Assembly: GCA_039801285.1 (NCBI GenBank)
Contig: JBDRUJ010000003.1
Span: 1 to 32,460, forward strand
Source of the DNA: a candidate division WOR-3 bacterium
GTDB taxonomy: Bacteria > Hydrothermota > Tepidihabitantia > Tepidihabitantales > Tepidihabitantaceae
Reading direction: 5' to 3'
Length of the DNA stretch: 32,460 nucleotides
Part shown: positions 1-32,460 of the stretch, in pieces
Layout: each line of letters begins with the position of its first letter
Numbering within the stretch: position 1 is the first letter of the stretch
Position numbers and translations under genes: made by a program
Notes under the pieces: model-generated
Database searches by the model: none
Seen by the model: only the letters and a program-made list of their open reading frames with translations
What the model was told of the DNA's origin: nothing

Positions 1-48
1 ATTAGAATCCTACAATCTCGTAGTTAGTCTGTCAAGCTTGTGACAGGC

Positions 49-77
49 TTGACAAAACGGCTGATTGCGGCTAATGT
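49..77 (+). promoter_or_regulatory. sigma70-type promoter candidate for the FG-GAP/ASPIC gene
   Basis: TTGACA (49-54), 17-nt spacer, TAATGT (72-77). The downstream ATG at 101 has its own AAGGAG. Confidence 0.4.
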
Positions 78-100
78 TTGCCGGAAAAAGGAGTCCGGCG

Positions 101-1870
101 ATGGCAAAGATAAGACTGTTTCTGCTTCTGGCCTTTCTGGGGTCGGCAATGGGCCAGGTGACCTTTACCCTGCGGACACCGCAGGAGCTCGGGATTGACA
201 CGGTGTTCAGCTACATCAACAACTCATTTGTTGACTACGACGGCGACGGCTGGCTCGACTTCTTCTCCTATGTGGTCTATCGGAACGACGGCACCGGCAG
301 CCACTTCACCCGGCTCGACTCCACCCGCATCTTTGAGAGCGAGCTGGTGGACTGGGCCGACTTTGACGGTGATGGCGACCCGGACTGCGTCACCAACCGG
401 AAATACGGCGGCAACACCTACGATACCAACTTCATTCTAATCTATCGCAATGAAGGGCCGCCCCATTACACCCTGAGAAACATCGCCGAATCGCTCGGCC
501 TGGGCCGGCTCGACACCATCTTTGACCGCGACCTCGTTGACCCCGCCTGGCTCGACTACGACGGCGACGGCTGGCTCGACTTCTTCCTCACCAGCTACGA
601 ATGGCCCTACAACTCGGCCCAGGGCAAGCCCGACTACCTCTTCCACAGCGAGGCCGGCGAGCACTTCAGCGATGTCTCGGAGGCATCGGGCATCGCCACC
701 CCATGGTACTGCTCGCGCGGGGCGAGCCTCTTTGACTTCGACGAGGACGGCGATGTGGACATCTTCGTCTCGGTCTATCGGCTCCAGCCCAACCTCCTCT
801 GGCAGAACAACGGCGACGGGACCTTCACCGATGTTGCCGAGGAGAAGGGCGTCCAGGGCCTCTACATCGGCGGCTACTACGGCCACAACATCGGCGCGGC
901 AATCGCCGACTACAACAACGATGGCCATCTGGACATCTTCACACCCATTACCCACCATGCCGGCTATCCCGGCGACTCGACCGGCCACCTCTGGATAAAT
1001 AACGGCCCGCCCGACTGGGACTTCACCTGCCGCTTTGCCGGCTCAGGGATGCGCAACACCGAGATTGGTGCCAACCCCTCCTGTGCCGACTTCGACAACG
1101 ACGGCGATGTTGACCTCCTCTGGACCAACCTCTACGGCGCGCCCCGGCCCGATTTCTACCTCTACCGCAACGACGGCGACTGCCACTTCACCGATGTCAG
1201 CGACTCGGTCGGACTCGGTCCCAGGCAACGCATCAACTACGGCATCTGGGCCGACTTCAACAACGACGGCGCAATTGACCTCTTCTGGGCACGCTACGAC
1301 GGCAGCGCCTACCACTACGAGTTCTGGGTCAACTCCGGAAACGAGAACCACTGGCTTGAGGTTGACCTGAAAGGTGCCTGGCCCAACACCTCGGCGATTG
1401 GCGCAAGGCTTGACCTCTGGGCCGGGGAGCTCCATCTGGTGCGCGAGGTCCTCCACAACCAGGGTGAACACTACGGCTCGGTCTTCCTCGCCCGGCAGCA
1501 CTTCGGCCTGGGCCAGCACGAGAGAATCGATTCTCTGGTGATTCGCTGGCCCGACCGAAGCCGGGATGTTCTCTTCCAGGTTCCGATTGACACCATCATC
1601 ACCATCGTTCAGGGGCCACCGGCAATCGGGCAAAGGGCCGCGACCGGCTGCCAACCGCTGCCAGCCACTATCGCCCTCAAAAATAGGGAGCTGAAACTCC
1701 CAGCGACCGGTCCGGCGATGGTCGTCATTGACGGCTCAGGAAGGGTTCAAGGCCGGCTTCACCCCGGTCCGGACGGCACGGTCAGTTGGCGGCCCGATGT
1801 CTCAGGGGTTTACTTCCTGTTCAGCCGAGATGCCGACTTGGGCAAACCGAGGAAGGTGATAGTCCGGTAG
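101..1870 (+). CDS. secreted FG-GAP/VCBS-repeat protein with ASPIC/UnbV-like module (CRTAC1-type) and T9SS-like C-terminal tail
   Basis: The ORF track starts at 65 (TTG). ATG 101 is preferred because AAGGAG (88-93) lies 7 nt upstream and a signal peptide follows (MAKIRLFLLLAFLGSAMGQ). Ca-binding FG-GAP motifs: DYDGDGWLDFF (twice), DFDGDGDPD, DFDEDGDVDIF, DYNNDGHLDIF, DFDNDGDVDLL, DFNNDGAIDLF. ASPIC/UnbV-like block: NHWLEVDLKG...HFGLGQHERIDSLVIRWPD. Beta-rich tail: ...VSGVYFLFSRDADLGKPRKVIVR. Confidence 0.85.
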   Translation: MAKIRLFLLLAFLGSAMGQVTFTLRTPQELGIDTVFSYINNSFVDYDGDGWLDFFSYVVYRNDGTGSHFTRLDSTRIFESELVDWADFDGDGDPDCVTNRKYGGNTYDTNFILIYRNEGPPHYTLRNIAESLGLGRLDTIFDRDLVDPAWLDYDGDGWLDFFLTSYEWPYNSAQGKPDYLFHSEAGEHFSDVSEASGIATPWYCSRGASLFDFDEDGDVDIFVSVYRLQPNLLWQNNGDGTFTDVAEEKGVQGLYIGGYYGHNIGAAIADYNNDGHLDIFTPITHHAGYPGDSTGHLWINNGPPDWDFTCRFAGSGMRNTEIGANPSCADFDNDGDVDLLWTNLYGAPRPDFYLYRNDGDCHFTDVSDSVGLGPRQRINYGIWADFNNDGAIDLFWARYDGSAYHYEFWVNSGNENHWLEVDLKGAWPNTSAIGARLDLWAGELHLVREVLHNQGEHYGSVFLARQHFGLGQHERIDSLVIRWPDRSRDVLFQVPIDTIITIVQGPPAIGQRAATGCQPLPATIALKNRELKLPATGPAMVVIDGSGRVQGRLHPGPDGTVSWRPDVSGVYFLFSRDADLGKPRKVIVR

Positions 1871-1890
1871 GGCTGTTATTCCAAAAGGAA

Positions 1891-1911
1891 GGGACTCTTC
1901 AGTCCTCATTT
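1891..1911 (+). terminator. weak intrinsic terminator candidate
   Basis: GGGACT-CTTC-AGTCCT hairpin (one G.U pair) followed by CATTT. The stem is short. Confidence 0.25.
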
Positions 1912-2446
1912 CGACGCCCCACTCAACCTTTGATTGAGGAGCCGGCTGAGCCGGGATTTTATCAGCCATATTTCCTGCAGCCTGGAACCGCCGGTAGACC
2001 GAAGTCTCAGCCCCTTACTGAGCCATGACTTAGCCTGTTGGCTCAAACTTCATTTCGGCCCGCCGGTCCATCCAGCGCTGAATCAACAACTTAGCTGGAA
2101 TATTACCAGCCGCTTCGAATCGGGGCTCGGATGGGAACTCACTAGGGGAGTCACTCCCCTCCTGACAGGACCAGTTCGGTTCCTCTTCAGTCATAAAAGG
2201 TCCAGCCTCTGTTATATCCTATGGTTAGCTGACAACAGCATCGCTGAAAAATTGGGGAGCGGTTGCGGGTTAGAGACCTCTTCCTCCTTTCTTCATTCTG
2301 AGTCCGAACCGCCCCCCTAAAACCGTCATTTCACCGAGCCGGAAGGGCGAGTTGAGAAATCGCTCTCTCCTTATTTTCTCTATTTAGATACGCATAAGGA
2401 ACTACCCGGCTGCATCCGGAATGACATGGGCGATGTCCTGACGTCA

Positions 2447-2475
2447 TTGACATTGAGTCAGGCCTAGATTATAAT
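2447..2475 (+). promoter_or_regulatory. consensus sigma70 promoter abutting the start codon (leaderless transcript predicted)
   Basis: TTGACA (2447-2452), 17-nt spacer, TATAAT (2470-2475). Only 7 nt (TTTTTAT) precede ATG 2483 and there is no Shine-Dalgarno. Confidence 0.6.
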
Positions 2476-2482
2476 TTTTTAT

Positions 2483-3079
2483 ATGCGCAGCCTAGTAGCA
2501 CTCTTGGCGATTGTGCTGTTCATAACTTCGCTGGGTAGTAATTGCGGCGGCCGGCCGGAAAAGGCGCCGGTCAAATCCAAGGTAAAGGTTGACACCACCA
2601 TGCTTCCTCCAGAGCCAAGCGAAGAAAAAGCCACAACCAGAGGGGCTGAGGAGCGTTTCGCAACGCCCAGCACAACATCAACCGATACCAGCAAAAATTG
2701 GAGGTTCCGCGTGCCGCCCCTGCCCCCAGGGGCGAAGTGGCGAAGAAACACGCCGGTTCAGGAGGGACCGAATGTTGACCTCTCCCAGCTGCCCAAGGAG
2801 CTTATCTATCCCGGTGCCAAGGTGCTGGGCCGGTATGGCGACTATACCTTTCCTGGGCTTGGGCCCTCTTACAACTTTGTGACTAACGACTCAATTGATG
2901 CAGTTGAGAGCTATTTCCGGAAGTCAATGGCTAAATGGACAACGCTCAAGGAAATTCATGAGGGTGACACACTTGTCTGGGTGATGTACGAGTCAAAGGA
3001 TAAGAAGGAGGTTGCCGAGTACATTGCGCGGCAGCTTCCGGACCGGACATCACTGGTGATTCTCCACTGCCGGCGCTAG
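2483..3079 (+). CDS. hypothetical secreted protein / putative lipoprotein
   Basis: 198-aa ORF. Hydrophobic N-terminus MRSLVALLAIVLFITSLGSNCGG (Cys after the signal-like segment), then a Pro/Thr/Ser-rich linker and a globular C-terminal half. I recognise no family. Confidence 0.65.
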   Translation: MRSLVALLAIVLFITSLGSNCGGRPEKAPVKSKVKVDTTMLPPEPSEEKATTRGAEERFATPSTTSTDTSKNWRFRVPPLPPGAKWRRNTPVQEGPNVDLSQLPKELIYPGAKVLGRYGDYTFPGLGPSYNFVTNDSIDAVESYFRKSMAKWTTLKEIHEGDTLVWVMYESKDKKEVAEYIARQLPDRTSLVILHCRR

Positions 3080-3142
3080 CGGGTTTCCGGAAATCATGTC
3101 TTGGAGTAGGAATTCCCAGCACAGCAAAACAAGGAGGATGAA

Positions 3143-3790
3143 GTGAAGGGAGTAGTGGTAGTAGTGACAGTGGTCTTGGGTCTGGCGCTGGTGCCGCCGG
3201 TGGCGGCGCTGGACATCACTGGAGTCAGTTTCAGCGGCAGCTATCAGGTGGCGATTGACTCGGCGCTGCTTGAGACCGATTTCGGCGTCTTCATGTATCA
3301 GACCCCGGGCTGGGGCGGTGATACGATGGCGCTCGATACATTCCTCTTCTCGGATGTGGCATCCTGGCTCAGGTCGGTAAAGGTCTTCATGCTCGTTGAC
3401 AGTGTGCCCTATCGGCTGGATATTACCCATCCGATGCCGGACAGCTGGTACTATCTTGCGATGGTTCCGCCGGTAAGCCCTGGGGTCAAGTTCATACCGC
3501 CGCCCGGGCTTGAGGGATGTGCTGGTGGCGGGCTCGGACTGCGGTCGGTGGCGACGGTGGCGCAGGACCGGGTGGTGTTTGAGCTTGCCGGTTCCGGCTC
3601 TGGGCTTTTGGAGATTTTTGATGCGGCGGGCAAGCCGGTCTGCGCCATTCCGATATCAGGCTCTGGCACCAGCCGTCTTGTATGGCACGGCGACGACAGC
3701 CAGGGCCGACCGGTGCCCGTTGGGCTCTATTTCTGCCGGTTGCTGAGTCGTGCGGGCTCGGCCGTAACCAGGGTGGTTCTGATACGATAG
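3143..3790 (+). CDS. hypothetical secreted protein with T9SS/FlgD-Ig-like C-terminal tail
   Basis: GTG start 5 nt after AAGGAGG (3131-3137). Signal-like N-terminus VVVVVTVVLGLALVPPVAA. C-terminal tail: VVFELAGSGSGLLEIFDAAGKPV...GRPVPVGLYFCRLLSRAGSAVTRVVLIR. Confidence 0.7.
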   Translation: MKGVVVVVTVVLGLALVPPVAALDITGVSFSGSYQVAIDSALLETDFGVFMYQTPGWGGDTMALDTFLFSDVASWLRSVKVFMLVDSVPYRLDITHPMPDSWYYLAMVPPVSPGVKFIPPPGLEGCAGGGLGLRSVATVAQDRVVFELAGSGSGLLEIFDAAGKPVCAIPISGSGTSRLVWHGDDSQGRPVPVGLYFCRLLSRAGSAVTRVVLIR

Positions 3791-3796
3791 GAGAGC

Positions 3797-3825
3797 TTGA
3801 CCTTCACAGATGTTATTTTTATAAT
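3797..3825 (+). promoter_or_regulatory. consensus sigma70 promoter for the SBBP-repeat gene
   Basis: TTGACC (3797-3802), 17-nt spacer, TATAAT (3820-3825). The ~57-nt leader contains a CTTCCGG...CCGGAAG hairpin and AAGGAGG (3877-3883). Confidence 0.55.
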
Positions 3826-3888
3826 GATAACTTCCGGATGCTGAGAGGCGGCCGGAAGAGAAGAATAGCCTAATCTAAGGAGGAAGTC

Positions 3889-5514
3889 GTGTATAAGTCA
3901 GTCGTGGTTGTTATTCTGTTCGGTCTGACAGTTGCTGCTGCCTATGGCCCGGGTGACCTGGCCTGGAGCAACCGTTACAATGGCCCGGGCAACGACTTTG
4001 ACTATGCGGTTGGAATCGCAGTTGATGGCGATGGCAACTGCTATGTGACCGGCTACAGCCCAGGACCGAGCACAGGCAATGACTTTGCTACAATCAAATA
4101 TGATGCCTCGGGTCAGCAGGTATGGCTGCAGCGCTATGCCGGGCCGAGCTATTCAGACGATGTTCCGGTTGCTATCAAACTTGACAATCAGGGAAATGTC
4201 TATATTGCCGGCCGGGGTGGCATCTATCCCAATTATAACATCATCACCATCAAGTACAACAGTGCCGGCGAGCAGCAATGGGTAGCCACCTGGGCCGGAC
4301 CGGGGAACAATGCCGATTATGCCGGCGGCCTGGCTGTCAATCCGGCGACCGGTGAGGTATGCGTTGCCGGCTGGAGTGTTGATGCGACCACCCTTCAGGC
4401 CGATATTGTGGTGGTGAAGTACAACTCCAGCGGGACTCAGCTCTGGGAAGAGACCTGGGACAACGGCGGCAACGATTATGGTTATGCGGTGGCGATGGAC
4501 GGCTCGGGGAATGTCTATGTTGCCGGCGCTACCGGCGAAGATTACGTCACCCTGAAGTTTGGTTCGGCCGGCGGCGAGCTGTGGAACCAAGTCTGGAACG
4601 GACAGGGTAATGCGAGCGATGTTGCCTTGGCAATTGCGGTGGACGGCTCGGGCAACTGCTATGTGACCGGCAAGACCGCCACCGCTCCCCCGCCAAGCGG
4701 CAACTGGAACATCGCCACCCTGAAATATGACCCGGACGGCAACCAGCAGTGGAGTGCCGTCTACACCGGTGTGGGCCGTGATGACATCCCGGCAGCAATC
4801 ACGCTCGACCGGACCGGGAATGTCTACCTTACCGGCTCAAGCGTGAGCCCCCAGGGTGGTTCCGACTGCATCACTTTGAAATACGACGGGGCGAGTGGCA
4901 GCCAGACCTGGCAGGCACGCTACAACAGCGCCTTCAACGGCACCGATGCCGGTGCCAACTTGGTGGTGGATTCGCTCGGCAGGGTCCATGTTGTCGGCTC
5001 AAGCACCGGCAATTTGGGCACCCCGGACTATCTGGTCCTCCGGTACTCTGCCACCGGCACCCAGGATTGGGCGGTGCGTTATGACAGCCCCTACCATAAT
5101 GATGATAAAGGTGTTGGGATTGGCCTTGACCGGAACCTGAATGTCTATGTGACCGGTTCAAGCTATGGCGGGGTGAATCCGATGGGCTACGACTTCTGCA
5201 CCCTGAAATATGAGGCCAACGGCTCGGGCGGACTTGCCGAGCTGCGGCCTGTTCTGCCGGAAGGCAGGCTTGTGGCTCATCCCAATCCGGCGAGGTCGGC
5301 GTTTATGGTAGACTACCAACTGAGCCGGGCCGGACAGGTTCGGCTTGAGCTGATTGATATGGCGGGCCGAATGGTTGCCACCCTGCTGCAGGCTGACCGA
5401 CCGGCCGGTGACCACCAGGAGCGGCTCAAACTGGAAGGGGTTGCCAAAGGTGTCTACCTTTTGCGACTTTCCGGACCGGGGGCCGAGGCTGGTGCGATTC
5501 TGGTAGTGGATTAG
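3889..5514 (+). CDS. SBBP (beta-propeller) repeat protein with T9SS type-A-like C-terminal sorting domain
   Basis: GTG start 5 nt after AAGGAGG, followed by a signal peptide. About ten tandem units of the SBBP pattern (GN.YVTG.s....D..T.KY...G...W). Tail: LVAHPNPARSAFMVDYQL...VRLELIDMAGRMV...GVYLLRLSGPGAEAGAILVVD. Confidence 0.9.
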   Translation: MYKSVVVVILFGLTVAAAYGPGDLAWSNRYNGPGNDFDYAVGIAVDGDGNCYVTGYSPGPSTGNDFATIKYDASGQQVWLQRYAGPSYSDDVPVAIKLDNQGNVYIAGRGGIYPNYNIITIKYNSAGEQQWVATWAGPGNNADYAGGLAVNPATGEVCVAGWSVDATTLQADIVVVKYNSSGTQLWEETWDNGGNDYGYAVAMDGSGNVYVAGATGEDYVTLKFGSAGGELWNQVWNGQGNASDVALAIAVDGSGNCYVTGKTATAPPPSGNWNIATLKYDPDGNQQWSAVYTGVGRDDIPAAITLDRTGNVYLTGSSVSPQGGSDCITLKYDGASGSQTWQARYNSAFNGTDAGANLVVDSLGRVHVVGSSTGNLGTPDYLVLRYSATGTQDWAVRYDSPYHNDDKGVGIGLDRNLNVYVTGSSYGGVNPMGYDFCTLKYEANGSGGLAELRPVLPEGRLVAHPNPARSAFMVDYQLSRAGQVRLELIDMAGRMVATLLQADRPAGDHQERLKLEGVAKGVYLLRLSGPGAEAGAILVVD

Positions 5515-5534
5515 GTCTGCTGGAGATTGGCGGT

Positions 5535-5570
5535 GGCAGGGGCAAATTTTGCCCCTGCCGCTGTTGTTTT
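5535..5570 (+). terminator. intrinsic terminator
   Basis: GGCAGGGGC (5535-5543) pairs perfectly with GCCCCTGCC (5551-5559) around an A/T loop. A T-rich run GCTGTTGTTTT follows. Confidence 0.7.
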
Positions 5571-5585
5571 GGTGAAAATTTCTGC

Positions 5586-5614
5586 TTGACAACCGACCCA
5601 GGGGGGGGTATAAT
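5586..5614 (+). promoter_or_regulatory. consensus sigma70 promoter for the giant Kelch/CARDB gene
   Basis: TTGACA (5586-5591), 17-nt spacer, TATAAT (5609-5614). This predicts a ~155-nt leader before ATG 5777. Confidence 0.6.
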
Positions 5615-5776
5615 TTAGACAAAGAGACCGTTTTCCTTTCGGTCTTCCAAGCCATAGCGAAAAGGGTTACTCCGCAGCGAAGGCCGAGGCTCTTGCCTTT
5701 GAGCCGACGGGGCAGGCAAAGAGTCAAGGGAGAGGAACGGTCTCAGAACGAGGTAAAATCAAAAAGGAGGCAAAAG

Positions 5777-8700
5777 ATGCGACCGAAAAGTAAAGGATTG
5801 GTGGCGCTGGCACTGCTGGCGATAGCCAGCCTCTGCCTAGCCGTCTCCGGTCCGATGACCGTCTCACCACCACTGCCGGTGCCTCACTACCACTGGGCAC
5901 CGACCGAGTTCCACGCCACGCCGTGCTACAATCCGGACTGCCATGAGGAGCATGTCTGGATGCCGGGTGGCGGGGCTGATGAGGTGCGGCCCGGGGTAGG
6001 CGGGGTTGATGGCCAGTGGGTTGCGGTTCCGGCACCGACCACCCAGCCGGACCGGATGTGCTCGGCCAACTGCTATGACGAAGTTCACGACATGCTCTAC
6101 ATGATTGGCGGTGACCCGGCCGGCTACTATGGCGTCAACAACTGCCAGCGGTTCAACCCGGTGACTAATGTCTGGACCGACCTGCAGCCGATGCCCGGTG
6201 CCCGAACCTGGCTTGATGGCGAAGGCGCCATCTGCCAAAGGCTGGGCAAGATTTACATCTTCGGCGGCTACACCGGTTCAGCCAACAACCAGACCTACGA
6301 ATACACCATTTCGACCAACTCCTGGACGACCAAGGCATCAATGACGAGCGCCACGCTCGCCTATCCCAGTGGCATCTGGCGCGACTCGCTGATGTACGTC
6401 TTCGGCGGTGCCGGGCCAAGCCTGAGCGGCTCCAATGTTGTTCAGGTCTACAACCCGTTCAACAACACTTGGGCAACCGCCACTTCGCTGCCCGAGGCCT
6501 GCGACATGGGCTCAGGGACCATCATCGGCGACACCATCTACATCACCAACGGGTATAACCGCACGTCTGGCGCACTATGGGCCAATGCGCGCAAGGGCTA
6601 CATCAACCCGTCCAACCCGCTCCAGATTACCTGGTCCAACTGGACCCTGGTCCCGACCTATGGGTTCAATGGCGGCACCACCCGGCTCAACGGCTGGGTC
6701 TATCGCCTGGGCGGATTCGGGACCCTTTATGTCGGCTCGGACCATGTTCGGGGCTGGCGCTACAACCCGGCAAACCCGGGGACCTATGAGACCCTGCCCT
6801 GGCCGCCCAACCCGCCCTATCGCCGGGGACTTGCCCGCTGCAACTTCCTGAACAGGCGGGAGGCTGGCAATGAGCTCTTCATCTTTGCCGGTGACGAGTA
6901 TGGCGACTGGAGCACGCCCAATCGCTACTACTTCCGGAACCAGTTCACCCCGCCCCACGATGTCGGCGTCTCGAAGATTCTTGAGCCGGCGACATCCCTG
7001 GTCTTCACCGGCGACTCCTTCCTGCCGACGATTGAGGTGAAGAACTACGGCCTGAACCCTGAGACCGATGTGCCGGTCACCTTCCAGGTGGAGTCGGCCG
7101 GGACCGTGGTCTATTCTGCGGCCGCGCTCGTCTCCCTGGGGATCGGTGAGACCGAAACGCTCTACTTCACCGACTACTGGTATGTTGGTGGTCCGCTCTG
7201 GACCGGTTACATGGTGAAGGCCTGGACTGCGCTGACCACTGACGTGATTCCGCAGAATGACACCGCATCCCGGATGTGTCTGGTCTCAACCGACACCATC
7301 ATCTCGCCTTCGGGTGCGACCCCGCCTTCGATTGACGGCTACCTGAACTTCGCAGGCGGCGAGTGGTCTGACGCCAACTTCGCAAACCTCTCCAATGTCT
7401 CAGGCTGGGGAGCATCACCACCGGTGCCCCATGGCCCGGATGCGGCCTATGCCTGGTTCAAGCATGATGGGAGCTATCTCTATCTGGCGTTTGCCTTCCC
7501 GGAGGGGATGACCCGTGATATCGGCGACCAGATTGGCTTCTATCTTGACGAGGACGGCGACGGTGAGTGGGAGCCGGATATGACTGAGGGCAACTACTGG
7601 ATATGGGTCAACGGCTCAAGCGCCGACGAGGTGCTCTTCCGCTGGCACCGGCCCGACACCTTTGGTCCGCAGGGACTGCCGGTTCCCGGTGCCCAGTCGG
7701 CAAGCGGGACCTTCAACGGCTATCTGACCTTTGAGGTGAAGCTGCCGTTTGGCACCCTGCCCTATCAGGTGAACATGAACCCGGCGAACGACACCGGTAA
7801 GCTGTTCATCTACATGATGGACAACGGCCAGATTATGGGCTGGTGGCCGGTGGCGATGGCTGAGGACTCCTGGCGTTCACCGCAGTTCTATGGCACCTAT
7901 ATCCTCCAGACCCTGCAGAGCGGCGATGTTGGCGTGACAGGCATCCCGGTTCCTGGCTCGGTGGTTGCACCTGGTGCGACCATCACCCCGACCGGAACCT
8001 GGAAGAACTTCGGCACGACCACCATGAACTTCACCGCCTACTACTTCCTCGATTCGGCCGGAACCAGGGTCTATTCGCAGTCCCAGCCGGCGACGCTCGC
8101 GGGCGGCGGCACCGTGAACCTCACCTTCCCGAACTACACCTTTGCGAACGACACGAGCTCGGGCTGGGTTGCCAAGTGCTCGACCGTGGCGTCCGGCGAT
8201 GTCAATCCGGCGAACAATGCCATGGCGAAGAGCTTCAAGGTGAGCACCGCACCGCCGGTCCTGGGCTGGAAGGAGATGAAGCAGGTGCCGCTGACTCCTT
8301 CGGGCAAGCAGGTGAAGGACGGCGGCTGGCTCTCCTTTGACCCGGGCGCTGATGGTGGATTCATCTATGCGGCCAAGGGCAACAAGACCCCGGACTTCTA
8401 CCGCTACCATGTTGACGGCGACTCCTGGCAGACGCTGGCCCCAATCAAGCCGGGCACCGAGAACAAGCTGCCGAAGAAGGGCTGCTACGGCTGCGCCGAC
8501 GGTGCCGGTCATGTCTTCATGACCAAGGGTAACAACACCCTGGGCTTCTGGGAGTACTTTGTCGAGGGCGACTCCTGGGTCCAGCTGACCGATGTCCCGC
8601 TCGGCAACAGCGGCAAGAAGGTGAAGGGCGGAACCGACATGGTCTATGTGGTCCTCAACGACACCGGCTATGTGTATCTGTTGAAGGGCTACAAGCAGGA

Positions 8701-9505
8701 CTTCTTCCGCTGGAACACCGTGACCGGCCAGTGGCAGACCCTGCAGGATGCGCCGGCCGGCTCCAACCCGAAGTGGGACAAGGGCTCCTGGCTGGTCTAT
8801 GACGGCGACCAGTTCATCTACGCCCACAAGGCGAAGTACCACGAGTTCTACAAGTACGACCTCGCGACCGGGACCTGGAGCGCACCGCTGCCCAAGGGGA
8901 TGCCGATGACCGGTTCCTCGGGCAAGACCAAGAAGTCGAAGGATGGTGGCTCAGCCGCCTACTACGACGGCGCCATCTACGCGCTCAAGGGTGGCAACAC
9001 CTGCGAGTTCTGGTGCTACTTTGTGGAGGGCGACTCCTGGAAGGAGCTGGACCCGATGCCTGAGGTCGGCTCGACCGGGAAGAAGAAGCGGGTCAAGGCC
9101 GGCGGCGACATCGTCTCGGCTGGCAACTACCAGTTCTACGCCCTGAAGGGTAACAAGACCGTGGAGTTCTGGTGCTACGGCGGCGCGACAGTTGCCAGCG
9201 CGCTTGAGCCGCTGCGCCAGGGCGTGATGGCCGAGAACCTGGTTGCCCAGAAGCCGGGAATCACCATCGTGCCCAATCCGCTCTCCAATGGTCGGGCGGT
9301 CCTCCGCTACAACCTGCCCAAGGCCGGGCCGGTCCGGCTGGTCATCTACGATGTGACCGGTCGTGATGTCCTGAGCTCCAGCTTTGTGGCGAGCCACAGC
9401 GGAGCCGCAACCCTTGACCTGCGGAGCCTGAGCGCTGGTGTCTACCTCGTGAAGCTTGATGCGGATGGTTATCGGACCACGCAGAAGCTGACCGTGGAGC
9501 GCTAG
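5777..9505 (+). CDS. large secreted multidomain protein: Kelch-type blades, CARDB-like Ig modules, CBM9/DOMON-like module, six-blade ~50-aa repeat propeller, T9SS type-A-like CTD
   Basis: The ORF track starts at 5693. ATG 5777 is preferred because AAAGGAGG (5763-5770) precedes it and a signal peptide follows (MRPKSKGLVALALLAIASLCLA). Kelch-like strands: MLYMIGGD, KIYIFGGYTG, LMYVFGGAG. CARDB-like: HDVGVSKILEP..., GDVGVTGIPVPGS.... Six repeats of KG(N)xTxEFWxY...GDSWxxL. Tail: IVPNPLSNGRAVLRYNL...GVYLVKLDADGYRTTQKLTVER. Confidence 0.9.
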   Translation: MRPKSKGLVALALLAIASLCLAVSGPMTVSPPLPVPHYHWAPTEFHATPCYNPDCHEEHVWMPGGGADEVRPGVGGVDGQWVAVPAPTTQPDRMCSANCYDEVHDMLYMIGGDPAGYYGVNNCQRFNPVTNVWTDLQPMPGARTWLDGEGAICQRLGKIYIFGGYTGSANNQTYEYTISTNSWTTKASMTSATLAYPSGIWRDSLMYVFGGAGPSLSGSNVVQVYNPFNNTWATATSLPEACDMGSGTIIGDTIYITNGYNRTSGALWANARKGYINPSNPLQITWSNWTLVPTYGFNGGTTRLNGWVYRLGGFGTLYVGSDHVRGWRYNPANPGTYETLPWPPNPPYRRGLARCNFLNRREAGNELFIFAGDEYGDWSTPNRYYFRNQFTPPHDVGVSKILEPATSLVFTGDSFLPTIEVKNYGLNPETDVPVTFQVESAGTVVYSAAALVSLGIGETETLYFTDYWYVGGPLWTGYMVKAWTALTTDVIPQNDTASRMCLVSTDTIISPSGATPPSIDGYLNFAGGEWSDANFANLSNVSGWGASPPVPHGPDAAYAWFKHDGSYLYLAFAFPEGMTRDIGDQIGFYLDEDGDGEWEPDMTEGNYWIWVNGSSADEVLFRWHRPDTFGPQGLPVPGAQSASGTFNGYLTFEVKLPFGTLPYQVNMNPANDTGKLFIYMMDNGQIMGWWPVAMAEDSWRSPQFYGTYILQTLQSGDVGVTGIPVPGSVVAPGATITPTGTWKNFGTTTMNFTAYYFLDSAGTRVYSQSQPATLAGGGTVNLTFPNYTFANDTSSGWVAKCSTVASGDVNPANNAMAKSFKVSTAPPVLGWKEMKQVPLTPSGKQVKDGGWLSFDPGADGGFIYAAKGNKTPDFYRYHVDGDSWQTLAPIKPGTENKLPKKGCYGCADGAGHVFMTKGNNTLGFWEYFVEGDSWVQLTDVPLGNSGKKVKGGTDMVYVVLNDTGYVYLLKGYKQDFFRWNTVTGQWQTLQDAPAGSNPKWDKGSWLVYDGDQFIYAHKAKYHEFYKYDLATGTWSAPLPKGMPMTGSSGKTKKSKDGGSAAYYDGAIYALKGGNTCEFWCYFVEGDSWKELDPMPEVGSTGKKKRVKAGGDIVSAGNYQFYALKGNKTVEFWCYGGATVASALEPLRQGVMAENLVAQKPGITIVPNPLSNGRAVLRYNLPKAGPVRLVIYDVTGRDVLSSSFVASHSGAATLDLRSLSAGVYLVKLDADGYRTTQKLTVER

Positions 9506-9528
9506 GGTTCAGACCCTAACGGGTTTCA

Positions 9529-9563
9529 CAGGACGGGCCCGGATTCCGGGCCCGTCCTGTTTT
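9529..9563 (+). terminator. strong intrinsic terminator
   Basis: Perfect 14-bp stem CAGGACGGGCCCGG (9529-9542) / CCGGGCCCGTCCTG (9546-9559), ATT loop, then TTTT. Confidence 0.85.
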
Positions 9564-9570
9564 GTCCAAG

Positions 9571-9598
9571 TTGACTTTCTCCGGCTAGGCGCTAAGAT
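9571..9598 (+). promoter_or_regulatory. sigma70-type promoter; very short or no leader
   Basis: TTGACT (9571-9576), 16-nt spacer, TAAGAT (9593-9598). ATG 9608 lies 9 nt downstream with no Shine-Dalgarno. Confidence 0.45.
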
Positions 9599-9607
9599 TT
9601 CTTCAAT

Positions 9608-11419
9608 ATGCTCAGCACCATGCGCCGCCGTGTCCGACTTATAATGATAATCGTCGCCGTGGCATTTGTCGCCGGCTTTCTGATGAGTGAGCTCTGGCAG
9701 CTCATCCGGTCAAGGGAGCGGGGCCGGCCATCCCGCCGCGCCGGGGCAATCGGTGAGATTGACCGTGAGCCGATAACGATAGAGCAGTACCGGCAGGCAC
9801 GGGAGTTCATAAGTCGCCGGTTCCAGCGGGACAGCCTGTTCCGTGACTTCACAGCCGACGATGAGGCGCGGATTGACAAACTCGCCTGGGACTACCTCAC
9901 CAGCGAGCTCATCTGGGCGCGGCTTCTGAAAAAGACGAGGCTCAACATCACCGATGGCGAGATTGAGTGGATTATCACCAATGTGCCGCCCCAGGAGCTG
10001 ACGCAGCGGTCCGAGCTTCAGACCGACGGTCAGTTCGACACCGCCAAGTACCACCAGTTGCTGCGCGTCCCGGAGAATCAGCCCTTCTTTGCCAGTTACG
10101 CCCGGGAGATTTTTGAGCAGCTCCGGCAGCAGAAGCTCCAGCTCTATGCCATGGCGAACTACCGGATTACCAATGCGGAGCTAACCGATATCCAGCGCCG
10201 CGCCAACAGAACCGCTGTCGTCACCGCACTCCGTTTCCGTCCGCCCAGGGAGCTGCCCGAACCGACCGATGAGGAGGCCCGGGCGTGGTACAAGGCCCAT
10301 CCTGAGCAGTTCCGGGCCCAGAAGGAGGTGCGGGAGGTGCGGTGGGTTCGGGTTCCCATTTCCATTACCCAGCAGGATTCGCTCGACGCCCAACAGCGCA
10401 TTGAGCAGGCATACCAACGGATCAGGGCTGCCGACACCGCCTCGTTCCGCGACTCGCTGGAGATGGCGATGCTCACCGATGGTGATTACCAACCGGACAC
10501 AGCTCCGGTCCGGTTTCTCCGCTCCGAGCTCGACCCGAGAACCGACTCCCTCATCCGCAGGCTCAAGCCCGGCCAGTTCACTCTTCCCTATCAGACGGTA
10601 AACGGCTGGCAAATCACCGTCCTGGACAGCATCAGGCAGGATACGGTCTTTATCCGACGCATCCGGACAAGAATCAAGCCTGACAACACCCGCGAGATTG
10701 CGGCGCTTGATTTGGCCCGTGCCGTCATTGAGCTGGCGAATGCCACTTCGCTCGACTCGGCTGCCCGCGCCAACAACCTGACTGTCGGTCCGATGCCGGT
10801 GATGATTGTCGGTGGCGAGCTTTCCCGACCGCCCGGCACGCTCTACGCCCCGGGTCAGCTTACCGAGTGGGCAACCCATGCCCGCAAAGGTGAAGTCATG
10901 GATGTCCCGCTCCGGGGCAGCGACGGCTACTACATCTTTGCCCTTACCAATATCACTCCGGCCCAGACCCGGCCCTTTGACGAGCAGACCAAGCAGGCCG
11001 CTAAGTGGCGGGTCCGGGCTGAGAAGGCGAACCAGCAGACATTAGCAGCCGCCCGGCAGGCTTTCCAGGAGCTCAGGGCGGGCAGGAGGCTTGAAGAGTT
11101 CGCCCAGGAACACCCGGACGAGGTTGAGGCTACCCACGACACCATCAATGGCATCTTTGATTACCGCGTCCGGGCGATGAGGGGTGTGGAGTTCGTTGCC
11201 GCGGCGCTGGCACTCGAGCCGGGGCAGACCTGCGGCCCGATTCAAAGCCATTCGGTGGCTTACATCATCAGGTGCGACACACTCCTTCCCGCGGTATCAC
11301 CATATTCGGACAGCATCTACAGCCAGGAGCGACAGCAGCAGATTTTTCAGGCTATCTGGCAGAGCCTCTGGAAGCAGCCCCAGATAAAAGACTACCGCGC
11401 TACCACCCCCTACTACTAA
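9608..11419 (+). CDS. PpiD/SurA-like periplasmic chaperone (membrane-anchored, degenerate parvulin-type PPIase domains)
   Basis: 603 aa. N-terminal anchor RLIMIIVAVAFVAGFLMSELW. Long helical SurA-N-like region. Parvulin-like cores: EVRWVRVPI...LKPGQFTLPYQTVNGWQITVLD, and a second GEVMDVPLRGSDGYYIFALTNI. An alternative in-frame ATG exists at 9620. Confidence 0.7.
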   Translation: MLSTMRRRVRLIMIIVAVAFVAGFLMSELWQLIRSRERGRPSRRAGAIGEIDREPITIEQYRQAREFISRRFQRDSLFRDFTADDEARIDKLAWDYLTSELIWARLLKKTRLNITDGEIEWIITNVPPQELTQRSELQTDGQFDTAKYHQLLRVPENQPFFASYAREIFEQLRQQKLQLYAMANYRITNAELTDIQRRANRTAVVTALRFRPPRELPEPTDEEARAWYKAHPEQFRAQKEVREVRWVRVPISITQQDSLDAQQRIEQAYQRIRAADTASFRDSLEMAMLTDGDYQPDTAPVRFLRSELDPRTDSLIRRLKPGQFTLPYQTVNGWQITVLDSIRQDTVFIRRIRTRIKPDNTREIAALDLARAVIELANATSLDSAARANNLTVGPMPVMIVGGELSRPPGTLYAPGQLTEWATHARKGEVMDVPLRGSDGYYIFALTNITPAQTRPFDEQTKQAAKWRVRAEKANQQTLAAARQAFQELRAGRRLEEFAQEHPDEVEATHDTINGIFDYRVRAMRGVEFVAAALALEPGQTCGPIQSHSVAYIIRCDTLLPAVSPYSDSIYSQERQQQIFQAIWQSLWKQPQIKDYRATTPYY

Positions 11420-11425
11420 AAAAGC

Positions 11426-11454
11426 TTGACCGTCGGGCAATAAGAGCTTATGAT
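11426..11454 (+). promoter_or_regulatory. sigma70-type promoter for the tRNA cluster
   Basis: A-rich upstream tract (CTAAAAAAGC), TTGACC (11426-11431), 17-nt spacer, TATGAT (11449-11454). The first tRNA starts 19 nt later. Confidence 0.55.
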
Positions 11455-11472
11455 TTCTGCGGGTCGAAACTG

Positions 11473-11545
11473 GGCCCCATCGTCTAGCGGTTTAGGACAT
11501 CACTCTTTCAAGGTGAAGGCACCGGTTCGACTCCGGTTGGGGCCA
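11473..11545 (+). tRNA. tRNA-Glu: tRNA-Glu (anticodon UUC)
   Basis: Hand-folded cloverleaf. Acceptor GGCCCCA/TGGGGCC, D-arm GTCT-AGCGGTTTA-GGAC, anticodon stem TCACT/GGTGA with loop CTTTCAA, T-arm ACCGG-TTCGACT-CCGGT, discriminator A. No encoded CCA. Confidence 0.9.
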
Positions 11546-11555
11546 GAGATTCTGT

Positions 11556-11628
11556 GCGGGAGTAGCTCAGTTGGTAGAGCATCACCTTGCCAAGGTGGGG
11601 GTCGCGGGTTCAAATCCCGTCTCCCGCT
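11556..11628 (+). tRNA. tRNA-Gly: tRNA-Gly (anticodon GCC)
   Basis: Acceptor GCGGGAG/CTCCCGC, D-arm GCTC-AGTTGGTA-GAGC, anticodon stem TCACC/GGTGG with loop TTGCCAA, T-arm GCGGG-TTCAAAT-CCCGT. No encoded CCA. Confidence 0.9.
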
Positions 11629-11631
11629 TTC

Positions 11632-11703
11632 GGCGGCTTAGCCAAGCAGTAAGGCAGCGGTCTGCAAAACCGCAATGCTCGGGTGCAAATCCCGAAGCCG
11701 CCT
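11632..11703 (+). tRNA. tRNA-Cys: tRNA-Cys (anticodon GCA)
   Basis: Acceptor GGCGGCT/AGCCGCC, anticodon stem GCGGT/ACCGC with loop CTGCAAA, T-arm TCGGG-TGCAAAT-CCCGA, short D-stem as is usual for tRNA-Cys. No encoded CCA. Confidence 0.85.
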
Positions 11704-11709
11704 TTTTCC

Positions 11710-11797
11710 GCCGGGATGGCGGAACAGGCAGACGCAAGGGACTTAAAATCCCTCGGTCCAGTTATGGGCTGTGCCGGTTCGAGTCCGGCTCCCGGCA
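11710..11797 (+). tRNA. tRNA-Leu: tRNA-Leu (anticodon UAA), class II with long variable arm
   Basis: Acceptor GCCGGGA/TCCCGGC, anticodon stem AGGGA/TCCCT with loop CTTAAAA, long variable arm (CGGTCCAGTTATGGGCTGT), T-arm GCCGG-TTCGAGT-CCGGC, discriminator A. Confidence 0.9.
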
Positions 11798-11798
11798 C

Positions 11799-11871
11799 GG
11801 GCCGTTAGCTCAGGAGGCAGAGCACCTGATTTTTAATCCGGTGGCCGCAGGTTCGAGTCCTGCACGGCCCA
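11799..11871 (+). tRNA. tRNA-Lys: tRNA-Lys (anticodon UUU)
   Basis: Acceptor GGGCCGT/ACGGCCC, D-arm GCTC-AGGAGGCA-GAGC, anticodon stem CCTGA/TCCGG with one U.C mismatch at 29:41, loop TTTTTAA, T-arm GCAGG-TTCGAGT-CCTGC. It starts 1 nt after tRNA-Leu ends. Confidence 0.85.
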
Positions 11872-12542
11872 TTTCCAGCTGAGAGCCAAAAGAGTCAACC
11901 CGTTGTCAATGAGTATCGCTTCTTTATCAGCCAAGCCAGCCCAATCCCATCCATCTTTCTAGACCAAAGAACTAACAACAAGCCCTTGGTGTTGTCTCAT
12001 TGCGATGCTTTCTGAGAAGCCGTGGCAATATCAGCCGTGGGCTCGCAATGAGACCCGCCAGAACGGCAAATGGGGGCTAAAATGGATGAGTGGCCAGGGT
12101 CTTTTCCTGCCCTGTGATAGCTACTTTCACCCAGCCGGAAAAATCGGGATAAGCTCTGCAGTGCCAGCAGGTTATCCGAAAACAGGGGGCAGACTACCGA
12201 ACCACTTCGGGGCTTACCACCCTGCTAAGTTGCCTTTCAAAAATCAATCTCAGACTCGTGCCGAGTAGAACTCTAAGACCGGTTTTCAGAATCGGCCGAG
12301 GCTCGTGACCAGCGAGCGTTCTGAGCTGACCGCTTAGAACTGGCGCTGGTCTCTTGCCAGGTGCCGGTCAGAGCCGCCTTTCAAGAGCCGTCTAAAGCCC
12401 GACCCTTGGAAGCAACTTCAGTTCGGTCGTCAGAGCCTGGCTGAGAATCGTGCCCAGTCCTTTCCTCAGAGCGGCCCTTGACTCAGTTCCCAGCCACTAT
12501 GACCGAGGCGGGTGTCCGGTTGCCCCATATATCCAGCAAGTT

Positions 12543-12590
12543 TCCTTGACTTATACAATTTCTTGACATCGGGCACATCGGGGCTAAAAT
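12543..12590 (+). promoter_or_regulatory. rnf operon promoter with 16-nt upstream box
   Basis: Box TCCTTGACTTATACAA (12543-12558), 4 nt, TTGACA (12563-12568), 16-nt spacer ending GGC, TAAAAT (12585-12590). ATG 12604 is 13 nt downstream with no Shine-Dalgarno. Confidence 0.55.
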
Positions 12591-12603
12591 TGCCGCCCAT
12601 TCG

Positions 12604-13908
12604 ATGCGAAGCTTCCGTGGCGGAGTCCATCCCCGCGAAGGCAAGGAAGCAACCGAGCATAAGCCGATTGAGGTTGCGCCCCTGCCTAGCCGGGTTGTCA
12701 TTCCTTTGTCACAACACACCGGCGCACCATCCAGACCGGTTGTTCAGAAGGGTGTCAGGGTGAAGGCCGGCACGATGATTGGTGAGCCGGTGGGCCGGGT
12801 TTCGGTTCCGACCCATTCCTCTATCTCGGGCACAGTCGCTGATGTTGTTGACCTACCCCATCCATTGACCGGCCGGCCGGTGGCAACGGTCATCATTGAC
12901 TCTGACGGTCAGGATGAACTTGAAGCGACGATTGGCGAACAGGACCATTCCCACTTTACGCCGGAGGAGATTATTGAGGCTGTCCGCCGGGCCGGAGTTG
13001 TGGGCCTGGGTGGTGCCGCATTCCCGACATTTATCAAGCTCAGCCCGCCGAAGGAAAAGCCGATTGATACCCTCATCATCAACGGCTGCGAGTGTGAGCC
13101 CTATCTCACCGCTGACCACCGGCTGATGCTGGAAAAGAGTCACGAGATTGTCGAAGGCATCAGATTTCTGGCGCGGGCACTTGGGGTGAGCCGGGTCATC
13201 ATCGCCATCGAAGACAACAAGCGCGATGCGGTGCAACTCATGACTTCGGTGGCAGCCGGGCCAGACATCGCGGTGCGCGAACTGAGGACCAAATATCCCC
13301 AGGGCGCTGAGAAGCAGCTCATCAAGGTTCTGCTCGGTCGGGAGGTCCCGTCAGGCGGCCTGCCGATGGATGTGGGCTGTGTGGTTCAGAATGTCGGAAC
13401 CGCCGTGGCGGTCAGGGATGCGGTGCGGTTCGCCAAACCCCTATTCGAACGGGTGGTGACGGTCACCGGACCGGCGGTCGCAGAGCCGAAGAACCTGCGC
13501 GTCCGCATCGGGACACTGGTTAGTGAGCTCGTTCAGTTCTGCGGCGGCTATCAGGGACCGGTCGGAAAGCTCATCATGGGCGGGCCGATGATGGGCATCG
13601 CCCTTGCCTCGGACAAAGTTCCGGTTCTCAAGGGCACCTCCGGCATTCTGGCGCTCGGGCCGGAGCCGGAGTCTGATGAGTCGGAGTGCATCCGGTGCGG
13701 TCGCTGTATCGAGGCCTGTCCGATGGGCCTGGCTCCGACCCGGCTGCACTACCATGTCCGGCAGCGCCGGTTTGCCCAGGCCCGGGCCGAGCATCTTCTG
13801 GACTGCATTGAGTGCGGCTGCTGCGCCTATGTCTGTCCGGCACGGATTCGCCTAGTCCACAGCTTCAAGTTCGGTAAGTCGGAGGTTCTTGCCCAGGAGC
13901 GGAAGTGA
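12604..13908 (+). CDS. rnfC: Rnf electron-transport complex subunit C
   Basis: N-terminal FRGGVHPREGKE motif, NADH/FMN-binding-type core (GLGGAAFPT), and two C-terminal 4Fe-4S motifs CIRCGRCIEACP and CIECGCCAYVCP. First gene of the CDGEAB order. Confidence 0.95.
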   Translation: MRSFRGGVHPREGKEATEHKPIEVAPLPSRVVIPLSQHTGAPSRPVVQKGVRVKAGTMIGEPVGRVSVPTHSSISGTVADVVDLPHPLTGRPVATVIIDSDGQDELEATIGEQDHSHFTPEEIIEAVRRAGVVGLGGAAFPTFIKLSPPKEKPIDTLIINGCECEPYLTADHRLMLEKSHEIVEGIRFLARALGVSRVIIAIEDNKRDAVQLMTSVAAGPDIAVRELRTKYPQGAEKQLIKVLLGREVPSGGLPMDVGCVVQNVGTAVAVRDAVRFAKPLFERVVTVTGPAVAEPKNLRVRIGTLVSELVQFCGGYQGPVGKLIMGGPMMGIALASDKVPVLKGTSGILALGPEPESDESECIRCGRCIEACPMGLAPTRLHYHVRQRRFAQARAEHLLDCIECGCCAYVCPARIRLVHSFKFGKSEVLAQERK

Positions 13909-14978
13909 TGGCCCCAAAGACACCGGCCGAGGAATCAACCCAACTTCTGGTAACCGCCTCACCCCATATCCATTCAGCGGTGACCGTCGAGAAACTGATG
14001 TGGGCGGTGGTGATTGCCCTGGCTCCGGCTTTAGCCGGTTCGGTCTATTTCTTCGGCATCAAGGCGCTGAAGATTATCATCCTGAGCACCGCCGCAGCGG
14101 TCGTCTTTGACGGTCTGGGCCAGCGGCTGATGGGTCGCAAGGTCACGGTCTGGGACGGGAGTGCAGCGGTGACCGGGCTTTTGCTTGCCGCCAATCTGCC
14201 ACCGGACGTTCCCTGGTGGCTGCCGGTTATCGGCGCCGCCTTTGCCACGATTGTAGCTAAACAGCTCTTCGGTGGTCTCGGCCACAACTTTATCAACCCG
14301 GCCCTTGCCGGCCGGGCATTTCTCACCGCCTCCTGGCCAACCCTAATGACCACGAGGTGGCTTGCGCCACGGCTCGGCACCGTCTCCGGACTCGGTCCGG
14401 CCGGACTCCGGCTCTGCACCGATGCGGTCACCACCGCCACACCCCTGAATGTCCTGAAAAACGGCGAGCGGCTGCTGGCCCCGGGCTGCGAACCGGCGCA
14501 ACTCTGGCAGGAGCTCCAGTCCTGGCCGGTCATCAAACGGCTCTTTCTCGGGAATGTCGGCGGCTCACTTGGTGAAACCTCGGCACTGCTGCTGCTTCTC
14601 GGCGGCATCCTGCTGATTATCTTGAGGGTGATAGACTGGCGTATTCCCGTCTCCTACCTTGTCACAGTGGCCATCCTGGTGTTGATTCTGCCCGGGCCGA
14701 AGACCGCGCCGCTTCAGTATTTACTTTTTCACCTTTTCTCGGGCGGCCTCATCCTGGGCGCATTCTACATGGCCACCGATTATGTCACATCACCTTTGAC
14801 TCACAAGGGCCGGCTTATCTTCGGGCTGGGCTGCGGGACCCTCACCGTCCTGATTCGGCGCTGGGGCGGTTATCCCGAAGGGGTGTGCTATTCAATCCTG
14901 CTCATGAATGTGGCAACACCGCTGATTGACCGGCTGGTCCGTACACGGCTTTTTGGCAGACGAAAGGAGCCGAGATGA
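13905..14978 (+). CDS. rnfD: Rnf complex subunit D (polytopic membrane, FMN-attachment family)
   Basis: ASPHIH motif near the N-terminus, multiple TM helices, NqrB/RnfD-like MATDYVTSP segment. The start is GTG 13905 (GTGA overlap with the rnfC stop) or ATG 13908. AGGAG lies at 13895-13899. Confidence 0.93.
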   Translation: MMAPKTPAEESTQLLVTASPHIHSAVTVEKLMWAVVIALAPALAGSVYFFGIKALKIIILSTAAAVVFDGLGQRLMGRKVTVWDGSAAVTGLLLAANLPPDVPWWLPVIGAAFATIVAKQLFGGLGHNFINPALAGRAFLTASWPTLMTTRWLAPRLGTVSGLGPAGLRLCTDAVTTATPLNVLKNGERLLAPGCEPAQLWQELQSWPVIKRLFLGNVGGSLGETSALLLLLGGILLIILRVIDWRIPVSYLVTVAILVLILPGPKTAPLQYLLFHLFSGGLILGAFYMATDYVTSPLTHKGRLIFGLGCGTLTVLIRRWGGYPEGVCYSILLMNVATPLIDRLVRTRLFGRRKEPR

Positions 14979-15116
14979 ATAGAGCGCATCCTTTCTGTCA
15001 TTCCCGCGCAGGCGGGAATCTATTCTTGGATTCCCCAGCTTTCGCGGAGGCGGAGCCTGTTGGAGTGGACCCCTGCGAAGGCAGGGGCAGGAATGGACGA
15101 AAGGAGCCGAAGTGAA
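14959..15116. repeat. REP/MITE-like palindromic insertion with flanking 21-bp direct duplication at the rnfD/rnfG junction
   Basis: GACGAAAGGAGCCGAGATGAA (14959-14979) and GACGAAAGGAGCCGAAGTGAA (15096-15116) are 19/21 identical. Two perfect hairpins lie between them: ATTCCCGC-GCAG-GCGGGAAT (15000-15019) and CCCCTGC-GAAG-GCAGGGG (15070-15087). A related TGTCATTMCCGC....GCGGGAAT copy sits at 23953-23979 in reverse orientation. Confidence 0.75.
14975..15115 (+). CDS. element-spanning 46-codon mini-ORF (coding status uncertain)
   Basis: ATG 14975 overlaps the rnfD stop as ATGA. TGA 15113-15115 overlaps the rnfG GTG as GTGA. Translation: MNRAHPFCHSRAGGNLFLDSPAFAEAEPVGVDPCEGRGRNGRKEPK. It is below the 60-aa cutoff of the ORF track. 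Confidence 0.2.
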   Translation: MNRAHPFCHSRAGGNLFLDSPAFAEAEPVGVDPCEGRGRNGRKEPK

Positions 15117-15657
15117 AGAGAGCCGCTGGTGGATGGTTCTGTCGCTGGTTGTCACCTGTCTCATCTCAGCCTGTGCCCTTTCCCAGGTCTATAACCTGAC
15201 CCGGCCGAGGATTGAATATCAGCGGAATGTTGAGGGTCTGCGTCTGGCGTTCAACGCGGTCCTGCCTGAGGCCGACCGGTTTGAGCCGGTCCTTCCGGAC
15301 TCTTCGGTCTGGCACGCCTTTTCCGGAGACCGGCGCATCGGCAGCGTGCTCCGGGTTGCCAAACGGGGCTATGCTGGCCCGGTGCCGGTTACTGCCGGAA
15401 TTGACCTTGAGGGCCGGATTGTCGCCATCCGCATCGCCTCACCGGCCGAAGGACTGAAGGAGACTCCAGGGCTGGGGCTCAAGGCCCTTGAGGAGTCGTT
15501 CCGCAGCCAGTTCCAGGGGAAAAGCGCCCCGGAAATCCGGCTCACCAGGGACGGCGGGACAATCGAGGCAATCACCGGAGCAACCATCACCTCCCGCGCG
15601 GTGACCGATGCCCTCCGGGAAGGAATGGAACGTTATCAGGAGCTGCTCAAGCCATGA
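15112..15657 (+). CDS. rnfG: Rnf complex subunit G (FMN-binding)
   Basis: GTG start after AAAGGAG. N-terminal TM anchor WWMVLSLVVTCLISACAL. FMN-attachment motif ITGATITSRAV. Confidence 0.92.
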   Translation: MKESRWWMVLSLVVTCLISACALSQVYNLTRPRIEYQRNVEGLRLAFNAVLPEADRFEPVLPDSSVWHAFSGDRRIGSVLRVAKRGYAGPVPVTAGIDLEGRIVAIRIASPAEGLKETPGLGLKALEESFRSQFQGKSAPEIRLTRDGGTIEAITGATITSRAVTDALREGMERYQELLKP

Positions 15658-16277
15658 ACCAGAAAACGTCGCGGTTCAGTTACTTCACATCGGGCATCAT
15701 CAAGGAGAATCCGACACTGATTCTGATGATTGGTCTCTGTCCGACACTCGCCACAACCATCTCGGCCCGTGATGCCTTGGGCATGGCCGTGGCCGCCTCA
15801 TTTGTTCTTATCTGTTCCAATGTCGTGGTCTCGGCGGTGCGCCGGCTCGTGCCCGATTCGGTCCGGATTCCCATCTTCATTATCATCATCTCAACCTTTG
15901 TCACCCTGATAGACTATGTCATGCAGGCCTATCAGCCCGGGCTCTACCGGGTCCTCGGTGTGTTCGTTCCGCTGATAGTCGTGAACTGCATCATCCTGGG
16001 CCGGGCCGAGGCATTTGCCTATCACCACGGAATCTGGGATTCGTTGCTCGACGGCCTGGGCAAATCGGCCGGCTTCACCCTGGTCCTGTTTATCATGGGC
16101 TCAATCCGCGAGCTGGTCGGCTCCGGAACCTTTTTCGGCCGGCCGGTTCTGCCTCCTGCCTATCGGAGCGCGCCGATGCTCTTTGCCCTGTTTCCGCCCG
16201 GTGCCTTCCTCCTTATCGGCCTGCTCAAGGCGCTGGTCAACAAGACACGGCTCGGCGGCGCCGGGAGGACCTCATGA
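15654..16277 (+). CDS. rnfE: Rnf complex subunit E
   Basis: ATGA overlap with rnfG. Typical RnfE/NqrD sequence NPTLILMIGLCPTLA and about six TM helices. Confidence 0.93.
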   Translation: MNQKTSRFSYFTSGIIKENPTLILMIGLCPTLATTISARDALGMAVAASFVLICSNVVVSAVRRLVPDSVRIPIFIIIISTFVTLIDYVMQAYQPGLYRVLGVFVPLIVVNCIILGRAEAFAYHHGIWDSLLDGLGKSAGFTLVLFIMGSIRELVGSGTFFGRPVLPPAYRSAPMLFALFPPGAFLLIGLLKALVNKTRLGGAGRTS

Positions 16278-16855
16278 ACCCGGCCCGCATCTTCTTCGGT
16301 GCATTTCTGGTGAACAACATCCTCCTCATGCGTTTCATCGGCCTCTGTCCGTTCTTCGGGGTCTCCACATCGGTCAACACCTCGGTCGGCATGAGTGCGG
16401 CAGTCCTCTTCGTCATGCTCCTTGCCGCCTGGGTAACCTGGCTTCTCTACCATGCGCTGCTATTGCCCCTGGGCCTGGTATTCCTGCGCACCGCCGTCTT
16501 CATCCTGGTGATTGCCACCCTGGTCCAGTTCGTGGAGATGTTTCTGAAGAAGTACGTCCGGGCGCTCTATTCGGCAATGGGCATCTATCTTCCCCTGATT
16601 ACCACCAACTGCGCCATCTTGGCCGTCACCTTTCTGAACATTGACTACCGCTTCAATCTGCTTCAGGCAACCATCTTTGCCCTGGGCACAGCCTGCGGTT
16701 TTGCCCTGGTGATTGTCCTGTTTGCCGCAATCCGGGAGCGGCTTGAAGATGCGCCGATTGCCCAATCGCTCAGGGGCTATCCGATTGCCTTTGTCGGTGC
16801 GGCACTGGTCTCACTGGCCTTCATGGGCTTCACCGCCCTGTTCGGGATTTCCTGA
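16274..16855 (+). CDS. rnfA: Rnf complex subunit A
   Basis: ATGA overlap with rnfE. RnfA/NqrE-like sequence NNILLMRFIGLCPFFGVS...LPLITTNCAILAV and six TM helices. Confidence 0.93.
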   Translation: MNPARIFFGAFLVNNILLMRFIGLCPFFGVSTSVNTSVGMSAAVLFVMLLAAWVTWLLYHALLLPLGLVFLRTAVFILVIATLVQFVEMFLKKYVRALYSAMGIYLPLITTNCAILAVTFLNIDYRFNLLQATIFALGTACGFALVIVLFAAIRERLEDAPIAQSLRGYPIAFVGAALVSLAFMGFTALFGIS

Positions 16856-16856
16856 T

Positions 16857-17711
16857 ATGGACTGGCTGCTGGTTGCAAAGTCACTGCTGATGCTCGGCGG
16901 GCTCGGACTGCTCCTGGCCCTTATTCTGCTGCTCGCTTCACTCAAACTCACCGTCAAGCTTGACGAAAAGGAAATCGCAGTCCGGGCCGTGCTGCCCGGA
17001 GCCAACTGCGGGGCCTGCGGCTATCCGGGCTGCGACGGCTATGCAGCGGCGGTTGCCTCGGGTAAGGCGCCTTTGAACGCCTGCACCGTTGGCGGCCCGG
17101 CTGTTGCCGCAAGGCTCGGGGAAATCATGGGGCAGGAGGTCCGGGCGGCTGAGCCGCAGCTTGCGGTCCTCATCTGTCGCGGGGGCAGGGCTGAGGCCGG
17201 CCAGCGCTTCCAGTACCGGGGTGCCAGCGACTGCCGTCAGGCAGCCCTGCTCCTCGGCGGGCCCAAGGCCTGCATCTATGGCTGTGTTGGTCTCGGCCAT
17301 TGTGTCAAGGTCTGTCCGGTTGGGGCAATCACAATGGGTGAGAACGGCCTGCCGGTGATTGATGAGGCGAAGTGCATCGGCTGCGGCAAATGCGTCAGGG
17401 AGTGTCCCAAGGGGACATTGCGGCTGATTCCCCGCAAGAAGTCCGTCTATCTCGCCTGCGTCTCCCTTGACCGGGGGAAGGCGGTCCGGGATGTCTGCCG
17501 GGTCGGCTGCATCGGCTGCGGGGTCTGTGTCAAGGTCTGCCCGACCGGTGCCCTCAGGATGGAGCGGAACCTGCCGGTCATGGACTTTGCCAGGTGCAAT
17601 GACTGCGGCATCTGCGTCCAGAAGTGTCCAACCAAATCGTTTGTTGACCGCGCCCCGTCCCGAGTGAAGGCGGAATCGGAGCCGAGCGGTAACAATCGGC
17701 AGCTCGGGTGA
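16857..17711 (+). CDS. rnfB: Rnf complex subunit B (polyferredoxin)
   Basis: The ORF track starts at 16713, inside rnfA. ATG 16857 is preferred: it lies 1 nt after the rnfA stop and gives the canonical N-terminus MDWLLVAKSLLMLGGLGLL... followed by LPGANCGACGYPGCDGYA. Four ferredoxin-type motifs: CIYGCVGLGHCVKVCP, CIGCGKCVRECP, CIGCGVCVKVCP, CNDCGICVQKCP. Confidence 0.92.
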   Translation: MDWLLVAKSLLMLGGLGLLLALILLLASLKLTVKLDEKEIAVRAVLPGANCGACGYPGCDGYAAAVASGKAPLNACTVGGPAVAARLGEIMGQEVRAAEPQLAVLICRGGRAEAGQRFQYRGASDCRQAALLLGGPKACIYGCVGLGHCVKVCPVGAITMGENGLPVIDEAKCIGCGKCVRECPKGTLRLIPRKKSVYLACVSLDRGKAVRDVCRVGCIGCGVCVKVCPTGALRMERNLPVMDFARCNDCGICVQKCPTKSFVDRAPSRVKAESEPSGNNRQLG

Positions 17712-17728
17712 GCTGACAACCGATTGAA

Positions 17729-17753
17729 GTCCGACCTGTCCGACTCGTCCGAC
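17729..17753. repeat. three direct GTCCGAC repeats at 9-bp phasing, upstream of a promoter
   Basis: GTCCGAC occurs at 17729, 17738 and 17747 (GTCCGACCT GTCCGACTC GTCCGAC). The tract ends 13 nt upstream of the -35 at 17767. Confidence 0.6.
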
Positions 17754-17766
17754 ACTTTTACACCAC

Positions 17767-17795
17767 TTGCAGCAGTGAATGGTAGCGGTTACTAT
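17767..17795 (+). promoter_or_regulatory. sigma70-type promoter abutting a GTG start (leaderless GTG predicted)
   Basis: TTGCAG (17767-17772), 17-nt spacer, TACTAT (17790-17795). Five nt (TAGTC) precede GTG 17801. Confidence 0.45.
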
Positions 17796-17800
17796 TAGTC

Positions 17801-20800
17801 GTGGTCCCTGTCGGCTCCCGTGAAGCGAGGCCTGGTGGCCTCTGTCGCAGCCGGCTCCGCTGGCTGACTGTTCAGCTATTGATAAACGATGCCCTTGCTC
17901 TCCTTCTGATAGCAATAGCCACTTGTGCGGTCGGGGTTATTCTCGTGGCACTTCTGTTCTGGAGCGGCTGGGTCTTGATGGTATTACTTCTGCCCTGGGC
18001 CGGCCTGGCCTGGCGCTGGTTCAAGGGAGTCGGCCTTCGGTCAGTCGCAAAGGGGGTTGAAAAGCATTTTCCTGAAGTTCGGGGCAGACTGGTTGCGGCA
18101 CTGGAGCTGAGTCAATACCAAGCCGGTGGTCGTGAGGGTTATTCGCTGGAGCTGGTGAAGGCGGCGGTCCGTGAGACCGAGACTGTTCTGGTCAGTCTGC
18201 CGCTGAAGCGGCTGGTCAGACGAAGGCGACTCATATGGGCCGGGGTCGGGACACTTGCCGGACTGCTGCTCTTGGTAGGGCTCTGGCTGGCACTGCCATC
18301 AAGGATGCGGCCCGGGCTTGTCAATGCCTTCAACCCATCAGGACTGGAGATTGAGTTCCGGGTGGCCCCGGGCGATACTGCAGTGCTGCCCGGGGGGCAG
18401 GTGACACTGCGCTGCCAGGTGCGGCCGGCAGACATTTCCCGGTCGGTCAGGCTGGTGTTGCGGGATAACTCGGGACGCCGGATTCATTTCCGACGCCTGA
18501 ACCTCAAGCCCACAGACCGGAATGCGGAATGCGGAATGCGGATGGCGGATGGCGGATGGCAGGAGGCGTGGGCCCTTGCCGAGGTTACCGTTCCTGCCGG
18601 AGAGGGGTTTTCCTACCGGTTCCGACTCCTCTCCCGTGCTTCTGAGGAATTCCGGGTCAGTGTGCTGGAGCCTTTGGTCCTGAAGCGGCTGTCGTTCACC
18701 TACCGCTATCCCGATTATTCGGGTCTGGCCGAATTCCGTTCAACCAGCACCGAGATTACCGCCCTGAAGGGGACGGTGATTGAGTTTGAGGGCGCAGTTC
18801 AGAGGCCGGTCAGTGCCGGAAGGTTTATCATCGGTTCCGAGACCACCGGTTTGGCGATTGACCCAAGGGATTCGGCACACTTCTCCGGCAGCTTCCAAGT
18901 CCTGACCGAGGGCATGGGCCGGCTCGAGCTTGTTGAGAAGGAAAGTCCCCAGCCCGTTGCTACAGTCCGAGTCAGGGCGGTTCAAGATGAGGCGCCGTTC
19001 GTGAAGCTCTTTCTGCCGGGCCGGGATGTTGACCTGCCGATGAGCATGAGGATTCTGCTGGGTATCAACAGCCTGGACGATTACGGGCTGACCGGGCTCT
19101 GGCTTCATTATGGCAAGGAGAGCCTTGACCACCGGCTGCTGGTCAAGCGGCTTGGAGGCCGGCGCGAGGACACCACCCTCTTCACCTGGGACCTTTCTCA
19201 GTCCGGGCTGCTGCCCGGAGAGGTGCTGCACTACTGCGTGACGGTTACCGACAACGACCCGTTTTCCGGGCCCAAGACCGGCCGGTCCGAAATCTATGCG
19301 GTGCGCTTTCCCACAATGGCCGAGATCTACGATGCCGCAGTTCACCAGACCGAGAGGACGGCAAGCGAACTCGGACCGCTCGGCGCCCGGCAGGAGGAAA
19401 TCTCCCGAGAGCTGACCCGGGTGACCGAGGAGCTGAAGCGAACCCGGGAGCTCTCCTGGGAGGAGCGGAAGGCTCTGGAACAGGTGATGGAGAAACAGGA
19501 AGAGTTGATGGAGCAGCTGGAGGGGCTGAAGCAGCAGATTGCCCGGGCGGAGCAGGAGCTGCTTGACAACCTGACACTGGACCGGGAGACCCTGGAGCGG
19601 CTCGGCCAGCTCCAGGAGCTAGTCCGGCAACTCTTGCCCAAGGAGTTGCAGGAGGCGCTTGCCGAGCTGCGCCAGAAACTTACGGAGAGCTCGCCCCAGC
19701 TCGCCGAGGCGCTCAGCCGGCTGAGTCTGGAGCAGGAGCGGCTCAGGGCGGGGATTGAACGGGCGCTGGAGCTGCTCAAGCGGGTCATGGAGGAGCAGCG
19801 GCTGGAGGCGCTGGCGCGTAAGGCTCAGGAGCTTGCCGAGGCTCAGAAGAAACTGACCGAGATGATTCCCAAAGCACCGGCCGAGGAGCTGGCACGACGC
19901 CAGGCCGACATCAATGCCGGTCTGGACAGTCTGGAGCGGGCGGTTGCCGAGCTTGCCCAGGAGCTCTCGGAGCCGGAGATTGCCGAATCGCTTGCCGGCA
20001 TCGCCGACAGTCTGAGACGGTCCGAGGCTCTGGAGATTGCTGAAGGGCTGAAAAGCCAGTTGCAGCAGGGGAGCAAGGCAAACGCCCGGGAACAGAGCGG
20101 CAGGCTGGCACAGGGTTTGAGCCGGCTCGGGGAGGGGCTGAAGTCGCTGAGCGAGCGGCTCAAGAAGAAACGTTCCGGTGAGATTGCCCTCAGGCTGGCG
20201 GCACTGACCGATGATATTCTGATGGTTTCCAACGAAGAGGAGAACCTGGAGACGGAACTGAGAGGCGGTGCGGAGAGCGGAACCTTTGCTCCCAGGCAGA
20301 TGGGGCTCTACGAGGCGACGCGACTGGCGGCCGAGAGTCTGGCCGGACTGGCGGCCCAGACGATGGTGGTGCCACCCGAGCTGGGACAGCTTCTCGCCCA
20401 GGTAATGGAGAGCATGGCGCAGGCGGCGCAGAGGATGGTTGACAATCAGGCCTATGCCAGCCGCAATGAGATGGCCAATGCCCGCCAGGGATTGAACAGT
20501 GCGGCCCGGACATTGCTGAACATTCTGGCCCAGATGCAGAAGGGCGGCGGGCTCTCAGGTGGCTGGGAGAGCCTGATGGAGCAGCTTTCGCGCATGACCG
20601 CGGAGCAGATGGCGATAAATGCCGGGATGAGCGGAATTCCGATTCCCATTCCGGTTTCCGGGCTGAGTCAAGCGCAGCTTGAGCAACTGGCACGGCTGCT
20701 TGGGGAGCAGCAGGCGCTGCGTCAGGCACTGGAGCGGATGCTGCAGGAACTGGGTGGAGAGCGTCCCGGACTGACTTCGAGCCTTGAGGCGCTTGTTGAG

Positions 20801-21112
20801 GAGATGAAGGCGGTGGAGCGGGACCTGGCAGAGCTGAATGTTGACCGCCGACTGATTGAACGGCAGGAGAACATCCTCTCCCATCTTCTGGATGCCCAGC
20901 GCAGCCTGCGCCAGCAGGGGTTCAAGGAGGAGCGGGAGAGCGAGGTGGGAAAGCCGTTTGAAATTCGCGCCCGACCCGAGTTGCCAATGGACCGGGGGGA
21001 GCGGAACCGGCTCCTGCGTGAGGAGCTGATACGGGCATTGAAACAGGGTTATCCACAGGAATATGAGCAGATGATTCGCGACTACTTCGAAAGGCTGCTG
21101 AACCGGCCATGA
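17801..21112 (+). CDS. DUF4175-like membrane-anchored coiled-coil protein
   Basis: 1103 aa. Two N-terminal TM helices (ALALLLIAIATCAVGVILVALLF, WVLMVLLLPWAGLAW). Family-like segments from memory: EKHFPEVRGRLVAALEL, VRAVQDEAPFVKL..., DDYGLTGL. About 500 aa of E/L/R-rich heptad coiled coil. C-terminal ...YPQEYEQMIRDYFERL. The start codon is uncertain. Confidence 0.8.
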   Translation: MVPVGSREARPGGLCRSRLRWLTVQLLINDALALLLIAIATCAVGVILVALLFWSGWVLMVLLLPWAGLAWRWFKGVGLRSVAKGVEKHFPEVRGRLVAALELSQYQAGGREGYSLELVKAAVRETETVLVSLPLKRLVRRRRLIWAGVGTLAGLLLLVGLWLALPSRMRPGLVNAFNPSGLEIEFRVAPGDTAVLPGGQVTLRCQVRPADISRSVRLVLRDNSGRRIHFRRLNLKPTDRNAECGMRMADGGWQEAWALAEVTVPAGEGFSYRFRLLSRASEEFRVSVLEPLVLKRLSFTYRYPDYSGLAEFRSTSTEITALKGTVIEFEGAVQRPVSAGRFIIGSETTGLAIDPRDSAHFSGSFQVLTEGMGRLELVEKESPQPVATVRVRAVQDEAPFVKLFLPGRDVDLPMSMRILLGINSLDDYGLTGLWLHYGKESLDHRLLVKRLGGRREDTTLFTWDLSQSGLLPGEVLHYCVTVTDNDPFSGPKTGRSEIYAVRFPTMAEIYDAAVHQTERTASELGPLGARQEEISRELTRVTEELKRTRELSWEERKALEQVMEKQEELMEQLEGLKQQIARAEQELLDNLTLDRETLERLGQLQELVRQLLPKELQEALAELRQKLTESSPQLAEALSRLSLEQERLRAGIERALELLKRVMEEQRLEALARKAQELAEAQKKLTEMIPKAPAEELARRQADINAGLDSLERAVAELAQELSEPEIAESLAGIADSLRRSEALEIAEGLKSQLQQGSKANAREQSGRLAQGLSRLGEGLKSLSERLKKKRSGEIALRLAALTDDILMVSNEEENLETELRGGAESGTFAPRQMGLYEATRLAAESLAGLAAQTMVVPPELGQLLAQVMESMAQAAQRMVDNQAYASRNEMANARQGLNSAARTLLNILAQMQKGGGLSGGWESLMEQLSRMTAEQMAINAGMSGIPIPIPVSGLSQAQLEQLARLLGEQQALRQALERMLQELGGERPGLTSSLEALVEEMKAVERDLAELNVDRRLIERQENILSHLLDAQRSLRQQGFKEERESEVGKPFEIRARPELPMDRGERNRLLREELIRALKQGYPQEYEQMIRDYFERLLNRP
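18518..18559. repeat. heptanucleotide tandem repeat inside a CDS: (CGGAATG)x3 (CGGATGG)x3
   Basis: Read directly: CGGAATG at 18518, 18525 and 18532; CGGATGG at 18539, 18546 and 18553. The 42 nt equal 14 codons and encode RNAECGMRMADGGW. Confidence 0.9.
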
Positions 21113-22752
21113 GATTAGCAATTCTCATTCTGGTGATTGCCGGTCTGCCGGTTTTTGCTCAGACCACCCGCTCGGGCCTACTGCTTGAGCAGGCAGGACA
21201 ACTGGAGCGTGCCCTGAAGGAGTTCCGGGATGTGCTGGAGAAAAACCCGGACGACCTCAACGCCTATCAGGGGCTTCTGCGGGTTGCCGCCAGGCTGGGC
21301 CGGTATGACACACTAGTGGCGGTCAGCCAGCGGCTCAGCGGGCGGAATCCCGATAAGCCCGATTTTGCCCTCGGACTGATTGAGGGTCTGTTCGGCTCAC
21401 AGCGCAACAACGCAGCGGTTGCCGAATCCCGGGCTGTGATGCGGCGCTGGCCGGAACGGGTGCTGCAGCTCGCCGGGGTGCTGAAGAAATGGCGGGAGTT
21501 CGGCACCGCCATTGAACTTTTGTCCGGTCGGCGCTCAGAGCTCAGCCCGAACGACCCGTCGCTCAGCACCATCGCTGCCGAGCTGGTGGAGCTTTATGGT
21601 TTGAACAGCCAGCCGGTCCTCGCAGCGAAGGAGATTGTCGGAATAGTCAATCAATGGCCCGGGATGGCCGAAGGTTATATCGGCCGACTGGGACTCCTGG
21701 CGACCCGAAGCAACGGCCAGCAGCTGCTCAGTGAACTGTCAAAGATTGGCAATGTCCGGTTACGGGCAAAGGCCCAGGCAACGGTCTATATTGCCCTGAA
21801 CCGGGAAAGAGAGGCGGTTCAGGTGATGAGGGATGTTGCCAGCGACCAGGAGCTTTATCAGTTTGCTCATGAGTGTGAGGCTCAGGGAGCGCTGACCGCG
21901 GCACTGCTGATATATCAGGAGCAGAAGGCTCATGCCGACCAGGCACGCATCCTCCGCCGGCTCGGCAGGCTCCAGGAGGCGCTGGCGATTCTTGCCCTTG
22001 ACCAGGGAACAGGGGCGATGATGGAGCTTGGTGACCTGCGCCGGGAGGCGCTCCGCGACTACCAGGGCGCGGCCGAGGCCTATCGGAAGGTTCTGAAGCA
22101 GCGGCCCGGGTATGAACCGGCGCTGTTCGGACTGGCAAGCGCCCAGCTCGGGCTTGGTGACCTCACCGGTGCCCGGACAACCTTGGCTCAGCTCAGCCAG
22201 CCCACCGACCGCTCAATCCTGCTTGAGGCGAAGCTCGCCTTCTATCAGGAAAGGTTCGACTCAGTTCCGGTCATAGTCCAAAAGCTGGCAACCCAGTTTC
22301 CTAAAAGTCCTCTGGTGAATGACGGTCTGGAGCTGGCACTGCTCACCCAGAGCAGCGGCGACCTTGCCGGTCTGGCAAAGGCGCTTCTGGACTATGAGGC
22401 GGACAATCACGAAAGGGGCAAGGCCCGTGCCCGTGCTTTGGCAAAGGGGAAGGACGAGATTGCGGCCAGGGCAGCCCTGCTCCTTGCCCAGTTTTTGAGA
22501 AGGGAAGGCAGGCCCAAAGAGGCGGTTGCCGAGCTTGATACTCTATTGGGCCGGTTCCCAAAAAGCCGGTTCCGGGCAAGGGCGATGCTGGAGCAGGCCC
22601 GCATCTTCTATGACGACCTCAGGGATGAGGGGCGGTTCCGAGAGAAACTTGAAGAGCTGATTCTTGCCTTTCCCGGCTCACCCTATGCTCCCCTGGCCCG
22701 CAGCATTCTGGCAACAACGAAGGTTTCAGTCGAGCCGGGCGGTATCCATTAG
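21109..22752 (+). CDS. secreted tetratricopeptide-repeat (TPR) protein
   Basis: ATGA overlap with the upstream gene. Signal peptide MRLAILILVIAGLPVFAQ. All-helical, A/L/R/E-rich sequence with TPR-like periodicity (e.g. AYQGLLRVAARLGRYD, ALFGLASAQLGLGDLTGA). Confidence 0.8.
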   Translation: MRLAILILVIAGLPVFAQTTRSGLLLEQAGQLERALKEFRDVLEKNPDDLNAYQGLLRVAARLGRYDTLVAVSQRLSGRNPDKPDFALGLIEGLFGSQRNNAAVAESRAVMRRWPERVLQLAGVLKKWREFGTAIELLSGRRSELSPNDPSLSTIAAELVELYGLNSQPVLAAKEIVGIVNQWPGMAEGYIGRLGLLATRSNGQQLLSELSKIGNVRLRAKAQATVYIALNREREAVQVMRDVASDQELYQFAHECEAQGALTAALLIYQEQKAHADQARILRRLGRLQEALAILALDQGTGAMMELGDLRREALRDYQGAAEAYRKVLKQRPGYEPALFGLASAQLGLGDLTGARTTLAQLSQPTDRSILLEAKLAFYQERFDSVPVIVQKLATQFPKSPLVNDGLELALLTQSSGDLAGLAKALLDYEADNHERGKARARALAKGKDEIAARAALLLAQFLRREGRPKEAVAELDTLLGRFPKSRFRARAMLEQARIFYDDLRDEGRFREKLEELILAFPGSPYAPLARSILATTKVSVEPGGIH

Positions 22753-23376
22753 GCACCGGGTTGCCCTGCGTGACTCCTCCATCAGAGACCTGCAGGCCCA
22801 TTCTGAAACTGACCTAATAGCCCATTTACAGACTGAGTGCACGGCTGCTCCTCTGGCCGTGATTGTAGCAGCGGCTCAGAGCCCAAGACCGGCAGCAATG
22901 GTTGCCAGAAGGCGGGCAGAATAAGGGGCGGAGCTTGAGGCAGAGTCTGATGCCGCCATAAAGGCCGATTGAAATGCAGCCTGTCTGAGAGCCGGGCAAA
23001 GAGTGTGAAAGACGGCGTTTCTGACAAATTTCCAGACTGACTGGGGAACTGTCTCCCAGATGGCCGTGGAAAATGATGCCCGCCCTTCTAAGTCTTGAGA
23101 AATCATAGGCTTGGCCAGAAATGCCCGCTTGGGGGTGTTATACTTATAAGTACAATAAAACAGGGCAGCCAGAGCAAGGTGCAGACCGGCTCTGTTATTT
23201 CACTGACTCGGGTCGGTTGTTCAGGAAGGGCGGTTGGTGCTTTATGTCATGGCTGTGAAGTTGGAAAATCTGCTTGGAATGACTCCTGTCCGCGGGAATG
23301 ACAAGAGCGGCAGCCGCTCCTCAGAAATTACGGTTGCACCTTGGAGGCGATGTCCTGGCGGTAGGACAGGGCTGGT

Positions 23377-23405
23377 TTGACAGCAGCCTGTAGGAGATTT
23401 ATATT
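23377..23405 (+). promoter_or_regulatory. consensus sigma70 promoter abutting the rsmD ATG (leaderless predicted)
   Basis: TTGACA (23377-23382), 17-nt spacer, TATATT (23400-23405). Six nt (TCTCCT) precede ATG 23412. Confidence 0.55.
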
Positions 23406-23411
23406 TCTCCT

Positions 23412-23990
23412 ATGCGCATTGTCAGCGGCAGGTTGCGGGGCCGGCGGCTGGTCTATCCCAGGGCCGGGCTGAGGCCGACAAAGGAGATGACCAGGCAGGC
23501 GATATTCAACATTCTGGGCCGAAGGGTGACCGGGGCACGGGTTCTGGACCTTTTTGCCGGTGGCGGCTCTCTGGGAATTGAGGCGTTGTCGCGCGGTGCG
23601 CGGAGCGCCGTTTTTGTTGAGAAGAGTGCCGGTGCGGTCCGGTTTCTGCGGGAGAATGCCCGGGGCCTGGCTGGAGCGCGGGTTGTCAGGGGTGATGTCC
23701 TGCGGGTGCTGAGGCGGCTGAAGGGCGAGCAGTTTGACCTGATTTTAGCCGACCCGCCCTATTGCAACGGTCTGGTCCAGCCGACGATTGACCTGGTGGT
23801 GCAATATGAGATTCTGGCTCCGGACGGGTGGTTTGTTGTAGAGCATCACCGTCAGGAGGAGCCGGTCGGGCCGGCGGGCTGGGAGGTGCTGGGGAAGGGA
23901 AGATTCGGCGAGAGTCTGGTGACGGTGTTCCACCGGTCGCGCACCGATGGCTGCAATTCCCGCGTGTGCGGTAATGACAGAGCAGAATGA
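23412..23990 (+). CDS. rsmD: 16S rRNA (guanine966-N2)-methyltransferase RsmD
   Basis: MRIVSGRLRGRRL...P...LRPT...R.A.FNIL, SAM motif VLDLFAGGGSLGIEALSRGA, catalytic DPPY. The last ~17 codons (TDGCNSRVCGNDRAE) are encoded by a REP-like repeat. Confidence 0.9.
   Translation: MRIVSGRLRGRRLVYPRAGLRPTKEMTRQAIFNILGRRVTGARVLDLFAGGGSLGIEALSRGARSAVFVEKSAGAVRFLRENARGLAGARVVRGDVLRVLRRLKGEQFDLILADPPYCNGLVQPTIDLVVQYEILAPDGWFVVEHHRQEEPVGPAGWEVLGKGRFGESLVTVFHRSRTDGCNSRVCGNDRAE
23953..23979. repeat. REP-like palindromic element copy (reverse orientation)
   Basis: ATTCCCGC-GTGT-GCGGTAAT (23956-23975) followed by GACA. Its reverse complement TGTCATTACCGCACACGCGGGAAT matches TGTCATTCCCGCGCAGGCGGGAAT at 14996-15019. 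GGAATGACA fragments also occur at 2418-2426 and 23295-23304. Confidence 0.65.
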
Positions 23991-24023
23991 GTCCCGAATT
24001 GCTCAAGAGCATGAGGAGGCTTT

Positions 24024-24515
24024 GTGAAGATTGCGGTTTATCCCGGTTCTTTTGACCCGATTACGCTCGGCCATCTTGATGTCGTGGAGCGGGCGACGCG
24101 GCTGTTTGACGAGGTGGTTGTTGCGGTTGCTGAACGGCAGGAGAAGCACCCCATCTTCTCCTGGCAGGAGCGGATTGAGCTGGTCAAGGCCGCAACCAAA
24201 GGGATGGCGCGCGTCCGGGTAGCGGGGTTTGATACACTGCTTGTTGACTTCGTCCGGAGCCAGGGAGCCAGCGCGGTGATTCGTGGGCTGCGGGCGGTGA
24301 TGGACTTTGATTACGAGTTTCAGATGGCGCTCACCAACCGGAAGCTGGCGCCGGATGTTGAGACGGTGTTCTTTGTTCCCTCGGAGAGGTTCTTCTATCT
24401 CTCCGCTTCGCTGGTCAGGGAGCTGGCCTCAAAGGGTGGTGAGCTGAGATGCTTTGTCCCGGAGGTGGTGGAGCGGGCGCTGCGGCAGAAATGGCCCCTG
24501 GGTGGTCAGCGGTGA
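24024..24515 (+). CDS. coaD: phosphopantetheine adenylyltransferase
   Basis: GTG start after GAGGAGG. Signature KIAVYPGSFDPITLGHLDVVERA. Length ~160 aa and ...ISSSLVRE-like SASLVRELA. Confidence 0.95.
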   Translation: MKIAVYPGSFDPITLGHLDVVERATRLFDEVVVAVAERQEKHPIFSWQERIELVKAATKGMARVRVAGFDTLLVDFVRSQGASAVIRGLRAVMDFDYEFQMALTNRKLAPDVETVFFVPSERFFYLSASLVRELASKGGELRCFVPEVVERALRQKWPLGGQR

Positions 24516-24518
24516 GGG

Positions 24519-25547
24519 ATGCGTTTCGTTGACCAGGCGACAATCCGGGTTCGGGCCGGTGACGGCGGCAAAGGCTGCATCTCGTTCCGCCGCGAGAAGT
24601 TTGTGCCCAGAGGCGGGCCGGATGGCGGTGACGGCGGGGATGGCGGCTCGGTTGTCCTTTTGGGCGACGCTCGGCTGATGACACTGGCTGACCTGGAGTA
24701 CCGCCGGTTTTACCGGGCTGAGGATGGCCAGCACGGAATGGGTAAGGACCGGCACGGCAAAAACGGAAGGGATGAGGTCGTCCCGGTGCCTCTGGGCACC
24801 GACGTTTTTGATGCTCAAAGCGGTGTGAAGCTGGGCGAGGTCCTGAAGCCCGGCCAGATGCTGATTGTGGCCCGGGGAGGCAAGGGCGGCAGGGGTAATG
24901 CCCGGTTTGCAAGCCCGACCAATCAGGCGCCGCGAATTGCCGAGCCGGGAGAGCCGGGTGAGGAAAAAGAGCTCAAACTGGTGCTGCGGCTTCTGGCCGA
25001 TGTCGGGATTGTGGGACTGCCCAATGCCGGGAAGTCAACCCTTCTCGCCGCTTTGACCAGCGCACGTCCCAAGATTGCCGACTATCCCTTCACCACCCTG
25101 ACACCGAACCTGGGTGTTCTGGAGACCAGGAACTTCCGCTGGACCATTGCCGATATGCCGGGAATCATCAAAGGTGCGCATCAGGGCAAGGGGCTGGGGC
25201 TGGCATTTCTCAGACATATTGAGCGGACGAGGATGCTGGTCTTTGTGATTGATGCGACGGCAGAACGGCCTGAGGATGATTACCGGCAGCTCTGTGAGGA
25301 GATTGAGAGGTTCGAGGAGGGCGGAGGGCGGAAGGCGGAAGGCGGTCTGACCCCGAGGATTCTTGAGAGGCCGCGGCTGGTCGTGATGAACAAGATCGAC
25401 CTTCTCGAAAGTGACGCCCTGCTCACAGGACGTCAAGCCCTGCGCCTGGATGTTCCGGTGTTATGGGTTTCGGCATTGCTGGGAACCGGGATTGAGGAGT
25501 TGCGGAAGGAGATTGAACGACAGATAGGCGGAAGTCCGCAATGCTGA
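24519..25547 (+). CDS. obg: GTPase Obg/CgtA
   Basis: Obg fold N-terminus MRFVDQATIRVRAGDGGKGCISFRREKFVPRGGPDGGDGGDGGSV. G1 GLPNAGKST, G3 DMPG, G4 NKID. Confidence 0.95.
   Translation: MRFVDQATIRVRAGDGGKGCISFRREKFVPRGGPDGGDGGDGGSVVLLGDARLMTLADLEYRRFYRAEDGQHGMGKDRHGKNGRDEVVPVPLGTDVFDAQSGVKLGEVLKPGQMLIVARGGKGGRGNARFASPTNQAPRIAEPGEPGEEKELKLVLRLLADVGIVGLPNAGKSTLLAALTSARPKIADYPFTTLTPNLGVLETRNFRWTIADMPGIIKGAHQGKGLGLAFLRHIERTRMLVFVIDATAERPEDDYRQLCEEIERFEEGGGRKAEGGLTPRILERPRLVVMNKIDLLESDALLTGRQALRLDVPVLWVSALLGTGIEELRKEIERQIGGSPQC
25314..25345. repeat. heptanucleotide tandem repeat inside obg: GAGGAGG GCGGAGG GCGGAAG GCGGAAG GCGG
   Basis: Read directly, with units starting at 25314, 25321, 25328, 25335 and 25342. 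It encodes EEGGGRKAEGG between the G3 and G4 motifs. Confidence 0.85.
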
Positions 25548-26614
25548 ACGAGGTTTTCTTTGATATCTACGCCGTGCCGAGAATGACCGAGTTCCGGCTG
25601 AAGAACCTCTTGCAGCGGTTCCGGACTCCGGAAGCAATCTTCGCTGCCCGAAGGGAGGAGCTCCTGGAGGTGACCGGTGTTGATGAGCGGCTTGCGGACG
25701 ACATCCTCTCCTTTCGCCGGGATGATGAGCAGAAGCAACGGATAAGGAAGGCAAAGGAGATGGGGGTCAGGACGATAAGCTATCTGGATAAGGAGTTCCC
25801 GGCAAATCTGAAGGATGTTCCCCATATGCCGCCGGTCCTGTTCGTCAGGGGCGAGTTGAGCGATGCCGACCAACAGGCAGTTGCGATTGTGGGTACTCGC
25901 AACGCCACCCACTATGGGGCACAGGTGGCGGAGCGGCTGGCCCGGGAGCTGGCCCAGTGCGGAGTTACAGTGGTAAGCGGCCTGGCACGGGGAATAGACA
26001 CCTGGGCGCACAGGGGCGCGCTGGCTGGTGGCGGCCGGACCATCGCGGTTCTGGGCTGCGGTGTTGATGTCTTTTATCCGCCGGAGAATCGCCGGCTCTA
26101 TGATGAGATTGCCAGCCACGGTGCCCTGGTTACCGAATTTCCGATGGGCGTCGAACCCTTGGCAATGAACTTTCCCAAGCGGAACCGAATTGTCTCTGGG
26201 CTAGCGCGGGCGGTTGTTGCGGTGGAGGCGGGCGAAAAATCTGGGGTCCTGAACACCTGTGCCTGGGCAGTTGACCAGGGCCGAGAAGTCTTTGCAGTTC
26301 CGGGCCGGATTACCGACCAGCGGAGTCTTGGCACCAACCGGTTGATAAGGGATGGGGCGGGGATAGTGACCTCGGCTCGGGACATCCTTGAGGCCCTCGG
26401 GCTTAAGCCGAGCGAGAAGACCAAGCCTACAGTTGAAATTGCTGCCGATGAGAAGCCGGTCCTTGAGTTTCTCTCCACCGAGCCGCGGCACATTGACGAG
26501 GTGTGCGAGGGCCTGGGTATGCCGATGCCGGCGCTTCTGAGCCTTCTGCTCCAAATGGAGCTCAAGGGGCTGGTGCGTCAGTTACCGGGCAAGTTCTTCG
26601 TGCGGCAGGATTAG
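25541..26614 (+). CDS. dprA: DNA-processing protein DprA (Smf)
   Basis: Rossmann-like core VAIVGTRNATHYG...VVSGLARGIDTWAHRGAL...GVDVFYPPEN...EFP.G......FP.RNRI.SGL and a C-terminal winged-helix-like LLQMELKGLV. It overlaps obg by 7 nt. Confidence 0.93.
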   Translation: MLNEVFFDIYAVPRMTEFRLKNLLQRFRTPEAIFAARREELLEVTGVDERLADDILSFRRDDEQKQRIRKAKEMGVRTISYLDKEFPANLKDVPHMPPVLFVRGELSDADQQAVAIVGTRNATHYGAQVAERLARELAQCGVTVVSGLARGIDTWAHRGALAGGGRTIAVLGCGVDVFYPPENRRLYDEIASHGALVTEFPMGVEPLAMNFPKRNRIVSGLARAVVAVEAGEKSGVLNTCAWAVDQGREVFAVPGRITDQRSLGTNRLIRDGAGIVTSARDILEALGLKPSEKTKPTVEIAADEKPVLEFLSTEPRHIDEVCEGLGMPMPALLSLLLQMELKGLVRQLPGKFFVRQD

Positions 26615-27432
26615 GGTCGGCGTTTCCGGACCAGGTCAAAGGCGATGTCAACTGCCGGTGCCGAGTGGGTGATTGTCCCGACCGAAATATAGTCCACCCC
26701 GGTCAGTGCCACGGCACGGACCCTTTTCAAGTTTATTCCGCCCGAGGCCTCAAGCTCGGCCCGACCGCTAACCAGTTCAACCGCCCGGCGCATCTGGGCA
26801 AGCGACATATTGTCGAGCATGATGCGACGGGCACCGGCCGCTAGCGCGGTGCGCAGCTCTGCCAGATTCCTCACCTCCACCTCAAAGGGCCGGCCGGCAA
26901 CCCGGTGCAGTGCTTCGGCAAGGGAACCGGCGGCAACGATGTGGTTGTCTTTGATGAGAATCTGGTCGTAGAGGCCCTGGCGGTGATTCTTGCCGCCACC
27001 ACACCGGACCGCGTACTTCTCCAACCGGCGCAGTCCCGGTGTTGTCTTCCGGGTGTCGAGGAGGACGGCGCGGGTCCCGCGAATCGCCCGGACAAATTTC
27101 CAGGTCAGGGTGGCGATACCCGATAGGTGCTGGAGGAAGTTCAGGGCGGTGCGTTCGGCAGCAAGCAGTGAGCGGGCACGACCCGCGACAACCGCGAGAA
27201 CCGTTCCCTTCCGGAAGCGGCTGCCGTCCTGAAGCCTGGCCCAAAAGCGCGTTCTTGGGTCAACAGTCCGGAAAACCTGTTCACAGACCCTGATGCCGGC
27301 GAGCACGCCGGGAGCCCGGGCCCTGATGTGACCCACCGCCTGCTGCCGGGCCGGGATGAGAAGCTGCGAAGTTATGTCGCCTTTGCCGATGTCCTCGGCC
27401 AGTGCCGCCTTGATGAGCTGGAGGGTGGTCAT
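26611..27432 (-). CDS. nadC: nicotinate-nucleotide pyrophosphorylase (carboxylating)
   Basis: The ORF track extends to 27624. ATG 27432 (MTTLQLIKAALAEDIGKGDITS) is preferred because the upstream extension overlaps the regulator gene. Motifs: ERTALNFLQHLSGIAT, DTRKTTPGLR, KYAVRCGGGKNHRQGLYDQILIKDNH, IMLDNM, ASGGI. Confidence 0.93.
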   Translation of the reverse strand: MTTLQLIKAALAEDIGKGDITSQLLIPARQQAVGHIRARAPGVLAGIRVCEQVFRTVDPRTRFWARLQDGSRFRKGTVLAVVAGRARSLLAAERTALNFLQHLSGIATLTWKFVRAIRGTRAVLLDTRKTTPGLRRLEKYAVRCGGGKNHRQGLYDQILIKDNHIVAAGSLAEALHRVAGRPFEVEVRNLAELRTALAAGARRIMLDNMSLAQMRRAVELVSGRAELEASGGINLKRVRAVALTGVDYISVGTITHSAPAVDIAFDLVRKRRP

Positions 27433-27463
27433 CGGTTGAGAAGCGGGTGGTGAACCCGGCGCG

Positions 27464-27892
27464 TCAATTCTCGGGCTTTGGTTCGGTCCCGGCCGGCTCA
27501 GGGTGTTCCTGGGCCGACTCTTCGGGAAACAGAAGCTCACGAATCTTGTTGAGCAGGACCGGCGGGTCAAAAGGTTTGGTAATGTAGGCGTTGGCGCCCA
27601 TGTCAAGGCCACGACGGACGTCATCGGGTGAGCTGCGGGCGGTGAACATGATTATCGGCAGGGGTTCGCTCCGGCTGGCGCGGAGAAGGCGGCAGACCGT
27701 ATAACCGTCCATCTTGGGAATCATCAGGTCAAGAATCACCAGGTCGGGCTGAAACTCCCGGGCCCGGGCGATTGCCTGATAGCCGTCGGCGGCGGTTGCC
27801 ACTTGATAGCCGTTCTGCTCAAGCCGGGCCTTGACCAGCTCGCGCATGTTGGCATCGTCTTCGACAATCAGAATCTTCTTCGGCTGGCTCAT
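27464..27892 (-). CDS. single-domain response regulator (receiver only) with Pro/Glu-rich tail
   Basis: KKILIVEDD...DLVILDLMIPKMDG...PIIMFTA...GANAYITKPFD. There is no output domain; the sequence ends FPEESAQEHPEPAGTEPKPEN. Confidence 0.92.
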   Translation of the reverse strand: MSQPKKILIVEDDANMRELVKARLEQNGYQVATAADGYQAIARAREFQPDLVILDLMIPKMDGYTVCRLLRASRSEPLPIIMFTARSSPDDVRRGLDMGANAYITKPFDPPVLLNKIRELLFPEESAQEHPEPAGTEPKPEN

Positions 27893-29340
27893 GAGTTCTC
27901 CTTAACAGGCAGAACAAAGCTGAAACTGGCACCTTCACCCAGGACACTCCGCGCCCAGACCTTGCCGTGATGCATCTGGATGATGGATTTGACGATTGCC
28001 AGACCCAGGCCGATTCCCGGGCCGTGGGGGTCAACCCGCTCGAACTTGCCGAAGATGCGTTCGAGGAACTCGGCAGGGATGCCTGGACCTTCGTCAGAGA
28101 TGGTGACCTGCAGATAACCGGTGTTTGCCAGAATCCCGTTTTCGGAAAGAACCGGTGCGGCCGGGTCAACAGGCCCGATTTCAATCCGGATTGTGCCGCC
28201 CTCAGGCGAATATTTGATGGCATTATCGAGCAGATTGTTGAAGACCCTCAGCAGCCGGTCACGGTCGGCAAGGACTGGTGGGAGATTGTCCGGGATTATC
28301 CTTTCAATCTTCAGGTTCTTCTTCTGAATGAGCAACGCCAGGCTGTCTAGGGCGGTGGCAAGGACGCCCTTCAAGTCCACTGCCGCAAGGTCCAGTGCGA
28401 CCTTGCCGGCCTCCATCCGCGACACCTCAATCAGATTGTCAATCATCCGATTGAGCCGGTCCATCTCCTCGCGGGCGATGGCAAGGTAGCGGCGCTGACG
28501 CTCCTCAAGCCGGCCGGCCGCGCTCTCCGCAAGAAGCGAAATTGCCTCTTTGATGGCGGCCAGGGGTGTCCGGAGGTCGTGGGAGACCATGGCGATGAAG
28601 TCGCCCCGGATGCGCTCGGCCTGCTTGACCTGCGAGATGTCGCGGAGATAGGCAATCAAAAGGGTGCGGGAGTCGGTCTCCGCAGGGACGAGCCGCAGCT
28701 CGCACTCAATCTCGTGACCGGAGCGATTCATAACCCGCACCTCATGATGAATGGGCAGCGGCAACCGATGCGGGTCGCTGAGCATCTGAGCAATCGCCTT
28801 GCGGTCCTTGGGGATAAGCAGCCGCTCCAGGCTCATCCGGCCAAGCTGGGGGGAGCTGTAACCGGTCAGCTCCTCAAAGCGTCGGTTGACATAGACAATC
28901 TGTCCGTTCTCAATGATGCAGATGCCATCAATCGCATTCTCCATCACCTGACGGCTGGTCCACTCTCCCAACCCGGGCTGACGTCCGGCCGGACATTCCA
29001 TCACCGAGCCGATGAGCCAGGTTGCATCTTCCACTGTCCGGCGCATGAGAACCACCGATACGGGAATCGGGTGCTTGTCCCGGCCCAGGATACAGGAGTC
29101 GGTCAGCATCCGGACATCGGCTTCAGGCCGGGTCCGGCTGAGCCGACTGGCTTCGGCCGGCGGAAAAAGCTCGCGCCAGACCTTTCCGACAAGCTGGTCA
29201 GGGTTGTTATAGCCCAGGAGCCGGGCCAGTGACCGGTTGGCAAAGGTTATCCGGCCACGGTCGTCGGCAATCCAGATACCCTCCTGAAGTTCATTCAGGA
29301 ATGTCGGGCCGTTCAGGAGCGTTTCGATGGAAACTTTCAT
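27889..29340 (-). CDS. cytoplasmic PAS-domain sensor histidine kinase
   Basis: Two PAS-like modules (GIWIADDRGRITFANRSLARLLGY; DGICIIENGQIVYVNRRFEELTGY). H-box SHDLRTPLAAI, N-box NLLDNAIKYSPEGG, G1 DEGPGIP, G2 GIGLGLAIV. No TM segment. ATGA overlap with the regulator gene. Confidence 0.93.
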   Translation of the reverse strand: MKVSIETLLNGPTFLNELQEGIWIADDRGRITFANRSLARLLGYNNPDQLVGKVWRELFPPAEASRLSRTRPEADVRMLTDSCILGRDKHPIPVSVVLMRRTVEDATWLIGSVMECPAGRQPGLGEWTSRQVMENAIDGICIIENGQIVYVNRRFEELTGYSSPQLGRMSLERLLIPKDRKAIAQMLSDPHRLPLPIHHEVRVMNRSGHEIECELRLVPAETDSRTLLIAYLRDISQVKQAERIRGDFIAMVSHDLRTPLAAIKEAISLLAESAAGRLEERQRRYLAIAREEMDRLNRMIDNLIEVSRMEAGKVALDLAAVDLKGVLATALDSLALLIQKKNLKIERIIPDNLPPVLADRDRLLRVFNNLLDNAIKYSPEGGTIRIEIGPVDPAAPVLSENGILANTGYLQVTISDEGPGIPAEFLERIFGKFERVDPHGPGIGLGLAIVKSIIQMHHGKVWARSVLGEGASFSFVLPVKENS

Positions 29341-29395
29341 AATATCAAAGCCAGACTCCGGCTGTGCTTTGTTCAGAACAGTCGAAGTCGGGCAT

Positions 29396-29443
29396 AGTTT
29401 AGCCTATCCTGTCCTTTTGTCAAACCTTTGTATAAGTCAAGGA
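29396..29443 (-). promoter_or_regulatory. promoter of the kinase-regulator-nadC operon with the same 16-nt upstream box as rnf
   Basis: On the minus strand: TCCTTGACTTATACAA (29443-29428), 4 nt, TTGACA (29423-29418), 16-nt spacer ending GGC, TAAACT (29401-29396). Confidence 0.5.
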
Positions 29444-29519
29444 CATTTGCGACATCACCTCCGCCTTCCGCGAGGGTAGTATACTAAATCTTGTGTAAAT
29501 TTGAGAAGCAAGCACGAAC

Positions 29520-29548
29520 TTGACAGCAAATGAACTCCAGGGCATTAT
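29520..29548 (+). promoter_or_regulatory. sigma70-type promoter for the PKD/PQQ-like gene
   Basis: TTGACA (29520-29525), 17-nt spacer, CATTAT (29543-29548). The TTG used as ORF-track start is the -35 itself. Confidence 0.4.
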
Positions 29549-29567
29549 TCCTCCACAACCGACCGCT

Positions 29568-30920
29568 ATGTTGCTACTAAGACGAGGTTCTGTCATTAGG
29601 TCAATCCCTGTTTTGATAATAAGCGGTTGTGCAATCGCCGTAGTTACTTGCTGGCGCCCTCGTGTTGTTATTTTACATGAGCGCGAATCCACCGGAAGTG
29701 TTGGCGTTACATGCTCCTTCTTGGCGAAGGCGACCGACCCAAAACGGGAAAGCGTTGCGGTCCGATTCTCTTGGGGAGACGGCGACACTTCCGACTGGAG
29801 CAACTGGGTTGCGAGCGGCGAGACGGTCGCGCAATCCCATTCCTGGAAGAGCCCTGGCTCCTATGATGTGATGTTGCAGGCGAGGGACAAGCAAGGCGCA
29901 ACGTCGGGCTGGTCCGAATGCCATGCGGTTGCCGTGGCCCTTCCGCCCGGCACCCTGAAGTGGCGCTACCGGATTGACGGAACGGTAGGCTCGCCAGCAA
30001 TCGGCCCGGATGGAACAATCTATGTCTGTTCTTTCGTCCTCCGGCCAGAGTGCCGTAAAGAGTTTGAAGAGGAATACGGGAGTGGCGCCGATTTGACGAA
30101 GTACTTTGATAGTTGGGTTCATGCAATCAACCCCGACGGCACTCTTCGCTGGTGTTCCAAAACCGGTCAGGGGTGTAGTAATGGTTCGCCTGAGTTTGGC
30201 CCTGACGGCACAGTTTACGCTAATGGCTATGCCTTCACTTTCACATCAGAAGGACTGTCAAGGACTGCGCAGGACCGAACACCTGCTGCTACGGGAGCTG
30301 AGGGGGTTTTCTACGAACCTCACTACAGTGCAGTTCTGATAGCCTACAATCCAGATGGAAGTGTGAAATGGTCACTTCAGGAGGATGAAGGGATGTGGGC
30401 TGGCAGCAGTATTTTCTTTAGCATACAGGAGGTATCTGGTGAGCCTTTCCTAGGCAGCCCGGCAATAGGTCAGGATGGCACAATCTACTACGGTCACCGT
30501 CAAGGTGGATTTTATGCCATCCGGCCTGATGGAACAATCAAATGGAAGCTTGAGATTGATGCCGGTGTCGTGTCGTCGCCGGTAATTGGCGCAGATGGAA
30601 CGGTATACTTCGGAGGACGGGATGGTTATTTTTATGCTGTCACACCTGACGGCAGAGTGAAGTGGCGTTTTGATGTTGGGGCTAGTGCCGAAGCCGAGGT
30701 GGTTGCCACTCCTGTCATCGCTGCCGATGGCACGATTTATGTGGGCTCCAAGGATAGTTATCTTTATGCGCTTACGCCCGACGGAACGCTCAAATGGCGC
30801 TTCAAGACCGAGGGCGAAATAGTCGCTTCTCCTACTATTGGTCCGGACGGCACACTCTATTTCGGCTCAAAAGATGGCTACCTGTATGCCGTCCAAGACA
30901 CACTGGGAGGTGTAAAATGA
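29568..30920 (+). CDS. membrane-anchored/secreted PKD-domain plus PQQ-like (BamB-type) beta-propeller repeat protein
   Basis: ATG 29568 (MLLLRRGSVIRSIPVLIISGCAIAVVTCW) is preferred over TTG 29520. PKD-like module: RFSWGDGDTSDW...HSWKSPGSYDVMLQARDKQG. Repeated blades: SPAIGPDGTIYV / GADGTVYFGGRDGYFYAVTPDGRVKWRF / DGTIYVGSKDSYLYALTPDGTLKWRF. Confidence 0.85.
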   Translation: MLLLRRGSVIRSIPVLIISGCAIAVVTCWRPRVVILHERESTGSVGVTCSFLAKATDPKRESVAVRFSWGDGDTSDWSNWVASGETVAQSHSWKSPGSYDVMLQARDKQGATSGWSECHAVAVALPPGTLKWRYRIDGTVGSPAIGPDGTIYVCSFVLRPECRKEFEEEYGSGADLTKYFDSWVHAINPDGTLRWCSKTGQGCSNGSPEFGPDGTVYANGYAFTFTSEGLSRTAQDRTPAATGAEGVFYEPHYSAVLIAYNPDGSVKWSLQEDEGMWAGSSIFFSIQEVSGEPFLGSPAIGQDGTIYYGHRQGGFYAIRPDGTIKWKLEIDAGVVSSPVIGADGTVYFGGRDGYFYAVTPDGRVKWRFDVGASAEAEVVATPVIAADGTIYVGSKDSYLYALTPDGTLKWRFKTEGEIVASPTIGPDGTLYFGSKDGYLYAVQDTLGGVK

Positions 30921-31213
30921 AGTTTAGCTCATCTCTTACCCTAGCTGCTGCCCTTTTGCTGTATATAGGATGTCTCGGTTGTGCAGGCCTCCTCAGGAGC
31001 ACTAAGGGTGGCAGTCAAGCCGCACCGATTGGTATCAGAACCGAGACAAGGGCGGTCTGCCCGAAGTGCGGTAGTCAGGATACCTGGGCTCACTACGAGC
31101 ATATCGGGTGTCCAAAGCCCACCGGCACCAATGCCAGCTCTTGGGAAAAGGAAGCGATGCTGACGAAAGACGCGTGCCCCAGCCCATGCCCTGTCCGGGC
31201 TGCAACAGCATAA
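30917..31213 (+). CDS. small hydrophobic-N-terminus, Cys-rich hypothetical protein (possibly frameshifted)
   Basis: ATG 30917 overlaps the upstream stop (ATGA). N-terminus MKFSSSLTLAAALLLYIGCLGCAG, then VCPKCGSQDT.... A zinc-ribbon motif continues in another frame (see 31186-31266). Confidence 0.5.
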   Translation: MKFSSSLTLAAALLLYIGCLGCAGLLRSTKGGSQAAPIGIRTETRAVCPKCGSQDTWAHYEHIGCPKPTGTNASSWEKEAMLTKDACPSPCPVRAATA

Positions 31214-31266
31214 TTTTGCCCGCGAACCTTTACTGCAGGGACTGCGGTCACCGCTGGACCCCATAG
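31186..31266 (+). other. out-of-frame zinc-ribbon coding segment (micro-ORF or frameshifted 3' end of the preceding gene)
   Basis: MPCPGCNSIILPANLYCRDCGHRWTP, a CxxC-x10-CxxC pattern typical of short zinc-ribbon domains. This frame is open from 31075 and overlaps the 3' end of 30917-31213. Confidence 0.3.
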
Positions 31267-31318
31267 ACCTATTATTGTCTGGCTCGGCGTTTGAAGTGCT
31301 ATAGATGGGGCGCTCCAG

Positions 31319-31343
31319 TTGCGCACCACTAGGTGTGCTTTTG
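31319..31343 (+). terminator. possible intrinsic terminator
   Basis: CGCACC-ACTA-GGTGTG hairpin (one G.U pair) followed by CTTTTGG. Confidence 0.3.
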
Positions 31344-31457
31344 GCGCAACCGGGCTCATCTGAAACACTTCCCTGTGCCATATGTCCATTGCCGGCACCT
31401 TAGGGCAATCAGTACCTTTGCCTGACCGGGTAACGATGTCTTGGCCCTATGGCTTTC

Positions 31458-31485
31458 TTGACAGCCAGACCGAAATCGATAATTT
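31458..31485 (+). promoter_or_regulatory. sigma70-type promoter, short SD-less leader
   Basis: TTGACA (31458-31463), 16-nt spacer, TAATTT (31480-31485). ATG 31496 lies 10 nt downstream. Confidence 0.4.
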
Positions 31486-31495
31486 CAGACGACCG

Positions 31496-32104
31496 ATGAA
31501 ACGGAAGCCATGCCTTTTCTGGTATCCTGCCGCGTTCACGGTTCTCCTCGTCCTTGCCTGTGATGAGTTGCTTCCACCCGATGGCGGCCTTGAGCCGACC
31601 GGCACACCATTTACTCTACACCCCGGCATAGCGGTTATCGCCATCGCGGGCAGTGTCCGCAACTTCAGCCCCAACGGCCAGTTTGCCTTGGACATGACCA
31701 TCCGGTCCAAGACTTCTTCGTCGGTGAGTGACACCCTGCCGGCCGGCCTGCTGCTGGTATCGACCAAGCGGCAGGTCCAGCATATGGTGCTGCTCAAGCC
31801 CCATATCATTACCGCCGGTTCTTCAGCGACACTGGTGGTACTCGGCACCTTCTGCTGCAACGAGTTTCGGGAAATTCCCAATGCCAACGACTCTTTTGCC
31901 CTGGGCCCGATTACCGACAACGCGGGACTAAACCAGATAATAGCCATTATCCGGCACAAGAATATCTCGAATGACTTGGGAATGGTGCAACGTGCGGTCT
32001 GGATGGTCACCGACTCAACCGGCCTTACCCAGGCTTATATTGACTCGCTGAACGCCCTGCCAGCTGACACGCTGATGATTCCCGGTCGGCGGAAGTCGGA
32101 ATGA
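31496..32104 (+). CDS. hypothetical lipoprotein
   Basis: ATG 31496 is preferred over the track start 31382, which would place the promoter inside the ORF. N-terminus MKRKPCLFWYPAAFTVLLVLAC has a lipobox-like LVLAC. I recognise no family. Confidence 0.7.
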   Translation: MKRKPCLFWYPAAFTVLLVLACDELLPPDGGLEPTGTPFTLHPGIAVIAIAGSVRNFSPNGQFALDMTIRSKTSSSVSDTLPAGLLLVSTKRQVQHMVLLKPHIITAGSSATLVVLGTFCCNEFREIPNANDSFALGPITDNAGLNQIIAIIRHKNISNDLGMVQRAVWMVTDSTGLTQAYIDSLNALPADTLMIPGRRKSE

Positions 32105-32139
32105 GGGCCGGGTCTAGGGCATACCCCTGGTTCCATATA

Positions 32140-32168
32140 TTGCCAAACGGTCGCTGAGTAGCTAAAAT
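32140..32168 (+). promoter_or_regulatory. sigma70-type promoter abutting ATG (leaderless predicted)
   Basis: TTGCCA (32140-32145), 17-nt spacer, TAAAAT (32163-32168). Five nt (ATCTC) precede ATG 32174. Confidence 0.5.
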
Positions 32169-32173
32169 ATCTC

Positions 32174-32460
32174 ATGAGGCGTGACTTTTCCGTTCATCGA
32201 CCGCTGTTGTCCCAGGGTCGCGACGCCAGCCGTGCCCGTTGCCTGACAGAGCAAGGAATTCAGGCATTCTATCGGGAAGACGAAGAGGCGGCGCTGGACC
32301 TGTTCCTTGAGGCAATTCGGCTCTCACCGGATAACCTGCGGGTACACTATCTTGCCGCACTCTGCGCCAGCCTCCTTTCCGACGAGGAGACCTTAGAAGA
32401 GGTATGCACTCATGCGTTGGCAACCGGCCGGCATCATCCCTACACCGTTGCCTGCGAGGC
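32174..32460 (+). CDS. TPR-like hypothetical protein, 5' partial (runs off the window)
   Basis: The frame is open from ATG 32174 to the window end: MRRDFSVHRPLLSQGRDASRARCLTEQGIQAFYREDEEAALDLFLEAIRLSPDNLRVHYLAALCAS.... It is absent from the ORF track because no stop lies in the window. The antisense ORF 32172-32423 is its shadow. Confidence 0.6.
   Translation, partial: MRRDFSVHRPLLSQGRDASRARCLTEQGIQAFYREDEEAALDLFLEAIRLSPDNLRVHYLAALCASLLSDEETLEEVCTHALATGRHHPYTVACE

Follow-up and report, generated by a model that had tools for sequence, protein, structure and literature searches.

Palindromic repeats of the REP/BIME type in E. coli, for example that between malE and malF, form stable intercistronic hairpins that can stabilise the upstream mRNA and modulate the expression of flanking genes. 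They belong to the GTAG-tagged superfamily that is linked to RAYT transposases, and they occupy ordinary spacers rather than former 4-bp overlaps, with no bridging ORF. The CGTC-1 REPs are defined by a terminal CGTC tag (TGTC and CCTC being accepted variants), an 8-bp stem and a 4-nt loop; the stem has A-T pairs at its first two positions, and there is a short unpaired tail with the consensus CCA (Di Nocera et al., 2013; PMC3733652). Within a genome such units recur many times, for the most part in inverted dimers. They include RPE-6 of Rickettsia (PMC3733652) and the dRS3 units of the Neisseria NIMEs, in which an RS element has dRS3 (ATTCCC-N8-GGGAAT) on both sides (PMC1797815). No dedicated transposase or RAYT is known for the CGTC REPs (PMC3733652). 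A different type of intra-operon repeat, the mycobacterial MIRU, inserts at start codons and carries an internal ORF coupled at a −4 spacing (PMC12548453; PMC3184786). MIRUs (Supply et al., 1997) have been read as a ribosome-delivery device, which renders the insertion harmless (PMC12548453, PMC3184786).

The window analysed here is the whole of a 32,460-nt stretch of contig JBDRUJ010000003.1 (GCA_039801285.1), a metagenome-assembled contig from candidate division WOR-3. Within its rnf operon the genes overlap or abut at the C/D (GTGA), G/E and E/A (both ATGA) and A/B (TGAtATG) junctions, and the exception is rnfD–rnfG, where the stop codon (14976–14978) and the GTG start are separated by a 133-nt gap. 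This contrast was pointed out by an initial annotation of the same DNA, and we find it as described. The C-terminus of rnfD is colinear with those of relatives, which end ...FGQRREKRQ* and ...FGTGRKK*, and rnfG has the Shine-Dalgarno sequence AAGGAG (15101–15106) with a spacing of 5 nt to the GTG. Stable hairpins lie between co-transcribed genes, as in the E. coli REP/BIME case. The features of the locus are listed in Table 1.

Table 1. Features of the rnfD–rnfG junction and of a second hairpin in the window
Feature	Position	Strand	Description
rnfD	13905..14978	+	Pfam NQR2_RnfD_RnfE, E=1e-118; ends ...RLFGRRKEPR*
Left junction copy	14959..14987	+	core 21-mer 14959-14979, degenerate extension to 14987
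Bridging mini-ORF, 46 codons	14975..15115	+	encodes MNRAHPFCHSRAGGNLFLDSPAFAEAEPVGVDPCEGRGRNGRKEPK*; ATG overlaps rnfD TGA, TGA overlaps rnfG GTG
TCCTTTC arm, anti-Shine-Dalgarno-like	14989..14995	+	complementary to GAAAGGA in both junction copies
CGTC-1-type REP unit (hairpin 1)	14996..15022	+	TGTC tag, 8-bp stem ATTCCCGC/GCGGGAAT, loop GCAG, tail CTA
Long imperfect hairpin	15020..15096	+	5' arm CTATTCTTGGATTCCCCAGCTTTCGCGGAGG pairs 3' arm CCCCTGCGAAGGCAGGGGCAGGAATGG; RNA fold -72.5 kcal/mol, z = -3.9; DNA fold
Right junction copy	15096..15123	+	aligns to relatives' single junction
rnfG (FMN_bind domain)	15112..15657	+	N-terminus VKESRWWMVLS aligned to relatives' MKDSRxWMVLS
Second CGTC-1-type hairpin	23953..23981	-	TGTCATTaCCGC-acac-GCGGGAAT; in derived 15-residue rsmD C-terminal tail

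The spacer is bracketed by two 21-mers, GACGAAAGGAGCCGAGATGAA (14959–14979) and GACGAAAGGAGCCGAAGTGAA (15096–15116), which are identical at 19 of 21 positions and are spaced 137 nt apart. A second copy of the 21-mer was found in none of the shuffles of the window. When one indel is allowed, the duplication extends to about 29 bp (14959–14987 against 15096–15123), with an alignment score of 37, compared to 33 for the best of 2000 shuffles. The left copy contains the final codons of rnfD, a Shine-Dalgarno sequence AAGGAG at 14964–14969 and ATGA at 14975–14978. In the right copy, the C-terminal codons of rnfD are repeated (GRKEPK*), together with the rnfG Shine-Dalgarno sequence and GTGA at 15112–15115. 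Because the duplicated segment consists of the last rnfD codons, a Shine-Dalgarno sequence and NTGA, both rnfD and rnfG retain their native ends.

The initial annotation proposed that the spacer is a derived insertion with a duplicated junction, which would be seen as a single, element-free junction in related genomes. Exactly this arrangement is present in all 14 close relatives (RnfG 64–80% identical), in each of which rnfD and rnfG meet at one element-free junction and overlap by NTGA (−4). We therefore conclude that this lineage has undergone an insertion accompanied by junction duplication. The initial annotation also held that two substitutions in the left copy had created its ATGA, a direction that is not inferable from the relatives. 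Since the junction tetranucleotide is ATGA in 12 of them and GTGA in 2, the ATG of the left copy may have been retained from the ancestral start of rnfG and not have arisen anew.

The insertion can be pictured as follows. Approximately 108–116 bp of REP-type hairpin DNA, made up of one canonical CGTC-1 unit and a long degenerate inverted-repeat hairpin, entered the ancestral 4-bp NTGA overlap, and 21–29 bp of the junction were duplicated in the event. This leaves the rnfD stop in the left copy and the rnfG start behind its own Shine-Dalgarno sequence in the right copy.

The description of the insert as REP-like palindromic DNA with two perfect hairpins (15000–15019 and 15070–15087) is borne out, and hairpin 1 fits the CGTC-1 definition (PMC3733652). 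The tag is TGTC (14996–14999); of 294 family ends, 188 have C at position −1 and 81 have T. The stem is 100% complementary and opens with AT, and the tail lies at 15020–15022, where family copies show CTAG and CCAG alike. Hairpin 1 also matches the dRS3 consensus, and over 24 nt it is identical to copies in Neisseria-like arrays and in many other hosts. The module occurs on more than 120 viral contigs and in named hosts from several proteobacterial classes, and it is widespread across phyla. As is typical of CGTC-1, it lies 18 nt past the 3' end of the co-directional upstream gene, and the sister copy described below lengthens the C-terminus of an ORF, which is also known for CGTC-1 repeats.

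The insert differs from the described CGTC REPs in several respects. Its host phylum, WOR-3, is outside the five reported for them; the partner unit (15070–15098) is highly degenerate, so that the composite is not a clean dimer; and the 21–29-bp flanking duplication is normally absent from family members. The copy number also looks low: the 32-kb window has two modules, and 463 kb of DNA from related WOR-3 genomes has none. Assignment to a NIME was considered and rejected, as hairpin 1 alone fits ATTCCC-N8-GGGAAT while the second candidate, ATTCCCCAGCTTTCGCGGAG, does not. A REPIN/RAYT system was likewise rejected, the tag being TGTC rather than GTAG and the window containing no RAYT or IS200-like gene. 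The insert is a further case of a known REP type, which extends the range of the superfamily to candidate division WOR-3.

The spacer as a whole is predicted to fold much better than shuffled sequences (z = −3.9). Most of it is occupied by the long hairpin, which includes the perfect CCCCTGC-GAAG-GCAGGGG and terminates in a degenerate inverted REP end, GGAATGGAC. The insert has imperfect terminal inverted repeats of 16–19 nt (TCCTTTCTGTCATTCC / GGAATGGACGAAAGGA; over 19 nt, TCCTTTCTGTCATTCCCGC / GCAGGAATGGACGAAAGGA, 79%), of which the right arm overlaps the right direct repeat over the initial 10 bp of the latter. The TCCTTTC arm can pair with either junction copy, as indicated by the inverted repeat and by alternative predicted folds; when the left copy is unavailable, the arm is predicted to pair with the right GACGAAAGGAGC, closing the whole element. 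This arm is not a family trait: CCTTTC is present at none of the 294 family ends, and three viral matches have no corresponding GAAAGG at the opposite end. The Rfam search of the spacer gave sub-threshold chance matches alone (FtrB; CRISPR-DR28, E = 2.6), and in the whole window it identified five tRNAs and nothing else. An integron attC site, a CRISPR repeat, an integrase att remnant and hairpin resolution of the P-nucleotide type were each rejected, because the sequence hallmarks or adjacent genes that define them are lacking.

The two junction copies are connected by the mini-ORF, whose ATG falls in the ATGA that stops rnfD and whose TGA falls in the GTGA that starts rnfG, as the initial annotation described. 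The start of the mini-ORF is a copy of the rnfG start, and its stop is a copy of the rnfD stop; both follow automatically once an NTGA junction is duplicated. That one 46-codon ORF links the two −4 overlaps is due to the 137-nt spacing (2 mod 3) and to a frame free of stops. Given the duplication, an exactly spanning ORF has a chance of approximately 0.11, that is, 1/3 for phase multiplied by 0.34, the probability that one given frame of a 116-nt insert of the same composition lacks stops. The 5–10% estimated in the initial annotation was close to this, and as evidence the coincidence is weak.

The rnfG Shine-Dalgarno sequence is predicted to be mostly sequestered: its probability of being unpaired is 0.06–0.12 in all folding contexts, against 0.43 in the reconstructed element-free junction, in folds that were computed at 37 °C, perhaps not the growth temperature of the host, and that shift when flanks are included. 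Translational coupling drops rapidly as the distance grows or when the stop is followed by structure, and a relay would therefore be useful at rnfD–rnfG. In such a relay, which is the most likely mode of operation, a ribosome ending rnfD would re-initiate at the overlapping AUG, translate through the hairpins and melt them, and terminate at the GUG of rnfG, so that the start of this gene is laid bare or used again directly. The relay would restore the coupling otherwise broken by a structured 133-nt spacer, as proposed for mycobacterial MIRUs. On the basis of this analogy and of the predicted folds, translation of the mini-ORF, and its importance for RnfG output, are plausible.

The likeness to MIRUs lies in a small intra-operon repeat with a co-directional ORF that overlaps the stop and start of its neighbours at −4. 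The sequences are unrelated, however, and MIRUs are tandem units rather than palindromic hairpins. Moreover, MIRUs carry their ORF intrinsically at many loci, whereas here the overlaps come from duplicated host junction DNA, and the exact double overlap is found at one locus only. The other candidate locus in the window is rsmD/coaD, where the second CGTC-1-type hairpin splits an ancestral −4 junction. At this locus the rsmD frame continues across the hairpin and ends 33 nt short of coaD, and the ATGA found at the stop of the upstream gene opens a 22-codon ORF that is out of register with the coaD start. The initial annotation had reasoned that random phase and stop codons in other intra-operon copies would make the mini-ORF a coincidence. 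This is partly the case, in that the sole other copy has no exactly spanning ORF. No clean junction duplication was found at rsmD/coaD, where there is a weak 13-nt repeat (77%); the sequence CATGAGGAG, which relatives also have, is explicable by conservation of the Shine-Dalgarno sequence.

We regard the account as a whole, of hairpin insertion, junction duplication and a relay ORF restoring rnfD–rnfG coupling, as probable, with some reservation. It does not explain where the TCCTTTC arm came from, which counts against it.

The most serious competitor accepts the insertion and the duplication but treats the mini-ORF as incidental, with rnfG using its own duplicated Shine-Dalgarno sequence and the element simply being tolerated. 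We consider this less likely than the relay account, though a substantial possibility. It gains from the chance of a spanning ORF, from the automatic origin of the mini-ORF start and stop, and from the rsmD/coaD insert, which has no exact relay; furthermore, rnfG keeps a good AAGGAG close to its GTG and could initiate independently. Stop depletion was looked for as a property of the superfamily and was not found (per 100 nt, shuffles have 5.8 stops and the family elements 7.7). The rnf copy itself is nevertheless poor in stops: its six frames together contain 3, where shuffles average 5.8, and the three sense frames contain one (a TAG in the first three bases). The predicted pairing of the rnfG Shine-Dalgarno sequence in every context, and the sensitivity of coupling to distance and structure, also weigh against mere tolerance. 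As the Rnf subunits form one complex, loss of coupling should be costly.

It is rather unlikely, although compatible with the relay, that the hairpins act as regulatory RNA, as an mRNA stabiliser, partial terminator or attenuator that sets the RnfCD:RnfGEAB ratio, with the TCCTTTC arm switching from one Shine-Dalgarno copy to the other. The great stability of the structure is consistent with this, and the predicted pairings of the arm with the left and right copies are mutually exclusive. REPs between co-directional genes are thought to work as RNA elements. Hairpin 1 with its CTATTCTT tail ranks first among the terminator-like sites of the operon, in a scan that is itself weak (9 sites against 5.6 expected). 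Against this, the element is missing from all the relatives, and any regulatory role would therefore have arisen recently as a by-product and would not be conserved; the element is also a single copy in the collections searched.

Transposition of a classical MITE appears improbable; in this reading a transposase would have cut with a stagger of 21–29 bp, and the direct repeats would be a genuine target-site duplication. The insert resembles bacterial MITEs such as Correia/NEMIS, RUP and Nezha in being short and non-coding, with terminal inverted repeats, flanking direct repeats, long hairpins, co-transcription, and both empty and filled sites. In a MITE, however, a short duplication is expected outside the inverted repeats, and here the direct repeat is much longer and overlaps the right arm, which is unexpected for a target duplication. 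A repeat of 21–29 bp also far exceeds the usual length of bacterial target duplications. Neither multiple dispersed copies nor a cognate transposase could be identified. The window contains no second composite and no transposase, integrase or RAYT gene; the three-module pattern had no matches in GTDB representatives; a looser pattern gave 42 matches in JGI metagenomes, all of them other hairpin arrays without the architecture of the rnf insert; and a blastn search of 1.24 Mb of rnf loci, of which 463 kb belong to the WOR-3 lineage, did not turn up any copy. Together with the protein search described below, the composite is a single copy across all the collections searched. Among 37 complete family dimers, no isolated copy had flanking repeats beyond chance, and a long flanking repeat (~55 nt, locus L063) was present in only one of 193 hairpin clusters scanned with 140-nt flanks. 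Since family copies normally occur without flanking duplications, the direct repeat is probably not a target duplication of the transposase type, and that part of the initial annotation is unsupported. We favour instead template switching in the course of replication or repair.

Both CGTC-1 modules in the 32 kb (2/2) split ancestral −4 overlaps. One could go further and suppose that CGTC-1 hairpins here prefer coupled NTGA junctions, being spread by a kind of replication or repair that copies tens of bases of the junction, which would preserve the native ends of both genes and produce a relay ORF automatically, with the TCCTTTC arm acting as a switch, but we regard this as speculative and about as improbable as transposition.

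An assembly artefact, such as a chimeric join or a collapsed repeat, is very unlikely: the contig is metagenome-assembled and has no close strain for comparison, but the longest identical run between the junction copies is 15 nt, below usual assembly k-mers, both genes are intact and in frame with native ends, and an independent hairpin insert at another junction displays the same biology. The idea that the mini-ORF encodes a real small protein, such as an accessory peptide of the Rnf complex, is effectively refuted: although the ORF is intact and has a Shine-Dalgarno sequence and ATG, it is absent from the junction in 14/14 relatives, has no Pfam match, finds no homologue at E <= 1 among 5.8 billion proteins when the element is translated in six frames, and consists of palindromic repeat DNA between duplicated junction codons, in agreement with the view of the initial annotation that it is not a conserved gene.

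The rnfD–rnfG junction provides a clean natural case, with empty sites in all relatives, of an essential and tightly coupled operon surviving the insertion of a repeat. When a stop/start junction is duplicated, the ends of both genes are restored and, in one of three phases, a relay ORF arises as well. For CGTC-tagged REPs, which lack a known mobilising enzyme (PMC3733652), this filled site offers a modest but tangible clue to how they spread, in that its 21–29-bp duplication overlaps one end of the element itself. Together with the ~55-nt case at L063 and the second split −4 junction, it hints at spread via errors of replication or repair rather than by cut-and-paste. If the junction-copying reading is true, a REP family without a transposase would have arrived independently at a MIRU-like way of life that preserves junctions, and the locus would give the first footprint of CGTC REP spread. 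Current understanding is not overturned, because a relay ORF in an operon repeat is already established for MIRUs; the locus is an instructive yet fairly ordinary example of the tolerance of operons to such insertions.

Pfam searches identify an rnfCDGEAB operon in the window (RnfC_N/Complex1_51K, NQR2_RnfD_RnfE, FMN_bind, Rnf-Nqr twice, FeS/Fer4). The junctions C/D, G/E and E/A are 4-bp NTGA overlaps, referred to here as -4 junctions, and A/B reads TGAtATG. The rnfD stop (14976-78) and the rnfG GTG at 15112 are separated by a spacer of 133 nt. The initial annotation described this site accurately: two near-identical 21-mers (the left and right copies), the spacer between them, both perfect hairpins and a mini-ORF were all found where it had placed them. 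The two copies are 19/21 identical and lie 137 bp apart, a second copy being present in none of the shuffled sequences; with one indel the similarity reaches approximately 29 bp (alignment score 37, shuffle maximum 33). The spacer RNA is predicted to fold at -72.5 kcal/mol (z = -3.9). The main features are listed in the table.

Features of the two split junctions
Feature	Position	Strand	Sequence or remark
Left junction copy	14959-79		GACGAAAGGAGCCGAGATGAA
Right junction copy	15096-116		GACGAAAGGAGCCGAAGTGAA
CGTC-1-type REP unit (hairpin 1)	14996-15022		TGTC-ATTCCCGC-GCAG-GCGGGAAT-CTA
Second CGTC-1-type hairpin	23953-23981	-	TGTCATTaCCGC-acac-GCGGGAAT, in 3' end of rsmD
rsmD	23412-23990		derived 15-residue tail carries the second hairpin
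coaD	24024-24515		

Some other features of the operon are noted here. The rnfC/rnfD junction (13895-13908, AGGAGCGGAAGTGA) matches the right rnfD/rnfG copy (15102-15115, AGGAGCCGAAGTGA) at 13/14 positions, which is more than the Shine-Dalgarno sequence and NTGA alone would require. An inverted 33-nt match, 82% complementary with core CCTTGACTTATACAA, occurs upstream of rnfC (12536-12568) and upstream of the gene at 29520-30920 (29418-29450). This match and the rnf operon's best promoter-like site (TTGACA-16-TAAAAT, 12563-12590) overlap, and it may represent an operator or promoter motif common to both places. Between a SurA-like PPIase gene and the operon lies a cluster of five tRNA genes (Glu-TTC, Gly-GCC, Cys-GCA, Leu-TAA, Lys-TTT; 11473-11871).

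The contig was assigned to candidate division WOR-3 via its RnfG homologues, the closest of which is 80% identical; the protein database contains no sequence from the same species. For the comparison of junctions, 80 loci of GTDB representatives were taken together with seven contigs retrieved by exact protein match. Each of the 14 close relatives, whose RnfG proteins are 64-80% identical, has a 4-bp rnfD/rnfG overlap and no spacer. Their junction is one ...GGAG-N6-NTGAAAGA... copy, to which the right copy and rnfG start of the window align. FGRRKEPR*, the rnfD C-terminus encoded by the left copy, is colinear with FGQRREKRQ* and FGTGRKK* in relatives. The element-free single junction in 14/14 relatives thus bears out the proposed insertion and duplication of the junction. 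The further proposal that an AG to GA change in the left copy created ATGA does not follow: the overlap is ATGA in 12 relatives and GTGA in two, so the direction of the two substitutions is undecidable, and the ATG opening the mini-ORF could just be the start codon that rnfG had ancestrally.

In the MAG of candidate division WOR-3 isolate RS_16_8 (L183, 9560-9989) a separate, independent insertion of 428 nt divides the rnfD/rnfG junction and carries the gene for a 119-aa protein of the 23S rRNA intervening-sequence family (PF05635, E = 7e-36). In a Brevinematales MAG (L162, 1228-1355) the junction is split by approximately 95 nt with an unrelated inverted-repeat element, CCCCCTTTTCAAAGGGGGCTAGGGGGATTT...AAAATCCCCCCAACCCCCTTTAGAAAGGGG, and rnfD reads into its left arm.

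CGTC-1 REPs are defined by their tag, CGTC or often TGTC, an 8-bp stem whose first bases are AT, a loop of 4 nt and a short tail; they include Neisseria dRS3 and Rickettsia RPE-6, and are reported from five phyla without a dedicated transposase (Di Nocera et al. 2013, PMC3733652). Hairpin 1 has the tag, stem and loop of this class. Otherwise the insert consists of a long imperfect hairpin terminating in a degenerate inverted REP end, GGAATGGAC. Among the matches listed, the module GTCATTCCCGC-N4-GCGGGAAT occurs in more than 120 viral contigs, typically as inverted dimers, CGTCATTCCCGCGNAGGCGGGAATCCAG...CTGGATTCCCGCCTNCGCGGGAATGACG. It is also found in named replicons of Neisseria, Legionella, sphingomonads, Azospirillum, Cupriavidus, Aeromonas and others, with matches covering the hairpin part of the query only. 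The element is part of a known, widespread REP superfamily.

The composite, meaning the entire insert between the two copies, has no further copy in the window, in 463 kb of WOR-3-lineage DNA (1.24 Mb of rnf loci in all), in 185,579 species-representative genomes or in JGI metagenome contigs, where the 42 matches are all different arrays. Translated in six frames, it has no match among 5.8 billion proteins, and no gene for a transposase, integrase or RAYT is present in the window. We considered the TCCTTTC left arm as a family feature and ruled this out, since it is present at 0/294 family ends and three viral CCTTTC matches have no corresponding GAAAGG at the opposite end. In JGI samples Ga0197142, Ga0272448 and Ga0209809 (loci L208, L210, L212, L213, L215-L218, L228, L232, L235, L236, L241, L242, L244, L246 and L247), two or three GGATTCCCGC..GCGGGAAC-type hairpins are combined into a multi-copy composite that ends in GCAGGAATGACAC. 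A conserved tail, ...CATTCGGCTAAAGTGTTAC, whose end is TTAC, follows most copies; this composite looks like a distinct mobile element.

The duplication had been read as a target duplication. The junction is indeed duplicated, as the empty sites show, but the duplication is probably not a transposon footprint, because isolated family copies have no long flanking repeats: among 37 distinct complete family dimers, those that are isolated have flanking repeats of 4-6 bp, no longer than chance, and repeats of 17-21 bp occur only inside tandem arrays. A wider flank scan, which recovered the window's own duplication as a control, found only one further long flanking repeat of non-family sequence in 193 hairpin clusters. 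This is on an IMG/VR contig (L063, 7069-7210), where a single CGTC-1 hairpin in a low-complexity spacer is flanked by direct repeats of approximately 55 nt (score 62, shuffle maximum 34). As long duplications are thus rare and differ in length, errors in replication or repair seem a likelier source than a staggered cut of fixed length. The insert has a terminal inverted repeat, and its right arm (GGAATGGACGAAAGGA) extends into the right direct repeat, covering the first 10 bp. In a template-switch scheme, synthesis would pass through the rnfD/rnfG junction, jump to a hairpin donor elsewhere, and then come back by annealing to GACGAAAGGA, which lies 21-29 nt upstream of where it had left. The product would be junction, TCCTTTC arm, hairpin core and junction again, exactly the observed order of parts. 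A search for the donor hairpin did not find one.

The mini-ORF (14975-15115, 46 codons) opens in the ATGA ending rnfD and closes in the GTGA starting rnfG, and its C-terminus, ...GRKEPK*, duplicates the rnfD tail. As a gene it is not conserved: it has no Pfam match, is absent from the 14 close relatives, and has no homologue among 5.8 billion proteins. Because the duplicated segment contains NTGA, its duplication automatically superimposes a start codon on the stop upstream and a stop codon on the start downstream; for both to be in one frame the spacing must be 2 mod 3 (probability 1/3). Two sense frames of the insert contain no stop, and in the third the sole stop is a TAG formed by the first three bases of the insert. 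Any one frame is open in 34% of dinucleotide shuffles, giving a joint chance with phase of approximately 0.11, near the 5-10% estimated initially. The superfamily is not stop-depleted (7.7 stops per 100 nt vs 5.8 in shuffles). We therefore regard the existence of the mini-ORF as weak evidence of selection.

An unbiased scan found the second hairpin, in the opposite orientation to that in rnf. The RsmD profile match ends at residue 175, and the protein is 192 aa long compared to 177 aa in nearly all relatives; contigs of four relatives (L253-L256) have a 4-bp overlap between rsmD and coaD. We therefore conclude that a hairpin of the same type has interrupted another ancestral -4 junction. Here the rsmD frame continues across the hairpin (...FHRSRTDGCNSRVCGNDRAE*) to a stop 33 nt short of coaD, and no convincing long duplication is visible. 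The rsmD stop lies within ATGA, and the ORF it opens (22 codons) is out of register with the coaD start and ends inside coaD. The in-phase arrangement that the initial annotation proposed to test for at other intra-operon copies is not repeated here, which argues against a built-in relay design. The window has approximately 4 kb of intergenic DNA and only six present or former -4 junctions, and the chance of the second hairpin landing on one is estimated at about 3%, a hint that the hairpins prefer coupled junctions. Part of this pattern is covered by the published tendency of CGTC-1 REPs to lie within 20 bp of the 3' end of the upstream gene, some extending C-termini.

Partition-function folding predicts the rnfG Shine-Dalgarno sequence (AAGGAG, 15101-06) to be largely paired, with P(unpaired) of 0.06-0.12 in all conditions, compared to 0.43 when the motif is folded in a junction reconstructed without the element. 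The anti-Shine-Dalgarno-like TCCTTTC arm is predicted to pair with the left copy in some contexts and with the right copy in others, closing a stem around the whole element. The top terminator-like site in the operon is hairpin 1 followed by CTATTCTT, in a scan barely above background. Translational coupling decays quickly with distance, and its efficiency is negatively correlated with structure just after the upstream stop; delivery of ribosomes by short ORFs is possible, and MIRUs are mobile repeats that insert at start codons and carry an internal ORF coupled at -4 spacing (2025 review, PMC12548453). The MIRU arrangement has likewise been described in a polycistron (Delihas 2011, PMC3184786). 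Given these reports and the predicted Shine-Dalgarno pairing, the most economical reading is a passive relay from rnfD through the mini-ORF to rnfG. A ribosome would terminate at the rnfD stop, re-initiate at the overlapping AUG of the mini-ORF, unfold the hairpins as it translates, and terminate on the rnfG start. Whether such a relay would be used in vivo we judge evenly balanced; that it has been selected for seems rather unlikely.

The REP superfamily of the element is already known, as is the concept of a relay ORF from MIRUs, whose -4 spacing the mini-ORF matches. What is unusual, in this one contig, is the junction duplication of 21-29 bp overlapping the end of the element, the anti-Shine-Dalgarno-like TCCTTTC arm, and the presence of two split -4 junctions within 32 kb.

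Follow-up and report, generated by a model that had tools for sequence, protein, structure and literature searches.

A heptanucleotide tract lies in frame within a conserved WOR-3 gene

The window analysed here is the whole 32,460-nt stretch of DNA from a candidate division WOR-3 bacterium of hot springs. Within it, the gene for a DUF4175-like membrane-anchored protein contains the array (CGGAATG)3(CGGATGG)3 at positions 18518–18559, which amounts to six perfect 7-nt units (42 nt). The tract starts in phase with codon 240, at its first base, and occupies codons 240–253 of the 1103-codon open reading frame (ORF), where it encodes RNAECGMRMADGGW, a peptide that is the three-frame reading of the repeat units and nothing more. 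A second period-7 tract is present in obg. The features are:

17801–21112, + strand: gene for a DUF4175-like membrane-anchored protein of 1103 aa (99 homologues; structure model; synteny)
18518–18538, + strand: block A, (CGGAATG)3, codons 240–246, encoding RNAECGM (sequence, Tandem Repeats Finder)
18539–18559, + strand: block B, (CGGATGG)3, codons 247–253, encoding RMADGGW (sequence, Tandem Repeats Finder)
18560–18577, + strand: non-repetitive or degenerate tail CAGGAGGCGTGGGCCCTT, encoding QEAWAL (homologue alignment gap)
24519–25547, + strand: obg, with GTP1/OBG and GTPase domains (PF01018, E = 3.8e-59; 1UDX, E = 5e-101)
25316–25345, + strand: (GGAGGGC)2(GGAAGGC)2GG, 30 nt, encoding EGGGRKAEGG inside a 12-residue Obg insertion (Tandem Repeats Finder)

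Tandem Repeats Finder reports the tract in the DUF4175-like gene as two overlapping arrays (18518–18542 and 18538–18560), both with period 7 and 100% matches, and the period-7 identity extends one base past 18559, to C18560. The motif CGGANNGCGGANNG has seven matches in the window against 0.16 expected, and seven or more were found in 0 of 100 shuffles. Similarly, a count of perfect period-7 runs that reach 2.6 units gives three for the window and none in 50 codon-shuffled replicates. Since the observed counts were not reached in the shuffles, a chance origin is excluded, and the initial annotation, which had described an in-frame heptamer tract of six perfect units at this position, is borne out. 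No perfect run of at least 2.6 units was found across ~108 kb from five WOR-3 relatives, and therefore the period-7 tracts are lineage-specific and probably young. One WOR-3 relative (L122) carries nine imperfect period-7 arrays. Despite these, period-7 arrays are not established as a general WOR-3 trait, given the five relatives that have no perfect run.

The CGGAATG and CGGATGG units are free of stop codons in all six frames. A change of +/-7 or +/-14 nt in the tract leads to a stop at codons 277–299. Reverse-oriented units are absent near the tract, the nearest weak match being 2 kb away. A structural role for the tract in RNA or DNA was considered and rejected, as its minimum free energy (-35.3 kcal/mol) is that of shuffled sequence (mean -35.4 kcal/mol; z = 0.04); an Rfam search across the window returned five tRNAs and nothing else. 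A palindrome, ATTCCCGC-GCAG-GCGGGAAT, is present at 15000–15019, and the units had initially been linked to this REP-like element. The arm has four matches in the window where 1.6 would be expected, and 9 of 100 shuffles contain four or more; the relation to the ATTCCCGC/GCGGGAAT palindrome is thus one of resemblance only, the arm not being significantly enriched, and was dropped.

The tract is part of an insertion in a predicted surface loop

The DUF4175-like gene is conserved in candidate division WOR-3, and a gene for a TPR protein always comes after it. Among its 99 homologues, several bear a DUF4175 family name in their source annotation and PF13779 is present in distant ones; a Pfam search with the 1103-aa protein of the window itself gave no match. 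The initial annotation had left it to an alignment to decide whether the 14 encoded residues are an insertion, and they are: a 20-column gap lies at the tract site in 22 of the 23 aligned homologues, and the tract and the tail CAGGAGGCGTGGGCCCTT together form an insertion of ~20 residues relative to them. At this point the closest homologue, which is 59% identical, carries nine unrelated residues encoded by non-repetitive DNA. Neither a similar peptide nor a repeat at the site is present in any of the 23. The tail may consist of decayed heptamer units. At this site the protein of the window is longer by 11 residues (33 nt) than its nearest homologue, and by 20 residues (60 nt) than most others. 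Neither length is a multiple of 21 nt, and therefore the insertion is not a simple whole-unit expansion from an ancestral seed.

An AlphaFold model of a fragment of the host protein has a mean pLDDT of 86.5. In this model the tract corresponds to fragment residues 70–83 in a coil (68–87) between two strands (58–64 and 88–95), and this coil has the lowest confidence of the model. The tract is thereby predicted to sit in a loop of an N-terminal beta-sandwich, and the insertion is exposed, on a domain whose predicted position is outside the membrane.

Allelic variation in hot-spring metagenomes

Allelic data were taken from Logan contigs, rather than reads, of five hot-spring metagenome runs (X1–X5). 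Both junctions of the tract are covered by contigs from independent runs. One contig from X2 (record 11) is ungapped from 18506 to beyond 18900, and includes all six units and 340 nt of downstream sequence. One from X1 (record 1) covers 18200–18553 and supports the upstream junction. An allele found in both runs has CGGATGG as its third unit (AT>TG at 18536–18537), giving a 2+4 array of unchanged total length; X2 record 11 ties it to the unique sequence on either side, and X1 record 1 to the upstream flank. This allele replaces two residues (N and E by M and D) and keeps the frame. Beside the 2+4 allele, run X2 contains a 3+ allele (record 12). The tract thus changes by whole units, and the boundary between the blocks is still moving in the population, with 3+3 and 2+4 arrays of equal length.

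The insertion is retained in every contig of the species that covers the site, and the contigs of X1–X5, from which rare variants would escape, contain no length variant, indel, joint or out-of-frame allele at the tract. Contigs of a strain in X3 that is 93% identical end at 18500 and restart at 18606, leaving a gap of 18501–18605. Additionally, word depth is 40–140 over the tract and ~5 in its flanks, because the same words recur elsewhere in the metagenomes. Contigs of 2–10 kb, at depth 9–12, carry the tract with other flanks in the same hot springs, and such copies are also present in run X5, where the organism of the window is scarce. A search of JGI metagenomes with (CGGAATG)2(CGGATGG)2 returned only an unrelated intergenic soil locus, and no further alleles of the host gene.

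A second tract of the same type in obg

Two period-7 loci are present in the 32-kb window (18518–18560 and 25316–25345), both of them inside conserved ORFs. The second lies in obg, an essential gene in model bacteria. The related tract that had been reported there is real, belongs to the CGGANNG unit type and is likewise an insertion: the 12 residues that contain its peptide are missing from the solved structures 1LNZ and 1UDX and from 23 of the 24 best Obg representatives. Read in the CGGANNG phase its units are CGGAGGG, CGGAAGG and CGGAAGG, each one substitution away from units of the 18518–18559 tract. The two tracts share CGGA..G (p about 0.055) and differ in the composition of the remainder, AATG/ATGG at the first locus versus AGGG/AAGG in obg. 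The obg tract, of 4.3 units, is invariant across runs X1, X2 and X4. The presence of a second tract, in obg, points to a genome-wide mutational process rather than a locus-specific device.

These data also bear on the proposal that the copy number reflects expansion in sets of three units, filtered by selection for the reading frame. A rule of three does not hold, as it is broken by the 2+4 allele, by the 4.3 units in obg and by other members of the family, which lie in frame in conserved genes elsewhere among the phyla and have 3, 4 or 5 units. The wider idea of expansion under frame selection fares better, since the array does change by whole units and a shift of 7 or 14 nt truncates the protein at codons 277–299, so that only frame-preserving states are able to persist; the 3+3 structure, however, is no rule. 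The constraint acts on the total inserted length only.

(CGGAWKG)n arrays in other genomes

GTDB genomes contain at least 120 loci with (CGGAWKG)n arrays, and IMG/VR likewise at least 120, whereas two shuffled-unit controls gave 38 and 28 loci; the family is thus at least 3–4 times as frequent as its controls. A control scan with CGGWAKG was discarded, as it overlaps the target pattern when W = A. The arrays occur in Acidobacteriota, Planctomycetota, Verrucomicrobiota, Chloroflexota, Gemmatimonadota, WOR-3 and (pro)viral contigs. Among the matches listed, an inverted partner lies no more than 400 nt away in 27% of cases, and the pairs are arranged as forward-then-reverse in 32 cases versus 4 in the opposite order. 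In one soil contig, units of the ATTG, AATG and ATGG types are combined within a single array. Other heptamers likewise formed arrays and inverted pairs, and therefore this architecture is not specific to the unit.

The family at large is mostly intergenic, and many of the arrays among the matches listed lie between convergent genes. Ten cases, checked by translation and Pfam, were used to judge coding location. For instance, paired arrays are in frame in a gene for UvrA (L079) and in the activation loop of a Ser/Thr kinase (L069), and solo arrays in genes for PurL, GcvP, ArsA, FtsX and UvrA. A crude ORF-based division of the 142 listed GTDB tracts into coding and non-coding was set aside, being unreliable in high-GC genomes. 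When a set of 5.8 billion proteins was queried with a heptamer-encoded peptide, the matches were almost only ORFs of <100 aa called over long intergenic arrays; the longest (CGGAWKG)n arrays are annotated as such spurious ORFs. A literature search for tandem copies of CGGAWKG units or for their encoded peptides found no paper.

One reading of these observations is that (CGGAWKG)n is an unrecognised cross-phylum family, selfish or enzymatically generated, which is typically arranged in forward-then-reverse pairs and can enter loops of housekeeping proteins in frame (Obg, UvrA, PurL, GcvP, kinases), the window representing two colonisations and the alleles with a shifted block boundary indicating that the family is still active. 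We put this forward tentatively, and think it improbable as a whole.

Origin and maintenance of the tract

Overall, we favour, with moderate confidence, the explanation that the tract is a heptanucleotide long simple sequence repeat (SSR) of the (CGGANNG)n type that grew by slippage or conversion in a length-tolerant loop, where in all likelihood it is a neutral passenger. The tract would have been created or expanded by strand slippage, or by conversion within the array, inside a surface loop of the membrane protein, and its two blocks of variant units are what is usually left when an array is homogenised one unit at a time. Selection would purge every allele that departs from a multiple of three in length, since these would truncate the protein after about 280–300 residues. 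The tract would persist because its total length is a multiple of three, its units are free of stops in six frames, and a loop between beta-strands spares the fold. We infer slippage as the generating mechanism and a recent age for the tract; its neutrality is assumed.

Among long SSRs, heptanucleotide repeats form the largest class in many prokaryotes and are attributed to polymerase slippage (Mrazek, Guo & Shah 2007, in the account given by PMC4679880 and PMC4692102). The tract, with at least three perfect or near-perfect head-to-tail copies of a 5–11 nt unit beyond chance, falls within this class. It resembles such repeats in having perfect head-to-tail 7-nt units in a high-GC, non-pathogen genome, in whole-unit evolution, and in slippage as the proposed origin; two period-7 loci are present within the 32 kb. 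As these two papers present them, long SSRs (5–11 nt units) lie for the most part outside coding sequence, and ORFs seldom contain units whose length three does not divide; both window tracts, in contrast, are in frame within conserved genes. Long SSRs may also vary in copy number between strains; for this tract the contigs reveal a polymorphism of composition (3+3 and 2+4) at constant length and no length variant.

Slippage from random local seeds alone leaves the shared CGGA..G of the two window tracts unexplained, and slippage alone does not account for the recurrence of the family across phyla at 3–4 times or more the control frequency. A sequence-specific process or horizontal spread may be involved. 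Alternatively, the tract may be a lone or degenerate copy of a (CGGAWKG)n element that is dispersed, and perhaps mobile or passed on horizontally, and would then have been inserted rather than grown in place. The abundance of the family in GTDB genomes and IMG/VR relative to the controls is consistent with such an element, as are the inverted partners and their orientation bias among the matches listed, the paired and solo in-frame arrays in conserved genes, the mixed soil array, the CGGA..G common to both window tracts, and the copies of the tract with other flanks in the same hot springs, including X5. However, the window tract has no inverted partner, no terminal repeats and no apparent target-site duplication, the arrays are not associated with a transposase or any other enzyme, array formation and inverted pairing are shared by other heptamers, and the differing units at the two window loci fit local growth better than copying. 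We regard insertion of such an element as unlikely.

Dispersed heptamer families have been described before, such as GGGAATC in Xanthomonas and GGGGA(C/T)T in Nostoc (PMC4692102) and TAACTGA in Beggiatoaceae, cyanobacteria and Bacteroidetes (PMC4679880); the STRR of Calothrix are a further family to which (CGGAWKG)n may be likened. Like these, (CGGAWKG)n has arrays at many unrelated loci in distant taxa, with variable copy number and mixed units within an array, and its arrays are commoner than those of comparable heptamers. The form of the unit is also alike, a G-rich four followed by an A/T-rich three (GCGG-AAT/ATT versus GGGG-ATT and CGGG-AAT), although the published units that contain GGG can form G-quadruplexes and CGGAWKG has GG runs only. 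The GGGAATC, GGGGA(C/T)T and TAACTGA families are in excess in intergenic regions near gene ends and scarce in coding sequence (PMC4692102, PMC4679880), a location that holds for (CGGAWKG)n at large, but not for either window tract.

In their coding location the window tracts resemble the Rickettsia palindromic elements (RPEs), which, together with other MITEs, insert in frame into ORFs (PMC10969869). In both cases a short foreign peptide derived from a repeat is carried in frame at structurally tolerant sites of unrelated conserved proteins, and the inverted pairs of heptamer arrays in uvrA and the kinase gene of other genomes recall the inverted repeats of RPEs. Yet RPEs are about 150 bp long with a conserved sequence, whereas the window tract consists of tandem heptamers in a direct array, with no inverted arm or hairpin, no apparent element boundaries and no sign of transposition.

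The initial annotation had also offered the tract as a frameshift-based on/off switch, i.e. a contingency locus at which slippage by one or two units would toggle the DUF4175-like protein, the truncated form having about 280–300 aa. SSR contingency loci cause phase variation by frameshifting repeats, such as the tetranucleotide repeats of Haemophilus influenzae (PMC2651432, PMC11868660). The tract shares with these a unit that is not a multiple of three inside an ORF, whose product would be truncated by gain or loss of one unit; it lies in the first quarter of the ORF, +/-7 or +/-14 nt brings in the stops at codons 277–299, and the array does vary at the unit level in the population. Even so, we consider a switch quite improbable. 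Contingency loci have long uninterrupted arrays, whereas here the pure runs are of only three units and the array is interrupted (3+3). Short, interrupted SSR arrays have low slippage rates. The host belongs to the conserved core, its synteny being fixed across WOR-3, and is not a variable surface, restriction-modification or LPS gene, and its homologues have no repeat at the site; no length variant, indel, joint or out-of-frame allele is present in the contigs of the five runs, and the similar sister tract in obg is invariant.

It is less probable still that the inserted peptide is the selected feature (for example, a loop containing Cys, Met or Trp with a binding or redox role) and the DNA repeat incidental. 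Retention of the insertion in all covering contigs of the species, and its exposure on a domain with a predicted position outside the membrane, would agree with selection on the peptide. Nevertheless, the peptide is the exact translation of a perfect DNA repeat with zero synonymous divergence, the 2+4 allele alters two of its residues and leaves the frame unaffected, and no homologue has a similar peptide, while confidence in the model is low at this point. Lastly, a collapsed or chimeric repeat, i.e. an assembly or sequencing artefact, is highly improbable, since, although words shared with other loci can mislead assemblers and depth over the tract is raised, X2 record 11 runs ungapped through the six units, X1 record 1 supports the upstream junction, the frame is intact and both sides are homologous.

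Significance of the tract and of its family

By itself the tract is probably a small, neutral curiosity. Heptamer SSRs in bacteria are already known, and the tract of the window looks like one instance of a widespread heptamer-repeat family. It illustrates that a repeat unit that is not a multiple of three can live in a core gene, given selection on total length, a tolerant loop and a stop-free unit. For annotators, peptides such as RNAECGM, RMADGGW, QSAIRNP and RIADCGL in predicted proteins are translated DNA repeats rather than protein motifs. The cross-phylum heptamer family is a more interesting lead than the window tract; if a specific mechanism or vector does lie behind it, the family would be a new case of selfish DNA shaping protein loops outside Rickettsia.

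Verification and setting of the heptamer tract

The DUF4175-like gene analyzed here belongs to a member of candidate division WOR-3 from hot-spring metagenomes. The features considered are as follows.

17801-21112, + strand: DUF4175-like host ORF, 1103 codons
18518-18559: tract within the host ORF, three CGGAATG units followed by three CGGATGG units, zero mismatches
Upstream of the host gene: rnf operon (RnfD, G, E, A, B matches)
Downstream of the host gene: TPR protein gene, rsmD, coaD, and obg
5535-5559: perfect GC-rich hairpin, 12-nt arms, just past ORF end 5514
9528-9560: perfect GC-rich hairpin, 16-nt arms, just past ORF end 9505
15000-15019: perfect GC-rich hairpin, 8-nt arms, just past ORF end 14978

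Base 18518 is the first position of codon 240, and the encoded peptide is RNAECGMRMADGGW. Tandem Repeats Finder returned the same arrays with 100% matches. The window contains seven occurrences of the two-unit pattern CGGANNGCGGANNG, with 0.16 expected, and none of 100 shuffles reaches that count. Similarly, the window holds three perfect period-7 runs of 2.6 or more units, while none occurs in 50 codon-shuffled replicates or in ~108 kb from five related genomes. A chance origin of the tract is excluded. Additionally, independently assembled contigs of public metagenome runs from hot springs span both tract junctions: one contig match in run X2 (record 11) is ungapped from 18506 to past 18900, and one in run X1 (record 1) spans 18200-18553. 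The perfect in-frame 3+3 tract described in the initial annotation is thus confirmed, and it is real rather than an assembly artefact. RNA folding of the tract region was no better than that of shuffled sequence (z = 0.04).

The three hairpins are probably terminators or attenuators. The one at 15000-15019, ATTCCCGC-GCAG-GCGGGAAT, had been regarded as REP-like and related to the tract, but this relation is unsupported, as the window has four copies of its arm where 1.6 are expected, and that count is also reached in 9 of 100 shuffles. A tight cluster of five tRNA genes (Glu-TTC, Gly-GCC, Cys-GCA, Leu-TAA, and Lys-TTT) at 11473-11871 sits between the start of the rnf operon and the ORF ending at 11419.

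The host protein has 99 homologues, the closest at 59% identity; several are named 'DUF4175 family' in their source, and distant ones carry PF13779. A Pfam search with the window's 1103-residue protein gave no match. In all related WOR-3 contigs examined (L124, L125, and L127 included), the TPR protein gene follows the DUF4175-like gene, as it does in the window (21109-22752), which marks the host as a conserved core gene in this lineage. After the TPR gene, L124, L125, and L127 carry a PASTA Ser/Thr kinase, a zinc-ribbon/PEGA protein, and a beta-propeller protein, in place of which the window has rsmD-coaD-obg.

Loop insertions in two conserved proteins

When 23 homologues were aligned to residues 171-340 of the host protein, 22 had a 20-column gap opposite the window's RNAECGMRMADGGWQEAWAL; the 14 tract residues are thus part of an insertion relative to DUF4175-family homologues, as the initial annotation had considered. 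In the closest homologue the site holds nine residues that are unrelated and coded by non-repetitive DNA. An AlphaFold model of the host fragment, built with the homologue alignment, is a beta-sandwich with a mean pLDDT of 86.5. The tract residues (fragment residues 70-83) are predicted to lie within a coil (68-87) between strands 58-64 and 88-95, and model confidence is lowest in this coil (mean 57 for the block, under 50 for residues 73-75). One loop upstream, homologues P0005, P0006, P0009, and P0011 and the WOR-3 relative contig L122 (7179-7204) have a different insertion, ...GKDIGEENRQGRQDRQGRT..., coded by about three copies of a 9-nt repeat (CGCCAAGGA). Insertions derived from repeats are repeatedly accommodated in the loops of this domain.

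A related tract in obg had also been noted. It is real: positions 25316-25345 read (GGAGGGC)2(GGAAGGC)2GG, unchanged across runs X1, X2, and X4. In the phase of the first tract its units read CGGAGGG and CGGAAGG, and each differs from CGGAATG or CGGATGG by one substitution. The probability that a random 7-mer of the window is as close to the tract units is ~0.055, and the likeness is therefore suggestive, no more. The encoded EGGGRKAEGG is likewise part of a loop insertion, the 12-residue EGGGRKAEGGLT, which is missing in the solved Obg structures 1LNZ and 1UDX and in 23 of the 24 best Obg representatives from a search of 1.84 billion proteins. The obg gene is essential in model bacteria. That two heptamer tracts in 32 kb both form loop insertions in conserved proteins argues for a genome-wide process rather than a one-gene device.

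Alleles and length constraint

Both X1 record 1 and X2 record 11, which are anchored in the unique flanks, differ from the window by AT>TG at 18536-18537, so that their third unit is CGGATGG instead of CGGAATG and the array is (CGGAATG)2(CGGATGG)4, with the total length unchanged. A further X2 contig of lower depth (record 12) has the window's three-CGGAATG form; therefore, the 3+3 and 2+4 alleles co-exist. Exact conversion of a unit to its neighbour is the product expected of intra-array slippage or conversion. The flanks show three or four differences per ~660 bases, and hypermutability of the tract cannot be claimed from one event. No indels or joints were found at the locus in the contigs of five runs, contigs being prone to drop rare variants.

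The initial annotation held that units change in sets of three. Simulated changes by one or two units produced stops at codons 277-299, whereas changes by three kept the frame, and thus only frame-preserving lengths can persist. This part of the claim stands, but the 3+3 partition is unconstrained, given the 2+4 allele, the 4.3 units (30 nt) in obg, and the 3, 4, or 5 units of in-frame family tracts in other genomes (those checked among the matches listed). The constraint falls on total inserted length. None of the units involved has a stop codon in any of the six frames, which is a precondition for the survival of an array in an ORF.

A wider heptamer family

Word depth in the metagenomes is 40-140 over the tract versus ~5 in the flanks. 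Tract words were found in many contigs with other flanks. Among them are 2-10 kb contigs of depth 9-12 from X5, a run in which the window's organism is scarce. Such arrays are therefore present in at least one further member of the community. At loose ends at window position 18514 in X1, X4, and X5, other hot-spring contigs have a GTCGAGC/GTCGAGG array directly adjoining a CGGAATG-type array, and mixed assemblages of different heptamers thus exist in this community. The relative L122 has nine imperfect period-7 arrays of several units in 20 kb (including 201-245, 3524-3705, 6384-6416, 9796-9897, and 18384-18413), some just upstream of start codons, and an array with 12/24/48-nt periodicity at 460-706.

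A scan of GTDB for (CGGAWKG)3, with one genome per species, gave at least 120 loci. The matches listed come from Acidobacteriota, Planctomycetota, Verrucomicrobiota, Chloroflexota, Gemmatimonadota, some archaea, and others, and among them CGGATTG is the most frequent unit, with CGGAATG, CGGAAGG, and CGGATGG next in order. In one soil contig, ATTG, ATTA, AATG, and ATGG units occur together in the same intergenic array. At least 120 loci were also found in IMG/VR, versus 38 and 28 for two shuffled-unit controls (a fourth scan overlaps the target pattern and is not valid as a control). Such arrays are common in these viral or proviral contigs (loci L128-L247), some of which have several; the control heptamer CAGGWKG forms inverted pairs there too, concentrated in a few large contigs.

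The longest family arrays are intergenic and annotated as spurious ORFs of <100 aa. Among the GTDB matches listed, 27% of 134 tracts have an inverted partner within 400 nt, with 32 pairs oriented forward-then-reverse versus 4 opposite. Some pairs lie directly past stop codons, between convergent genes, and resemble heptamer-built hairpin or terminator-like elements. The two arrays of an inverted pair are 8-324 nt apart, and examples of pairs are L038 3098-3167, L007 5820-6016, L075 4342-4469, and L053 5462-5537.

Ten tracts in long ORFs among the matches listed were checked by translation, and Pfam identified nine of the hosts: two UvrA, PurL, a Ser/Thr kinase whose Pkinase domain match contains the tract (activation loop), ArsA, GcvP, an FtsX permease, a protein with a CarboxypepD_reg domain, interpreted as a TonB-dependent-type receptor, and a NuoM/N-type ORF, whose tract may separate two fused genes. 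No Pfam match was obtained for the tenth, taken for an ArnT-like glycosyltransferase. In-frame arrays in conserved genes from other phyla (L079 2091-4949(-), L005 3452-7012(-), L032 1271-5470(-), L069 532-3636(+), L092, L093, and L003) add peptides such as QSAIRNPQSA and IADCGLAIAD; the ArsA tract is in a linker, and one UvrA case is an inverted pair. In a long-read acidobacterial MAG (L018 7297-7868), three tracts lie within ~600 nt of an HrpB-like helicase gene; by hand count, the conserved segments LERLG and IDAASLTPIG are in different frames at the first, so that either the gene is truly frameshifted or the long-read sequence contains an indel error.

Relation to known repeats and likely origin

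STRR in Calothrix is a dispersed one-heptamer family, mainly intergenic. Others, also mainly intergenic, are GGGAATC in Xanthomonas and GGGGA(C/T)T in Nostoc (PMC4692102), and TAACTGA in Beggiatoaceae, cyanobacteria, and Bacteroidetes (PMC4679880). According to Mrazek et al. 2007, as summarized in PMC4679880 and PMC4692102, heptanucleotides are the most abundant class of long SSRs (5-11 nt units) in many prokaryotic genomes, polymerase slippage is their suggested cause, and coding regions rarely contain units whose length is not divisible by three. The tract is of the same kind, but differs by its in-frame position in conserved genes. Full-text literature searches gave nothing relevant on tandem copies of the tract units or the encoded peptides. 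For repeat DNA inserted in frame into proteins that are unrelated, the Rickettsia palindromic element (PMC10969869) is the closest analogue; the tract lacks its defining inverted arms.

On balance, the tract is likely to be a heptanucleotide SSR that slippage or conversion would have generated and reshaped, and that would be tolerated as a neutral in-frame loop insertion. The main alternative, in which each array would be a solo copy of a heptamer element that is sequence-specific and possibly mobile or spread horizontally, is rather unlikely, although recurrence of the same unit across phyla, inverted pairs with an orientation bias, and in-frame cases in other genomes favor it. The on/off frameshift switch raised in the initial annotation is improbable, as the tract fails most tests for phase-variation loci: its runs are short and interrupted, the contigs of five runs (which drop rare variants) hold no OFF alleles, the host is a core gene, and a sister tract lies in obg. 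Selection for the peptide itself is very improbable, and an artefact, with independent contigs spanning both junctions, has a negligible probability. The tract is best viewed as a further case of a known kind of heptanucleotide SSR, and the cross-phylum pattern of its family merits a dedicated survey.
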